Shown: piece after piece, positions 1 to 64,000 of the stretch
How the letters are laid out: each line of letters starts with the position of its first letter
Numbering within the stretch: position 1 is the stretch's first letter
Source: Hyphochytrium catenoides
Taxonomy: Eukaryota; Protista; Hyphochytriomycota
Assembly: GCA_900088475.1 (NCBI GenBank)
Contig: FLMG01002348.1
Span: forward strand, 1 to 64,000
Reading direction: 5' to 3'
Length of the DNA: 64,000 nucleotides
Translations under genes and position numbers: made by a program
The notes under the pieces: model-generated
What the model saw: only the letters and a program-made list of their open reading frames with translations
The model's database searches: none
Told to the model about the DNA's origin: nothing

Positions 1-431
1 CATCCAGAGGGCGGTGAAGAAGGGCAGCGCAGATTTCACGGGTTTGCAACACCCTAGAGCCAATGTAGGCCTCTTTCAAGATCGACTGCGTATGGCTCAC
101 ACCCACACCTCCCAGTCGTATAGGAAGTTCAGACTGATTGAAGCCACGCTGAATCCTCCAGCGCTGGAGTACGTAGGATGGAACGGAGAACAGAAAGGAG
201 CCGTTGGTCAAACCGTTCAGCAAAGGCCCTAGTGAACTGAGGAGGGCAGGTTCGTAGCAAATGGTTGACCCTGCCGTACCCCAGGCAGCCTCGGAAGAGG
301 CATAACTCAATCTGTGCCTCGTCAATGGCGTCTAGTGCGACATCGATGTCCTCGAGACGCTCTAGCTTGCGGAGGAGATAGTCAGATGTATAGTCCACAG
401 AGCCCACGGGGCAACCAAGAACTCCAATACC
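1..431 (-). mobile_element. Decayed non-LTR retrotransposon (CRE/R2-like) reverse-transcriptase C-terminal fragment, frameshifted, 5'-truncated
   Basis: Minus-strand translation GIGVLGCPVGS...LFRGCLGYGRVNHLLRTCPP...FDQRL...AWLQ. After a ~4-nt frameshift near 131-136 it continues SELPIRLGGVGV...AYIGS. These match the post-YxDD motifs of this RT class (vLGxPiG, xLLR..pP, QxxLPxxxGGLG). The element runs off the window start, and no YxDD is visible upstream. Confidence 0.8.
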
Positions 432-1277
432 CTCCAAATAAAAGTACTCCTCCAATTACAGTATTAGGCTTCCCCACCTAGTAAGTACTCCGTATCAAAT
501 AAAAGTACCTACGACAGAGTGATGGTCCTTTATTTGTCCTTTCCTTGTTGCTTGTACTCGTATGAGACTCGTAGAGGTGAGTGTCCTTTATTGGTTTGGT
601 AGCTGTGCAAGTTGCTTGCCATGCTATCGTACATGTATAGTACGTAGTGTAACCAGATAAAACGTTCTCATGTTGTCTGTCTCTCTCATGTTCCATCTAC
701 GTTCCACTCTGTCTGTCTTACCATTTATTAAAACTCTATCTCATCAAACGCATCTCACTGGGCTCTGGATAGGACCTCCTTCTTTATACCAAACTCTGTC
801 TTTCACTGTTTACTTTTTCTTACCTTTATTATGTGCTCCGTGCCTATTATTGCGGAGCTTCACTGGTTCTGATGTTCTGATCCTACTGTACCTGCAGCTT
901 CAAACAATCATCAGAAGTGAAAGCAGCAACCCGCGAGAAGGACAAACCCAGCAGCGGCGCCTGTCAAGCCACAGAGAAGAGGGGAAGAAAGGCACTGGCA
1001 CAAGTCACAATCCAGTAAAGTGCTGAGGGTAGCTAGCGGAAGTATCAAGAGGGGTGGAGTGTCATGATAGCAACTTCTTCTACGCAGCGCATCCGTGTGG
1101 CCTGAGTACGTAGTGACCCTATATTCCTCGGGATCTTAGGGTGACCTACAATGTCAACCCACAAAAGCTGACAAGGAAAGCAAGGATCTCTCTACAGGCG
1201 AGGCTTTCTCCCTATCGTAGCTCCAGCCTGGCACCCGAGCTTTAATACGTACGAAGGAAGAAACTCAAACAAGGACC

Positions 1278-4200
1278 ATGCTTACTCCAGAGATCCAGCC
1301 ACTCCTCCCTCCTAGTTCCAGGGACCACAAACTCACTCAGGCCTGGCATCTTAGCGAAGATTACCTTCTTTCTCCAGTGTCACTCCCTACGCCAGCCGCA
1401 TTCTCTGTCCCTGGTACGCCGCGTGGACGGCGAAAGAATATTAATTGGCTTTCTCTGGCCTGCATTACCTACCTTGCTGTTGCATCTGGGCCATTCGGGA
1501 TAGAGGCAGCTGTAGAGGCAGCAGGTAAAGTCCTTGAAAATAGCGAGAGACAGAAGCTTCTTGTGGCTAAGCACACTCAGGGAGGAGAAGGGAAGAGAGA
1601 ACCGCAAAGAGGACCTGCATTGAGCAAAACAGAGTTGAAACCCTAACCTCTTTCACCAGGCACTTTGCCGGTCCTTATTGGGATTATCGTGCTGCCAATA
1701 CTGTGGGGTCTTCCTCAGGCACTAATGGTAAGACCATTGGCAACAGAACGAGAGAGGCCTGACCGAAAGAGGAAGAGAAAGATGGGAAGAGACTAGAAAG
1801 AGAAAGGTCGAGGAAGTCGGGACAGCGGAAAGAGAGACAATAGAGGTTATGGAGGGTTCACTTTGGAGGCTTAGAAGTGAGGACTTTGAGTGGCTCCTTC
1901 CCTTGACCGAGTGTACATCTCCTCTTTCAATCGGCTTCCTTTGCGTCCCTCTATCTGCCTGTACCTCTCTTTCCTAACTCATTCCATAGACGGCAGAACT
2001 GAGCACCATGATGGACGAAAATGGCGGATATATAATCTGGGTCAGGAGAGGACTCGGCCCCTTTGCTGGGTGGATGAATGCATTCAATTCTCTCGCTTCC
2101 AACATGATGGACCTGCCTGTGTACCCCGTCCTCTTCGCTAGGTAAGGAGGCCACTTCAGGCGACTCAGAAGGTCAACCAGGAGACCATGGCTAGTTCTGC
2201 GTTCAGAGGACTTAACAGAGAAGAATGAGCTGACAACCGTAGTGTGCAAGAAAGAATAGACTTTAGAGTTGGACTGTTAATTGGTGAGGGGGAGTCCTAG
2301 CTAACATACCTCCTCACAAGCTATGTTCAAGCGGTGTCACACGAGTTGGGCTACAAGATGTCTTTCACGGAAACTTATGCAGTTAAACTCGGAGCTTTAG
2401 CACTTGTAGCGCTTTCCAACATCCTCGGTATGACAGAGACCTGCTATCTTCTACCTAATCTTGATCTTTGGCTTCTAACCATATAACTCTTCCACCTGCG
2501 CTCTCTCTTGTATAGGTATGAGGAGTGTTGCTCTTGCCTCCTTCATAAGCGCACTCTTCATTCTCGCTCCGTTCTTCCTGGAACCTTTTCTACTTCAAAC
2601 AGCGCATGCCAACGCTTTGGCTTCCATTGCCTCTCCTATCACCTGGAGCACATTCTTAAGTACCCTTATCTGGAACTATCAAGGTTAGTAGAAGCGAACC
2701 GCCATTTGTAAGGTCTTCTTGCTTGGGAAGCCTGGATTGGTACTCAGCATTGGTCGCAATGTCGGCAAGAGCCTTCGATGTAGAAGGACGTTTCAATCTT
2801 CTGACAATTTGCCAGGACTTGTGTCTTCTTTATCGGCCTTTACATATTTGCTTCCTCCTTTAGGCTGGGACTCCCTGGGTTGTATTGCAGGGGAGGTTCA
2901 AGATGGCGGGAGAACCTATCCATTAGCAATAGCGGGAGCTTTGGTGCTGATCACCTTGAACTATGCTCTACCAGGTACCGTAGTGGCAATAATGGGCTGG
3001 GGCGGTGTCAGAAGAGCAGCGCTTCTTTTCGTCTGCAATGGTAGACCATTTGGAAACGTCAGAGTTGGTATTAGATTTAGAGTAATTTTATCCCGACAGT
3101 TCCGTTTGGCAGTAGAGCAGTCCATACGTAGGAGCTATATCCTTTGGTGGCTTGGTCTAACCTACCTCCACGTCACTTTGATCAATTTTGGCGCTCATCG
3201 CTTTCCGTTTACATTAGTTATCTCTGGCATGATGGTGGTCCCCAACTATTTGAAGTGGGAAGAGGGCATTCTAGAGACCGTAGCAATGCATCTCTCTCCA
3301 GTACTGGGCATCTGGGTGGGGTTAGCTGCCGTCCTTTCTACGATTGGAGAGTTAAACGTCATGATGGCAACAACCTCCAGAGCACTTTGGGTAAGAGTGG
3401 AATTCGTAGACTCGTAGGCTGAACTAGCTTATCATCTTTCCTTGTGTCCTCCCCTTCACGGGGTTATAGAGCTCACTTTCTGTCTCACTCTAACCCTTTT
3501 CTCATAGGCAACTGCCAAGTATCGAATGCTGCCTGACTTTCTGGCAATGGAGTCTTTGACCTTCGATACGCCTGTGTCCGCTATCGTCTTTCAGACACTT
3601 ACGTCGGGAATTCTAATGACGTGGGACTTTGATTCTCTTGTCGCGATCGACACCTTTTTCAACAAGTATGTTCTGTCTTCCTGTTCTTTACGAGTAGTCT
3701 TGACCTGTCGAATGGTGGCCCTCAACCAAAGATTCATTGTTGCTCTGTCACTCCTCACGCCGTCGCAAACTCAGAATTCTTCAATGTGGACTATTCATTG
3801 GTCACCTTTCATATTCTGCGAAAGCCGCGGTGCAGTTAGTCCTTCCCTGTCACTGCTTCCACTACAGCTACTATTTGTAGGTTGTTGTTCTCACCAGGAT
3901 TATTGATCCTTTCTCTCCCTTTCCCGTCTCACGTCGGCGAAACATCTACTTTCTACATGACAAGCTTGAGCCTCCTCTTAGAGTTTTGTGCCTTCATCCG
4001 CCTACGTTACACAGAGCCTGACACTCATCGACCTTTCAAGGTAAGACTTTCTCACCCTGTATCCGCCGCTCACTTCTTGGCTTTATCTGAAGATGCAAAA
4101 GTATCCATATCTGGTTTGTTGCCTGTACTACTACTTATTTGGCCTGTCGCTCAGTCATAGTACGCCTTATATCGCTTCGTTTACCGCTTTATGCATATTT

Positions 4201-4515
4201 GTTTGGGTCGCAAGCCTGATGGTTCAAGATGAGTGGCCCACACCTGTACTTATGCATTCACGAGTGCAGTCTGTTTCCGTCGTACTGGATGCTGATACGT
4301 TCAATTGCTTAAAGGTTCCTGGTGGTCTTGTGGGGGCCTGGATAATTACTCTTCCCAAGGCGCTGGTTATTACTGCAGTAATGGTCGCTGCAGATGCCAA
4401 GACATGGCTGTTATGTGGTACCATCAACGCGGGCTTTGCAATAGCTTATCTGGGGTGGATTGCTCTACAAAGACTGCGGCATGTGGACTACACGAAATTT
4501 AACCCTCGGCTCTAG
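1278..4515 (+). CDS. APC-superfamily LAT/PUT-type polyamine or amino-acid permease, multi-exon
   Basis: Spliced exons give ITYLAVASGPFGIEAAVEAAG, PILWGLPQALMTAELSTMMDENGGYIIWVRRGLGPFAGW, IWNYQGWDSLGCIAGEVQDGGRTYP and LEFCAFIRLRYTEPDTHRPFKVPGG. These are the hallmark motifs of PUT/RMV1-like transporters. Introns are GT-AG and the stop is TAG at 4513-4515. Confidence 0.9.
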
Positions 4516-5158
4516 AGACTTGCGAGAGGTCATCGACACATCCGAAAATGACGGCAGTCCTCATGACTGACCGGGAGCCCGGAATGGCTCTAGACTTCAA
4601 GTGACCCTGCTCTCGGTGAGACGTCAGGAAGACGCAAGCTCTTCGCAAAATGTTCTCCATAGCAGCATCACTTGGGCCAGCGACTGCGCCATCTCTAAAC
4701 TCCAGCGCACCTTCTTTTGGCACACCACAAGTTCTCTCTAAAGACTGACAGCAGACAAAGACGCGGAAGAGAAGGTAGTCCTTCGGCGGTACGGAGTGAA
4801 GGCAGATTGGGTTTGTCACAAGAGAGCTGCAGTTAGGAGCTGCAAATGTTTCTGGAGCATGAATATGGCAGGGAGAGATCTCCAAGAATGTTGGCGGGCT
4901 TTCTATTCTTGAGCCCTTTCTTAGTTTCTCAACTAGTCCAACGAAACCAGCTTCTAGCATGCCCAGTCAAACAAGAAGGTAGAGCTATTGGTTGATGATG
5001 TAAGTCCCTTGCACGGTGTCGAGGCAAATCATCTACTCCACGACGAGTAGTTTAAGCTACCGAATGTGCGGAGATACTGCTATTTTTAGCGAGAGGATAT
5101 ATACATAGCTACTACAAAGTAATGCTACCACGACTTCCAAAAAGTCAAAGCCTTTCAC

Positions 5159-8100
5159 CTACCCAATCCGCAGCCCCTCAAGAGTCTTAAGGATCGCCTC
5201 AGTGACGTCCTTTCTGCTCCGCAGGTGCTCGACGGTATTGTGAAAGTGAGCAACGATTCTTTCCAGCCCTTCGGCCCCTTCCTGCTCCGCTAGGTGCTCC
5301 TTAGTGTAGCTCAGAAGGCTTGAAACGTAGTGGGGGGTGATCTGAAGGCGTTAGCAGGATCAGTATGTTTACCTTAACATCGCGCATGTATAGTACCAGA
5401 TGCAGAACAATAACAGATATACAAGCTTTACCAACAGAAAAGACAGGGTAGAGATTTTAGAGGGGTGGGAGGAACTGGAAGGAACAAGATCTTAGAGACC
5501 GAGAAACTGTCCAGACAGTTACGTTACAGCTCGCAATTACGAGCCCATATGACTTACCGTAGGAACCCCATGAAAATAGAAATAGATGTACTGCGTCAAG
5601 GAACCCAAGGGCAGGAGAAGGATGAGTTAAAGTCATTAAAACAATATTATCACTGAGCGTGTGTCGTCAAACGCAAGAGAAGCGTTCGCTAGCAAACGAC
5701 AAGACTTTATATAGCCCTGTCAAAAGATTGACCACCTTGGCTAACGAGAAATGTAAGGAAAGAGGCTTTGCTGCTGAAAGAAGGGTCCGAGTATCCACGA
5801 AATTGGGGGTCACACCACCACTTCATAGGCACATAAATCTACCTGGTCCAGAATATCCACAAAGAGCTCGACGCTGCCTCGAGACGACTGCAAACAGGCA
5901 TCAGCCAACTTCAATGCACTCTGCAAACACTCCAGAGCTTGCTTCGGGTTTCCTCTTCCTTCACTTCCCTATCAATAAGTTCATGACGAGGTTTAAACAA
6001 ATAGAAACCTCTGGAATCAACTAGCCATGCTACCTCTGATCCCTGCCAGAAAAGATGTGCACAGAGGCAGGTAAGCGTGCATTGGTCATTCCTTTTCAAG
6101 AGCTTGGCCGCCAGTGCAGTAGCTCGCGCGACGAGGCTTGACCAGGCATCTTGGGATTCACCTGCCACGTCTCCCTTGACAATAATCTTGCTAGCGACAA
6201 GCGTCCCCACAATCATTTGCAATGCCCGGACTTGGGCCTTCGCGTCAGCCATTTCTGACTCATAGAGACTGAAAGCCTATATTAGGGTAAGAGATCAGAG
6301 AGGATGGGAGTGAGGAACATGAGTTATGGCGGTCGAGTTCGCTCACTCAACAAGACAGTTGCCCAGATACATTCTAGACAAGCTTTTCAGGGTAAAGTCC
6401 AGTAAGAGAGGTGGAACTAAAGAGACTGTCAGATACACTTCCACGTCCGCCAATAGTCAAGGAAGGGGAGAGATTCTCGTTTGGTGGCGGGCTAACCGTA
6501 TCAAAGAGAGANNNNNNNNNNNNNNNNTACTGACCTGTGACATGAACTCGTACGCGATTGAGCTGGAGCCGCATTGATTGGCACAGTTGGCGCACTGTAA
6601 ATAGAGACGGAGAGCAAGAGTAGGAAATCTAGAGGCCAATGCGGTCACGTTCTCATGCACGAATTGAAGGATCTTTCTGGTTGAAATCTGTCCTTGCTTC
6701 TCCTAACAGTGATGGAGCCGTTAGTCGCTAGAAGTCAAACATTAAAGCGATCAAGTTGGGAATCAAGTGGCCGATACCGGGAAAAAGGCAGTAGCAAGAA
6801 CAGTGAGAGATTCATACATCTAATCTAGGCTGAGAAACATTGAGGAAGATAGGTAAGGGAACATGAATCAGGGAAACAGGGGAAGAGCATGCATTCATAG
6901 CAAGAGGCAAAGCAGGTTATATGAAGCTCTCTTCCAACCTTGTTCGTATGCACCTCCGACGCCAGCTGCAATGATGCGAATATCAAAGGTACAAGAGTAT
7001 AGCGAATCCGCCTTACTCCTCCAAGACCGAAGAATGTTCTGGCAGCACGGTATATCTGCAATACGACACCGCCGTAAGTCAGAGTGTAAGTTCGGTAACT
7101 GTTTGGCAGAGCTCGGGTCAATCCCAACTATTTCAATGTCTGCGATGGGTGAATTCTCTACTAAGATTATCTGAAGGGTGGCGGAAAAGGACGGTTCAAG
7201 TAGAGCTAACACGAGGTCCATTCTATGCACCTGCAAGAGGACTCCAGCATCATCGTTCTTCATGAGATGAATGGTCTTGGCCAAGAGGTACTGTTCTTGC
7301 ACAAAGTCATCCTGTGCCAGGGTCATTCAGAAGAAGGTAGCATTCTTAAGACGATCATAAGGTTCTTGGGCTTCAAGATTGCATTCAGCGCTTCCAAGAT
7401 CCAAATCCTCAGCAGTAATAGCAAAGAGGAACTGGCAATGATAGGGATGATATGGAGACTGCACGAAGCATTAATAGGCTTACTAGAGCCTATTAATGCT
7501 ATAAAAGACGCTGATGAACTTGGCTATACACTGCAGGTCACTTACCTTCCCTTCATCATCAGCAGCACCCGATGTCTCCTTGTCCTCCTTAACGAGTGGC
7601 ATGACGCAAGTGAACAGCTGTTCTACAACTTGCGTCGAAGTGAGAGGAGTCCGGGTCTCTATCACCACTGCGAGCAGCTTCTTGGCTAGGTTTCGTCTGA
7701 AAAGGGGAGAAACCATCTTTTCCCCTTCTGGAAAGTTCTGAAGCTGAAGAGTTCTAATGGAAAGACCTTCTACAGCCGCGGATAGCTGCGACTCGAAGGC
7801 ACGCAGTGCCCTTTCGCTGACAAATGATATAAGGAATGGGGGTTAATCAATGGAGTTAGCACTAATTTCAAGGGTGAAGTATGAGGACGACAGATAGGAA
7901 GCGAGGAAGGTATATAGACGATAGGTCACCCAGGGAGGACATAGTCGCCACAATGCTAGGGATGGCCCAGTGCCAGTATCACGAGTACCCGCTACCTTAC
8001 TGTACCCATAAGATGTCACCAAGCTGGTGAGATCTGAGATGAAGGGGAGATAAAAATCGCAGGCCAACCTAGAGCGCTCTTGTGCAACCGGTGGTTCCCA

Positions 8101-10497
8101 ATGCCTCTAGGTTCACATGGTGTCTGCTAGGTCGTCTTACCGTTCGTCGCTAGATGCGTTCTGCGTGCCCTTCAACATCATTATGCTTCTCTGGATACAC
8201 CCATCAACCAACGGCTCTGCTCCACTTGTCACTTGTAGGGCAACTGCCTGCAACCGCTCTTGCAGAGCAACATAGGGAGAAAGACCGCTTGCGATAAGAC
8301 TGTCGCTATTCTCCTGACAGAATTGCGCAACAGCATCAAAGGATGACAGCAGTTCCGAACTCTGGCCCTCCGTATTGGAGTCCATAGTGCGATCTAAAAG
8401 CTTCGAAAGTATGTCCGGAACTCTTGCCTCAGGACGTAGGAGCTTGCATGCGGTGAGGACTTGTCGATAGCTCTTCAGGATAAAGCTCCCAGGACAAATC
8501 TGTGAAGGTGGACGAGATGGACAGATTACGAACATAAGGTTGGGGCAATGTCCCAACTTCTTCCTGAGGAGGGTCCCCTAACTTGAAATATATACTGGTC
8601 TATCTCCATAAAATTGGCCCAAACAGGAAAAAGATACTTGGCGGGCAAAGGGCCACTTGAACGTTTAAAAGAAATGAAGGGTCTACCAGAGTTAGGCATT
8701 CGCATAACTCTAAGCGAAAGCTAATGACCGCTTTCTACAACGTAGATCACCCTCGTAATCAAAGATCAATCTGGTCGTCAACCATCGTACCTCCAGTAAT
8801 GCAATCATCAGCGCCTGCTGAGAAATCGGCTCACGAGTGCAGAGAATACTCTCCAAGGCTTGCGGTAGGACAATCTATAACACATAAGATACGCATTAGA
8901 GAGGTTAAACGTCCTATGCTGACATCATTATCAACCAATTCAGGAAAGTGTGTGGGCCACTAAGAAAAAGGGTAGTCCTGTGGCACTCGCTAAAAAATGT
9001 AGAAGAGAAAGGCCCGCTCAAAGACATTTATGGTAAAATGACATCACAATACCACGATAGACGCATAACAGATGGGGGAACTCCACAACCTTCAGAAGCA
9101 AGAGGACGCGTCTCAAGAAGCCAACAGAAAATGGCAGTTCATAAGATGAGCTCAATGATCAACTGCTGTAGAGAATTGATAGAGGGTCAGTAAGAAAGTA
9201 TCACCTTCGAGAAGGTATCAAGATCAAAAGCCACTAGCTGCTTAACGGAAGAAAGAGCGAAGCAAACCACTTGCTTAAGCTCCAATCTCTCCTCCTCAAT
9301 CAAAGTTTTGGCCCTCACAGGGGCCTGCTGTTGATGCAGCCGTGCCCAGAGTTTGGAGCACTCTGAGAAGTTCGCCATAAGAAAGCTAAGAGAGTCTCCA
9401 GCAGAATTCTGAGCGCTAAAGATGTTACATGAGGCGAACAATGAGGCATTTGGCGACACGCCGCTTAGACATTAGCGTGGCAGGGATGGCTCGCAGAGAG
9501 GGATAGGGCACCATCTATTGAACAAGACAAGTTTGGGCGCTAGACAGTCAAGAGTAAAAAAGAGGAGTTGTCAGGTGATAGAGTTGTCAGGCGGTAGAAA
9601 GAGAAGGGCAGAGATCAGTATACCTTCCTTCCTTGCCTTTGTCCGGCAACGTCTCCTCCATGGCCTTTACTAGATAATGCCTAAGAAATATTGCTCTTAA
9701 AGGGTTTTGAATCCCTTTCACCATCTCCAGAAGGTCACTGAGAACTTCACTAGCAGAGAGCTGTTGCGCCTGTACGTATGCCGCACCAGCAGCCACCAAT
9801 AAATAAAGTCGAGGAAGGATTGACTCTGTCTCTTGCACCCTTTGATAAATATTTAAGGTCAGCTTGATGTCGCTGTCCGGCCCAATCAACTCGAGGAAAA
9901 AGCTCTGAAGGTGCTGCATCTCCTCGATAATATCAAAGTCTGCTCCAAGGAAAGGAAGAAAGAAGAAGGAAGGCGTGAGAGACTATATAGAGGTTATCGG
10001 AGTTAGTGGAAGAAGATGAACTATAGAATAAGCGGAGAGGACAAGGAAACACTACCCTAGCGAATGTCCCTAACGAAGCCAATAAGATGCTTGAGCAGAT
10101 TGGAACGAGATGCCACAAAGGTAGAGCACTGATAAAGAGCTATGGCACAGAATGCCGATAATAGAGAGTTTAGGGTCATACAGGCTTCTTGATAGTTCTT
10201 GGGAGACAGTGCATCCGTCGCTAGCTCCTGCAGCATCTGGACTGCCAATTGCAGAGCAAGCTCCAGCTCTCCATCAACCTGTCAATTGTTACTCATGAAT
10301 TGGTCATGAAATGGCCACAGGACACAACCATGTCTTACTATTGCCCGCCGCATATGGAAGGCATTCTTCTTGATATTCGATTGGACCTGGAGCTGGGGTG
10401 GTTGTAGGTAGAGTTAGGGATATCAACAGCGACCAAGACAGATAACGGATGCCTGCATACCAGGGATAACCTCTGCTCCTCCTTGTGGGCTTTCACC
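5159..10497 (-). CDS. VPS35: Retromer subunit VPS35, multi-exon; start exon not located
   Basis: Motifs NAFHMRRAI, LSPKNY, ILPRLYLL (PRLYL motif), EMVKGIQNPLRAIFLRHYL, FLMANFSECSKLWARL, RIRYTLVPLIF, AYEFMSQ, AAKLLKRNDQC, CAHLFW, LECLQSALKLAD and LFVDILDQYIYFY. Final exon ends with TAG at 5159-5161. One intron contains an N gap. Confidence 0.93.
6512..6527. other. Assembly gap (N run) in a VPS35 intron
   Basis: Run of n characters. Confidence 1.
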
Positions 10498-11938
10498 TGC
10501 ACCGAAAGAAAGGGGTTGATGAAACGCTTTAGCTACCAGGACTTGAGATACATTCGTAAATCATCGTACGAGAGCTGCCATCGAAGGATAATGAGGCTCG
10601 AAATGTCAACCTAGCCCACAACGGCCTGGTCTCCAAGTCCGTCCTTGCGTTAACGTGGATGTCCTTGCTTCGCTTGTTGAAGGGACTACGGCTGGCTCCC
10701 AAACGACAGCAGCTCCAATGGCAAAGGATGCAAACTGCAGCTCTCTGGGTGGAAGGAAGGAGAAGACGAGGTAAGCGGGGCTTCTGATGATGGTCAGCTC
10801 CATTGAAGATCAGAAGAGAAACGTCCCGAAACAGAGTTTTTGGGGCTTTCAGTGCTGCTGTTGCTCTCGGCATCCCGACATATTTCTTGTCGGTGTGTCC
10901 AGTCCCCTTTACCTGATCCAACACAAAACCCCATCGAAATGTGCTCACGGTATGTCGTTAGCGGCTCTGATAGCACCTGCATGAGAACCATTCTGAGTTC
11001 AGATCTTCACCAGATGGAGGAGCGATCGATGATGAGCAAGGAAATGGACAGACGCCGCGAGAAAGCTCGCTCTCAGGGACCGACCTGTCTCCTAGCGACA
11101 ACAGGATTGTCATACCTTCACTGAAGTCCATACTTCCGGCGTAGGCTTTCCTCTCAGTATGCGTGCTTAGGACGTCCCTACCATATTCCAAGTCAGGTCA
11201 GGTCAGTCCATAAAGATGCGTACGATAAGCAGCTAACTGTCTCCAATGACTTTAGAGATGTACATGTCACGGGGGCTAAGCGGCTTATTGCCAGAGCGTG
11301 GGGCTGAGCCATCTATGTCCGTGGGGGACAGTGGCCTTCACGATATCCTGGCCGGAAGAAGCCCTGCACCACCCTTACCAAGTCCTCACACAAACTCTCA
11401 GGTGAGCAATAGAAACGGAAGCCTTTACTCTGGCGGCCCGGACAAATGTTATATTTACAGCTTCAGCTGATACAACTATGAATTCCAATGCCATAGAACC
11501 GATCAGCTCTCAGCTCCTACCACCTTGGTGCTGCGGATTCCAACCTAACCTCTCAACAGCCCAATCGAAAGGACGCAGAGTTGTATAGTCAGCGCATGAT
11601 CATCAGGTGAGCATGCGATGCCTCCCTCCTCCATCCCCTCGCTCCCATCCGCTTGCTCATTTCTATGTCGTCGTGAGTCGAGGGCTTTGCACTCCAAGGC
11701 TCCTAGCACCTTTCTTTAGCTTTCCCTTGGCTCCCTATTAACTCCGACATCACCAGGGCAAACTCAAGCCTTTTGCCTCTCGGTGCCGTCATGTCGGCAA
11801 AGGTTGTTGAATAAATGGAATCTCATTCTTCCTGATCTGCACCTGACTGCGTCTCGCGTTGTTCGCCTCTGGTAAACGGGCGCTATATGGCCCTCTTCTT
11901 CCCCTAAGACTACACGTACGGGCTGCACCACCTCTTCT

Positions 11939-14499
11939 CTACCGCGTGGGGCCTTCTTCAGATGGTAGGCCCGGATTAGCCTCTAAAGGAGGGCCCTTAA
12001 GGAGACTGAGGCGGGTAGCCTTAACCTTCTGCAAGAAACTTCCGAGGTCCTCACTCTTGATCTCACGAACGGCGGCGGAGGAGGGAACGACTCCTCTTCC
12101 CCTTCTTCTTAGAGAAGCGACAATATCGGCGACAGCTCGCTTTACACGAGGTGGCTCCTCTCTCTGGATCCAATCCTCTCCTTCGTCTCCTATCGCCCGT
12201 CCCTGTCTGACTACGTTAAAGCGCACTCTTACTTCTCCTGTGCTTTGTACCTGCACGCCGAACTTACTTCTTATCCACTGGAAGCCATCAATCTCTCTGT
12301 TCGAGCTCACTATGGCCAGGGGCTCTTTTAAGAATTGAGATCCGCCAATGAAGAAATCTGCTACTTGGTCCCGGATGGATCCTTGTGGTGTCCAACAGTG
12401 AACTGTCTCCAGACCTGACCCTGGGACCAATGGTATTCGCAGGTACCCGTAGCCTTCAATGCGGTGCCGTTCCCAGAAATCCACGGAGAACACTCTTAAA
12501 ACGAGCTCGTAGGATGGTAGGGAAAGTGATAATTCTTCTTCCCCCTGCCTCTGGATGATCTCGGTTTCAATGGGAAAGCAGAGATAAGCGACAGGAGTGG
12601 AAAGCCCCTTCTCTGGGTGTAGCCTTTCATCCTTCGACGGACGTATGACGTTACTTGCGGACTGCGTGACGCCTCCCATCATTAATTGCGTCTCTCCTCG
12701 GTCTCTTCCTGCATCCGAAGTCCCCATCTCTTTATGAAAAGCCCACGCAGGACCGTCAGGGATTCGGGCTTCATACTCAACATAAAGCTGAGAGCCCTCA
12801 AAACCATGCAGAGAGGATAGCTCTAAGAAGAGATAGAAGCGCGCTTGTTCCTCATCTGCTAAGGTTGGAGTTATACCGCTTCCCGCCTGGCTCTCTCGAC
12901 TCTGTATGCTCTTTTCATCCAAGTGCTCTTCGTAGGAAAGCATCTCCTCCAAGAGTAACGAGTCCTCCCACACCCTTTCCGAGTCATTTTCAATAACGTA
13001 TTCATAAATGCTACCTCGAGCAGTGGTGATCTTGTAGCTCTGAAGGACCTCCCCTTGCTCGGGTAGAGGGGAAGCGCTTTGCTGGTTCTGTTGCCGATTA
13101 AGTTGCGATGGTCCAAAGGGAGGGCTTTCGGCTTCGGATACAGCTTCAGAAAAGGGTGGTGACACTTCAAGAAGCCCATTGCTGAATAGCTTAAGAGTGC
13201 AAAGGATCTCTTCTTGACTGTGCTCGCTTTCCTCCTAGAGGTATACAAGAGCGGAGATTGAGACCGTGTGAAGCGGGGCATCGCAGTGATAGATAAAGAC
13301 TGAACTATCACGAAAGGAAATTGCCAAAGGGAGCCAAAAAGGGTTCTAAGCCTACCGAATGCTCCGTCTCGAGGTCGACTGCTGCCATTATGTACATGAT
13401 CTTGAAGGGGAACTCTCTTAGCAGATGACTGGCACCACCCTCAGCCAGCTGACTTTGCTGAGAGTTAGAGCGGTGAGGCAAGTTGACGACTTGGGCGCCA
13501 AGAGACGAGATAGGCTCTTGAGAGGTTGTGAGCTGCCTCCTTTTCTCCTGATGGTCAATATAGAGGTCAGGAAGTACGGTGCAGGGAATGTTAGAAAGAA
13601 TTTCTGGGTCGGACTCTTGAGAGCGAACTCATTGGGAAAAGAACGACAGGAGAAATGGACAGCAGCGAGACCCGGAAAGAGGATAAGGTAGTAGCACAGA
13701 CAGAGAGATAAACGTCATGGCGCTCTATTGGGCATAGGCAATGTCTTACGGTCTTTGATATGTAGCCATCTCTATCTATGTAAGTGAATAGGGCCAGATC
13801 CTGATCCTTAAAAGCATCCTGGTATGGTTGTCGATGTGATTCCTTCTTGAAGTAGCTCCGGTACTCGTCCTATGAAAGCCAAATGACAAGCTTATGAGTG
13901 ATCCGTTACTCTCAAAAGGATGTACGATAACTCCCAGCTAGCTAAGAGAGTGAGTGAGCCCGACTGTGGCAGCTCCCCGGTTCGCCTCTTTTCACTCTTC
14001 CTAAGTGATAGGCACCAAATAAGTAGCCCACCTCTAGCCTTGACTTCTCCTTAAGCCCCAATCGACTGAGAAACTCTTCTTCGTGCGTGTACCGTACATA
14101 CTCCCTGCCAAAGAAAAAGTAGGGATGAGGTTCCGGACACAGCAACGGAAGGAGGAAATAATGGCACAAACGGCAGATAGTAGAGTCAAATCCCCGAATC
14201 ATGATGTGATAGTCCTACCTCGGCCCAAACACTTTCTCCTGCCATTTGAAGGTTTTTACGATGGGCTCATGGGAAAGCTTTGGCCTACTACTTGGAGACG
14301 AAGCTTCTCCTACCTCCGCTCGGTTCTTCTTTCTGGGCTTAAGAGTGTGTGATACCTAAGGAGGTTAAGAACAATTTGGGACACATCAACGCCAGGACAG
14401 CACACGGAAGCTGATTCAAAGGACACCTACCTTCCGTATTGATACCTTTATTCTAAGGTTCTCAATGGGGTCACGAATGTTATAGTAAGCGGGCGCCAT
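11939..14499 (-). CDS. MKS1: MKS1-like B9/C2-domain ciliary transition-zone protein
   Basis: First exon MAPAYYNIRDPIENLRIKVSIRK matches the MKS1 N-terminal YxxRDPxxNLRxxV motif. The large terminal exon holds the B9 domain: ELSSLHGFEGSQLYVEY, LCFPIE, LRVFSVDFWERHRIEGYGYLRIPLVPG, VHCWTP, FFIGGS, SKFGVQVQSTGEVRVRFNVV. The 3' end could be spliced further. Confidence 0.85.
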
Positions 14500-15153
14500 C
14501 TTTCTGACTCCACGAAAACCGTACTTGTGGTATATTCTAGCCGGAAGGTGCTTCTTTGATGTCGATCACGGCATCCCGTACCGGAAGTGCAAGTATTACA
14601 CTCCACCATCACCCGAAGCCCTAGAACACTTCATCATTCTTAGCTTTTCTTCGTCCTCTACTTACGCTTCGCATTGAGGGAAGCGGCGGCACCTCACTGT
14701 GCTCAAAGCAAGGGGACACCACAACAATCCTAGCCTTTCTTGTCCTTCAGTAGACTACGCGCAAGGCCAGCTCTCAACCTTCGAGCTCTCTATCACCCAG
14801 TGTCAATGCTTCCAGCGCCGCCAGCAGAGAAGAGTGATGCTGGTCGCGAAGCCAAGGGTAATGCATCCTCAAGCAGGAGCTTCAGAGCGCTTGCACCACG
14901 ATAGAAACTCGAAAGGTCATCTTCTCAACTGCTTTGACAAGAGAACATCGGTAATCAAACCTTTCTCTATACCATTGATAACTGATATACATAAGTATCG
15001 AGAATGCACGAATAGCCCCATATCAAAGAACGCTTTAGATTAATGATAACTAATAAGTCTTCTGTTTCTTGGGAATCTTCAAGACGTTTTTCTCTCTCTT
15101 TTTCTTTGCACCTCTTTCAACTATGCTCCCCTGCTTCTCACCTCAAGACCTTA

Positions 15154-15201
<48 letters not shown>

Positions 15202-15300
15202 GCTCTGTCTTTTTCTCTCGCATTCTCACTCAGTTTCCTTCTCCTCCCTTTCTCTCTCCTTTCCTCTTCTCTCTTTCTCCGTCTCCTCTCTTTTACTATT
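15154..15300. repeat. (CT)n microsatellite / polypyrimidine tract
   Basis: Perfect and imperfect CT runs are directly visible between the divergent MKS1 and adenylate kinase genes. Confidence 0.9.
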
Positions 15301-15776
15301 CTCTGACTCTGTTCTCCGGCTCCCAACTGTCTATCTTTCCCCTCTCGACTTTGACTGACCCTTTGATGTAGTCTTTCAAGTTGAGCGCCCCGCAGTTAGA
15401 ACTACGTTCCCTAGTACGAACCCGATCAGTCGTCGTGACGAAGAATCACAGAGATCTGGAAGATCACTGCTTGGTACCCCTTGCAAGGAACAATGAACCT
15501 CACATGTTCCGACTCCTGAGGCAGCAGCAGAGATCAGTTAACTTAGGTGAAGACGCCAAGAAGCCTCAAGTTAAAGGGCCGACGAGTGCTCAGTACGCTG
15601 TTCTTGGCCGACCGTGCTCTAAAGTTTTTAGCAGCACTCTTTCCCCACCGTCAACTTTATTCTGTCACAGCTTCCTCTCCTATCCTGGCGGCTCCTAATT
15701 TGCGTTGCGTTCCAGTCCTGCTAGCACGGTCGCTAAACCGTACCTTGGTCTCTACAACGTAGAGAGCCTGTAAGCT

Positions 15777-18700
15777 ATGCCTTTCCTGTTGCGCGGCTTG
15801 CAGCGGACTGTCACCGCTAGGAGATACAACTTCACAGGATACAAAGGCTTTAGAATCACCAACAAAAGAAAATCTTGGACCATACCAAGACAGGGTCTGG
15901 CTCCTGCTGTCACTACTACTTTGGGCCGAAGAGCTTTTTATATCGCTGCTGTGTTGCGGTCTAAGGCAGAAGCTTCCAGCCCTGTGAACAATGAAGATCT
16001 AGCATTGACTCATGATGCCATTGAGGAAGCCAACGACTCAGCAGCTTGGTACTCACCGGACTATGAAGGTTGGTCTCAATATAACTATATGCGCTATCGC
16101 TATCGTCTTCTATCTGTCGCTCCTCGACGTCGCCCTCTCCCGACACAGCTTTCTCTAGCCCTATATAGTAAAACAGATGCAGCCCCACATGCGTTGGCAC
16201 TAAGTGCCATGCTGTGTGAGACCCCATGACTACGTAACCCAGATCTTTTTACCAAGCTTATTACCTCTCAGTCTCTGCCTCTTATGATGCTGATGACTCA
16301 CTGATAACACAGACAGCGGAGATGAGGCGGAACCTCCTCGCCGCTTACAACGGCGCGCTTCAAGGGGAGGCTTTAGAGAGTTCATGAAGCGCAACATAGA
16401 TTCGGCGGAGATCAAGGACCCGCAGATTATCTTCAAGAAAGGTCAGAAGGGTCGTCTATCAAGTAGTTCGCTGTGACCGACTTCTTATTCCCGAGTCTTG
16501 CACCATTTGCTCTTATATATCTTACATCTCTTGCTTGCCATGCTGGGCTAAATCTTTTCCTCGGTCTTTTGACTTCTCGGCCTGGTTCCGCGCTCTTCTT
16601 GATCTGCTCTCGTCCTACTGAGCAGATCAATTCCTCAACGCCATATCTCTCTGACCATTCGTACCCTGAATTCGCTGCTGTAGTCATCTCTAACCTCCGC
16701 ACGAAGTACGGACATGACTTGGTCTTTCCTAAATACCTGATTTGGCTGTGTGGAGCTCCCGGAGCAGGCAAAGGTTGAGTTTCGGCGGATGTATCGCTCT
16801 CATATCTCGTTTTTCGAATGGGACGATCTTTCCAGCGGTCTTTTGCTCTCTTCCATTATCACAGCCATTTGCCTTTTCGGATACTGCTGACTTCGCCATC
16901 TTGAACTACCTCTAGGAACAATGACGCCGTACATCCTCAAGGAGACAGGGATTACTGCGCAACCCATTGTGGTAGGCGCCTCTTGTCTTCGTCCTAGCTA
17001 GTATTAAGAACGGCATCAACATAACATCTCCTTCTACCCGGCAATATGTATGTCACTAGGTTAGCAATCTCTTAAACTCTCCACAAGCCCAGGAGATTAA
17101 GGCGAAGGGCAGGCTGCTTGGAGACCGAGAGGTGGGTTAAAGCTACTGCGCTGTATAGCTCCAGGGGCAGAGCACGAAGAAACAAGCATTGCCTCATAAC
17201 AAGCGGCCAATTCTTGCTTAAGGCCTTGACAACCTCCCAAGTGGGGCTACGGAAATCGCTCTTTGACTAATCTACTTCGTTATATACATCTCCCTTAGGT
17301 TGTGGAAGAGCTTTTCGATGCACTAATAGCACAGAAGAACGAGGCAGGTGGGACGGACCGCTTTGTCAAAATGTCTGGGACTGGACTAACTCAGCTCCTC
17401 ATTACAGGTGTTGTGATTGACGGCTATCCGCGAACCAAAATCCAAGCCGAATGTATCAAGTATGTCGCTGCCTTCTTACAAGCAACCTTGCTCTAGTCTC
17501 AGTAGGCCACAGAAAGATTGCTTCTGCGTATGCGGCCGAATCCTTCCTCACCCTTTCCTCTCATTATCAAAACTGGTGGCCGAAGTCAAGTCGACAGGCT
17601 CTCTCTCTCGCAAGTGCATCCCTGAAGCTCTTGCCTTCTTGTCTGACCTGGCACATCTCCAGTAACCCAACCGTCACAATAATGACCCAGTCCTCTTAAC
17701 GCTTCATTGGCTGCTTTTCTTGGAACAGGCTGCTGTACGACTACATGCTTGAGACATACCGGAAGAACCTGGATAGAGAAGATTCGCCATACCCACGACC
17801 CGTTTTCCACATAGGTAGATCCACTTCTTTGTCCTTTTCAAGGAGCATGGCACATGGGCTTAACCCTTTTTCGTTGCCAGTTGTCCTGTATGTTGAAGAG
17901 GAAGAATCAGTAGCGCGCCAGATAGGCCGCGGCAGAGTTGTCTCTAAGCACAATCAGACAGTTAGAGCTACCGGCATTGGCAGGATGATTGAGGAGAGAG
18001 TGACAGACGTGAGTTTGGACGATAGAGGTATTTTGTTCACGGTTATGCAGTCGTTGATGATTTATTCCGCCACTCCACCCTTAGATTTCAGATACAGCGG
18101 CCAGAGATCGATATCGAATATTTAAAGAGCAGGTGTATGAAAGGTGAGTTCCGCCACAACATGGCCAATTCTCTTCCCACATGTGCACCTCCTTACTCTC
18201 GCAACTCACGTGCGTCAACTCTGACTCATGTAGTCTAATGGTCATCAAGAACGCCTTCCACTTTCACTTCATTGATGCCGGCCAACACATCCAGGAGGTC
18301 ATGAGGCTTGTAAAGCAAGGTGAGTATACATCCGGCACCTTCCGCCTATCCTTTAAGGGGAAGCATTGCAGAGTGAGAGACGCTCGCTTCATCAAACTCA
18401 TCGTGGGGGGTTTAGACCCAAGAACGGGATGAGTGACTGCTCTCAGAACTTCCCTAGAACTTCTGGATCTATTATTCTCGGTGTCATCAACTCCTGATAA
18501 CGGAACTGTTTGTTGATGTCAGAGTTTGAGTACCAGTCTAGCATGGAGCTCAGTGATGAGGCCTTGGTAAAGGTGCGTAGCCAACTTGCGATCCAGGCAA
18601 ATTTGCGGATAGGGCTAGCTGGCTAAGTTGGGGCCAAGTAAAAGTCAACGCTAACCCGATATGCCATTTAACAGGTTCGTCAGATGCCCAAGGCCAGTAG

Positions 18701-19581
18701 GTTGATAGAAAATGCACGGATGGAGCTGGTTAAACGAATAGGTACTTGGCCCATACTAATGCTACCTTTCTATATTTACTCATCCTAGCTGCCGCCAAAG
18801 CGGAATAACCCATAGGCTACTTACTAACCGCTGTATCTCTCCAGAACTGTACACCCATAACAATGAGGAGCTCTTCGACGAGGTGCTCAATGTCATGAAA
18901 ACGGAGTTTTTGCATATTCTCCGTCGACAGGTGAATTCTTGGCTCTATTTTGTATCCCTTGAAGCATGCAGCCCGCGTCCCTAGAGTGCACTCTGTCCTG
19001 CTCTTTTTTTCATCTCTACGACACTTCCGCTATCTCTAAATATCTTCCCTCAGTCCGTGGCAGGTCGCGCTATCATCCGCAGCCAGAATCCAATTTTTGA
19101 AGACCCTCTGGCGCTAAACATCTTCCTTGATGTTGCTCATGACCGGGGGTTCATCGTCGTTCCTGACGTAGTCAAGGAGCCGCATGTCAGCAAACTCCTT
19201 CCTGGCACCACTGTCTCCATCAATTTCCTTCCCATTCCAGCAAGCCTTATCCAGAGCTCCGTTATTGATTTTTGACACTCTGGCTCCCTCATCGCTTGGT
19301 TCTGCTTGTCCGGTCCTTGCTTCCTTCAGCCTTGACTGCTGTGTTCCATGGTTGCTGCCGGGCCTTTCATAACCGCGGACAACCCTTTAGGCCCTCCATC
19401 TCTAACTTGCCCAAAGCTTTTGTTGTAATGTTATCCCAAGGCTAACATTTTTTCCTTGCGCTCTACTGCTCCGGGCGCCCCTTGTATGGTCCAGCAGGGG
19501 CCGAAAACATACATCTTCAACTTTGACTTTCCACGTCCCCAAATGAGGCACAACCTGGTTACCTCTGCTAGCGATGACTAA
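15777..19581 (+). CDS. Long-type adenylate kinase with N-terminal presequence-like extension and C-terminal extra domain, about 15 exons
   Basis: Spliced model: MPFLLRGLQRTVTARRYNF...EIKDPQIIFKKVISNLRTKYGHDLVFPKYLIWLCGAPGAGKGT (P-loop), LLGDREV, GVVIDGYPRTKIQAE, VLYVEEEESVARQ, RYRIFKEQ, FHFHFIDA, EFEYQSSMELS, ending ...FDFPRPQMRHNLVTSASDD with TAA at 19579-19581. The last donor site is uncertain. Confidence 0.88.
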
Positions 19582-19966
19582 GAGCAGCCGCCCGCTATGC
19601 AAGAGAACACTTCAACAGGGTGCCAATAATCCACCATCATAAGGATGGCCTCGTCATAGCTTGATAAGGAGAACCGAGCCTGCAGTTGGGTTGCATTAGT
19701 TTAAAAGAACCATATTTCAAATTTTGACCCCATATTCTCACAGCAGATATCGTTGGAAGCGGAGATAGACCTGGAGTGACCTCCCTCTATTGTTCAGCGA
19801 CACCATAAATATGGTGGTCCTCCTAATCTCACTAACATATTGTCCCTGTCTTAGTGCTCCCTTAAGTAAGAGTCGTAAGCCCGAACCATTTTTCTCTAAG
19901 TGCGTAGCTTCAGAAGGGGCCAAAAGGGCATTACAGAAGAGAAAGAAATGGCGAGATCGTACCTCG

Positions 19967-20751
19967 TCATTGTTCAGCGCTTCGTGGTGCAAAAGAGCCG
20001 ACAGATGACTTTGTTCCAGTTGAGGATAGAGGAGGCGACGTACGGTGATTGCCTTTCGGGCTCTTGGCAGGGGTTCTTCCCATCTGTTCAAAGATAAAGG
20101 TTGGGAGTCGAGCATATTTCTCCAAGGATGGGTCTTGGATGGGATCTCTGAATGATCCTGGAGCAGTAGAGAGTGAGACATCGAAGGTCTCGGAAGGGAG
20201 CAAATCTGGCTAGAAGGCGAATAAGCGACGAAGAAAAAAGATAGAGACTGGATACACGTAAGCAAAGTTGATGGACGCCAGACTTTTACGACAGAGACAC
20301 AGAAATGGAAGCAAGCCATTCCACACAAACACGTTGGGGAGAGCGTATCAGTACCTTTCGGTGCATTATAAAGCATAGTAACGTCGGCGCCACACTGTCT
20401 CCAAGCGAGAATGGTGAGGGAGACCAACAGGCACAACAAGCTTGAAAAAAAGCGCACCAATTGCCACTATTGGGCGACAAAAGGAGAGAAGACGAAGTGG
20501 GAGTGCCAAGGTTAGATAACAGACTCTTGGCTGTGAGAGGCAAAGAAAGGGATCCAAAAAAATCTTCCAAACCAGTGCTGCTTGCTAATGAACATGTTCA
20601 GACAAAGGGCAGAGATCAGGTCAAGGCAGCCACAGCAAGGGCAATTCAGAGTCGTCCATACCATCAGCTCGTCTGAACTTTCTGACTGTGCGAAAATGAC
20701 CTCTGTATCGTCTATCAAATCTTCGTCATCTGGAACAAGCGTGGGTCCCAT
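19967..20751 (-). CDS. Hypothetical small single-pass membrane protein (tentative 3-exon model)
   Basis: ATG at 20751 gives MGPTLVPDDEDLIDDTEVIFAQSESSDELM|WQLVRFFSSLLCLLVSLTILAWRQCGADVTMLYNAPK|DLLPSETF...SAEQ*. The GT-AG junctions are phase-compatible and there is one hydrophobic segment. No family recognised. Confidence 0.35.
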
Positions 20752-21880
20752 CTTTACTCTTGATCTAGGGGTACGCCTCAACCGCCTTTGTCTCTCTCTA
20801 CCGCCGCCAGACACACTGACCTAGCGATAAAGTCTTCGTCTCCATAAGGTGCCCGTGCCAGCGATGATGGAGGTAGGTGGCAAGTAAGAGAGAGCCTGGC
20901 GACTAGCGATTGAACTCTTCAACGCTAGACAGCTCGCTCATCAAAGATTATGCAGCAGTGTGCTGATGGACATAGATCGTGGCTGAGCCTCGGGTGAAGG
21001 GATGATGGAGGGACGGCATTAGCGAGACAAATCTTCTTTTTGAAGATTCAAAGAGATTTTTTGACCCATGAAGCATCAGGAGAGATGGGGTGAAAGACAG
21101 AGAAAGGATAGACAGGCAGAGCCTCAAGACAGATAGGCAGACAGTGAAGCCTAACGCTATAGTCGTAAGGCTCAGAGATGTAATACAGAATGAGAACGGG
21201 ATAGCATGCGGAGGAGAGAGAGAGACACAAGATAAGGAGGTCAAGAAAACGGAAAAGATGACGAAAATAGGGTCAACTACAACCTTTCTCCGAGGGTCGG
21301 TTTGCCAGATGAAATTAGCCGCAAGGCCGGCTTACATCTCTATAAGGGTCAGTAGAAGGGTTAGAGAGGAGAGCCAGAGACAGAAACCGGCCAAAAGCTT
21401 CAGAATTAGCGGAGATCAATAATTGCGATCAGCTGCACAACCTTCTGAAGCACTGAAAGTCGATGAAGCTTGTGGAGGCATCTGTGGCTGATAGCCAAAT
21501 CTATCGCAGAAGACGGGAACTTCCTACATCCTTTCTCGGGAACTAGAAACTACGTGAAAGCTGATTGTGAGGGCACTTAAATTTCACATCACCACTCGTA
21601 GAGGCCGACCCAATCTGATTCTTGGCGCAGGATTGCTTCACCGCGCGGGTCTGCATTATACTGTCCCGCTCTGTATGGTGAAGGGCTCCGTCGTCGCCTT
21701 CTCTTGTTCAGCTTAGCTTCAGCTTAGCTGAAGTCCTGTACGTTTCAGCAGGCAGCCATCGTGGGTCCGCGGATTCTCTGCTTCTGTGAACCTTGATAAG
21801 GGATGGAATCATTCGTGGAGTTAAGTTGCTAGAGAGACCTTGGACTTGAGAGGAGAGCTCAAGCTCAGCAAGGAGACACA

Positions 21881-24863
21881 ATGGGCTCTTGTCTAGCACG
21901 ATGTCTGCCAGAGAGTGATATGGCAACAGAGCTGGAGCAGGAGCTTGACGAGGACGCACAGGTTGTTGCATGACGCTGGGTGATATGTGATCTCTTCTAA
22001 AGTGACTTACCTTCCTTTTCCGACCAATCGTACAACCGACAACCTTCTGGATCAATTCTCTAACACAGCCTAGCCCTGTCCTTGCTAACTATCACCCACG
22101 CGCACTGTATGGTTGTTTGACAGCAAACGAACTATGAGGTTTCTCGGGCTTCTAGCGTCCCACATAGTGCGCTACTTCAAGCTTCAGAGGTCGATCTGAA
22201 GGATGAGATTGGGAGAGGATCAACGGGTGTTGTCTTTCGGGTGAGTGCTCGGTCAAAGGCTGCCACTTGACTTAGTCTGCAAACGCACGGCTTCTCTTCC
22301 GCTTTGTTCCTTATTAGTTCAATCCAATTTGCCACCATGGTTTGTGCTCTCATCGCCGATTCTTGTCACACGGTACTTCAACCTCCACGTCTTAAGCTGT
22401 ACCCCTTTATTTCTGAGTGGTTGCGGTGCACTCCTTCTTATCTTATGTAATTTTGATCATCAAGCTTCATGCCCGCCCTTCTTCAGCAAAACACCTTCTG
22501 CTAAGCGGATGGCCATCTCAATCTCTCTCCTTAGGGTTCGTATCGGGGAAGTCAGGTTGCTGTTAAGAAAGTGTTTGTCGGTCACGATGGCAAAGCGATA
22601 AGTCGCCACGAAATTGAGATTGCGCTTGAGAAGGAAGCCACCAGAATGGGCAGGTAGAGACAACCATGTACCCTAGGTGCAGCATTACTGATATCATTGT
22701 AGCTCTCCGTTGACATCTTCGAGAGTGATCGTCATAACGCCATCTGCGGGGCCAGATGTATTCCGAAGTCTCTATCGCTTCCCTTACCCATCCCTACAGA
22801 TATTGACCACTGACTCATCTTTCCACCCCCGCTTTCGCTTCCATTTGCCCCAAACTATCGCGCAGTCTAAGGCATCCCAACATCGTTCTCTTTATGGGCG
22901 CGTGTCTTTCTGGAAGCCATTTTTGTATCATTAGGTGATGTGGACTTGCATACTTCAACCTCTTCGATAAAGATCTTTACAGTTTTCACATCTTTTTTAG
23001 AGGTTTGAGTCCATGTCGTCCAGCTTCTACTCTGACATGACTTCCTTTTTGATAGGCGATCTTCTCTTCGTCAGGGCCTGTACTCTGTCTCATAGCTTTG
23101 CCTGATACTTCCTGTGCTAACCTGTCCGGGTATCTAGTGAATATTGCAGTAGAGGGTCTCTTTCGGACGTTCTCCGCTTTGGACCAAGCGGTAGAAGCAG
23201 ATCTTTCAAGCAAAGCGGCTCTTCGTCTTTGCCCATGTCCTCTTCCCTGCCGCCAATCACGTCTAGCTCTAAACCCACCAGTGAACAACTTCCTTGGTCC
23301 CTGAGGTAAGCCATATAGCGTTTCGGTGTCCGCCTACCTTGTAGGACGTTCCTATTCTGCTGTACCTTATTTGGTATGATGGTTAATAATGTGACTTTTT
23401 CGGGTCTAGTTCGTAAGTGTTGAGTCCTTGCTGGTCAGCAACAGACTGGGCCTGCGTTATAGCAAACATCCTGGTTGACCATCCTCAATCGTCCCATTTA
23501 CTAGAACTCGGCTGGCCTTAGGAGCAGCTAGAGGTTTGCTTTACCTGCATAGTGCCGAACCCGCTCTTGTCCACGAGGATCTTAAAAGGTCTGAGTCTGA
23601 ACCTCCTTGGTCTGACCCTGTTACGTCTAGGCGTGCCCTCAATCCTTTTTTGCGTGCCCTCGTCTTATAGTTGTGTGTATAAGTGGTCGTTATCTGATTT
23701 CCCGCGCTACTTCCGCTTTTGCAGCACGAATATATTGGTTGACGACTCTTGGAATGCCAAGTTAGCGGTAAGATTGAGCAATGGTGGTTCTCGTTGGTGC
23801 CAGCTTGTTGAGTGACCCCTATCATTGCTTGCCAAGGTGCTCTTTTAACTATTTCCTCGATGACGTCTATGCTGCCCTCTTTACCAAAGCTGACCAGTAC
23901 TCACCCAAAACAATAGGACTTCGGTACACGGCATGTGGCTCTGATGATTGGCGGCAATGCTGAGGATCCTTCCACAAAGCTTCAGTGTAGATCTTTACGA
24001 TGGACAGGTCTGACGCAACCTCAATACTGGACTCCTTTACGACTCGCTTCACTCCATAGTGTTCCCCCTCCTCCCTTCTATTCATAGCCTCACACTGCCT
24101 CTATCCATTTCAGCCCCAGAACTGTTGAAGAGCGGAAACACATCAGCTCTCAAGAAGCCTGAGGCAGCAGATATATTCAGCTTTGGGTAAGATCCAAACA
24201 CTCTCGTTGACCGTACCATACACCTAAATACTGCTCTGTCCAGCATGATAATGTCAGAGCTAGTGACGCTCAAACCTCCATTCGAAGGTTTGACAGAGGA
24301 ACAAGCTCGAGATGCGCTCTGTTTAGGACAAAGGCCAGAGATCCCTGTGAATAGCTGCTCGCAGCGCTGGGAGAGCTTGATGACAAAATGTCTCGCAGAA
24401 GAGCCAGGTGAGCTCAGGAAACTCCTGATCCTCGGCTGGTTCTCCTTTCTTGACTGTATTACATAACTATTCCTTCAACCTGCTCCCATCCCGTAGTAGT
24501 TAGCGCCGTCTCAATTATCTACCTACTTACTTGGTTAAGTTTAAGCTTCCTTTCTCTTTATCCGGCTTGATCTGTCTTCCCTACTGACGCTTAATCCCTG
24601 CTTTTGTGCCTAACTTACTACGGCCGCGACTGTCCTCGACAGCGGAACGTCCGGGTGCAAATGAGCTAGTAACAGTGCTAGAAGAACTCTACCAAATAGA
24701 AAGTGCAGAACATAATAGAAAGAAAGGGAAAAAGAGGCACCCAAGCTCTGCCTCCTCATCCTCTTCTCGACCGGCTGGAACGCAGAGCAATACCTCTAGT
24801 TTGGAAGGCAGCAATACCTTTTCATCGGAAAATGGTGGTGGAAGGTCAGCAATTCTATGTTGA
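21881..24863 (+). CDS. TKL-group (Raf/MLK-like) protein kinase with predicted N-myristoylation/palmitoylation
   Basis: Spliced model: MGSCLARC..., IGRGSTGVVFRGSYRGSQVAVK, SLRHPNIVLFMGAC, SEYCSRGSL, LPWSLRTRLALGAARGLLYLHS, LVHEDLKSTNILVD, AKLADFG, LRWTAPE, ADIFSFGMIMSELVT, CLAEEPAERP, then a Ser-rich tail and TGA at 24861-24863. Confidence 0.92.
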
Positions 24864-25421
24864 GTAGTCCGTTCCCGGATCTCCTTTGAGTACGCCCATA
24901 GACTACCCAACCGGCAAATGTCTTAACAAACTCTCGTCCTACTCTGTAGTGGAAGTGGTACCTCTCCAGTTGGCTAATTCTGTTTCCTCTTACCGCAGCC
25001 AACCTGGCACTTCAGAAGGGGACAGTCCGCAAGCTCTTAGGGAACTGCCACGAAGTTCTCCAGGGGAACCCCCGGCAGCCCTGAAAGCTGTCAACTTCAA
25101 GATTGATGGTGTGACACAATGAAGCTAGGCACGGGACGAGCGAGGAGGGAGGAACTCCATAATTTGTGCGATATATGTGTTCGTCGTGCGACAGTACACA
25201 GCAATTCTTTTTCCCAACCCCGCTGTCCAACAGGATTTCATGCCTATTTTTCTTCTCTTTCCTTGTCTCAGCTTGAGCTTGGAACCCACGTACAGACAAG
25301 TTGCAGCTGATCTTGCGGCCAAACTATAACCAAACTCTGTCTGTCTTGACTTCTCTAATGGGCAATTAACCGCCAAAGTGCGCCACACAAATGTGTGACG
25401 ATATTAGGGGACAGACCCCAT

Positions 25422-28400
25422 TTACTCCATATCCTCAAACATCTCGTCCTCCACTATCACAGGAGCTGCTTCCTGAACCGCTTCAGGAGCTGGCGCCTCT
25501 TGCTGAGCCAATAACTGGGAGGTGGTGGAGAAAGGAAGGGCATGTTATCCTCTAGTACGACCGAATCGATGGCCAAACCAGAAATACGCAAACGGGGCGT
25601 GTGGACTTTCTAGGAACGGATTGGACATCTGACGTCGTACGGCAATACAGTGTGAGATGAGGGCAACAAAGATGATTGGAAAGCAAAATGATGAGTCCAG
25701 TGTTCTTTACCGCTTTTGCTTGCGCTTCACTGACGTCCACGTCTGAATCTTCTCCCTTGGTTATCAGAGAGAGCTTCTCGTCTCCCACTTTGCTCCAAAG
25801 CTCCGAGAATTGTCGAGATGCGAAGCTTGTCCGCAGCTCATGTAGATAGTCATTGTAGGTACTGGAGAGCTTTGTCTAGAGGGCAAGCCAAAGAACGCTC
25901 AGAAGCAAGCTCAGGAAGAAAGAAATAAGAAGAGAGCTCTTAACCAGAAAAGGCTGAGCAGTCACGTGCACACGAATGTCATAGACTATGCAGTGGCGGT
26001 CGGAGAGTAGATACACGCCTCGGCAACTGTGAGGGGCTGATCACCTCCAGGCAGTGCTTCCTCAGACTCCTAAGGCAGTGTATGGCTTTGGGGAAGTACT
26101 CAGGGGCGATCTGAATCAGATTTCTTGCCATCTCTCCCATTTCGTAGATTGCTTTCTCCCTCAGCTCCGGTCTCTGAACCATAGTCTCGAAGTCTCTGAC
26201 TGGATTCATTGAACCCACAGAGGTGACTGATGAGTCTTTAAGGAGGGCACGGACATCCAGCTCCTGAGAGATAAAAAGACGCGAAGAGTAGTAGATAATC
26301 AATCCGTCAGGCTGTTGACTAATATCATGCGAAGAAAAGATGGGCTCAACAACTAAAACAAAAGTAAATACAAAATGAAGCCTTCCCTCAACTCACCTCA
26401 TCGGAGCTGTTCCTCTCGTCCTCTAGAAAGAAGTTGACCACCGACGATCATTCCAGCAAAATAAAGCGAGGAATGAAGCGTTAGAACACTCATCAGCCTT
26501 CTGAGCCATAATGTGATCTTTAGCATCAGGACCATGGTTTACCTTTCTCCTCCTTGCCTTCTTCTCTCTCGCTCCAGAATCGTTTCTTTTCTTTCTTCCT
26601 GTCCACAATGCTGAGTGGAAAGAGCGCTTCGATCTTGTTTACCAAGCCTTTCTCCAACTTCTTCTGAAGGTCATACCTGTTGGAAGTGGATAACGGACGG
26701 GCAGGGTAACAATGAGGGCTAATCCGACGGCTAATGCGGGACCACAAAGCTGCTGGCCACAGTTTCGTGAGAGTTACGAATCAGGGAAGTAGGTGATACC
26801 TTCCAAGGATATCTTGAGCTGGCGGTAAAGCCGCTTTGGGGTCTAGAGCCCTCTCAACTAGAAGTTGGTTGAACCTACTTATAACGGGGTTGTACAGGTG
26901 TTCGCATGGGGAGAAAAGGTCACCTCCACCCTCTCTGTCACTTTCCAGGCCTTTGTCATCGTGTCCTTTCTTTTCTCTCTTCGCCGGTGGTGGAAGATAT
27001 GACATTGACTCCACTAGCGATTCCATTGCGTGTACTTGTCCTGCATCCGGCTGGAGTTTGTGTCCTTCAAAGGAAGGAAATTTGTACCCGCGGATGTCTT
27101 CGAGAAGGGGAAGCTGGTTCAGTAAAAGACAGTCCACTCCTTCTGGGCAGGCCGGAGCGAGGAGAGGAGATAAAGCAACTATACGCACGTCCGCATTGGC
27201 CCGAGGCACAAAGCGAGCGACACCTAGGCTTTCGTCCAATTTCAAGGCTTGCACTAAAGCAGAAAGTGCACTTGCGGCAGCAGTATTGCCTTGATTAATA
27301 GCGGAGAATAGCGGGAGAAGAACGGAGAAGAGCATATAGGTGTTAGACCATCAACGCTTTAGGATGACACTGTCAAGGAATGACAGCTTTTCACAAAGGT
27401 GCAAGGGTCCATGACACCTTTTGCAGCCTAGAAGTCAACTTTACGTGTTCAACTGAGAATAAAGTCCTGTTGAAGTTCATACCTATTTCTGGCACAACCA
27501 TGTCTGCTCCAGAGATGAAGTGGTGTCGTGGGACCTGGGACCGGTTTACAAAACCCAGGAGCTGCAGGCATCGTTCTGTCTGATATTTTGATGTCGCCTC
27601 ATCGGAGGCAGAGAAAGGGACAAGCTGTTTTCCAAACTTGAAACCTTTTGCCTTGTCTTCTGGGCCTGCGCGAAGTCGGAGGCCAAAAGAGACTTCGTGA
27701 CTACAATCATAGCAAGCAGAAAGAAATCTCCAGCAACATGAAGAAAGCCATCCGGACACCGGAAGGAGCGACATCATAGCGCGTACACAGCGGAAGTTAT
27801 AGCTCACCTAGCACTTCGAGAGGATTGTCCGGATTTTTATAAATTCGGTCCATCTTCACTCCAGCTCCCTCGGATAGAGTCGACTCTTTCTTAAGACTAG
27901 GAAGGTACTCCTCTTTTGTCTTGGCATAGACATAGACGGGAATACCGCATTGACCACTAATCTCCAAATTTCCTGAAAGTTGACGTTGTTGGCATGGGTT
28001 CAACGTGGGAGGCGAGAGGAGAATTCTTTGAACATTAAGGCCACTTGACTTAAACTGTCAGAAGCAGCGCGTACCAATAACAGCTTTTGAGAGGAGACAC
28101 AGATTGGTGACAACATGACTAGGTAGTGGAACTCAAGCTAGTCATAGAGTTAAACAAACAGCACCGAAGTCCGGAAGGCTCTTTTCTATGATGCGGCATG
28201 TGTTTTACCTCTGAACTTAGTGACTTGCATAATAGTGCGACGTCTTTGTGCTGTCGCTAGTGCTAGCGCCTCGTCTATCCGCAGAAAGTTACCATTTCCT
28301 TGTTGCACCATTGTGCGTAAAAGCTCTTCATTCTCCCGCTAGAGTAAAAGCGCCGCAAAAGGTAGATATGTGAAACAGTCCCAAGCCAGGTGCAGAATCA

Positions 28401-29791
28401 ACCAAGCTATAGAAAGACGGTTCTATTGAGAAGAGGTCCAACCCAAGCCCAAGACGTGAAGAACAAAGTTCGTCAAGAACTCTAATGCAAGGACAGCACA
28501 ATAAGTAGAGGTCCCAACTTCTGTAGAACCTTGATGGCGAGATCATCCTGGGCTTCGATAGATCCGTCCTCTAGAACCTTTTCCGCGAAATCAATGCCTC
28601 TTAGAACATAAGGAGCGTTAGAAAGAAAAATTGGCGATCATAGTCCAATGCAAGGATTGAACGGCATGAGCCGATGTCTAAACACTTGAGTGCCGTAAGT
28701 ACTAAGGGGCCGACAATGAGCCCAAGTGAGACTTGACTCACATGAGATTGAACTCTGTTCCACTGTCCACGATATTTCCCAGGACGGCGTCTGCCTCGTC
28801 CATCCCTGCCAGCTGAAGTATGGGGTTCAAATGCCATAAAGGTGCCAGTGCAGACGAGGTAAAGGTGGGTGACAATAGGGCAGCAATGACAAGAGAGGCA
28901 AAACGCACAAGCTCTTCGAGTGCAGTCATGGCAAGTAGTTTAGCCGTCGTCAACAGTCTAGCTAAACAGTCGCTTATCTCTACTTACAGGTGATGCACCG
29001 TCCGTGATAAGAAAGAGATGCTTCGTATACTTCTTTTTCCCGACCTTCCGGTGCAGAAGGTCCAATGCTACGATTATGCCATCGAGTACATCTCCCTATA
29101 TGAACTGCCGTCAACTTAGACTCTCAAGAGTACAAGCAGAACCAAGAGAAAGAAAGTGGGGAATGAGTCTTTAACTGCGTCAACGGCGAGAAGAGCACAC
29201 AAGGGGAGTGATGGTTGTCTATAGTCGAACTCACTGTTTGCTTGCTGCTTTCAATCTCTTCCAGCCCGCGTATTGTCTCCAGACTCGATGGTTCAATATC
29301 ATTCTTGACAACAACATTCTGGTATTCGTCCTCCCCAACCTCCAGATTAAGCTGGTTATCCGTCTCTAAGCACAAGCGTTAGTCCTTGAGGCTCTACTTA
29401 TACAAACCAAATCGCAATGGTAGAAGAAGTCTCACCATCTGCGCCGAAGAGGACAATCCCAACTTCATCTCGCTTGCTGAAGACGAGCTACCAGGTAGAG
29501 AGATGGATGAATTGTGAACTCAAATAGAATTGCGTGCGTCTTATGGCAGAATCCGGCCATGAAGCTCAATAAAATGCACCTTTTGAGTCAGGAAAGCCTT
29601 GAGAAACTTTTTGGCAATGCCAACTCGTGTCTCCTTCTCATCGCTCAACAGGCGCTCGCCCATGGAGGTAGATACATCGACCAAGCAGACAATGGCCTCC
29701 TACGATCAGAAGAATTTCTGGTGAAATGGACCTATCTATACAAAGCATTCTAAACTCCCATCCATTTGCAAACCTTAGCTCGATTGCCCAT
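25422..29791 (-). CDS. KU80: Ku80 (XRCC5) NHEJ DNA end-binding subunit, multi-exon
   Basis: vWA start MGNRAKEAIVCLVDVSTSMG, VGIVLFGAD and TDNQLN. Core KGFKFGKQLVPFS, CLQLLGFV, LGVARFVPR, LNQLPLLEDIRGYKFPSF and YNPVISRF. Ku-PK-binding C-terminus SVGSMNPVRDFETM, KAIHCLRSLR, LSLITKGEDSDVDVSEAQA, ending EDEMFEDME with TAA at 25422-25424. Confidence 0.93.
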
Positions 29792-30792
29792 AGCTCTAGA
29801 CGCGGAGCCTAGAGAGCCCGTCACAGCTCCCCCACAGCTTCTCTATATAATCAATAGAAAGGCGGTTGAAGCCTTCTTCCAAAGGCTCAGCACCGGATCT
29901 GCGTTTCTCGTGCCGCGACGGCCCTTGCACGTACTATCCCACCATAACTCAGAGCTTCATTATCGCCGAAGGGATAGAACTATGGATGCTCCCTGGATCC
30001 TCCTCACGCAACAAAGATTTTTTATAGATTCGGAGATTCGCATGCCGTTTATTGATACGAAGTTATGAGAAAGATGTAGAAAGATCTTCAACTCTAATGA
30101 CGGGAGCCAGGCCAGACCTGACCCAGGAATGTCGCTTAAACGTTCTCTAATGGGTTTCTCTGCCATGCGCTTTCCACAAACTTGACACCTGGGCAATGTA
30201 AGGCCATCTTGTCTGAAAATTTAACCGCCTTGCAGTGGTGATGGTCCTATAATTGTCTCAAGGCTAATCCAACTCACAGCTGACTTCAGTTATCGCGGTA
30301 TGGTAATCAAGCGGGACATGTAACGTCGTCTACTCGTAAGTAAAATAAAAGACTGCTGGGGAAAGCTTCAGTGATAAAACCGATGCTGGTACTTTTCCCC
30401 GCTCATAGGAGAAAGAAGTCAGGCCCTTTTCAGAAGTTTTCCCGGCTGGAACTCTCCAGCTTGAAGCAATAGAATCAGAGCCCGACTGATACCCAACATC
30501 CCACTATGATCACAGCCCGATCAACAAGTCTGTGCCGGCAGCATTAATCTCATGGACGGACTTCACGTTATATGCTCGTCAAAGCGTGCCACCATGATCC
30601 TTGAGTGAAGCTCTCCTTAGGGATCCATTTGAAATCCACGTTGCCAACCCCACGTCTGATTCTGATTGATGCGGGTCGATACATTTGGTGAAAGGGGGCA
30701 GATTCTGCCTTCCGATGAATGAGACGATAATGCACAAGCCATACTACCTCCAGTAGGGTCAAGAAAATCGCACCGGACGGGTCTATTGTGCC

Positions 30793-33700
30793 ATGAGCAA
30801 GCTCTCGGCTTTCCTTTCTAGAACTCCTAACTCACAGGGTAAAATCAACCTCTCCTCACCGAGATCGGATGGAGGCCACTCTCCAGCAGAGTTGTCTACT
30901 AGCAAGTACTCGATAAACAATGGGCCCAAGGTCCGAGAAATCGGGTCTGACCAACCTGGTATGCCACGGCTATTTCAAAAGTGGATTACGAAGCAGTCTC
31001 TCTCTCTGATTCTAATCTCTAGATCTGCATTCTTGCCTCACGTACATAGTTGCTGCTCCGACCTTTTCACCATCATCTTGATGATCCGTTCAAATAGGAT
31101 CTGATGTCATTCAACTTCAAGTGCCCAATGGCAATGCCTGCGAGAAAGCGTTTGTGGGTGCGCACGGACGAACATGTCCAAGGGTCAAAGCGCTAGCGGA
31201 GAGAAGGCGGTCGGGTATGACTTGGCACGCTTCCTTTCCTCTTACTGTATGCTGTACGCTGGGAGGGCTGTTCTATACCAAACATCTCGAAATATGCTTT
31301 TCCTTGTGTCCATTCGTTGGTGCCTGTTGTGGGAAGGCATTTCCTGCCAAAGCGACTTGACGCCAAGATGTCTGACCTAGATCGGGAGACATTCTATCCG
31401 AGATACCTATTGTGGCCGCGGTGGGGCTCCACACGTTTGAACTACTATTTCGCTGCTAACTGAGCTCTCGAAAATGTTTGGGATTGTCATCATCTCCTCC
31501 TACCTCCGTTGTTTGCTCTTCGAACATACAGCGAGCTGGGTGGACCCAGGACTGGTTGCCCAGTTCAAGGGTGTGGCTCAGCTGACCGTTCGTAACAATG
31601 AGGGTGGTGAAGAGACTGGAAGGGCAAGAGGCCGATCCCTATCTGCCCCTTACCTTTTAGAACGAGGGAATGCCTGCGAATCGCAGGTGGAAAGAAGGGA
31701 CTGGATGAAGGTTGAAGCTATTGAAGACCTCTTTGCGCGGCAAGGAAGACTTCTGGTACCTCGTGCGGCATTCTGCTTTTTGAACTTTGACCCTTGCGTT
31801 TCGCGAATGGTAGATGTTTGACGCTTGTCTTCGCGGCGCTTCTCCGCAGCTCCATGATTTCTTCCCACATTTGCCCTTCTCTCTCACCACTCCCAAGTTC
31901 TCGGCGGTTCTTAAGTGAAGACTTCCTTTCCCGTCTTTTCGTATCAGGTGGAAGATGCACTTTCATTGATAAAACAAGCGACAGAATTGCTCCAAAGTGA
32001 GCAAAATGTACTGCAGATAGAGGCGCCCGTAGTAGGTCAGAAAGCGCTCTCTCTCTTTCCTCCTCCCTTCGGATACCTCCTTTCCTAAAGTAGTTTCCGG
32101 TACAGCGGCAATGGTCGGCCTCAGGTTTTGCAGATCTTGCACTCGGGTCGTCGTCTTTTCTACCACTAGTGCTGTCAGTTCTCTTGATCCCTAATCTATG
32201 CACCTTGCCGTCCTAGTATGTGGGGACATCCATGGCCAATACTTTGACTTGCTGGAGATTTTCAGGATAGCGGGGCGTCCTCCAGCAACTAAATTGCTGT
32301 TTTTGGGAGACTACGTTGGTGAGTGCGAAAGATTAAAATGACTGAACTCCTTGACCTCGTTTCTTTTTTGGCTTTCCAGCTTCCTTACCACGCTCTCTTT
32401 TTGGGCGTCTTCTCTTACCACCCTCCTCAAAGCTCGTTCTCATCCGTTGTTCTGTCCAAGCTTTTTTCTCTCCTACATGAATCCCAAGCGTCGGTGCTCC
32501 ACCGCCTGTTCCACCTTCTGATATTCGCTCTATTTGTCTACGTCTGGTTTTGATCATCCGTACCTCTCCAGACCGCGGTAACTTCTCGTGTGAGGTCTTT
32601 CTTCATCTATTAGCTTTAAAGCTCCAATATCCCTCTCATATCTTCCTTTTGAGAGGAAATGATGAGGGTAGAAGCGTTTCTTCAGTATTCGGGTTCAAGG
32701 ACGAATGTGAGTACTCGTCAACGCGAGGAGGAGTCAAAAGCAAAGTCGAGCTTGGAAGGAGCCTTTCCCGCTCGTAGTGCTGACGCTTCTCTTCGTGACT
32801 TAGCGTAACCTTTCCCATCACTTCGGATGAGCCTGTTGCATTTTTTAGGGGAATCCATGTCAGCTTTATCGCTCCAGCTCTCTATTTACAGCTCCTATCA
32901 TGTCCTCATTGTGTACCGAAATATGGGTCTCGCCCTGTCACTTACTTTCTGGTCTGTCTGCAGGTAAGATGAAATATGGTTTGCAGGTATTCAATCGTGC
33001 AGTGTACTGCTTCGATACGCTCCCGTTGGGGGCCGTGGTCATCACAGATTACGGAAGGTTCCTTTGTCTACATGGCGGTCTGTCACCAGGTAATGGGTTA
33101 TTAGCGTCGGCGATAACAAGCAAGGACCACTTCCAAAGGCTGAGTTGTCAATCTCTTAGACATTACAGAATTGTCTCAAATTGAGGACATAAATAGGGAA
33201 CAAGAGCCAGACACTAGCGGACCTCTCTGCGATCTCCTATGGGCCGACCCTATCAAAGACGGTAAGCAGAACTAAAGAGGGTGCCAGAGTGAAAGTTGGG
33301 GCAGAAAGAGGTTCAAAGGGCAACTTGATTAAGACAGCAACGGAAATCAATAGAAGAAGCACACTCTCTAAGTAGTTCTGCATAAAGTGTTCTTCTGCTA
33401 GGGAAGTCTCTTCGTCTTGCTAGAACCGCCGCCGGCCCCTTACCTCTAACTCTTGACAAGTTTAATAGCCATATCCCCTTCCTCCTGTACTAGACCAAGT
33501 GGTACATATGGAGGACAATCAAGTCGAGGACTTTCTGAATTTGCAATGGCTACCAAACGCGGTACGAATGTTAGAAGGTTCTTACGTCCTAGGTCGCCTC
33601 TTTCTTAATTGCTGTTCGACTTTCCGGTCATCTCCATGACGATGCTTCGGTTGCTATTCCAATCGATAGCTAGACAACGGATCGGCGGACAATTCTCGCT

Positions 33701-36700
33701 CTTGTACCTCTCTTAGACTATTTTGGCTGTTACCTTAACTCTTGCTGCGACAGTCAACGTTCTATGAGAATTAGAGGGAGAGTCTCCTTGATGTGGCCAT
33801 TCCCTTCTCTATAAGGTTTTCTAATCGTTTCTGAAACTCCTTTCAAGAGCCGTGGCTGTTCTTATATGTTCGGCTATGACGTACTGGAACGCTTTCTCCT
33901 TGCAAATGGTCTGGTGGGGGTCATAAGAGCGCACGAGGTGTGTTTTCGTCGTCCATTCTCTCTCAGCCCTCATCCTCCTCTACTTCTGCTTCATGTATCG
34001 GGCCCAGGCTTCCGTTTAAGAAGCTGTATCTAACGAGCTGAGGCCGACGCCTCCGACACTTGCGCAGGTACAGGAGGAAGGCTATTATAGCCATTTTGAT
34101 TCGCGAAAGCTACCTTTGGACGTGAGAGCGATTCCTCCGTTAATCACAATTTTCTCGGCACCTAATTACTGCGGAAAGTATGGCAACAAGGTGTGTAGCA
34201 TGTTTTCCCCTTCAGGTGATGTTTTAGTCTCAGAATCCTTCTGGTTCTGTCTGCTTCTCTATGAATTATTTTCACTGTTGCCATTGATTACGGTCATGGA
34301 TGGCGTTCATTCTGAACTCCTTTCTCTAGGCTGCGGTTTTGAAAGTAGGTCGGACAGTCCCGGAGTTTCAGTTTATTCAATTCCAGTCTACCTCCCATCC
34401 GGACCCTATACCTGTTCCGAAGTGAGTGCATGCATGCAAGCTATGTCAACCGCCCTTTGGTTGTCTCTCCGATGCCCAGAATGGCAAATCACCTCATGCT
34501 GTAATTCGTCACATTTTCTTGTCGCTTCCCACCAAGTAAGCTACCCTTGTACCTCTGCTCCGTTGCTAGCCTTTGGGTCACGCTGTCGGTATCCGAGTTT
34601 GAGTCTGATCAAGTCGCTCAACTTGGTCGCTCACCTGTTGGTCCTGTGGACATGTCATGCGTGCTCTGACTGACGAGCTCTATCAATCATTTTGCAGTCA
34701 GGCTGAGGCCACACAGAGCTATCTGGAGAGAACCCTTCCATATATGCCCACAACTTTTCGCCTTCTCTTGCGTGCTACCCAAGAACTAGGTCCACCTACT
34801 ATTGGGGAGGACATGGGCAGCTTTGACGCAAATGAAGAAGTGCTAGACAACAATGACGCCTCGGCAAGGGTTGTCGAAGACTTGGAGGGTAAGCTACTGG
34901 ACAACTACTATGACGAAGGGCAGGAGTGTAAGCATTTTGCCCGCAAGCAGACTTGTTCGGTTGCGATAAGGAAGAAGGGAACCAAACAAAAGCTGGGGAG
35001 GAGCAAGATAACCTCAGCTCTTCGAGGGCTGGGTATGACGGTATGGCACTCCTTCTTGTTCATGCGCCCTTCTCTGACAGCTGCCACAACGACCTCTTCT
35101 GTGCTGTCGATGGTCTGGTGAGTCTCGCACTTATTCGTGGCGGTTTTGTTCGGTTCCTACCGTCTTTCGGCTTTCGCCAATTGACTGCCGCAGGAACCAC
35201 TATTAAATTCATTTACAGATCTCCAGTCCAAATATCGAGAAGCTGCGCGAAGTGACGTGTTGAATGAAATGAACCCAACCGTCATTGAACAGAGACTCAA
35301 GGTAGGGTCAAGAAGGGCTTAACTGGAAAGGGCCATTTATAGATTATGTTCACTAAAGGGAGAAGAGGATAAAAGGAGAGATGGTGGCGTAGGGTTTTGA
35401 CACCGTGCCTCTTAGCATGCAAGTATTGGTTCTGAGCTGGAGTTTGTGACGGAAGAAATGAATCTTGCGCAGAGTAAGGGATATCCTCTTAGAGGAATAT
35501 GATCCAATTCCTAGATGAGTTTGTTCAAGTGCTCTTTGTCAACACTGGTTCATCCTCGCACCTATCTACCAGCTACCATCCCAAGACATCTTTTTTGTTG
35601 GAACCTGAGAAGCTTCCCATAATAGGTTACCGGGGTCTTGTACTTCTAATTTCCCCTCTTGGGTTTCGCTTCTTGACTTCATGGTGTTTGTCTCTTCCCT
35701 TCTCCTTTTGACGACATGCTATTCTCCGTGCTCACAAATGTGAAACGCACTGCATTCGAAACGCTTTAGTGCTCTCTAAAGGGGCGTTTGGTCGTATTCA
35801 GCGTGGCGAGTCTTCAGTGGTCCTGCAGCGGTTGGCTGATATAGAAAGCTGTAAGATGAGAAAGCAGCATGCGCTCTCGCGAGATCTCTCTCCTCCTGAA
35901 CTCCAAGAACGCACAGTTCATCTATCAGAGCTCAGAAAGAAATGGGAGACAATAGGTGAGTCTTGGCAGCTCTGGTGCAGAGTCTTTAGTGCGATAAATA
36001 GTCGTGGCCAGCGTCCTGTCAGGAGGCCTAAGAGAAAGGAAAGGATACAATAGTTCACCTAAAAGACTGGAAATTAGCCAGACAGACAGAAAAGCTTGGA
36101 CACCAGACAGTAAGAAGCAAAAAAGAGAAGCGAAAGTGTCAGATGCCGCTACTTAACAGCACGAAGTGAGATACCCTAGGAGCGAGGGGATTGGCTGACC
36201 TTCAGGACGCCACGTTTATTGCCTAGCGTTAGGTCAGATTAGAGCGGAAACAGGTATTCGCAGAGAGTTAAGCATATGTGGGCAGAGGCTAGGCGGAAAG
36301 GACCGTGGAAGACAAAGCTCTCAAGCTGATATTTCACTTAATGCTTACCTCGTCTTGTCTTCTTCCTGAACCATCCGCAATCTGTGTCATGCAGCGCAAG
36401 ATCGGGTCCAGAGAAAGCCGTCAGGACAAACAAGAAGAGATTCTCTGGATCAGCTTCGAGCTGAGAGACATCTAAAAGACCTCAGAGAGAGATTTGAGCC
36501 CTCAGATGTCAAGCGTAACCCTTCACCCTCCGTTCCCAGGCATAGCAGTCCGTCTACCAGGGCTACGGGTAGGAAAGGTAGCCATAAGCAGAGCACCAGA
36601 GAGGTTAGTGTGCCATTCTATTAGGACACTTTCCCTTTGTTGTCAAAGGCATTTTCTCTATCTATACTCCCTCATCCTCAAAATGCCCAATGGCCAAGCC

Positions 36701-37481
36701 CAGACTGCGGGATAACCAAACCTAGGCTAGCGATATCAAGCTTCCCGTCTTACCTCTTTTCTCCCTATATCGATCATCCCCCTTCCTTCAGCTGTGGCCT
36801 TCACTCGTCGCCTCTACATCATACTCGACACTACTCCTTGTTAAGTCCACTACTTCCATCATTGCTTGCGAGTACTTAGTTTCCTGGTGGCACTCATTAA
36901 CAAAATTGGACGGCTTTCTTGGACAGGCACCGAGACCTTTGTCCGCACTCTCGTCCTGCCCTGGCCCTTCTCCAATCTTCACTTCTGAAGAGCTGGTCGG
37001 ACTGAAACTTCTCTTTGTGGTGCTGGATCGGTCGGGCAATGACTCCATCACCACTGAAGAGCTCGCAGCCTTTGCCGAAGAGACAGGTCTACAATAGCCA
37101 AATTTATTCTCCATCTGCAATACGGCGGATTTGCGCCTTGCCACTTCCCTTTGGAAGAAGCGGTTGTCAGCGATCCTTGCTCTAGCCGTCACAAGTTTTT
37201 TCCAGTCTCCTTGCCACGTCGTAATCTGTATATTCCTCGTTACCCTCCTCGTTGCATACATTAGTAACTTCATCCTTGCATCAGCCCTATAGGTTTGTTT
37301 GATTTCCGATATGGTTTCTAATCAGTCTTCCTCTCTAGGGTCTATTGCTGACCACACTGCGGTGGAAGCTTGCATGACAGCCCTGGATGCAGACTGCGAT
37401 GGTCAAATAGGGTTCGAGGACTACTTGCAATTTGCCGCGAGGTTGAAAGACATGCACATGCGCCGACAGGAAAGGTCCTAG
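30793..37481 (+). CDS. Calcineurin-A (PP2B)-like PPP phosphatase with C-terminal EF-hand pair; catalytic GNHE reads GNDE
   Basis: Exons give [80 protein letters not shown], an AID-like [15 protein letters not shown], and EF loops [12 protein letters not shown] and [12 protein letters not shown]. Stop TAG at 37479-37481. The 5' exons are less certain. Confidence 0.88.
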
Positions 37482-38019
37482 AGGCAGAAGCAGCAAGGAC
37501 TGTCGCATTCTCAAAATAGGAGAGGCGTACATTTCGTGCTGTGGCTCTTCAGATATCTGCCAAGGTTCACATATACTGCTCAGTATACGTGCTGAGAAAA
37601 TTGTGAGACGTCTTCTTCGGACTCTTCCCCTGTCTTACAGAACTTTCAATGAGCGTCCAACGCTAGCTCTTATTCGAATGCCCGGATGAGTAATGGATGG
37701 TCCATCTCCGCACACCCTTCCTCCTCCATTAGCTACCATAGGTCGCCTAAGACAGCTACAGCTGTGTCTCAGGTCCACCTACTCCTCATCTTGCTTTCCA
37801 TTAGAGTTATAGGACAGGTATCTATATAGATCAGTCGAAGAGGCAGATTAAGAAAGGTCATTCCATTTATCAATATGTTACTACCATAGAACCAGGATCA
37901 TAAGTAGAAGAGAGGAGGAGGAAGCCTGGCACCGCCACATGCCCTAAATAGATCACCCAAGAAAGTATAGCGCAGGACACATTATCTCTTCCTTTGCTCT
38001 GAAGAACTTGCTACAATTG

Positions 38020-41000
38020 TCACTTCATGTTTGAGACAAGTTTGGCATACTTTCCGTTGAGAGCTACAAGTTGGTCATGCGTGCCTTCCTCTCTCACTTT
38101 TCCTCTCTCAATATAGTATATTCTATCAGCGTTCTTGATGGTCGACAGACGATGTGCGATAATTAGAGTGGTTCTTTTCTTCATCTGCAGCAGGTCATCC
38201 AATGCCTTTTGGACAATTGCCTGTGATTTCAGGACGAGGGCCAAGCCAGATTACAGAATTACGTTAGAAAGACGGTCCAATAGGCGGAGTGAAGAAGACC
38301 AGGTACTTGAATGGTTCAGACTGAAGATGTATCGAGAAAGGGTGAGCGTTTGATGAAGGCTCCAGTAGCGGTCTCTTGGAATGGAGAGAGGAAACCGAAG
38401 GAGACTTTGGCTTCCAATACCTCGCTTTCGGTATCAAGGGCTGAGGTCGCCTCGTCTAGAAGGAGGATAGCTGGATCGCGAATGATTGCACGTGCGATGG
38501 CAATGCGCTGCTTCTGCCCTCCGGAAAGCTGGACACCTACAGATCACGCAAGAAAGGAACGGCAGAGCGTGAGGAAACTTGGAAGATAAAGGGGCTACGA
38601 AGAGAGATGTTGTCCAACCTTTCTCTCCGACTAGTGTCTCGTACTGGTCCGGCAGGTTGCAGATAAACGAATGGGCATTTGCCATCTTTCCAAGACGCAA
38701 AGGTGTAGAGCGTTAGCAAGGGTGCAATGTAGCTGTGGAAGAAGATAGCCGCTATACCTTAGCTGCCGCGATAATCTCATCCATCGTAGCATCGGGTTTG
38801 CCATAAGAGATATTCTCGCTAATACTTCCGGAAAAGAGAACCGGCTCTTGACCTACCAGGCCAATCTGAGAACGGAGCCAGCTCACGTTAATGTCAGGAA
38901 GGGGTACCCCGTCCAATGAGATCGAGCCGCTTCGTGGATCTGTGAGAGGTTACAATAATAAGAAGCACGGCGATTTAGTACAGTACTAAAATGCGAAGAA
39001 AGCGGAGAAGGTGAGGGGTCTGGGCAGTTCATGAGTTGGGACCAGACAGTGGGGCTGAAGATAAATAGCGAGTTGAAGGAAGCGAGCGGTGTTTCGCGTA
39101 CCATAGAACCTCTCTAGGAGATTGACAGCAGTACTCTTGCCACTGCCACTTGCTCCAACTAATGCCACAGTCTGGCCAGCTGCCACCTTGAAGGTATAAC
39201 CGCGGCACACTGGAACCTTGATAGAAGAATAGTGTTCAATAAGACGCTAGATATCTACCGAGAAACCTTCCCAAGAACTTGGAGACAGGAGATATTCCAA
39301 GGGATGCAACTATGGCGATCAAAGCAAGGGAACAGCCAGACAAATGGCTTACATTCGGTCTGCTGGGGTAGCTGAAGCGCACTTCGTTAAAGCTGACTTC
39401 CCCTGCCACCTTCTGAAGTATCTTTCCTTTCTCACTCTCCGAGTCAATCTTCGGGTCGGAGTCAATGAGTGAGAAGACATTACTAATAGCAACTCGTGCC
39501 TTGGAGCTATCTGTCATATCTTGGGCGGCGTTTCCAAACCCGTAGGCGCTGTTGATAAAATAGTGGATGAGAACCTCTACAGAGCATGAAAGCAACAACA
39601 AAAGCAGAAGACAAAGTGTGTGGACGGAGGAATCAGGGGTGCCCATCGCACAGCAAGACGAACTCTCTTTAACACTCTCTAGTGCTTCACTGCCTCTCAC
39701 CTTAGTAGAATAACCACAACCGCCACGAGGAGGGCCTGGAAGCTGATCTTTCTTGGGCTGGTATCTGGGAGAGTGTATAGTTTCGAGCCATACCAAAACA
39801 CAAGAGCCAGAACACCTAAAACTAACATCTGGCTTGCACCAAATGCTAGTCCCAGACCGATAGCTTGTCTCCTGGCAACCTATAGAAAACCACCAAGGAG
39901 CAGGCGTGTGAGGGCTTGACCGCACAGCGATTGTGCCAACATCTAGTTATCCAGTTACAGAGTAAGAGCACACTGAGAAGAGAGCGTTCGTACCTTTCGA
40001 TTAGCATAGAGACCCTCTGCATAGCGGTTGATGATGGTCTCTTCCAGATCAAACGCAGCCACTGTTCTAATGTTATTAATTCCTGCAGGAAGTCACTCTC
40101 AGACGCTAGTACTGAAAGCGCAACCGACTGTCCTGCCCTCTCTTACTTCTAGTCAAGACACAAGATCTCACCTTCAGAGATCACACTAGCAGTTCCCTGC
40201 TTCAGGTTGCCTTCATTTTGCTTGACTCTTGCATACTCGACGACACCGGTAAAAGCCAGCAGAGGAAAGACTGCCAACATAATAAGAGACATCTCCCACG
40301 AGTAGAAGAAGGAGATACAAAGTGCAAGAATAAGGGAGAAGAGGTTTGCCACATGGCGTGCGATGCTTTCTCCAGTCTGGGACTGTATTAGCGTGCAGTC
40401 CTCGGCTAGCCTAAGAGAAAATTTCATTTTAGTGCTGCAGAAGGATTGCAATAGAGCCGAAAGAAGCTAGGTTGTTGAGACACATGCACGTGCTGATAGC
40501 TCACAAAGAACAACATAGCGACAGGGCATCGGCTTAGGAATGATACCAGGAGAGAAGACAGAGATAAAAGAAGGCTATAGAGCGCGGAGTGACTAGAATT
40601 TGTGTGAGCATCACCGCTGACAAACTGTTCCGGAGTCGTGGTTGGGCATATCAAACCACTCGATCTCCTTCCTGAGGATTGCCTTGAAGGTCTGCTCGCG
40701 GACAGCTCTAGTTACTTTCTCTCCTGCGACGCCAAAGCCATAGTATTGGGCCATGTTGCCTGAAGATATCATACGTGTAAGAGAAGGCGCAATATCGTTA
40801 TAAATTAGACCAATATGACATATCTAGCTGGAAAATACTTTCTCCTTAAGACGCCATAACATGAGGCCGTGATGAAAGGGCCATCAATTTGCGGTCTCGC
40901 AAGGAATTCAGGTGCTTAGATAGAAAGAGTTACGAGAAATGGACATACCGACAAGAGCTCCGGTGCCGACCGCGACGAACATCAGCCCATAAAAGACCGT

Positions 41001-44000
41001 GTCCTCCTCAACCTTCTCCGCGTCCACGCCTGCTCAACAGGCACAGATGGAAAATAAAGTTTAGTTAGGGAGGGATAAACGCGCAACATAAGGAGCCAAC
41101 GCGACCAGAATTGGCAGTACTTCTGTCAAGCTTCTCACTAAGAACTAACTCCGAAGTACATACCAAAGAATGAAGCAATCATCTTTGCAATAAAGAGTCC
41201 CCAGAGTGGGAAAACTGCGCCATTCATAAGAGCGCCCACCAATCCTAGACCCAGGAAGGGAAAGTTGTTGCTCCCAAGGGAGTAAAGCCGTTTGGCAGGG
41301 ACCTTGTATAGCCTAGTAGAGTAGAGAGAAGAGCAGCTGTTTGTAAGCACCTTTGGGATGTCCTTCTACATTCCAACTTCATAGATAAACGTCTCTTGGA
41401 AGGTGCGATCTCTCTCTTTGTCCTGAGGATACGTAACCTCTCCTCCGCCCTCCTCCCTTCCGGCCGAGTCCTTGTTCTTCGCGGTTACACTTACTCTTCC
41501 TTCTTTGCTCCTGTCTCTAAATCCAGCGTAATCCCGGCATTTGACTGAAAGACAGAGGTACTTGAAGAGACAAGTGTTGCGTCCCTTCCGGGATACAAAG
41601 TTGAACTTCCTGCTTCTCTGCGCTCATCCAATAGCACCTGGGAACCCCAGAGGCTACTCCGCCGGTGACACTCGTCGTCTTCATCTTTCACCTCTTCTTT
41701 CTGTCTATCAACCAGACGGCGATAGTGGCCATCTTCTATCGCTAAGAGATCTTCGTGCTTGCCTTCCTCAACCAGTCTTCCGGCCTCAAAGACAGCGATC
41801 TTATTGGCATATCGAATGGTTGATAGACGATGAGCGATAATAATAGTTGTCCGCTTATGCTTCTCCAGAAGAGAATCTAACGAGGCCTGGACAATCCGCT
41901 CGCTTTCATTATCTGTTTATAGAAGCAAGATCGCCAGGGTATGAGGCCATGAGAATATAGAGGAGGAAAGTGAATGGACTTAGATAACGCCACGTCCTCT
42001 GACTTTCACAGGAGAGTGGACTGTCAGAGATATAACGAGGGAGATAACCAACACGCCCAAAGAAAACTTGAGGTACAAGACCTCTGCCTACCGAGTGCAG
42101 AAGTAGCTTCATCCAGCACCAAAATGGCTGGGTTCTTGATAATGGCACGAGCTATCGCAACTCGCTGGCCATTAAAACAAATGAAGGAAGGAGGAGGTGA
42201 TATTTAGTCTCGTCGTCTGAACACAACCTTTTGGTCCTATGCCTGACCTGCTTCTGCCCTCCTGAGAGCTGGATGCCCTTCTCGCCAACTTCAGTCTCAA
42301 AGCGCTTGGGGAAAGACTGAATAAACTCATAGGCGTTCGCAAGTTTGGCTGGAGAAACAAGGAGACCATGATGATGCAGGGCAGAAAAGAAAGTGTCAGA
42401 GGTGCAATAGCCATGCTCTCGAAATTCACTAGGCGCAAACGTAAGCGAATGATAGTGGATTAGCGCGCAGAAGCCCCAAGACGACAGCAGTCTCGTATGA
42501 GAACATAGGAGCGCTTGAATTCGTGAATCCGGGACAGTAATGTCTTTACCTGCACTCTCTACCTCAGCCATCGTGCAGCCAGGCTTTCCATTCGCAATAT
42601 TCTCCGCAATAGTGCCACCGAAGAGCACCGGCTCCTGACTCACAAGCCCTAAATGGTGCCAATAGAAGGTCAAAACAGAAAATAATCCAAAGTGGTGGTA
42701 GAGAGAAATGCGGTGTGAGTTTACATGACTAACTTTCAAAACGTCAAACCAGAGGCAGAAAAGAAAGAGATACTGACCAATTTGCTGTCTGAGCCATCGA
42801 ACATTAAGCGTCCTGAGATCCATCCCATCAAGGTACACCGCTCCTTCTTGAGGATCATAGAATCTTTCCAGCAGCGCTACAGCCGTGCTCTTTCCACTTC
42901 CACTATGGCCCACAAGAGCCACCGTCTCTCCTGCCCCAACCTTGAGGTTGTAGCCCCTGCAAACAGGGGCCTGAGGGCGGGTAGGATAGGCGAACGTGAC
43001 ATTTCGGAACTCCACCTGCAACGTGACATGGTAACGAAAGTGAGATAGCCACATCGTCAGTAAAACTCAGAGAAAGAAAGTCGACTGAGCAGGTCAAGAC
43101 ATACATGACCCTGGACAGGATGGAATGGCTGGGAACAGGACGACCCCTACCCACACACAGCTACATCGAGTGTGTCCTACCTCGCCTCTGACAGTTGTCA
43201 GTTTATTCCCTTCGTCGCTCATAGCATCGATATGTGGCGTGCGGTCCAGCAGGTCAAATATCGGCGCTGCCGCCGCACCAGCCCCCGCTACTGCCATGAA
43301 GGACGGCGCGGCCTGGCCAAGCGCGATGGAAGCCAGAATCACAGAAAAGAAAACACCGACGACCACACCACCTGAAGCAGTTGTACGTGTGAGGCCAAGA
43401 AGAGGTAGGACAAGAAGGTCACAAAGCTTAACAGTACCCTGCTAACGACACTAGACTCAGAAGAAAAAAGTGCCAATAAAGAGCTATAGCGCATAGACAA
43501 GGAGGTGGAGTGTCAGACCTGTGACGCAGGAGCTGTCTGATGTGCCTATGAAGCATCCCCTACGAATGTCATCAGCCACCACCTGGCCGCCATACCACAT
43601 GCCTAATGCATAGGCTGCAAATGAGAAAAAGAAGAACAAGCCGTTGGCGATCCCAAGAGCCACACTCTTCTTAATTCCTCCTCTTTCGGCGTCCTTTAGG
43701 TTCTCCGCATAGCTAAACGGGAAGAGGCAACGTTAAAGAGATAAATCAAAGAAGTGAAGCCGTAAATGGAGGAGGAGAACGCTACTGATAGGGATAGCAT
43801 ATGGAAAATGAACAAAGGTTACCTACCGTTGCACTTCTCTCTTCTGTCCGCCAAACGCGACCACAGTTCGGATGGAAGACAGCACCTCCGAGGCCACGGC
43901 CGCGGCCCGTGCATAAGCTTCCTGGGTCATGCTCTGGGCTTTCCCCGATGACCTAGAGAAAGAGACGCGAACGGATATAGAAGAGGGAAACAGGCGATGT

Positions 44001-45561
44001 CAACTAAGCAGAGCGGACAGATTAAATGAGGCAAGTGAAGGGGGATTTGAAGGACGAGTGAAGTGACCCCTTATCATTGTCGCCTCCTGGGTCCCATAGG
44101 TCTTCCCATATTGGTTGACCGGCAGTCTTTAGCATACCTCACAAGATTCCATGCAGTGAAGCCCAGAACTGGCAGCACGGAAATGATAACGAGTGTCAAT
44201 TCCCAGCTTTTAGAGAACCCCAGGGCATAGCCTCCAATAAACATCGAGGAATGCTGGATACCGTCGGCAAACTTACGACCAATGCCCTCCTATGTAAGGC
44301 CACAAGTTAGATGTCAGACATAGACACATGCCCTCTAAGTAAACCCAAGCATCTCCGCCACGCAGGATCATACTTTGACTCAAAGGTCATCAGCAAGTAT
44401 GCGGGTAGAAACGACACAAACAAACCAACAATCTTGACAGTATTGCTACCAACGGTTGACGAGAGACTAAGGCAAGGTCACAGCGAACTGTGAAACAGAA
44501 AGACAAAGAAGCTAGGGATAGCGTAATGTGTCCTAAGAAGCAGCAAAACGACAACGAGAGAGTAAGTCAACCTGAATGGCCGTTGTCTTTTCTACGACTC
44601 CGCTGACAAGGTCTCCAGAGTTCTTGAAGTCAAACCAGCCGATTTCCTGCCTCAAGATGGCAGCTACATAGTGCTTTCTCAGCTTCCTGGTCTGTCTCTC
44701 CGCAGTGGTGTTCCAGCAAAACGCTTGTAGAAAACCGGAAACGAGGGCGACCGCTGCAAAGATGCAGAGATATTGCACCTGCTTGAGCACCTCGTCCATA
44801 AACTAGCAACAACAAGAGAAGTGTGAGATGGTGGCAAGTGAGATCTTGCGCAGTGTCAGGCTAGTAGAGACATTCTAAAGAGAGAGACACTGAGTAACAC
44901 GACATCAAATCCTGAACCTAGAGACAAGTGGACTGCAGTTATTATGGAGAGGGAAGGAGGATCTGACGCGGTTCAGGAGTAAAGTGTGGATTAATCTACG
45001 CAAACGCCGAAAGGACATATACTGCAGCATGGCTCTTAAAGGTGTAGGGCGAACGTTCCAGAAAGTAGGTACAACTCCTACTTCGTCATTGGTCCCGTTA
45101 AGTGAATCAAAGAGCTGCCCAAGCACTACTGTCATCGCAGGCTGGACCAGACCCATCAGCACCGCTCCCACACTCCCCACGACCATCAGGAAGATATCAA
45201 GCTCATCTGCATAGGAGAAGATCCTAATGAAAGACGGAGTATTGGCTAGTGGATCATCCACATGGATTGCACCCTCCTCTGGAGCCCGTTCATTAGGCAT
45301 GGCAGGTTTGGCATCAGGCCTTGGGTCTCTAGTGGTGACAGACAGGTCACTCTTCCTCTCTGCCGCCTCTGTGGAAGGCCCAGATGTCTTCGGCGTCAGG
45401 GCCTGAAAGTAGGGTGCCTCAACAGGCTCTCTTGATCCCTCGGCCCCGCGCATATTCGAAGCCTCAAGGCACAAAGGTCCTGTAGCACTCGGATCCTCAC
45501 CGGGTGAGCGCGCGGCCTTTGCGCCGATGTCGGAAGCACTAGGGCTGTGAAGTTGTGACAT
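38020..45561 (-). CDS. ABCB1: Full-length ABCB1/MDR (P-glycoprotein-like) ABC transporter, TMD-NBD-TMD-NBD, multi-exon
   Basis: TMD1: [37 protein letters not shown]1: [54 protein letters not shown]2: [61 protein letters not shown]. The start ATG (MSQLHSP) is inferred. Confidence 0.95.
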
Positions 45562-46339
45562 TGTCTGATTGCATTCCTCCGCTGCCAATTTCTCAAACGT
45601 CCAGCCGTTGAGCACTCGAAGTAGCACACAAGCGCCAAGGCTGCAGAAGTACGCAGTAAGAAAGGTCAGAACGCAACTACAAGTACGGCATGGTAGAACG
45701 ACAGCGACGAAAGGCTGCTAAGCGAGACAGGACAAAGAGCGGGAGCAAAATGGAGGAGTGAGAGGCAGAGATGGAGCTGGATCGTGGGATGAACCGCTGC
45801 GCATAGGGTGTGAGCTCCAGGCAAACGGAGGCTACTAAAGATAAGAGGCATGAAGCCGAAGAAACCAACACTGCAATATACTATCAGGATTGAGGCGAGC
45901 TTCTTACGCGGAAGGACACACCGGCGGCTGTTATGTACACTGGCGAGCAGCCTAAGGTAGAGTGGTCTTAGTACTCTTAGGGCACGAAGAGAAACGAAAA
46001 ATGATGATCTGGGCTTTGGGCCTTCTCGACCTACTCTTATTAGCTCCCCTAGTGCAGCCAAGACATTGTCTCATCTACCGTCTCCCTCTCAACCCCCATC
46101 GTCTGGCGCTTCGTCAATATCGTCCATTGTGTCATCTGCATCGTTGGGCTAGGACGGGCACTTCTCACGGCTTGGGTCTGCTCCTCCCTCCGCCTGTCTC
46201 ACCGTCGACCTTACTCTTCTTGCCAGTCGACAATCCCACAACCTGTGGGCAGAAAGTCCCTTATCTAGACATTTTGGCCCTCTTCTCATGATGCCGAAAG
46301 GAGAGGATTTCTTTCGTCCTAAGATGCCGCCCAATAATC

Positions 46340-46530
46340 TTTCCTTCCTTCCTCTCTCTTTCTCCCTTTTTCTCTCTCTCTCACTCTCTCCTCTCTCATC
46401 TCTCATCTCTCCTCCTCTTCTCTCACTCACTCCTCTTCTAACTTCCTCTTTTCTCATTTGTCTCTCTGTCTACATCTTCTACGAACTCTGTTTCGTCTCT
46501 CTTTCCCTCTTTCCCTCGTCTCTCTCTTTG
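46340..46530. repeat. CT-rich polypyrimidine tract
   Basis: Low-complexity CT run upstream of ABCB1, directly visible. Confidence 0.85.
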
Positions 46531-48750
46531 GTATCTTTTGGACGTTCTTCAGCCTTTATACCGCGTCTCCCTATCACAATGTATAATACAATATCTATAC
46601 AACAGACACAGAACTGATTGATAGTTAAACCTCCCTCGTAACGTGTGTTACGTTCTATGATAATACTGAAACTCTACTATCTCTGGCACTATCGACTATC
46701 GCAAGCTCGTATCCTCACAAAGTTGCTGAAGTCAAGGGAACGACAGCGAAGACCACCGAGACACCAAGGTAAGACAACACCAGTGCGGCAGCGGCGCTGT
46801 TGAAGCGGCAACAACGTGAGGTATCTCCTGCCCTATCTCTGAAAATGTGGGGGCTCTAGCACCTCTAGTACTTGAGGAAGCAGTCCCTAGACTTTTCTCC
46901 TTAGTGCTGGTGCCATAACAGCAACAAGTGGATCCTCCGGCTTATAGATTAAGAGGAGGAGCCACAAGAAGGTGGATGATGAAGAGAAACGAAAGAAGCA
47001 GCAGCCGATGTCATGATGGTCAAGGAAAGAAGTGGCATGGGCCGGTATGTGAATGTCCAAGCAGGAAGAAAGGTATCGAGCAATAAACTACCTCTTGGTG
47101 TAATATCTTCCTTCTAATATGGAATAAATATCTTTGTTGTGACTGTGCATCTTCTTCGTCGAGTCAGCTACCCTATTATTATTGCCTGGTTCACTACAAG
47201 TCATATATCATCATTAACCTCCCAGCCGCAAGCACTACCAGGATGAGGGAAGTTTTCTTCTGATGGTAGTGGCACAGTGCTCCTCCACCTTTTCGAAGAG
47301 GAAGGCTGGTCAGTAGAAGAACCGCATTGCCGTCTCAAAACAGAGAGAGATGAACAAGGCGTCTGGGAATCAAATCATTCTTCGTCGATGCGATTGAAAG
47401 AAATGACAAAAACGCTTGGTTTGATGATGGGCTGTTGAATGAGCAATAATTCAGAAGCACCAAAAGGAGTTGCGCTCATGCCATCCACAGATGCCTAATC
47501 ATGCCAAATAATAAATAAAGAGCGCTATTGTGTTATTAGCTGATGGGCTGGCTGGACAGCCAGGCCGGGAAGGGGAGGGGGATGACAAATAAAAACGTCG
47601 GACAAGAAATAGTGGCGAAGTGCGTCCAGCCGACGGGTAAAGAAGAAGTGCAATGGGAGAGGAGGAGCGCTGGGGAACCACGAGGCCAGAGACGCGTTGA
47701 TAGTAGCACGCATTAAACATTGAAGTGTCAAATGAAGTGACTAGCCGGGAGTCCTGGACAACGTCATCAACGGGCAGATCAACAAGCAGAACGCTGGACA
47801 ACAACCCAAGATGCGTTTGACATACAACTGACGATGATTTCAGAGAAGTAAGAGCACCACCCATCCAGGAGCTCTCTCTCCTCCTCCAAACAACATAGTT
47901 GAGAAACATTCTATTTTCTTAGGAGGAACAAATGAAGAAATATGTCACAGTCATACAAGGAAGAAGACGATAACGAGGGTAAAGATTAGATACCAACAAT
48001 CCGACGCGACGGTCAGTAGCAGCTCCCCCCAGTTCAAGCGCAAGAAGGAGAAGAAGGAGGAAGGCTAGTGAACCGACTGATGTATCATGTATGAAGGAAT
48101 ATGGGAATACAGGCTTATCAGAGACAGGAATAAATAACTAATGTCAATTTTGGGCTATTTTAGCTTTTGTTGGTCATTCAACCCTATAATCTCATAATAG
48201 TTCTTTTCACCGTCTCTGCTGATCCTTCTTAGCAACACCATCATCCACCATTCCTTGTCTTTATCACTAAAGAACTACAAGGACGATGATGAGGGCTTTT
48301 ATAGCATTTTCCTTAGCTGATGACTACCGCCGCGAGGATCCGAAGTCCAAGAAGAAGCTCCTATTGCTATACTTATATAGTCGTCTATGCTTGTGTTGTT
48401 GTTGTTTATCTGGTGATGGGAGAATTTATATGATTTATAGGAAAGCAAGCAGGCAGGCTTTGCTAGCTGCTTCTTGCCATTCATCATCTTAGACTTTTTG
48501 TCATCACCTGTACTCACCAATAGAGTCATCCTCATAAGCTCAAACAACGGGACGGCAATGGACGCGGCGGGTGGGGTGGTGATGCGGGGCAGCCTACTAG
48601 TTCTTCCTAGGCCTGGTATTTCTGTGTGCATCATCATTATCTTCTTCAAGGAGCAAAGCTTGCTATGGAACTCCTGGGGAAGCTCTGCACAGCGTCCTGC
48701 TAAGCTGGAAGACTTCAATAATTTTGGCAAATCGCATCGCTCCCAGCAAT

Positions 48751-48824
48751 GGCCTGTTGGCCCAATTGGATAAGGCGCCTGACTACGGATCAGGAGATTC
48801 TGGGTTCAAGTCCCAGGCGGGTCA
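48751..48824 (+). tRNA. tRNA-Arg, anticodon ACG, intronless
   Basis: GGCCTGT/GCGGGTC acceptor stem, D-arm TGGCCCAATTGGATAAGGC (A box), anticodon arm CCTGA-CTACGGA-TCAGG, T-arm CTGGG-TTCAAGT-CCCAG (B box). A T-run terminator follows immediately and no CCA is encoded. Confidence 0.95.
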
Positions 48825-49443
48825 AAAATTTTTCGTCCTTTAGTAAGCTCCACTACAACATTATTACTACAAATGCTAGGTGCTCGAAACGCCACGATCA
48901 TTTGTTGTACTGTAGACACAGGAGGAGAAATGATTGTCTCTTAGGGGTGGTTGTGGACACCAAGATCTTCAGGGATGAGGAATGGGCAAGGTTCTGACTC
49001 CCAACGCTATCTATGGGCGGACTTCTCTTTTCTTTCAACCGCCAGCGCCACCCAGCAGTCTTCCTTGATGAGGTGAGACTTCATGGCGTCCAAAGAGGAA
49101 GCAAAGCTCTGCCTACTATCTAGTAGATGGGCGGGCATAGGATCACCTCCTCCTCTATGGCAGCGGCTCGTAGTGGTGGTGGGCAGTGGGCAGTAAGTGG
49201 CCATGTATTCCATGAGGGTCTCGCTGCTCCGCCGCCTCCCAAGTCCATCTCTGCATCACAATCTCCCTGGTCACATCCAACAGAGGAGGCTTGATGTCAT
49301 ACGGTGCGGTGCGGCCTTTCCCTCCTCTGACTTGCATCAAAGACAACTTTTCCTGACAGCCTCCACGCAAGTTCCCTAGCCAAGATAATAGTTCCCTAGC
49401 AGGATTACTTAAAGACCGGAGAAGAGACATTCTACTTTGAAGT

Positions 49444-52400
49444 ATGAGTGGCTCGGTTGCCGCTGGCGGCCCACATGACCTTGGTGGCTTGGTGCCACCA
49501 TCTCCAGTTAAGAATAGTGACGAGGCTTTCCCTAATCTGCAGGATCCCGCGGTAGCGAGCCAAGTGAAGGACAAGCCTGAGAAGCACTGGGAAATGCAAG
49601 TGAACGCCCTGCTTGTCGTGCTTTCATGCAAGAAGCCAAAGCCTCTTCTCACCACTGATGAGCTTCGAAGAGGTGAATCTTCTATTTCTTATTTGCTCTT
49701 GCTCTTCCTATTGAATAAGCCTCTGCGATAAGGCTTCTTACTAGCTTCCTAGTCACTTTCCTCGCTTTCGTCTCTCTATGTTCCTCTCCGTTCTTCCTGA
49801 CTACTCTGCCTCGCTTCTGTCTCTTGAGTTCGTAATATGACGCTCGTCTACATTGTTTACCTCTCTGTGGCACCTTATTGCCCCGTCCTCAGGCGTCGAA
49901 GCCTTGCAAGAGAAGGTGTACCAGTCTTGGGGTTATTATGACCGATGGGCTGCGTCTATGACGAACATCCTTATTGAGAGAGGAATCATCTCCTTAAAAG
50001 AAATGGAGGATGAGCTATCAGGGGACGAAGCAAGAGAAGGGGCTTCTTTCTCTTCCGACCCCAAGTTTAAGACCGGAAACAGAGTGCAAGTGAAGAAGGA
50101 AGACACCCGCTGCCGATGGAGAAAGCCTCATCTTCGAACTCCAGGGTAACTGTGGCACCAATACGCATTCCGAGCCTGCCAACTGCCTATACTAAAGACT
50201 TTTTGGTCTTTGCTATCGTCCCTCCTTCTCCGTAGGTATATCTTTGGGTGCAGTGGTACGATAGAACGGTACTGTGGTTGCTTCCCTGACCCCTACTACG
50301 AGGCCTTCAGGGACTCGGCTCCTCCGCAGCATCTCTACCGTGTTCGCTTTCTTCAAAGGGATCTTTGGCCGGAGTATGAAAGAGGGAACGATGACACAGT
50401 GGACGTGGAAGTGTATGAGGGATGGCTGAGAGCAGAAGACGTTGAAAGGACGTTTGAGGAAGGAGGTGAAGATGTCGAATACCGCCGTGCACCAACTGAC
50501 GAATGCCAAGAAGGTAGGGAACTTGCTAAATTCGCTGTCAGGTCCCGTTGTCATCTGCTTTCCGCGCCGCGCTATCATGTGATCAACTTACAGCGCCTGG
50601 CCTGCCTGCCTAGGTCATTTAGCGATATTCTCATGCTGACTAACATGCCATCCTCGAGTCATCTGCCCTTGTAGCGAATATTTGTTTCTGCCTTTCGTTT
50701 CTAAATATTATCATTTCTCTTACCGTCAACCTTGACACAGTCTTCTCCTAACGCACGTCTCCTTCGGCCATGGAATTGTGTAGACGGTTTGGACCATCAC
50801 TCGCATCACCACCATGCGGATGGCGACCACGGGCACGTGCACGAAGCAAGGGCTACAGTGGAGCAAACCGCCATCGAGAAGGAAGGGGAGCCAACAGCGG
50901 GACAGGTACTGATATTACAGCTATAGTTACACGAAGTTGACTAGAGTGGGAGGGAGGAACGTCTGTTCCATTGTGAATGTTCACCCGTAGCCTGTCGAAG
51001 CCAAAATAGTGTCTTTGGTCTTTCCTATCTTCTAACCGGGAGGCCCTTAGGCTGTCGGTGAGGCTCTCCTTCGTCTCTTGGAGAGAAAGGGGATAGTCCG
51101 CAGGGACGAGATCAATCAAGTCATAGCAAAGACGGAGGAAGCTCACCATAAATTGCTTGGTGTACGTGGACTATATTGATTACTATGCGTCCTGCACTCC
51201 TCCATTGCTTCTGATACGAACTGGAACCCCACCTCTGTCGTGTCCTCCTCTTTCTTAGGCTCGTTTGGTTGCACGGGCCTGGACGGATAGCGAGTTCAAG
51301 GATAGGCTGCTCGCAGATGCTAGCAAAGCGGCAGAGGAGCTTGGCATCAAGACTAGCAATCCTAACGCTCCAACCGTGCTTACTGTCGTAGAAGACACGC
51401 CCCAGGTATGGTCTTTCGAAATGGCTCTGACGATTTTTTTTGTCACTACTTTCTCCTCCTCTGCCTAGCCCATGCGGCAATGGGATTATACAATGGCATT
51501 GGGGAATTCTTGGCCATTTCGTGTACGTTTCATTGCTGCTCACCACACCCTTGCTTACTGTTGTAAGTTACATGCCCGACGGTGGTAGGCCTTGGGCTTG
51601 TAAAGCTCTTGATGATGGCCCTCTCACAAGCTGTCCTCCTCTTCTCTCGCCTTCGGTAGGTCCACAACGTGATTGTCTGTACTCTATGCAGCTGCTACCC
51701 ATCTTCCATCCTTGGATTCTCCCCATCGTGGTACAAGAGCAGGTACATTCGCCACCATCACAGATTGTGGGGTGTAGGTGGGAGAGAGAAAGTGAGGAGG
51801 AAGGGAGACGATAGATTAATGGTGGGAAAGCTGGTGGAAATGAAAGAGACCAAGCGGCACAGTGGTGAGAAAATCAGAGCAAACAGGAGGCTTCCAGGGT
51901 ATGGTCCGCTCCATTGCCTGCGACAAGAATCTCCAACACTGCTGGCATACGAAAGACAGAGGCATTGAGCGCAGACAGAGAACAGGAGGTTGAGATATTT
52001 TTACTTCCCGGTGAAGAAAATTAAAGCATTGTGTTCTCCAGAACCTATAGGTCCAGGGTGGTAAGGGAGCCACGTACTGTGCTGGCGGAGGTAAGAATAA
52101 CCTTCAGTCTCCTTCTTATAGCAGATAATCCTCTTCTCACTTTTGCCTGCAATCGTCCGACAATTTCACGCGTGCCTCCTTCAGTTTGGGACACACCTGC
52201 CTCCAACAGTGAAAATTCAAGTCCACGACTCCACTGCTGACAACAGGTGAGCGAGACTGCCTAACCATTCTGACGGCTCCTCTCTGGCTATCTGACACCC
52301 TCAACCTTCTTGTCTTTTCTCTATCCCTTCATTTTTTGTCTTTGCCGTCCTATGGACTCAACATAATGCGTCAATCTAGGTATATGGTGCTGCCTTTACG

Positions 52401-52539
52401 TCCAGAGGGCACGGAGACTTGGACCGAAGAAGCTTTGCTGAAACTCGTAACGAGAGATTCAATGATTGGCGTCACCCTTCCCAAGGTCATGACGTATGAG
52501 GGTACGATAGGTCCCAAAAAAACGTCTAATCAAAGTTGA
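49444..52539 (+). CDS. Fused beta-alpha cobalt-type nitrile hydratase (single chain, 497 aa, 10 exons)
   Basis: Exons 49444-49672, 49893-50145, 50236-50513, 50784-50905, 51051-51161, 51259-51405, 51660-51742, 52042-52090, 52185-52246 and 52380-52539 sum to 1494 nt in frame. Beta motifs: [48 protein letters not shown]. Alpha motifs: [77 protein letters not shown]. Confidence 0.96.
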
Positions 52540-52614
52540 TCAAGCGCAGCAGGCAAAGAGATCTATACCAATAACATGACAACCTCCGAGATACCGACGG
52601 ATGACAAACGTTAT

Positions 52615-52644
52615 ATTACAGTCTAACGCATTACAGTCTAACGC
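52615..52644 (+). repeat. 15-bp tandem duplication ATTACAGTCTAACGC x2
   Basis: Two exact adjacent copies about 75 bp after the nitrile hydratase stop codon. Confidence 0.9.
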
Positions 52645-54729
52645 CGTACGCCGACATGATGAAGAACATCCGGATCCACACCCTCAATACTGCTCCTTCG
52701 CCCCTTATCTTAAGAGCGACGCAGGTGCCTCGTTCTTCTGCTAATTAACCTTATAAGCGTAGCCGCTCCCTAATCTGTTAAAATAAGGGAAATCTGCAAG
52801 AAGTGTAGAAGAGCAACTCGGGTGAATCTGCAGCACCGCTTCCTGTTGTCCTAGAGTTCTTTCTACTTGCCATAGAACTCGCTTCTGTTCGCAAGCAACT
52901 GCACCGGAGAAGCTCAAAGAAAGAAAGGCACTGAAAAGCTTCAGCCACAGCCCCACAACAGAATTGTGAAGATCTGACCAAAAGCATCGGGAACAGACAG
53001 AGTGCCTTGAAGATTATCTTATCCTACGCGTATCTACCATATTTCTATAGCAACCCGTATGACGAAGTCGAGACAGAGTGCTGGAGATAGAAGTGATCGT
53101 TTTATTTTGTTATTGGAGACCGTCCAATCTGTAATATTACGGAATCGAACTCAACTCGTATTGCCATGCGCCAGCACAATGCAAGGCTCCAGTTGAAGCG
53201 CCTCTCCAAGGCTCCCCCTGGACACCTCCTGGATTCGTGTGACCTATGTCCGATCTTCCACAAGTACTGGTAGTGAAACAGAAGAAATAGAAGGGCATGT
53301 AAACTAGACATATTTTGACACCAAATTTTGGTTTTGGTAAACGTCGCTGTAACGTATGCTATTTTTACAGCTCTTTTGTCTAATAAATGACTGTTTTTGC
53401 CAGGATGTTAACAATTTTACTGTAAAGATGGGATATTTTGCCGTAGAAGGTATTCAAACAAAGCTGCTCACTGCCCACCCATCTTCTCTCTCACCAATGT
53501 TCTTAAGTCATTTATAGAGAAAAGAGACAAGAAGAACCAGCATCCATGCTGTTCCAAATGGGAAGAGTGGCCAAAGCCGTGGACCAAATCTGATAGCTCT
53601 TGTTCACAACTCTTCCAGGATGTCCCATCCGCCCCCGTTGTTTGGGGTACATATTGTTTGGGTACAAGCAGGAAGAGGTCAGAAGGGGATTGTGCGCCTC
53701 TCTCTGCTTTCTATGCACCACCAATCCACCCACCTTCTCACTGAGACTTTATCCTTGTAAAGTTCTGTAAGAGGAGCACGTTTGTCCCACCAAGCACGAT
53801 TTCTGCCCATCCATCACCTGTTCCATCCCTCCACTGTACAGAGTATAGAAATAGAAGTAAGGCAGTAATTACCCGTCGTGGCCTAAAGTATTGACAGGTC
53901 AAGAATGAAGCTTGTACTAGGAAGAAAGCGACTTTTCAGAGCCTCATCATAGTTGGAGAGATTATAAGAACCTGGACTACTCTTCAAGGCATAAAAGAAG
54001 TGCACGACGCACGCCAGGGCTTCAGTTCAGAGTGATGTTTTTACTAACACCAGCATGCGTTATTTAGCTCCTTTCCAAGAAATGTACCTCCTTTTATACC
54101 GCTGAATCCGGTATCTACCAAGACCTGGAGAGGTGGGTGGAAAATGTCAGCACTGGCGTCACTACGAGGGAAGCCATGATGAAGCAGGACAATCAAGGGC
54201 CAAAGCTTGCTGCTGCAACGTTGGAAAAGTGGTTAAGGCTTAGGGAAAAAGATCATAGAATGAGTCACTGCTGACAATGCTTGTCACAAACACAGACATT
54301 CACCATTAGATTCGGTACCTCTTGTTTTCTCTGGGAAGATAAGAAATCATTTTCGTTTTCATTTAATACCTATTTTCGGACCGATCGCAGACATCAACTC
54401 ATCGGTTCAGGTTTAGGATATGCTTTGTGCCAGAAGTTCTCTTCCCCGCCATTTCCCGTCAGTTGTTCCCCCAAAAGTTTGGACCTAAAATCGCTTCCTT
54501 GGTCTCTGGTGCTTTGCTCTTCTCAAAGCCTTACCTAGCAGGCTTTCTTTCTCCTCTCCTCAATAAACCCTCTGCTAATTGACAATAACTCTACAGGGCC
54601 TAATTCCATATATAAGCCTAATAAGGCATCACTCTGTCTTTTCCAAATCAAGTCATTGCTGAAAACTATCCACATCTTAACTGCCACTCTGTCTCTTAAG
54701 GTTCGATGTCGTTTGGGTGCAGGTGCCAC

Positions 54730-55135
54730 TCTATTCCTCCTTGCCCCTCCTCTCCCCTCTTGTCACCTGCTTCCTCCTCCTAACAGACAAACGCTTGAAA
54801 CAGAAAGGGAGGAACGGTACTTGTCTACGTGAGACAGAGAGGCAGAAAGACTGAGTAACAAAGGGAGAAAGAGTAGGGAAAAGCAAGAGGGAGAGTGGAG
54901 GCGGATGGGAGAGAGAGAGACACGGCAAAAGGAGAGGAAGAGATGAAGGAGAGAGGCGCGTAGGTTTAGGGAGACAGCTGCACGAAAGGATTGCCTGTCA
55001 GAGACAGTCACAATCTCTTCTCTCCCTCTCTCGCCCTTCTGTTCCAACAATCTTCCCTGTCAGCTCCACAGAACGGAAGCTTCTCTTCTGCAGCAGCTTT
55101 TGCATTGTTCTCTTCTCTCTCTCTCTCTCTCTGTA
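54730..55135. repeat. CT/GA-rich low-complexity region
   Basis: Alternating purine and pyrimidine blocks with a (CT)n run near 55115-55132. Confidence 0.7.
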
Positions 55136-55706
55136 TCCCTGGCATCTTACAGTGGTGTCTGGAGTCCTCTGTGTCCCTCCCTGACAAGTCTTCACCAGTC
55201 CCATAGTTCTGTCTTTCCTTTCAAGAGAAGAAAAAGAAGAAAGAGATCGTGTGCGCTAGACAGGTAGAGCGGGAAAGAGGTTCTCTTTCTCCTGACGATC
55301 ACTAAGCTTTCTACCCTTTCGAGGCCCGCAGCGCATTCTCTCTCCTGATATTCAGAACTCTTAGCGTCCTACCGTCTGCAGCATAAACAGAGCTCCGAAG
55401 CGGCACTTTTCTAATTGAAGAGGCAGAAGAGACGAGACGAAAGCTGGAGGCTCAAGGGACTGACGTGCGACCAGGCGCGAGCATTCTCTCGCTCCTCATT
55501 TCAAGCACGGCAGCGTCAACGCCCTCTACTGAAAGGGCAAGCTTCATTGCGTAGCCCTTGGGGCTTGTACAGAAAACGATAGAGATTCTAAGCGGCGCGT
55601 CGGCGAAATTTCTCAAGTGAAGCTTCCGTTCATTTCCGCATTTTCTTTAAGGGGCACATATCGGAATTGATCTGAATAAGTGGATTAGTTAGAGACAGAA
55701 CAAAAG

Positions 55707-57002
55707 ATGGATCCTGCGCAGGAAACAATGTATACGCTCTCTACTGGGCGATCTCTACGCATCGTTGGCTATTCTAAGGACCGCGATGGAGTTATTCATT
55801 ACCATCTGGAAGTTTCGTATACCCCCGCAAATGGTAGGTGATACTCTTCCATTGTCGCTAAGCGTCTCTCTTGAAGCCTTTCCGCTTGGCTTCGAAGACT
55901 GCATTGTATACGACTCCTCCGTCTCTCCTACTCTAGCTACCGCATCGTCTCACAGACTAGGGAGAACGTAATGTTCTTCTTTTACGAACAGTTCTCAACA
56001 ACTCTTCCGAGTCTCTGCCTCTCTCCTCTCTCTCTCTCTCTCTCTCTCCCCCTCTCTCTCTTTCCTTAAAGGCAGGGATCTTTCGAAGGCGCTTATCTAA
56101 CCTACCAGTACCGCGTCTTGCTCACTCCTCTAAGGGCTGCACACACCAAATTTTTTCTCTCCTGGTCCGATAGAACACTTTCTAACTTTTTCTTCCTCAT
56201 CAGGTGAACCTCGTACCAAGTTCTTAATGAAGCGTTTCAATGACTTCAAAATGCTACATTCGTTTATGACGCGCACACTAAAGGAGCACAATGAGTCCCA
56301 TGGAGAAGATGCCAGGAAGTGCTGCTGGTGCTGGAACGCTAATCTTCCTCAGCTCCCGGCCTACGATATCCTCTCCCGCTTTAGAAGGTCGGATCCATCT
56401 CTCATCAACCATAGAAGAGCTGTCCTGGAACAAATTCTCGAGGTAAGACAAAGCAAGGCCGACTTGTGGTTAGGCAACAATGAGAGTGATATGTCAACGG
56501 GAGTAGATAGGACTCTTCGGATACACGAGTCTGCGCTGTGTTCTCTAACCCTCTACTTTTTTGCCGTTCGTTGTGCTAGGCTATCGAGGCTTGCTCACTC
56601 TTTAGGAGCAGTGACAAGTATTTGCAGTTCTTGGAGATGGAGTTCTTGTCTAGAGTCCCGGGCTCGCGATATCTGTCTCTTAAGGAACTGAGTGAGAAGG
56701 AGGCGCAAGAGAGCCATTCATTACATATGAAGATCCTGAGGAAGCCATTTCTCGAGCTCCTTTCTCCCTGGGCGACGCAGGGAGAGGGCACAACGGAGAT
56801 TGAAACCTTACTCCAGAAGAGGAAGATATGGGCAGAAAGTCCTCCACCTCATCTTCATCCAAACAAAATGTTCAGACCGTCGCTGCAGATGACGAACGAT
56901 GTCTTTGAAGGAAGAGGGAGAATGTCCATTGAGGGCGATGTAGCCAATGAGCGAGACGGGATCATGGACCTACCGCCTCTTGCGAACACTGCCCAGTGCT
57001 GA
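55707..57002 (+). CDS. PX (Phox homology) domain protein, 3 exons
   Basis: MDPAQET...LRIVGYSKDRDGVIHYHLEVSY|..KFLMKRFNDFKMLHSFM...LPQLPAYDILSRF...LINHRRAVLEQILE|AIEACSLFRSSDKYLQFLEM. This fits the PX pattern (RRY/FxxFxxLH, LPxLP, RRxxLExxL, xxFL). Stop TGA at 57000-57002. Confidence 0.85.
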
Positions 57003-57450
57003 GGCTTCTCTTCACATTACTCTTGCGGCGACTCCGTCTTCTTCGTCACTTTCTCGGAAGAGTTCTCTGTGCTCCTCTTTATCCTCTCTCTCTCTCTGGC
57101 TTTCTTAAACGCTGTATCCTGTCTCTCGCTGTGTCCGTCCAGCTGGACCTGTATCCTTGTCACATTAGAAAGATAATGCTCTGCGGCATTCTTGATGTAT
57201 CCTAGAAGTAAACGTCTTCGTATCCTTCTATATTTATTTTTCCCTTCTCCACTAATAAATGTTATACATCCCCTTATAAATACATCCCGCTGTGGAGCCT
57301 TATTAACCCCGAACCTAGAGTCTACCTTCTCTGCATTCACTGATGTTTTCTATGCTAGCCTGTTCCTGGTGTCGCCAAGGCTTGTGTGCATGAAGAAGGG
57401 TCCTTCACCCTACTTCAGATTGCTTATTAAGCCTCACTTCTACGCCTCTC

Positions 57451-59661
57451 TCATGAGCCTGACCTGCTCTGCGTCAGAAGGTGATAGAGAGATGCCGTCA
57501 GTCCTTGTTTCTCTCCAATACTTCGGTTGGCAACGTCTGCCATAGGGGCCAATGTGGAAAGCAGGTCGGGAGTTAAAGCTAGAAACAACTGCCTGATTGT
57601 CTGCTGCACTAACAGACAAGCGTACAGCTCTCCTTCTTCAATGTACAAGCCCAGTAGCTCCTCCAAATAAGAGACAAAGTGCAGGAAGAAGTTTTCCTTC
57701 ACGATAGGAAATAGCAGATGTCCGCAACAGGGCCACGGGATCTCTTTAAGAAGATTCGTGAGGCAGAAGAGAGAAAGTATACTCCCAACTTTCTCTTTCC
57801 CTCCTCTCTTCAACGGCGCTCTGCTGTTACGCGACGGCGGTACCCATAAAAGGGAGAGAAGAAGATCTAGGGATTGTCGAAGCAGACGGGCTTCCTCCTC
57901 GCGTTGGAGGCCTCCTTCCGGCCACAGAAAGCGCACTCTTCTCGAGAAAAGGAGGAGAAAGCGGTAATAGCCTACCAAGAGCCTGTTGAAAACTCTAGGA
58001 GGTGAGAGCTCCATATACTCTCTAAAGTCAACAAGAAGGGAAGAGAGAGGAAGAGCAATAGAAGCATCAGGGGCGAGAAGTCCACCGCCCTCTTCCACCC
58101 CATCGAGCAGAGCCTGTACGTTGAGCTTCTCCGAGATCACGAATGACGCCTTTTCTACTTTTCTTTTTCTCTTTCCTACAGTCTCTCCCGCCCAGCCATA
58201 AGCCCATTCTTCGCTTCCTATCTCAGCGACAAGGTGTTCAAGAAACCTCGCAGAACACCTTGTAAATGCCTCCACCATAGGGTCTACATCCACAAAAGCC
58301 CGAGCTAAGTCAGGGAAAAGATCTGAATGTATAGGAGGTTGAGAGCGATCAGCATCCTGTCGCTTTTTTTCCAAAGAAAGCGAAGAATGTAGTTGGCCAA
58401 AGCAGAGAATCTGGAGATCCGTAGGCAAGAGGAGGTTATCGCGATAATCAACCGCAGAAAGCGCTCCTTCAGAGTAAAGATTGCGGCAAACTCTCTCAAA
58501 CAAAATCGGGCATTCCGAGCGGTACCAGCACATCAATCTCTTTATGTTCCACCACTCCTGTTCCCTCATCCTTTCCTGTTCATCTCTTCCACTTTGTGCT
58601 ATTGAACTTAGGAGAGAGAGTAGCCGGGCTGTTACTCGGGCTTCCAAGTCATCCTGGTGTCGTCGGTCCCCTCCTGGGTTAAGTGAGACTGCTGCCAGCG
58701 CTTCCATTTCGTCTTGTAGAGGAACCGGAGGGCCTGGGGAGAAGGGAACAGGAGAAAGAGCTCCTTCTGCTCTATCTAACAGAAGACGAACGTTCCACTC
58801 TCTCAGCTTTGCTCGGGCCCAGCCTTTGGCTTCCCCAGAAGCTGTCCCTGCTGTTAACTCCTTCAGGAGCCAGAGTACCTGATCGCGCCAGATATGATGA
58901 AGGATGAGCGGCTTCGACCTTTTCTCTCGCTCTCTTCTTGAACCTCTCTTCTCTATGAGCCTTCCCCACTTTGCTATCTCTATTTCATCTTTGAGGTCTC
59001 TCCCAGTCTCTACAGGTGGTAGAACGGCCTTCAGCATGTACTCTAGGATCAGCTCAAAGGGGCGAGGAGAGGCATGATAACCTTCAACAGTGTGAAGAAG
59101 GAAGTTAACAAAAACTGACCCGTTCAATCGCAGTTTCTCTTCGTCTTCTCGCTTCTTCTCCTTTTCTTTCTCTTCGCCTTCTTCCCTATCGTCTGTCATT
59201 CCGCCTTCTGATGGCGAGAGGAGAAGGGCACACAAAACCAGCTTTTGGCGAGGACAGAGGCCTAAAACTTGGTTCCCCACGGTATCAGCTTCAGAGAGGA
59301 GGAGAGGAAGAGGGGAGTAGAGAGAAAGAGAGCTAAACTCGGAAAGGAGAGAGGTCGGCAGGACAGGGAGCAGAATGGGTCTGCGTATAGGCTCCATGGA
59401 CTCAAGCTCTTCCACGACATCGGGGTCAGCAGTGCAGTGAGAAGAAAGAGGTATGAAGGACATGTCAGAGAGGGATGGAGATGAAAAAGAGGAAGAGAAT
59501 GACGCTGCTGAAGAAGAAGCTGCTGAAGAAGATGATGGAGAAGAGGCAGGTCGGCCAAACGGTAGAATGCCATGACTGCACGTGGCTACATCCATGAGAA
59601 GTTCCTGCACCAGCTGCAGATACTGCGGACTTCGCAACCCCATCCCTTGACGCTCGTCCAT
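57451..59661 (-). CDS. Hypothetical intronless protein, about 736 aa, leucine-rich and predicted mostly helical
   Basis: A 2.2-kb uninterrupted ORF. The first in-frame ATG after an upstream TGA is at 59661. No family confidently recognised. Confidence 0.7.
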   Translation of the reverse strand: MDERQGMGLRSPQYLQLVQELLMDVATCSHGILPFGRPASSPSSSSAASSSAASFSSSFSSPSLSDMSFIPLSSHCTADPDVVEELESMEPIRRPILLPVLPTSLLSEFSSLSLYSPLPLLLSEADTVGNQVLGLCPRQKLVLCALLLSPSEGGMTDDREEGEEKEKEKKREDEEKLRLNGSVFVNFLLHTVEGYHASPRPFELILEYMLKAVLPPVETGRDLKDEIEIAKWGRLIEKRGSRREREKRSKPLILHHIWRDQVLWLLKELTAGTASGEAKGWARAKLREWNVRLLLDRAEGALSPVPFSPGPPVPLQDEMEALAAVSLNPGGDRRHQDDLEARVTARLLSLLSSIAQSGRDEQERMREQEWWNIKRLMCWYRSECPILFERVCRNLYSEGALSAVDYRDNLLLPTDLQILCFGQLHSSLSLEKKRQDADRSQPPIHSDLFPDLARAFVDVDPMVEAFTRCSARFLEHLVAEIGSEEWAYGWAGETVGKRKRKVEKASFVISEKLNVQALLDGVEEGGGLLAPDASIALPLSSLLVDFREYMELSPPRVFNRLLVGYYRFLLLFSRRVRFLWPEGGLQREEEARLLRQSLDLLLSLLWVPPSRNSRAPLKRGGKEKVGSILSLFCLTNLLKEIPWPCCGHLLFPIVKENFFLHFVSYLEELLGLYIEEGELYACLLVQQTIRQLFLALTPDLLSTLAPMADVANRSIGEKQGLTASLYHLLTQSRSGS

Positions 59662-60407
59662 CTCAAAGAGTAACACCCGAGACACTCAGTAATTCTTCTC
59701 TGCGCAGCAAACGTATCAAATCCCAACGTCAGTCCTTCTTTCACCCATCCCTAAACTTTCTTTCGCTACCTCGTCAGACCCGTATGTGTCGGCTTAGACT
59801 TTTATGGTACACCAGTCCAACAACGAGAGACGCTGCCTCCATCAGCGATTGAAGTGGGCCAGGCATTAGTAGTAGCGGCAACTTCATAGCCCCGCCCTAG
59901 CACTTCAGTGTCAAGACAAGCCCAAGTCAAGTCCCCGAGAACTCTGTCTCTGCTTCTGCTAGGATTGAAGCTCCGATAACACTCGTTGAAAGCTCCACCA
60001 AAGGGCTGATGAGGTTCTGATCCTTCCTCCTGGAGGACGTCTGATTTGACTCTGTCTCGATGGCATAAATGTCTTTTTTAGCGTTTTGCACTATGTCTTA
60101 CAACAAATTCGCCCTCTCTTCCCCGTTGAACGTTCTTCTGGTCTCTTCCTTAGGAATGTGCGCTATCTCGGTACAGTCATTTAACCTGCGCGTCTCTGTC
60201 TTTACTTTGGCTCTGTCTCGAACTTGGTGGCACTCTATCTCTTCAAGTAGACTCTTCGAGAAAGTGTTTAGCTTCTTTCACTCTTCAGGATCCTGGCCGT
60301 TAGCGGTCGGGACTGTAACAAACACAATCACAGAGAAGAGGCAGACGAATCTTTTGTCTCTGTGAGCCGGCCCCGCGCCCCGCCCCATGTCTTCTCCAGT
60401 TCTTGCT

Positions 60408-60538
60408 GCTCTCTCTCTCTCTCTGTCTCGCACTCTTTCTCTTTCTCTCTCTCTCTTTCTTTCTCTCTTCCTCACTCTCTCTCTCTTCCCGGTCTCTTTC
60501 TCCTTTATTTTATTCCCCTCCGTTTCCCTCTTCCTCCT

Positions 60539-60569
<31 letters not shown>

Positions 60570-60590
60570 CTCTCTCTCTCTCTCACGCTC
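60408..60590. repeat. (CT)n microsatellite / polypyrimidine tract
   Basis: Long CT runs are directly visible between two divergently oriented genes. Confidence 0.92.
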
Positions 60591-60853
60591 TAGCTTTCAG
60601 GTCATTTCTACCTCTAGAGCACTCTGTCTTTGTAGCTGGGATGTGATGAGCGAGAGAGAAGACAGACAGAGACTTCCCACATTAACTTGATGCAGGAAGA
60701 CACAACGCAATCGATCAGCAAGTGACCAACTGGCCGACAACAAACAGGAGCAAGAGGCAAACTTATTGAACTCTTCCGCGCAAAGCGAGAGAGACAGAAG
60801 AAAAAACGAGTGACCAAGCGAGGAAAGAAAGAAGGAAGAGACAGCGGAGCACA

Positions 60854-63800
60854 ATGAAGATTGTCATCAGATCAAGCGATGTAAGGATTATGAGCCAAGC
60901 AAGAAAGTGATAGCCTTTGACGCATTCTCCTTCTACTTCACTGTGGCAGTCTCTCTCTTCTGGGCGTGGTCTCTTGACCTTGTATGACTGCTAACAAAAC
61001 TTTCTCTCTCTTTAGGACAACGCCATTCCTTTGGAAGTGCAACCGACCGATTCTGTGGCGCTGACAAAGGTTCACGAAGCGCCAGGCGCCTTTGATCTCT
61101 GCTCCTTCTCTATGTCACGCCAACGCGCACTTGCTCCTCTTGCTTGAAATCGATTACCTACCTTGCCCTCTCCCGAGTTCCAAACTTCAGAGTCCCTCTT
61201 AGATGCTCTGCCCGTCTACGTTATCGTGTCTCCTCTCTGCCACTTCTCATCCTTCCTAAGCCTCTATCCCTTCTGTCATTCACATGCAAATATAGGCTCA
61301 TTACGTGGATAAGGTCCATGAGACCTCGCGTCGTGAGCTGAACTATGTCGTTCTGGTTCACAATGGGAAGATGATGGACGATGGGAAACAGCTGCGGGAC
61401 TATCATATCCAAGATGGAGCAACGCTTCTTGACATAGAGGTGGGGGCTCTTCTCTAGCTGCATCCTTGGACCTGTCTCTCTTTCCGAATCCTTCTTCCTT
61501 TCATTCTGGTGGGCTACTTTGACAATATCCACACTCAATCGTTCTTTCCTAGCTTTGCCTCGGCTTTATTGCTTGCACTCCTCTTGGGCATTAGTTCTTC
61601 GATACTCTTCTCCGCTGTTAATTGTCCTCTTGGCCTTCGCTAAGAGAAACGAACCCAACCCCTTCTTGAGCTTTAGACCTCTCTTTGCGCCTTCTACATT
61701 CTTCTTGTTCTTTAACCATTTGTATGTCCTCTTGCAGCCCAGTGCACGCCCATATGGCCATGTAGACTATCACAAGCTAGCAGCTGAGATCGAAAGCTCT
61801 TTAAAGGCAATGGAGGAGCAGGAGAACTGGGATAGGATGAGGACAGGTACCTTAGCATGGTGAACTTTGATTACATCAAGCTTCCTGTTCTGCTGCACTC
61901 TTCTGCGCCTCTCGTCGCTCCCACGTCGAGCTCTGTCCAGTGTAGCTGACAGAGACTCCTCCCTTCTTAGAGAACGTGTGGGCTGCAGATAAAGGTAATT
62001 TTCGCGATAAAAGAAGCATGCTTGCAAGCCGAGGACTGAGAACTGTGAATTATGTGTGCACCCTAAAGAGCTCGACATAAGCGTCTTTCCTTTCCCTCAA
62101 TAATCTTCTTATCCAACTAGTACCTGTTCTCTCTCTTCTGGGTTCTCCTTTCTGTGTAGAGGGCCATCTCCACGATTTGAGACAGGAGAGCAGTGACCCT
62201 CATGGTGGGCAGCTGATCAAATTGATGGCGATGAGGTCACCGCCGCCCGGCACTGGTAGGTCATCGGAGTTGTCCCATTCTTTTCTCCCCTGCCGAGGAT
62301 GTTCCTCGTTCTATTAGCGCTGTTTCACCCTTGCTTTTGAACTAGATGTGCGCTTTAGGTTCTTTGCGGTACAATCACTGCTCGTTCTCTCCAAATAGGT
62401 GTCTTCCCTTTTCCCACATCTTCTCTCCTACTCCCTGTGTCATCCCTAAGTCATCGCTTGGCCTTTCCGCAGACCTTCCGCACCACGGCAGACGTTTTCA
62501 TAGCCACTATTCAATCCGTGTGGGCACCTGCATCTTCAACGTTCTACCCAGGTAAGGGCCTCTTCGGATCCCTCCCATACTTCCTATCTCTTCGTCAGTG
62601 GCTCAATGGATGACTTAGGATGGAAGGGCGATGGAATGGGGAGATGATCACTGTGCCAAACCTGGATGAGGAAGTGCGTGTGTGCTCCGCCGAACTTATC
62701 TTCAACGAGCAACAGGGTAAGATAAAGCTTCTTGAATGTCTCGTCTCCTCTTTATTTATCCTTACTAGCCTGGCCAAGTTTGGTCCTATCTCGCTGTCGT
62801 TACGCTCTCTTCAATAGCTTTTCCACTGGCTCCTTGCTTCCGTGGTTTTCCTTCAAGACCCCAAATAATCTTATTTTTGCCATACAGGTGGGTGGATCTC
62901 TAGGCAGACTAGGACAGTCCACTCCGGCCTTACATCTACTCACGTAAGTATAGTCTTCGCCAATCATCAAGAGGGAGCACGGGGTAGGAGAAAGATGTGT
63001 GTCGGCAGATTGATTTTGGAAGCGAGAGAAAGGAGATAAGATGCAATGAATGACTAAAATACGTAAGCACTGATCGCCATTTGTCTTACGATATATGTCT
63101 CAGTACTACTGGATGCGGCCGATCGCTAACGGCCTCGTGCGGGTGGACACTGATGACCCCGCGTTGATGGGATGCGACATACGGCTTGAGGAACAAGGAA
63201 ACCATGTTCTCTCGATGGTCGCCATCTCTAGGAAGACTGGTAAGGGCCAGATTCCCTTGTTCCGGATGGGTCGTAACCCTNNNNNNNNNNNNNNNNNNNN
63301 NNNNNNNNNNNNNNNNNNNNNNNNNNNNNNNNNNNNNNNNTTGCTTCCGTGTGAGTTATGCCTTTGTCTGCCGTTTTGGTTCCTGCCGCAATGGACGTAG
63401 TTCCTCCCACTCTCCCGTGCCCTATGTTGATGACACCCCTGCGGCTTTTGCCCCTGCTATCTCGCTTGCTTCCTAATCATCCAGGCAAGCCTATATCCGT
63501 GGAGACCACCACTTGGATAGGTAACAACAGGCTAAGGACTATCCAGGTACATCTCTCTGTGGAGTGCCACATAACCTCCAGTTTGCCTCACCATTGGTCG
63601 CCTTCGCATGTCCGTACAGACTTTCACCGAGAATGGAGAGAACAAGCGCGTTTATGTCTTAAGCGAGAAGAGGTCTGACTGAACTACCATCTTTTGCTTT
63701 ATCTTAGCTCTGCTTTGCTTCTTCGGCCTCTGTTCTGCCTTCCTTCTGTCCTTGCTCTCACTGTATCGTTTGTAATCATGATTGCCTTGTCATCCTACAT

Positions 63801-63911
63801 TCGCGCCTCCTTCAGCTTACTAAATCAACGTTGTGCAGGGTGGTGGATACTGTCTCTGGAGCAGTGACGCCTTATCAACAAGGAGCTCATGATGAATTTG
63901 AAAATGAGTAA
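60854..63911 (+). CDS. Ubiquitin-like domain fused to a DUF3598-like (calycin-type) beta-barrel, about 12 exons
   Basis: UBL: MKIVIRSSD|DNAIPLEVQPTDSVALTK|AHYVDK...VVLVHNGKMMDDGKQLRDYHIQDGATL, with no terminal GG. C-terminal domain: NVLPRMEGRWNGEMITV...GWISRQTRT...YYWMRP...VETTTWIGNNRLRTIQTFTENGENKRVYVLSEKRVVD..., ending with TAA at 63909-63911. All junctions are GT-AG and phase-consistent. One intron spans the N gap. Confidence 0.78.
63281..63340. other. Assembly gap (N run) in an intron of the UBL fusion gene
   Basis: Run of n characters. Confidence 1.
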
Positions 63912-64000
63912 AGGGCTTAGAGGGTAACCGAAGGAAGCAGCAGCAGATAGCGAAGAGTAAACCTAGTTCCGGTGAGCCACAAGCGTTAGAAAATCAAGAG

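Follow-up and report, generated by a model that had tools for sequence, protein, structure and literature searches.

Introduction

Calcineurin is the textbook example of Ca2+ sensing in trans by a phosphatase, with calcineurin B and calmodulin as the sensors. CDPKs, by comparison, hold a kinase, an autoinhibitory junction and a fused calmodulin-like domain. Among the PPP phosphatases, fusions with EF-hands have arisen independently in PPEF and in a subgroup of Bsu1 (Kerk et al. 2021, PMC8249667). The catalytic chain of calcineurin has also been converted experimentally into an inactive form, H151Q being a standard inactive mutant of calcineurin A (PMC11474076).

Here we analysed a locus of Hyphochytrium catenoides in a 64-kb stretch of DNA, referred to below as the window. 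For this species, a 454 cDNA assembly and MAKER gene models have been published (PMC5795050). A preliminary description had proposed that this locus may encode a calcineurin that has internalised its Ca2+ sensor in the form of an EF-hand pair, and that it might act as a single-chain Ca2+-switched phosphatase. From its sequence, the locus is predicted to encode a diverged, PP2B-like paralogue of calcineurin A, in which a catalytic histidine is replaced and which may continue into the EF-hand pair on the same chain.

Results

On the plus strand, 10 or 11 GT-AG exons between 31690 and 35301 can be spliced without loss of frame to give a complete PPP catalytic domain (Table 1); the GT-AG sites are intact and there are no stops or frameshifts. 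The motifs named in the preliminary description were all recovered on this strand, at or near their reported positions. A calcineurin A profile built from 26 metagenomic ORFs picked out the same exons in collinear order, which independently confirms the gene model, and nothing comparable was found with this profile in the rest of the window, where a single match of 5 bits fell below threshold. At the 5' end, the candidate first coding exon matched neither Pfam nor the calcineurin A profile, and the 5' boundary of the N-terminal helix exon is uncertain because its ORF is open from 31441. Exon E also has an alternative in-frame acceptor 9 nt downstream, giving a possible start at 33169. Searches of solved structures with single exons are weak at telling families apart; in these searches exon H alone found no match in the PDB, and a protein-atlas search with one exon returned generic Metallophos clusters and nothing else.

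Table 1 Predicted features of the calcineurin-A-like locus and of the downstream EF-hand exons
Feature	Coordinates	Strand	Evidence or remark
Candidate first coding exon	30793..30958	+	ORF initiated by ATG 30793; donor-like GT at 30959
N-terminal helix exon	31687..31755	+	Aligns to calcineurin A profile from position 29; EGRL region in blastp
Exon A, pre-catalytic helix	31948..32035	+	Calcineurin A profile HMM 46-73, E 4e-4; splice sites
Exon B, GDIHG + GDYV(D)	32217..32318	+	Pfam Metallophos E 3.5e-7; profile 52.5 bits
Exon C, (D)RG...LLRGNDE	32572..32706	+	Ungapped match to 1AUI residues 122-165
Exon D, KMKY...LPLGAVV...LHGGLSP	32964..33089	+	Profile 33.7 bits; alignment
Exon E, 11-residue motif	33160..33261	+	Profile 34.6 bits
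Exon F, RGCSYMFGY...VIRAHE	33816..33937	+	Top solved-structure matches are PP2B; profile 29.5 bits
Exon G, VQEEGY, 18-residue insert, then 17-residue motif	34068..34190	+	Top solved-structure match PPP3CA; profile 20.1 bits
Exon H, AAVLK + 14-residue motif, post-catalytic strand	34330..34421	+	Calcineurin A profile alignment up to hPywlP
Exon I, degenerate calcineurin-B-binding-helix region, acidic stretch, basic segment (ARKQ...SALRGL)	34698..35032	+	
Exon J, autoinhibitory-like 15-residue motif	35219..35301	+	Ends at donor AAG|GTAGGG
In-frame TAA, stop if two genes are present	35320..35322	+	Encountered on read-through of exon J
Candidate exon K, charged linker	35802..35955	+	Splice sites and frame; best of three frames by codon score
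Candidate exon L, basic Ser/Pro-rich linker	36395..36603	+	Consensus splice sites and frame
Exon M, EF-hand 1 (loop 37026-37061)	36927..37086	+	PS00018; Pfam EF-hand_6 E 0.004; PDB E 2.5e-8
Exon N, EF-hand 2 (loop 37386-37421), stop TAG 37479-37481	37339..37481	+	PS00018; Pfam EF-hand_7 E 2e-4; PDB E 4e-7

The catalytic domain shares 45-47% identity with canonical calcineurin A, and its score against the profile of 26 calcineurin A sequences is 358 bits. In pairwise comparison the score with calcineurin A was about 283 bits, while a PP1-type ORF reached 206 bits and an RSHE-type ORF (L115) 181 bits; these values agree with the original assignment of the domain to PP2B and suggest that it is nearer to PP2B than to PPEF. 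In a small tree, built without bona fide PPEF, PP5, PP7, PP2A or Bsu1 references, the protein sits on a long branch as sister to the 38 canonical calcineurin A sequences, with support of 96/95. The protein shares with calcineurin A the RGCSY and RAHE motifs, the long insert before a 10-residue motif and NKAAVLK..HP, as well as the post-catalytic order of an LP[FY] remnant, a basic segment and an autoinhibitory-like motif of the form A-x3-D-x2-NE-x2-P. It differs from calcineurin A in that GNHE reads GNDE, in that the NIR of the PxIxIT docking strand reads FIQ, in its position outside all 38 sampled canonical sequences and in the EF-hand pair that it may carry at its C-terminus.

These features bear on whether the protein could simply be a known EF-hand phosphatase, of the PPEF/RdgC or the PP7/PP5 group, and not calcineurin-like. 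C-terminal EF-hands are the hallmark of PPEF, and PPEF is widespread across protists, including oomycetes (PMC8249667). The pairwise scores nevertheless favour calcineurin A, the calcineurin-specific RGCSY, pre-motif insert and NKAAVLK are present, and no full IQ consensus was found in any plus-strand frame of 30500-31950. The signatures of the PP5/PP7/PPEF group are GDFVDRG and RSHE. The domain studied here has GDYVDRG with RAHE, whereas L115 has RSHE yet also reads GDYVDRG, so that among these signatures RAHE versus RSHE alone was seen to discriminate here. We consider membership of a known EF-hand phosphatase group highly improbable.

The core motifs of the PPP family (GDxHG, GDxVDRG, HGG, RG and the RAHE histidine) are all present, with GNHE as the sole exception. 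The histidine of this motif, corresponding to human H151, is replaced by aspartate, encoded by GAT at 32661-32663; the aspartate is placed at this position by the ungapped match of exon C with 1AUI. An independent DNA run agrees, its X2 contig covering 32418-32883 with only two differences, both outside the GAT codon. The six metal-ligand positions are all conserved, as are both phosphate-binding arginines. The histidine was retained in all 146 compared calcineurins. It is present in each of the 120 best PP2B matches and in 33/33 GNxE-bearing calcineurin-type ORFs of metagenomic loci, one PP1-type ORF among them. The residue is the one replaced in H151Q and in natural pseudophosphatases; the change here is natural and yields aspartate, which might keep some general-acid capacity. 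The protein is more likely, on the basis of its active-site residues, to be a pseudophosphatase or a very weak enzyme than a normal phosphatase, and the proposal of a Ca2+-switched phosphatase is doubtful because the general-acid histidine is missing. In the literature searched, no description of natural calcineurin pseudophosphatases as a class was found.

In the regulatory tail, the stretch corresponding to the calcineurin-B-binding helix, which is created by the join 34421|34698, could not be matched significantly to the human peptide (p 0.53) or to the 26-sequence profile, with LPY and F..LLL as the only remnants; the strong divergence previously noted for this helix thus extends to undetectable similarity. 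Exon I closes with a basic segment that begins ARK, located where the calmodulin site is expected, as had been reported, and its similarity to calmodulin-binding peptides was not significant (p about 0.26). Exon I as a whole gave no Pfam match. The autoinhibitory-like motif that had been assigned to exon J is in the right place: it forms the collinear second domain of the profile match (conditional E 0.013) and ranks 4th of 66,548 windows with a position-specific matrix. Its resemblance is weak all the same, as comparisons with the human peptide (p 0.06) and with a motif-only HMM were not significant, and exon J alone found no match among solved structures. What appears to remain of the regulatory tail is the basic segment and a weak autoinhibitory-like motif.

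Such losses raise the question of whether the phosphatase part is a decaying calcineurin A pseudogene whose exons are no longer expressed as protein. The loss of the catalytic histidine, a calcineurin-B-binding helix and a calmodulin site that no longer resemble their canonical counterparts, the very long branch in the tree and the lack of any phmmer match to exon I among 1.84 billion representatives would fit such decay. At least 10 exons nonetheless remain in frame with intact GT-AG sites, and the metal ligands and arginines are retained. The listed SNPs and indels, moreover, avoid the predicted exons (P 1e-4 overall; 0.003 for exons A-J; 0.006 for exons K-N), with three of the five exonic SNPs synonymous and no exonic indels. 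Decay of the gene is, in our view, very unlikely.

Downstream, the two EF-hands of the preliminary description proved to be real. Both 12-residue loops are full matches to PROSITE PS00018, of which the six-frame translation of the window contains three, and the join 37086|37339 leaves exactly 24 residues between the loops, the inter-loop spacing of calmodulin. The Pfam EF-hand scores of the individual exons lie below the gathering cut-offs. The closest matches among solved structures were Entamoeba CaBP1/2 and calmodulin, and calcineurin B appeared among the matches only within a calmodulin fusion chain. By sequence, the pair is of a genuine calcium-binding type and calmodulin-like, not calcineurin-B-like; its resemblance to calmodulin and Entamoeba CaBP argues against the narrower idea that it is specifically an internalised calcineurin B.

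We then weighed whether the phosphatase and the EF-hand pair are encoded as one protein, with exon J spliced at 35301 to 35802-35955, 36395-36603, 36927-37086 and 37339-37481, or whether two adjacent genes on the same strand are linked by position only. One chain would give a product of approximately 700-800 residues, in which a charged and probably disordered linker of approximately 140 residues tethers the EF-hand pair to the tail. If instead there are two genes, the first would be a calcineurin-A-like pseudophosphatase in which the exon J donor is not used and the TAA listed in Table 1 is the stop, and the second would begin at ATG 35847 and encode about 217 residues, of which the N-terminal half is basic and disordered, together with a single EF-hand pair. 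Among the sequencing runs listed, none was of RNA, and three DNA contig sets aligned to the locus showed no joints. The joins K to L, L to M and M to N have consensus sites and matching phases. Phase compatibility is no evidence here, since in-frame splice paths arise easily by chance: 25 alternative in-frame cassette exons are possible within 35990-36330 alone. Codon usage, scored after training on about 1.2 kb, is likewise too weak a measure to settle exon L.

The ending of the phosphatase part favours separate genes. Read-through of exon J meets a stop six codons on, a canonical-type ending, given that in the 26 aligned canonical calcineurins the chain stops between a few and approximately 45 residues past the autoinhibitory motif, and the support for that motif in exon J is itself marginal. 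Two genes would be separated by a gap of 524 bp, which leaves enough room for a gene boundary, as the genome is compact and the stop of the convergent neighbour lies just 540 bp from that of this gene. The sequence after exon J opens with about 180 nt (35302-35480) that are purine-rich, non-coding and similar to a 3' UTR; within exon K, ATG 35847 is the sole in-frame ATG and the first of the open frame, with an A at -3. Exons L, M and N, on the other hand, contain no in-frame ATG and need upstream exons. The remainder of the J-K gap (35481-35801) has a pyrimidine fraction of 0.61, like the introns of this gene, as against 0.50-0.51 in the two flanking intergenic regions, and the same change from a purine-rich start to a pyrimidine-rich end is seen in the long E-F intron, which is supported by homology, and in the modelled K-L gap; we regard this composition as a mild hint of an intron. 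Two genes would also have to fit a 3' UTR, a promoter and a 5' UTR into the 524 bp, exon J ends on a usable phase-0 donor, and two phase-0 acceptors precede the coding frame of exon K. None of these points against two genes is strong. Variants are depleted across K-N, exon K itself containing none of those listed.

Comparison with other proteins bears on the same choice. A search with four aligned metagenomic calcineurin A ORFs together with the exons of this gene recovered canonical calcineurins and nothing else, and found an EF-hand Pfam domain in none of the 120 best PP2B proteins, all of which carried PF00149 alone, although this search could not target the fused architecture. No EF-hand loop was present in any of approximately 27 full-length metagenomic calcineurin A ORFs, and no EF-hand-carrying PP2B was found in the literature searched. 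A search for homologous proteins with a stop-free frame of 217 residues focused on exon G gave five candidates and no matches, and viral contigs searched with a 72-residue frame and a DNA pattern yielded nothing. Collectively, one chain and two genes fit the data about equally well: we hold the single fused protein to be close to an even prospect, and place two separate genes a little short of that. A fused and a separate isoform may also coexist.

Discussion

Our analysis suggests that H. catenoides encodes a calcineurin-like protein with a disabled active site, and the consequences of this differ with the structure of the gene. Even without a fusion, the gene would be a candidate natural calcineurin pseudophosphatase, because it is intact and variant-depleted, keeps all metal ligands and has its general-acid histidine replaced. 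If the EF-hand exons belong to the same chain, a Ca2+-gated pseudophosphatase is more likely than a Ca2+-switched phosphatase.

For a fused protein we propose, tentatively and with less confidence than we give to the fusion itself, a single CDPK-style Ca2+ switch made of a disabled PP2B-fold domain, an autoinhibitory-like pseudosubstrate and a tethered EF-hand pair. By analogy with CDPKs and PPEF, binding of Ca2+ to the EF-hand pair would cause it to close on an amphipathic part of its own chain, for which the basic segment and the remnant helix are candidates, and this clamping would lead the autoinhibitory-like segment to leave the active-site cleft. Since the catalytic acid is missing, normal phosphatase activity would be a less likely output than the binding or trapping of phosphoproteins under Ca2+ control, or than hydrolysis at a very slow rate. 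Such a protein might signal through Ca2+-gated phosphoprotein binding with no need for calcineurin B or calmodulin.

If correct, this would represent the third independent fusion of a PPP domain with EF-hands, after PPEF and the EF-hand Bsu1 subgroup, and would indicate that Ca2+ sensing in cis can be built into the PP2B fold, in parallel to CDPKs and to these two phosphatase groups. The fused protein would share with PPEF/RdgC and the EF-hand Bsu1 subgroup (PMC8249667) a PPP domain followed by C-terminal EF-hands, with Ca2+ sensing in cis. It differs from both in that its domain belongs to a PP2B-like clade, in that no IQ motif is present, in that a single EF-hand pair would follow a long disordered linker, and in that the catalytic acid is missing. 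With CDPKs it would have in common the inferred logic by which one polypeptide holds both a pseudosubstrate or autoinhibitory segment and an EF-hand module tethered to it. Unlike CDPKs, however, the H. catenoides protein has a phosphatase fold in place of a kinase and would have two EF-hands in place of four, and its mechanism is proposed by analogy with theirs.

Catalytic domain

In this intron-rich eukaryotic DNA (GC ~48%), eleven stop-free segments on the forward strand (31690-35301) were spliced through GT-AG introns of 70-554 nt into a single open frame, the translation of which contains a complete PPP catalytic domain (GDIHG, GDYVDRG, LLRGNDE, LHGGLSP, an 11-residue motif in exon E, RGCSY, RAHE, and a motif of 10-11 residues in exon G). 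As an independent check, a calcineurin A profile was built from 26 intronless ORFs on metagenome and metatranscriptome contigs, retrieved with a DNA pattern for FSAPNY-x7-AA[VIM]LK, and run over the six frames of the 64 kb. The profile recovered exactly these catalytic-domain exons in collinear order, and nothing elsewhere in the 64 kb except two sub-threshold matches of 4-5 bits. For exon E, two acceptors separated by 9 nt are both in frame (33160-33169, cttag/ACATTACAG/AATTG), which could produce isoforms with or without three residues, D-I-T, directly after HGGLSP.

Features of the calcineurin-like and EF-hand exons
Feature	Positions	Strand	Description
Candidate start codon	30793	+	N-terminal exons also candidate
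Tail 1			Post-catalytic strand, HP at end
Tail 2			N...LPY...F..LLL
Tail 3			Acidic stretch
Tail 4			Basic segment, ARK at start
Tail 5 (exon J)	35219-35301	+	15-residue autoinhibitory-like motif in its own exon
Exon M	36927-37086	+	EF-hand loop matching PROSITE PS00018
Exon N	37339-37481	+	EF-hand loop matching PROSITE PS00018; stop TAG at 37479

The preliminary description had called the domain PP2B-type (calcineurin), and comparison with the sequence types sampled points the same way: the spliced domain matched canonical calcineurin A with 45-47% identity over ~310 residues (E ~1e-93, ~283 bits), a higher score than against a PP1-type ORF (40% identity, 206 bits), whose PP1 identity was checked against solved structures, or against an ORF typed by its RSHE signature (39% identity, 181 bits), which we take to be typical of the PP5/PP7/PPEF group. 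It scored 357.8 bits against the calcineurin profile and carries the calcineurin-specific RGCSY, RAHE, long insert before the exon G motif, and NKAAVLK followed by HP. In a maximum-likelihood tree with 38 calcineurins and PP1-type and RSHE-type sequences, the spliced domain was a long-branch sister to all 38 sampled canonical calcineurins, which formed a clade excluding it (96/95 support), and the PP1-type and RSHE-type sequences fell outside. We read the gene as a diverged PP2B-like paralogue, a placement relative to the calcineurin, PP1-type and RSHE-type sequences in the tree, which had no PP2A, Bsu1, PP5, PP7 or PPEF references.

A metagenome contig (L115:41-1288) encodes a 416-residue PPP with an RSHE signature and LNRGNHE, presumably typical of the PP5/PP7/PPEF group. 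It carries a 145-residue N-terminal extension containing a hydrophobic transmembrane-like stretch and stops directly behind the catalytic core, which gives it the look of an unusual membrane-anchored PPP.

Loss of the catalytic histidine

An ungapped alignment of exon C with human calcineurin A (1AUI, residues 122-165) places the Asp of GNDE (GAT, 32661-32663) at H151. This His is kept in all 120 of the best PP2B database matches and in every metagenomic ORF spanning the motif. The metal ligands are all kept in the spliced domain, as are both arginines. Since only two differences, neither at the Asp codon, separate the window from a contig of an independent DNA run (2017) that spans 32418-32883, the substitution is not an assembly error. 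H151Q serves as a standard calcineurin mutant without catalytic activity (PMC11474076).

A decaying pseudogene is disfavoured by the exon frames, none of which is broken, by the depletion of listed SNPs and indels in predicted exons (P = 1e-4 overall), by the absence of exonic indels, and by the exonic SNPs, 3/5 of which are synonymous. Across 31750-37700 (6 kb), comparison of the three DNA runs with the window and with one another gives ~120 sites with SNPs and 21 with indels; the pattern is mosaic, with every listed indel in predicted introns or UTRs, and points to a heterozygous diploid or to a mixture of strains, with the assembly switching haplotypes.

Regulatory tail

The post-catalytic elements follow the order seen in calcineurin A. 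They were compared with human calmodulin-binding and B-binding-helix peptides as printed in PMC8470620, and with a human autoinhibitory peptide confirmed by full-text match to passages of PMC11662586 and PMC5748596. The calcineurin-B-binding helix, previously described as strongly diverged, indeed showed no significant similarity to the human peptide (p 0.53). The basic segment reported at the calmodulin site is present, but its similarity to the human peptide was not significant (p 0.26). Evidence for the proposed autoinhibitory-like exon J was divided: similarity to the human peptide was marginal (p 0.06), the full calcineurin profile placed the exon on the autoinhibitory columns (conditional E 0.013), and an ungapped matrix from 26 autoinhibitory motifs ranked it 4th of 66,548 six-frame windows, whereas motif-only HMMs and window-wide peptide scans did not single out the motif. 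Given these peptide, profile, matrix and HMM statistics, an autoinhibitory-like role for exon J is plausible, and the B-binding helix appears effectively lost. The NIR residues, which we take to belong to the PxIxIT docking strand, are FIQ in the alignment.

EF-hand pair

Exons M and N supply two of the three PS00018 matches in the whole six-frame translation of the window and match solved EF-hand proteins (E 2.5e-8 and 4e-7), confirming the two EF-hands noted downstream. Splicing 37086 to 37339 leaves 24 residues between the loops, which we take to be calmodulin spacing, and the intron removed by this join contains both of the indels listed between these positions (1 bp and 8 bp). Because Entamoeba CaBP1/2 and calmodulin, rather than calcineurin B, are the closest relatives among solved structures, an "internalised calcineurin B" is not specifically supported.

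The third PS00018 match (41715-41753, + strand) is antisense to the region of an ABC transporter gene; it most likely arose by chance. This multi-exon gene (38020-45630, minus strand), whose ORFs contain a Walker A, a signature-like motif and a further 23-residue motif, converges on the phosphatase/EF-hand locus, with 540 bp between the end of its last exon (~38020) and the EF-hand stop codon.

One gene or two

That the catalytic and EF-hand exons form one fused gene, as initially proposed, has by our estimate close to an even chance. Exons M and N and candidate linker exon L (36395-36603) lack an in-frame ATG and therefore require upstream coding exons. The K-L, L-M and M-N joins have consensus splice sites and matching phases; exon J ends in phase 0 (AAG/GTAGGG), and phase-0 acceptors lie upstream of candidate linker exon K (35802-35955). 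The 500-nt J-K gap, with a purine-rich start and a pyrimidine-rich 3' part (0.61, versus 0.50-0.51 in both flanking intergenic regions), is built like the E-F intron, which has homology support, and like the modelled K-L gap, and listed variants are depleted in exons K-N (P 0.006). Phase compatibility itself was given no weight because one gap alone offers 25 alternative in-frame cassette exons.

Two adjacent genes, encoding a calcineurin-like protein and a separate EF-hand protein, are somewhat short of evenly probable. If the exon J donor is unused, a stop follows six codons on (TAA 35320), giving a canonical short C-terminus as in every aligned calcineurin, and an ATG with A at -3 lies inside exon K (35847). 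The 524 bp gap suffices for a gene boundary, the convergent neighbour in this genome ending 540 bp away, and the calcineurin plus EF-hand architecture was found in 0/120 database proteins and 0/116 metagenomic loci, sets that are canonical and blind to a diverged subfamily.

The 365 nt past the candidate exon K donor (35956-36320) show a strong purine bias (pyrimidine 0.37), as do the charged-linker exons on either side, and contain several open frames of 45-56 codons. The 25 possible in-frame cassette exons lie in 35990-36330; the best of them, 36023-36109, combines a good acceptor with a GTAAGA donor. An additional or alternative exon may thus be present in the linker. An acceptor directly after the pyrimidine tract (35768-35770, gctttag/TG) is in phase with the exon I donors (35032 or 34888), so a transcript skipping exon J, from exon I to the exon K frame, would also be in frame.

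Proposed mechanism and relation to known phosphatases

In the two-gene case, the phosphatase-like protein would be a calcineurin-derived pseudoenzyme and the EF-hand protein an unrelated small Ca2+ sensor. If the exons are fused, the most economical reading would be a switch that works in cis, as in CDPK or PPEF: with Ca2+ bound, the EF pair would clamp onto an amphipathic stretch of its own tail and so draw the autoinhibitory-like segment from the cleft. Loss of the general acid makes it likely that the output would be Ca2+-gated binding or trapping of substrates, or slow residual catalysis. The literature searched yielded no EF-hand accessory domain for PP2B, and short peptides of this protein were not found in the supplementary sequence tables of PMC8249667. 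Such domains are on record for PPEF/RdgC and, in Thecamonas, choanoflagellates, Basidiobolus and Nannochloropsis, for a subgroup of Bsu1 (Kerk et al. 2021, PMC8249667).

Follow-up and report, generated by a model that had tools for sequence, protein, structure and literature searches.

Nitrile hydratases (NHases) with beta and alpha parts fused into one chain form a described family, reported in 2008 from Monosiga brevicollis (Foerstner, PMC2603476) and in 2012 from multiple eukaryotic supergroups, with stramenopile members already among them (Marron, PMC3323583). Intron positions in the family are reported not to be shared. According to the later study, the Co-type VCT motif is found in every eukaryotic NHase (VCT/VCS separates Co- from Fe-type enzymes), and a His-rich stretch lies between the domains of opisthokont fusions (PMC3323583). 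In the Monosiga enzyme this stretch is (His)17, and it is dispensable for metal insertion according to a review (PMC7193024, citing Yang 2018). Classical two-subunit Co-type enzymes (Pseudonocardia thermophila 1IRE, Geobacillus/Bacillus 2DPP and 1V29, Pseudomonas putida 3QXE) have separate alpha, beta and activator genes, and between the two halves of their beta subunit about 20 residues are inserted that have no counterpart in the eukaryotic type. Three-subunit bacterial Co-type NHases, such as Streptomyces canus AnhD/AnhE/AnhA (PMC7329996) and toyocamycin NHase, consist of three polypeptides with neither linker nor introns. Thiocyanate hydrolase (SCNase; Thiobacillus thioparus, 2DD4) belongs to the same superfamily and has a Co centre, with its beta part in two subunits.

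The locus from Hyphochytrium catenoides is, with high confidence, a native nuclear gene for a single-chain, eukaryotic-type and Co-type NHase of 497 residues, in which a beta N-terminal domain, a beta C-terminal domain, a His-rich linker and an alpha domain follow one another in one predicted chain. It shares the beta-then-alpha order, the VCTLCSCY site and the possession of spliceosomal introns with the described eukaryotic fusions (PMC2603476, PMC3323583), to which the protein is 37–56% identical and with which it groups at 100% support. The interdomain His-rich stretch of opisthokont fusions is also present, in a form shorter than that of Monosiga, with 9 His in 18 residues. The H. catenoides gene differs from other members in its lineage, an ochrophyte/haptophyte group, and in its own set of nine introns. 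With the classical two-subunit enzymes it has the fold families, the metal motif, the beta arginines and the YY..W substrate-pocket motif in common.

The sequence was read directly and the gene model, based on homology only, was assembled by script. The gene lies on the + strand and runs from an ATG at 49444 to a TGA at 52537–52539, with 10 exons and 9 introns and a single open frame across all junctions. Its exons are:

49444..49672, + strand: exon 1, with the start codon, an N-terminal HDLGG motif, a WE motif and DELRR with the first conserved beta arginine (family beta HMM positions 19–54, E 4.9e-05)
49893..50145, + strand: exon 2, with the remaining beta N-terminal domain (YY..W motif) and the start of the beta C-terminal domain (Pfam NHase_beta_N, 9.7e-07)
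50236..50513, + strand: exon 3, with the beta C-terminal (SH3-like) domain and the start of the linker (Pfam NHase_beta_C, 1.8e-10)
50784..50905, + strand: exon 4, with the His-rich linker and then a conserved H-x-H-E-x-R-x-x-V-E-Q leading into the alpha domain
51051..51161, + strand: exon 5, with the first alpha-domain helices; donor GGT/GTACGT
51259..51405, + strand: exon 6, alpha domain (Pfam NHase_alpha, 4.7e-12; matches Co-type alpha chains in the PDB)
51660..51742, + strand: exon 7, with the metal site VCTLCSCYP (Pfam NHase_alpha, 3.4e-13)
52042..52090, + strand: exon 8, with a corrected acceptor AG at 52040–41 that restores a Tyr-Arg invariant in homologues
52185..52246, + strand: exon 9, alpha domain (homologue alignment and family HMM)
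52380..52539, + strand: exon 10, with the C-terminal alpha domain, a 15-residue tail and the stop TGA (Pfam NHase_alpha, 5.6e-12)

All nine introns are GT-AG and U2-type, measure 90–299 bases and have pyrimidine-rich 3' ends; no U12-type donor was found among them. Two splice sites called for a choice. At the end of exon 5, a donor at 51159 breaks the frame and was rejected, and the donor at 51161 keeps it. The most obvious AG at the end of intron 7, at 52049–50, yields a product of 494 residues, three residues short and without the invariant Tyr-Arg. The acceptor 9 bases upstream of it, at 52040–41, restores the Tyr-Arg found invariantly in 16 fused homologues, and because only this site does so the acceptor was set there.

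Both conserved beta arginines are encoded. DELRR, at the end of exon 1 (49657–49671), includes R75 (codon 49666–49668), and HLRTPG, in exon 2, carries R158 (codon 50135–50137), with intron 2 splitting the motif as HLRTPG/Y over 50129–50145 and 50236–50239 at the exon 2/3 junction. The CTLCSC motif is encoded at 51678–51695 and is followed by Tyr-Pro, so that VCTLCSCY occupies 51675–51698. The Pfam families NHase_beta_N, NHase_beta_C and NHase_alpha fall on separate exons and in the order of the model, NHase_alpha being recognised in exons 6, 7 and 10 (5e-12 to 3e-13). Exon 1 on its own matched neither a Pfam family nor a PDB chain, and for this reason its identity was taken from the family alignment and HMM. 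The initial annotation had placed the start and stop at 49444–52539 and CTLCSC at 51678–51695, and both are exact on direct reading; its intact in-frame beta-then-alpha fusion, its nine introns and its two arginine motifs (DELRR and HLRTPGY) are likewise borne out.

A family HMM built from homologues and run over the whole 64-kb stretch of DNA analysed (the window) recovered exons 1–3 and 5–10 in order. The same search found neither a second NHase copy nor an activator-like beta fragment in the window.

Relatives were gathered by an exhaustive representative search with exon 3, chosen as the query given that no single exon reaches full-length relatives through a length-limited word search. The search returned 355 sequences, many of them fused proteins of 370–600 residues. 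Against fused homologues the spliced protein aligned in a single HSP over nearly its full length, with no gaps at the exon junctions; the best of them, from Ectocarpus fasciculatus, is 50% identical over residues 9–478. A profile search collected, at E<=1e-20, a set of 649 proteins, and many of these are annotated as nitrile hydratase already. The organisms named as sources include bdelloid rotifers, dinoflagellates, a ciliate, Physarum, Sphaeroforma, Thecamonas and Corallochytrium; green algae, diatoms, a brown alga and a pelagophyte; and labyrinthulids and a chytrid-like fungus. The initial annotation, which had placed such fusions in Monosiga and "scattered" protists, thus overrated the novelty of the gene.

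Conservation was scored against 137 full-length homologues. The H. catenoides protein keeps every column that is at least 95% conserved (61/61), among them R75, R158, Y91-Y92-W95 and C387-T-L-C-S-C-Y-P394, and 106 of the 109 columns that are at least 80% conserved. One fused homologue, P0241, is intronless and lies at L002:3001-4455 in a gene-dense Logan contig of 11 kb, adjoining TPR and DUF1823 genes. Given that it groups with eukaryotic sequences in the tree, its probable source is an alga with a compact genome, the alternative being a prokaryotic fused form.

Two trees place the protein. Among 64 eukaryotic proteins, its sister group (92% SH-aLRT) is a clade that includes Ectocarpus, and both belong to a group with diatoms and pelagophytes. 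A second tree was built from concatenated beta and alpha parts of 37 eukaryotic rows and 40 bacterial rows, the latter drawn from the 80 closest bacterial loci; it was analysed as an unrooted tree of these two sets, with the classical two-subunit NHases left out as an outgroup. Here the 37 eukaryotic rows split from the 40 bacterial rows at 100% SH-aLRT, and H. catenoides falls in a 95%-supported group of 14 rows comprising diatoms, pelagophytes, Ectocarpus and a cluster with the haptophyte Chrysochromulina.

Intron positions were compared with those in the genomic loci of four homologues, which hold 46 introns in total: 2 in Ectocarpus, 10 in Sphaeroforma (as reported in PMC3323583), 5 in Myrmecia and about 29 in Polarella. 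Exactly one of the nine H. catenoides introns coincides with any of these. Intron 9 (52247–52379), a phase 2 intron within the Arg of STADNR/Y, matches intron 5 of the green alga Myrmecia bisecta (L005) in position and phase. The 9 x 46 comparisons, spread over about 1,300 aligned positions, would by chance give some 0.3 exact coincidences; one was seen. A single coincidence is within chance expectation, and we therefore rejected the shared position as a sign of antiquity; the reported absence of shared intron positions essentially holds.

The closest prokaryotic relatives found were three-subunit Co-type NHases. In the set of 80 bacterial loci (L007-L086) nearest to the eukaryotic alpha domain, 61 have beta split into two adjacent ORFs, in the order beta-N, beta-C, alpha that is colinear with the eukaryotic fusion (e.g. 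L008:1528-3052). In two of the 80 the order is beta-C, alpha, beta-N, and in eight beta is undivided. At one locus, each of the small ORFs matches one half of the NCBIfam nitrile_beta model. The H. catenoides protein is up to 58% identical to these bacteria in alpha and up to 42% in beta, and it lies across a 100%-supported branch from them.

The window also holds other features around the gene. Upstream of the NHase, a tRNA-Arg (ACG) occupies 48750–48825 on the + strand, with about 620 bases between it and the start codon. Farther upstream, at 42152–45627 on the - strand, an ABCB-type ABC transporter with intron-split exons matches ABC_membrane and ABC_tran; no functional link between this transporter and the NHase was evident. 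Downstream, 57451–59685 on the - strand is an uninterrupted and uncharacterised ORF of 744 residues with low-complexity Ser/Leu/Glu stretches and without a Pfam match, and long GA/CT microsatellite-like tracts at 60278–60690 are read on both strands as ORFs of Arg-Glu and Ser-Leu repeats. The NHase coding sequence has a GC content of 0.53 and a GC3 of 0.55, compared with 0.53/0.54 for the neighbouring ABC-transporter exon and about 0.47 for introns and flanks.

The class of enzyme was judged on the motif and on profile scores. An Fe-type nitrile hydratase would share the fold and the Cys triad, but the motif here is VCTLCSCY and not VCSLCSCT. Scores point the same way: the active-site exon 7 reached 40.6 bits against Co-type chains in the PDB and 28.2 against Fe-type chains (SCNase gamma, 36.5), and the alpha-domain profile gave 225–247 bits for Co-type alpha chains and 202–215 for Fe-type chains, with 270 bits for 4ob1_A, an engineered Co-type chain of 290 residues. 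The beta-domain profile, which aligns both arginine motifs and YY..W to 3qxe_B, likewise scored best with the Co-type P. putida beta chain (107 bits; Fe-type, 79–101), so that we regard an Fe-type enzyme as highly improbable and the Co-type assignment made in the initial annotation from Thr followed by CSCY as upheld. Whether the substrate is a general nitrile is a related question, since a member of the family could act on a non-nitrile or specialised substrate, in the manner of SCNase or a nucleoside-nitrile hydratase. The best solved match of exon 3 alone is the SCNase alpha subunit (28.9 bits versus 24.9 for classical NHase beta, a slight preference), and among bacteria the nearest relatives show the same arrangement of three genes with a divided beta as SCNase and toyocamycin NHase. 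Furthermore, what eukaryotic NHases act on in nature is not known (PMC3323583). The eukaryotic proteins narrowly miss the bacterial equivalog cut-offs of NCBIfam (alpha 231 versus 249.85; beta 95 versus 152), and a substrate equivalent to that of bacterial NHases therefore cannot be taken for granted. Whole-domain profiles of both domains nevertheless favour Co-type NHase over SCNase, which reaches 203 bits in alpha (its gamma subunit) and 43 + 40 bits in beta (two subunits), and NCBIfam scores the closest homologue at 231 bits with nitrile_alph and 183 with thiocyanate hydrolase gamma. On these scores, and on the single chain here as opposed to three separate subunits, a reading as thiocyanate hydrolase was rejected. 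The Monosiga family member is also said, from the 2017 work of Martinez and colleagues, to hydrate acrylonitrile, and a specialised substrate is in our judgement unlikely.

Two further explanations concern the gene itself. An alpha domain with as much as 58% identity to alpha subunits of proteobacteria could raise the suspicion of contamination by bacterial DNA or of a horizontal transfer in the very recent past, but the gene has nine spliceosomal introns and a composition equal to that of neighbouring genes, lies between intron-containing eukaryotic genes and next to a tRNA, and is nested in the eukaryotic fused group, apart from bacteria at 100% support; we give this explanation next to no weight. 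A gene that looks intact could also be silent or decaying, and pseudogenised extra NHase copies have been suspected in Emiliania (Marron et al., PMC3323583). Neutral decay would not be expected to leave an open frame over ten exons, canonical splice sites and 61/61 conserved positions, and an unexpressed gene is accordingly very unlikely; the native Co-type NHase gene is presumably transcribed. Since it groups with the fused eukaryotic proteins, matches its neighbours in composition and retains all of the family-conserved residues, the proposal of the initial annotation that the gene is long-resident, rather than a recent transfer or contamination, is supported. The trees and the composition fit vertical descent in a stramenopile-like host.

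By homology with the solved bacterial Co-type enzymes, whose mechanistic papers are listed in a review (PMC7193024), the three cysteines of CTLCSC and two backbone amides would bind a low-spin, non-corrin Co(III). Two of the cysteines would be oxidised, to sulfinate and sulfenate, and held through hydrogen bonds by R75 and R158. A nitrile substrate may then bind the metal, and attack by the sulfenate oxygen and water would yield the amide, which would be open to hydrolysis by a separate amidase. Because beta and alpha are fused, separate subunit assembly would be unneeded, and by analogy with the Monosiga enzyme and the three-subunit bacterial NHases a dedicated activator is probably unneeded as well. 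Martinez and colleagues reportedly expressed the Monosiga enzyme in 2017 as an active cobalt enzyme without an activator.

The bacterial gene order suggests a tentative origin for the fusion. The ancestor of the eukaryotic single-chain NHase, the H. catenoides protein included, may have been an operon of three genes (beta-N, beta-C and alpha) of the bacterial class that needs no activator, and not the classical two-subunit enzyme, with intron 9 perhaps a relic of the ancient fusion, although we hold this scenario to be possible rather than probable. A three-subunit Co-type NHase (ScNHase) matures without an activator (PMC7329996), which offers a plausible reason why no activator is known for eukaryotic NHases (PMC7193024). 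Descent from such an operon, if true, would explain this absence.

Within a published and widely annotated family, the H. catenoides gene is a new but ordinary member; the architecture, metal type and wide eukaryotic distribution of the family have all been reported already, and the gene opens no new question. Its presence would imply cobalt use and nitrile metabolism in H. catenoides, as the predicted enzyme suggests. The practical gain is a gene model with a corrected exon 8 acceptor, together with evidence for a native, constrained gene. The family thereby gains one more well-modelled member with mapped introns, and the protein could reasonably be considered for expression as a candidate single-chain cobalt biocatalyst that works without an activator.
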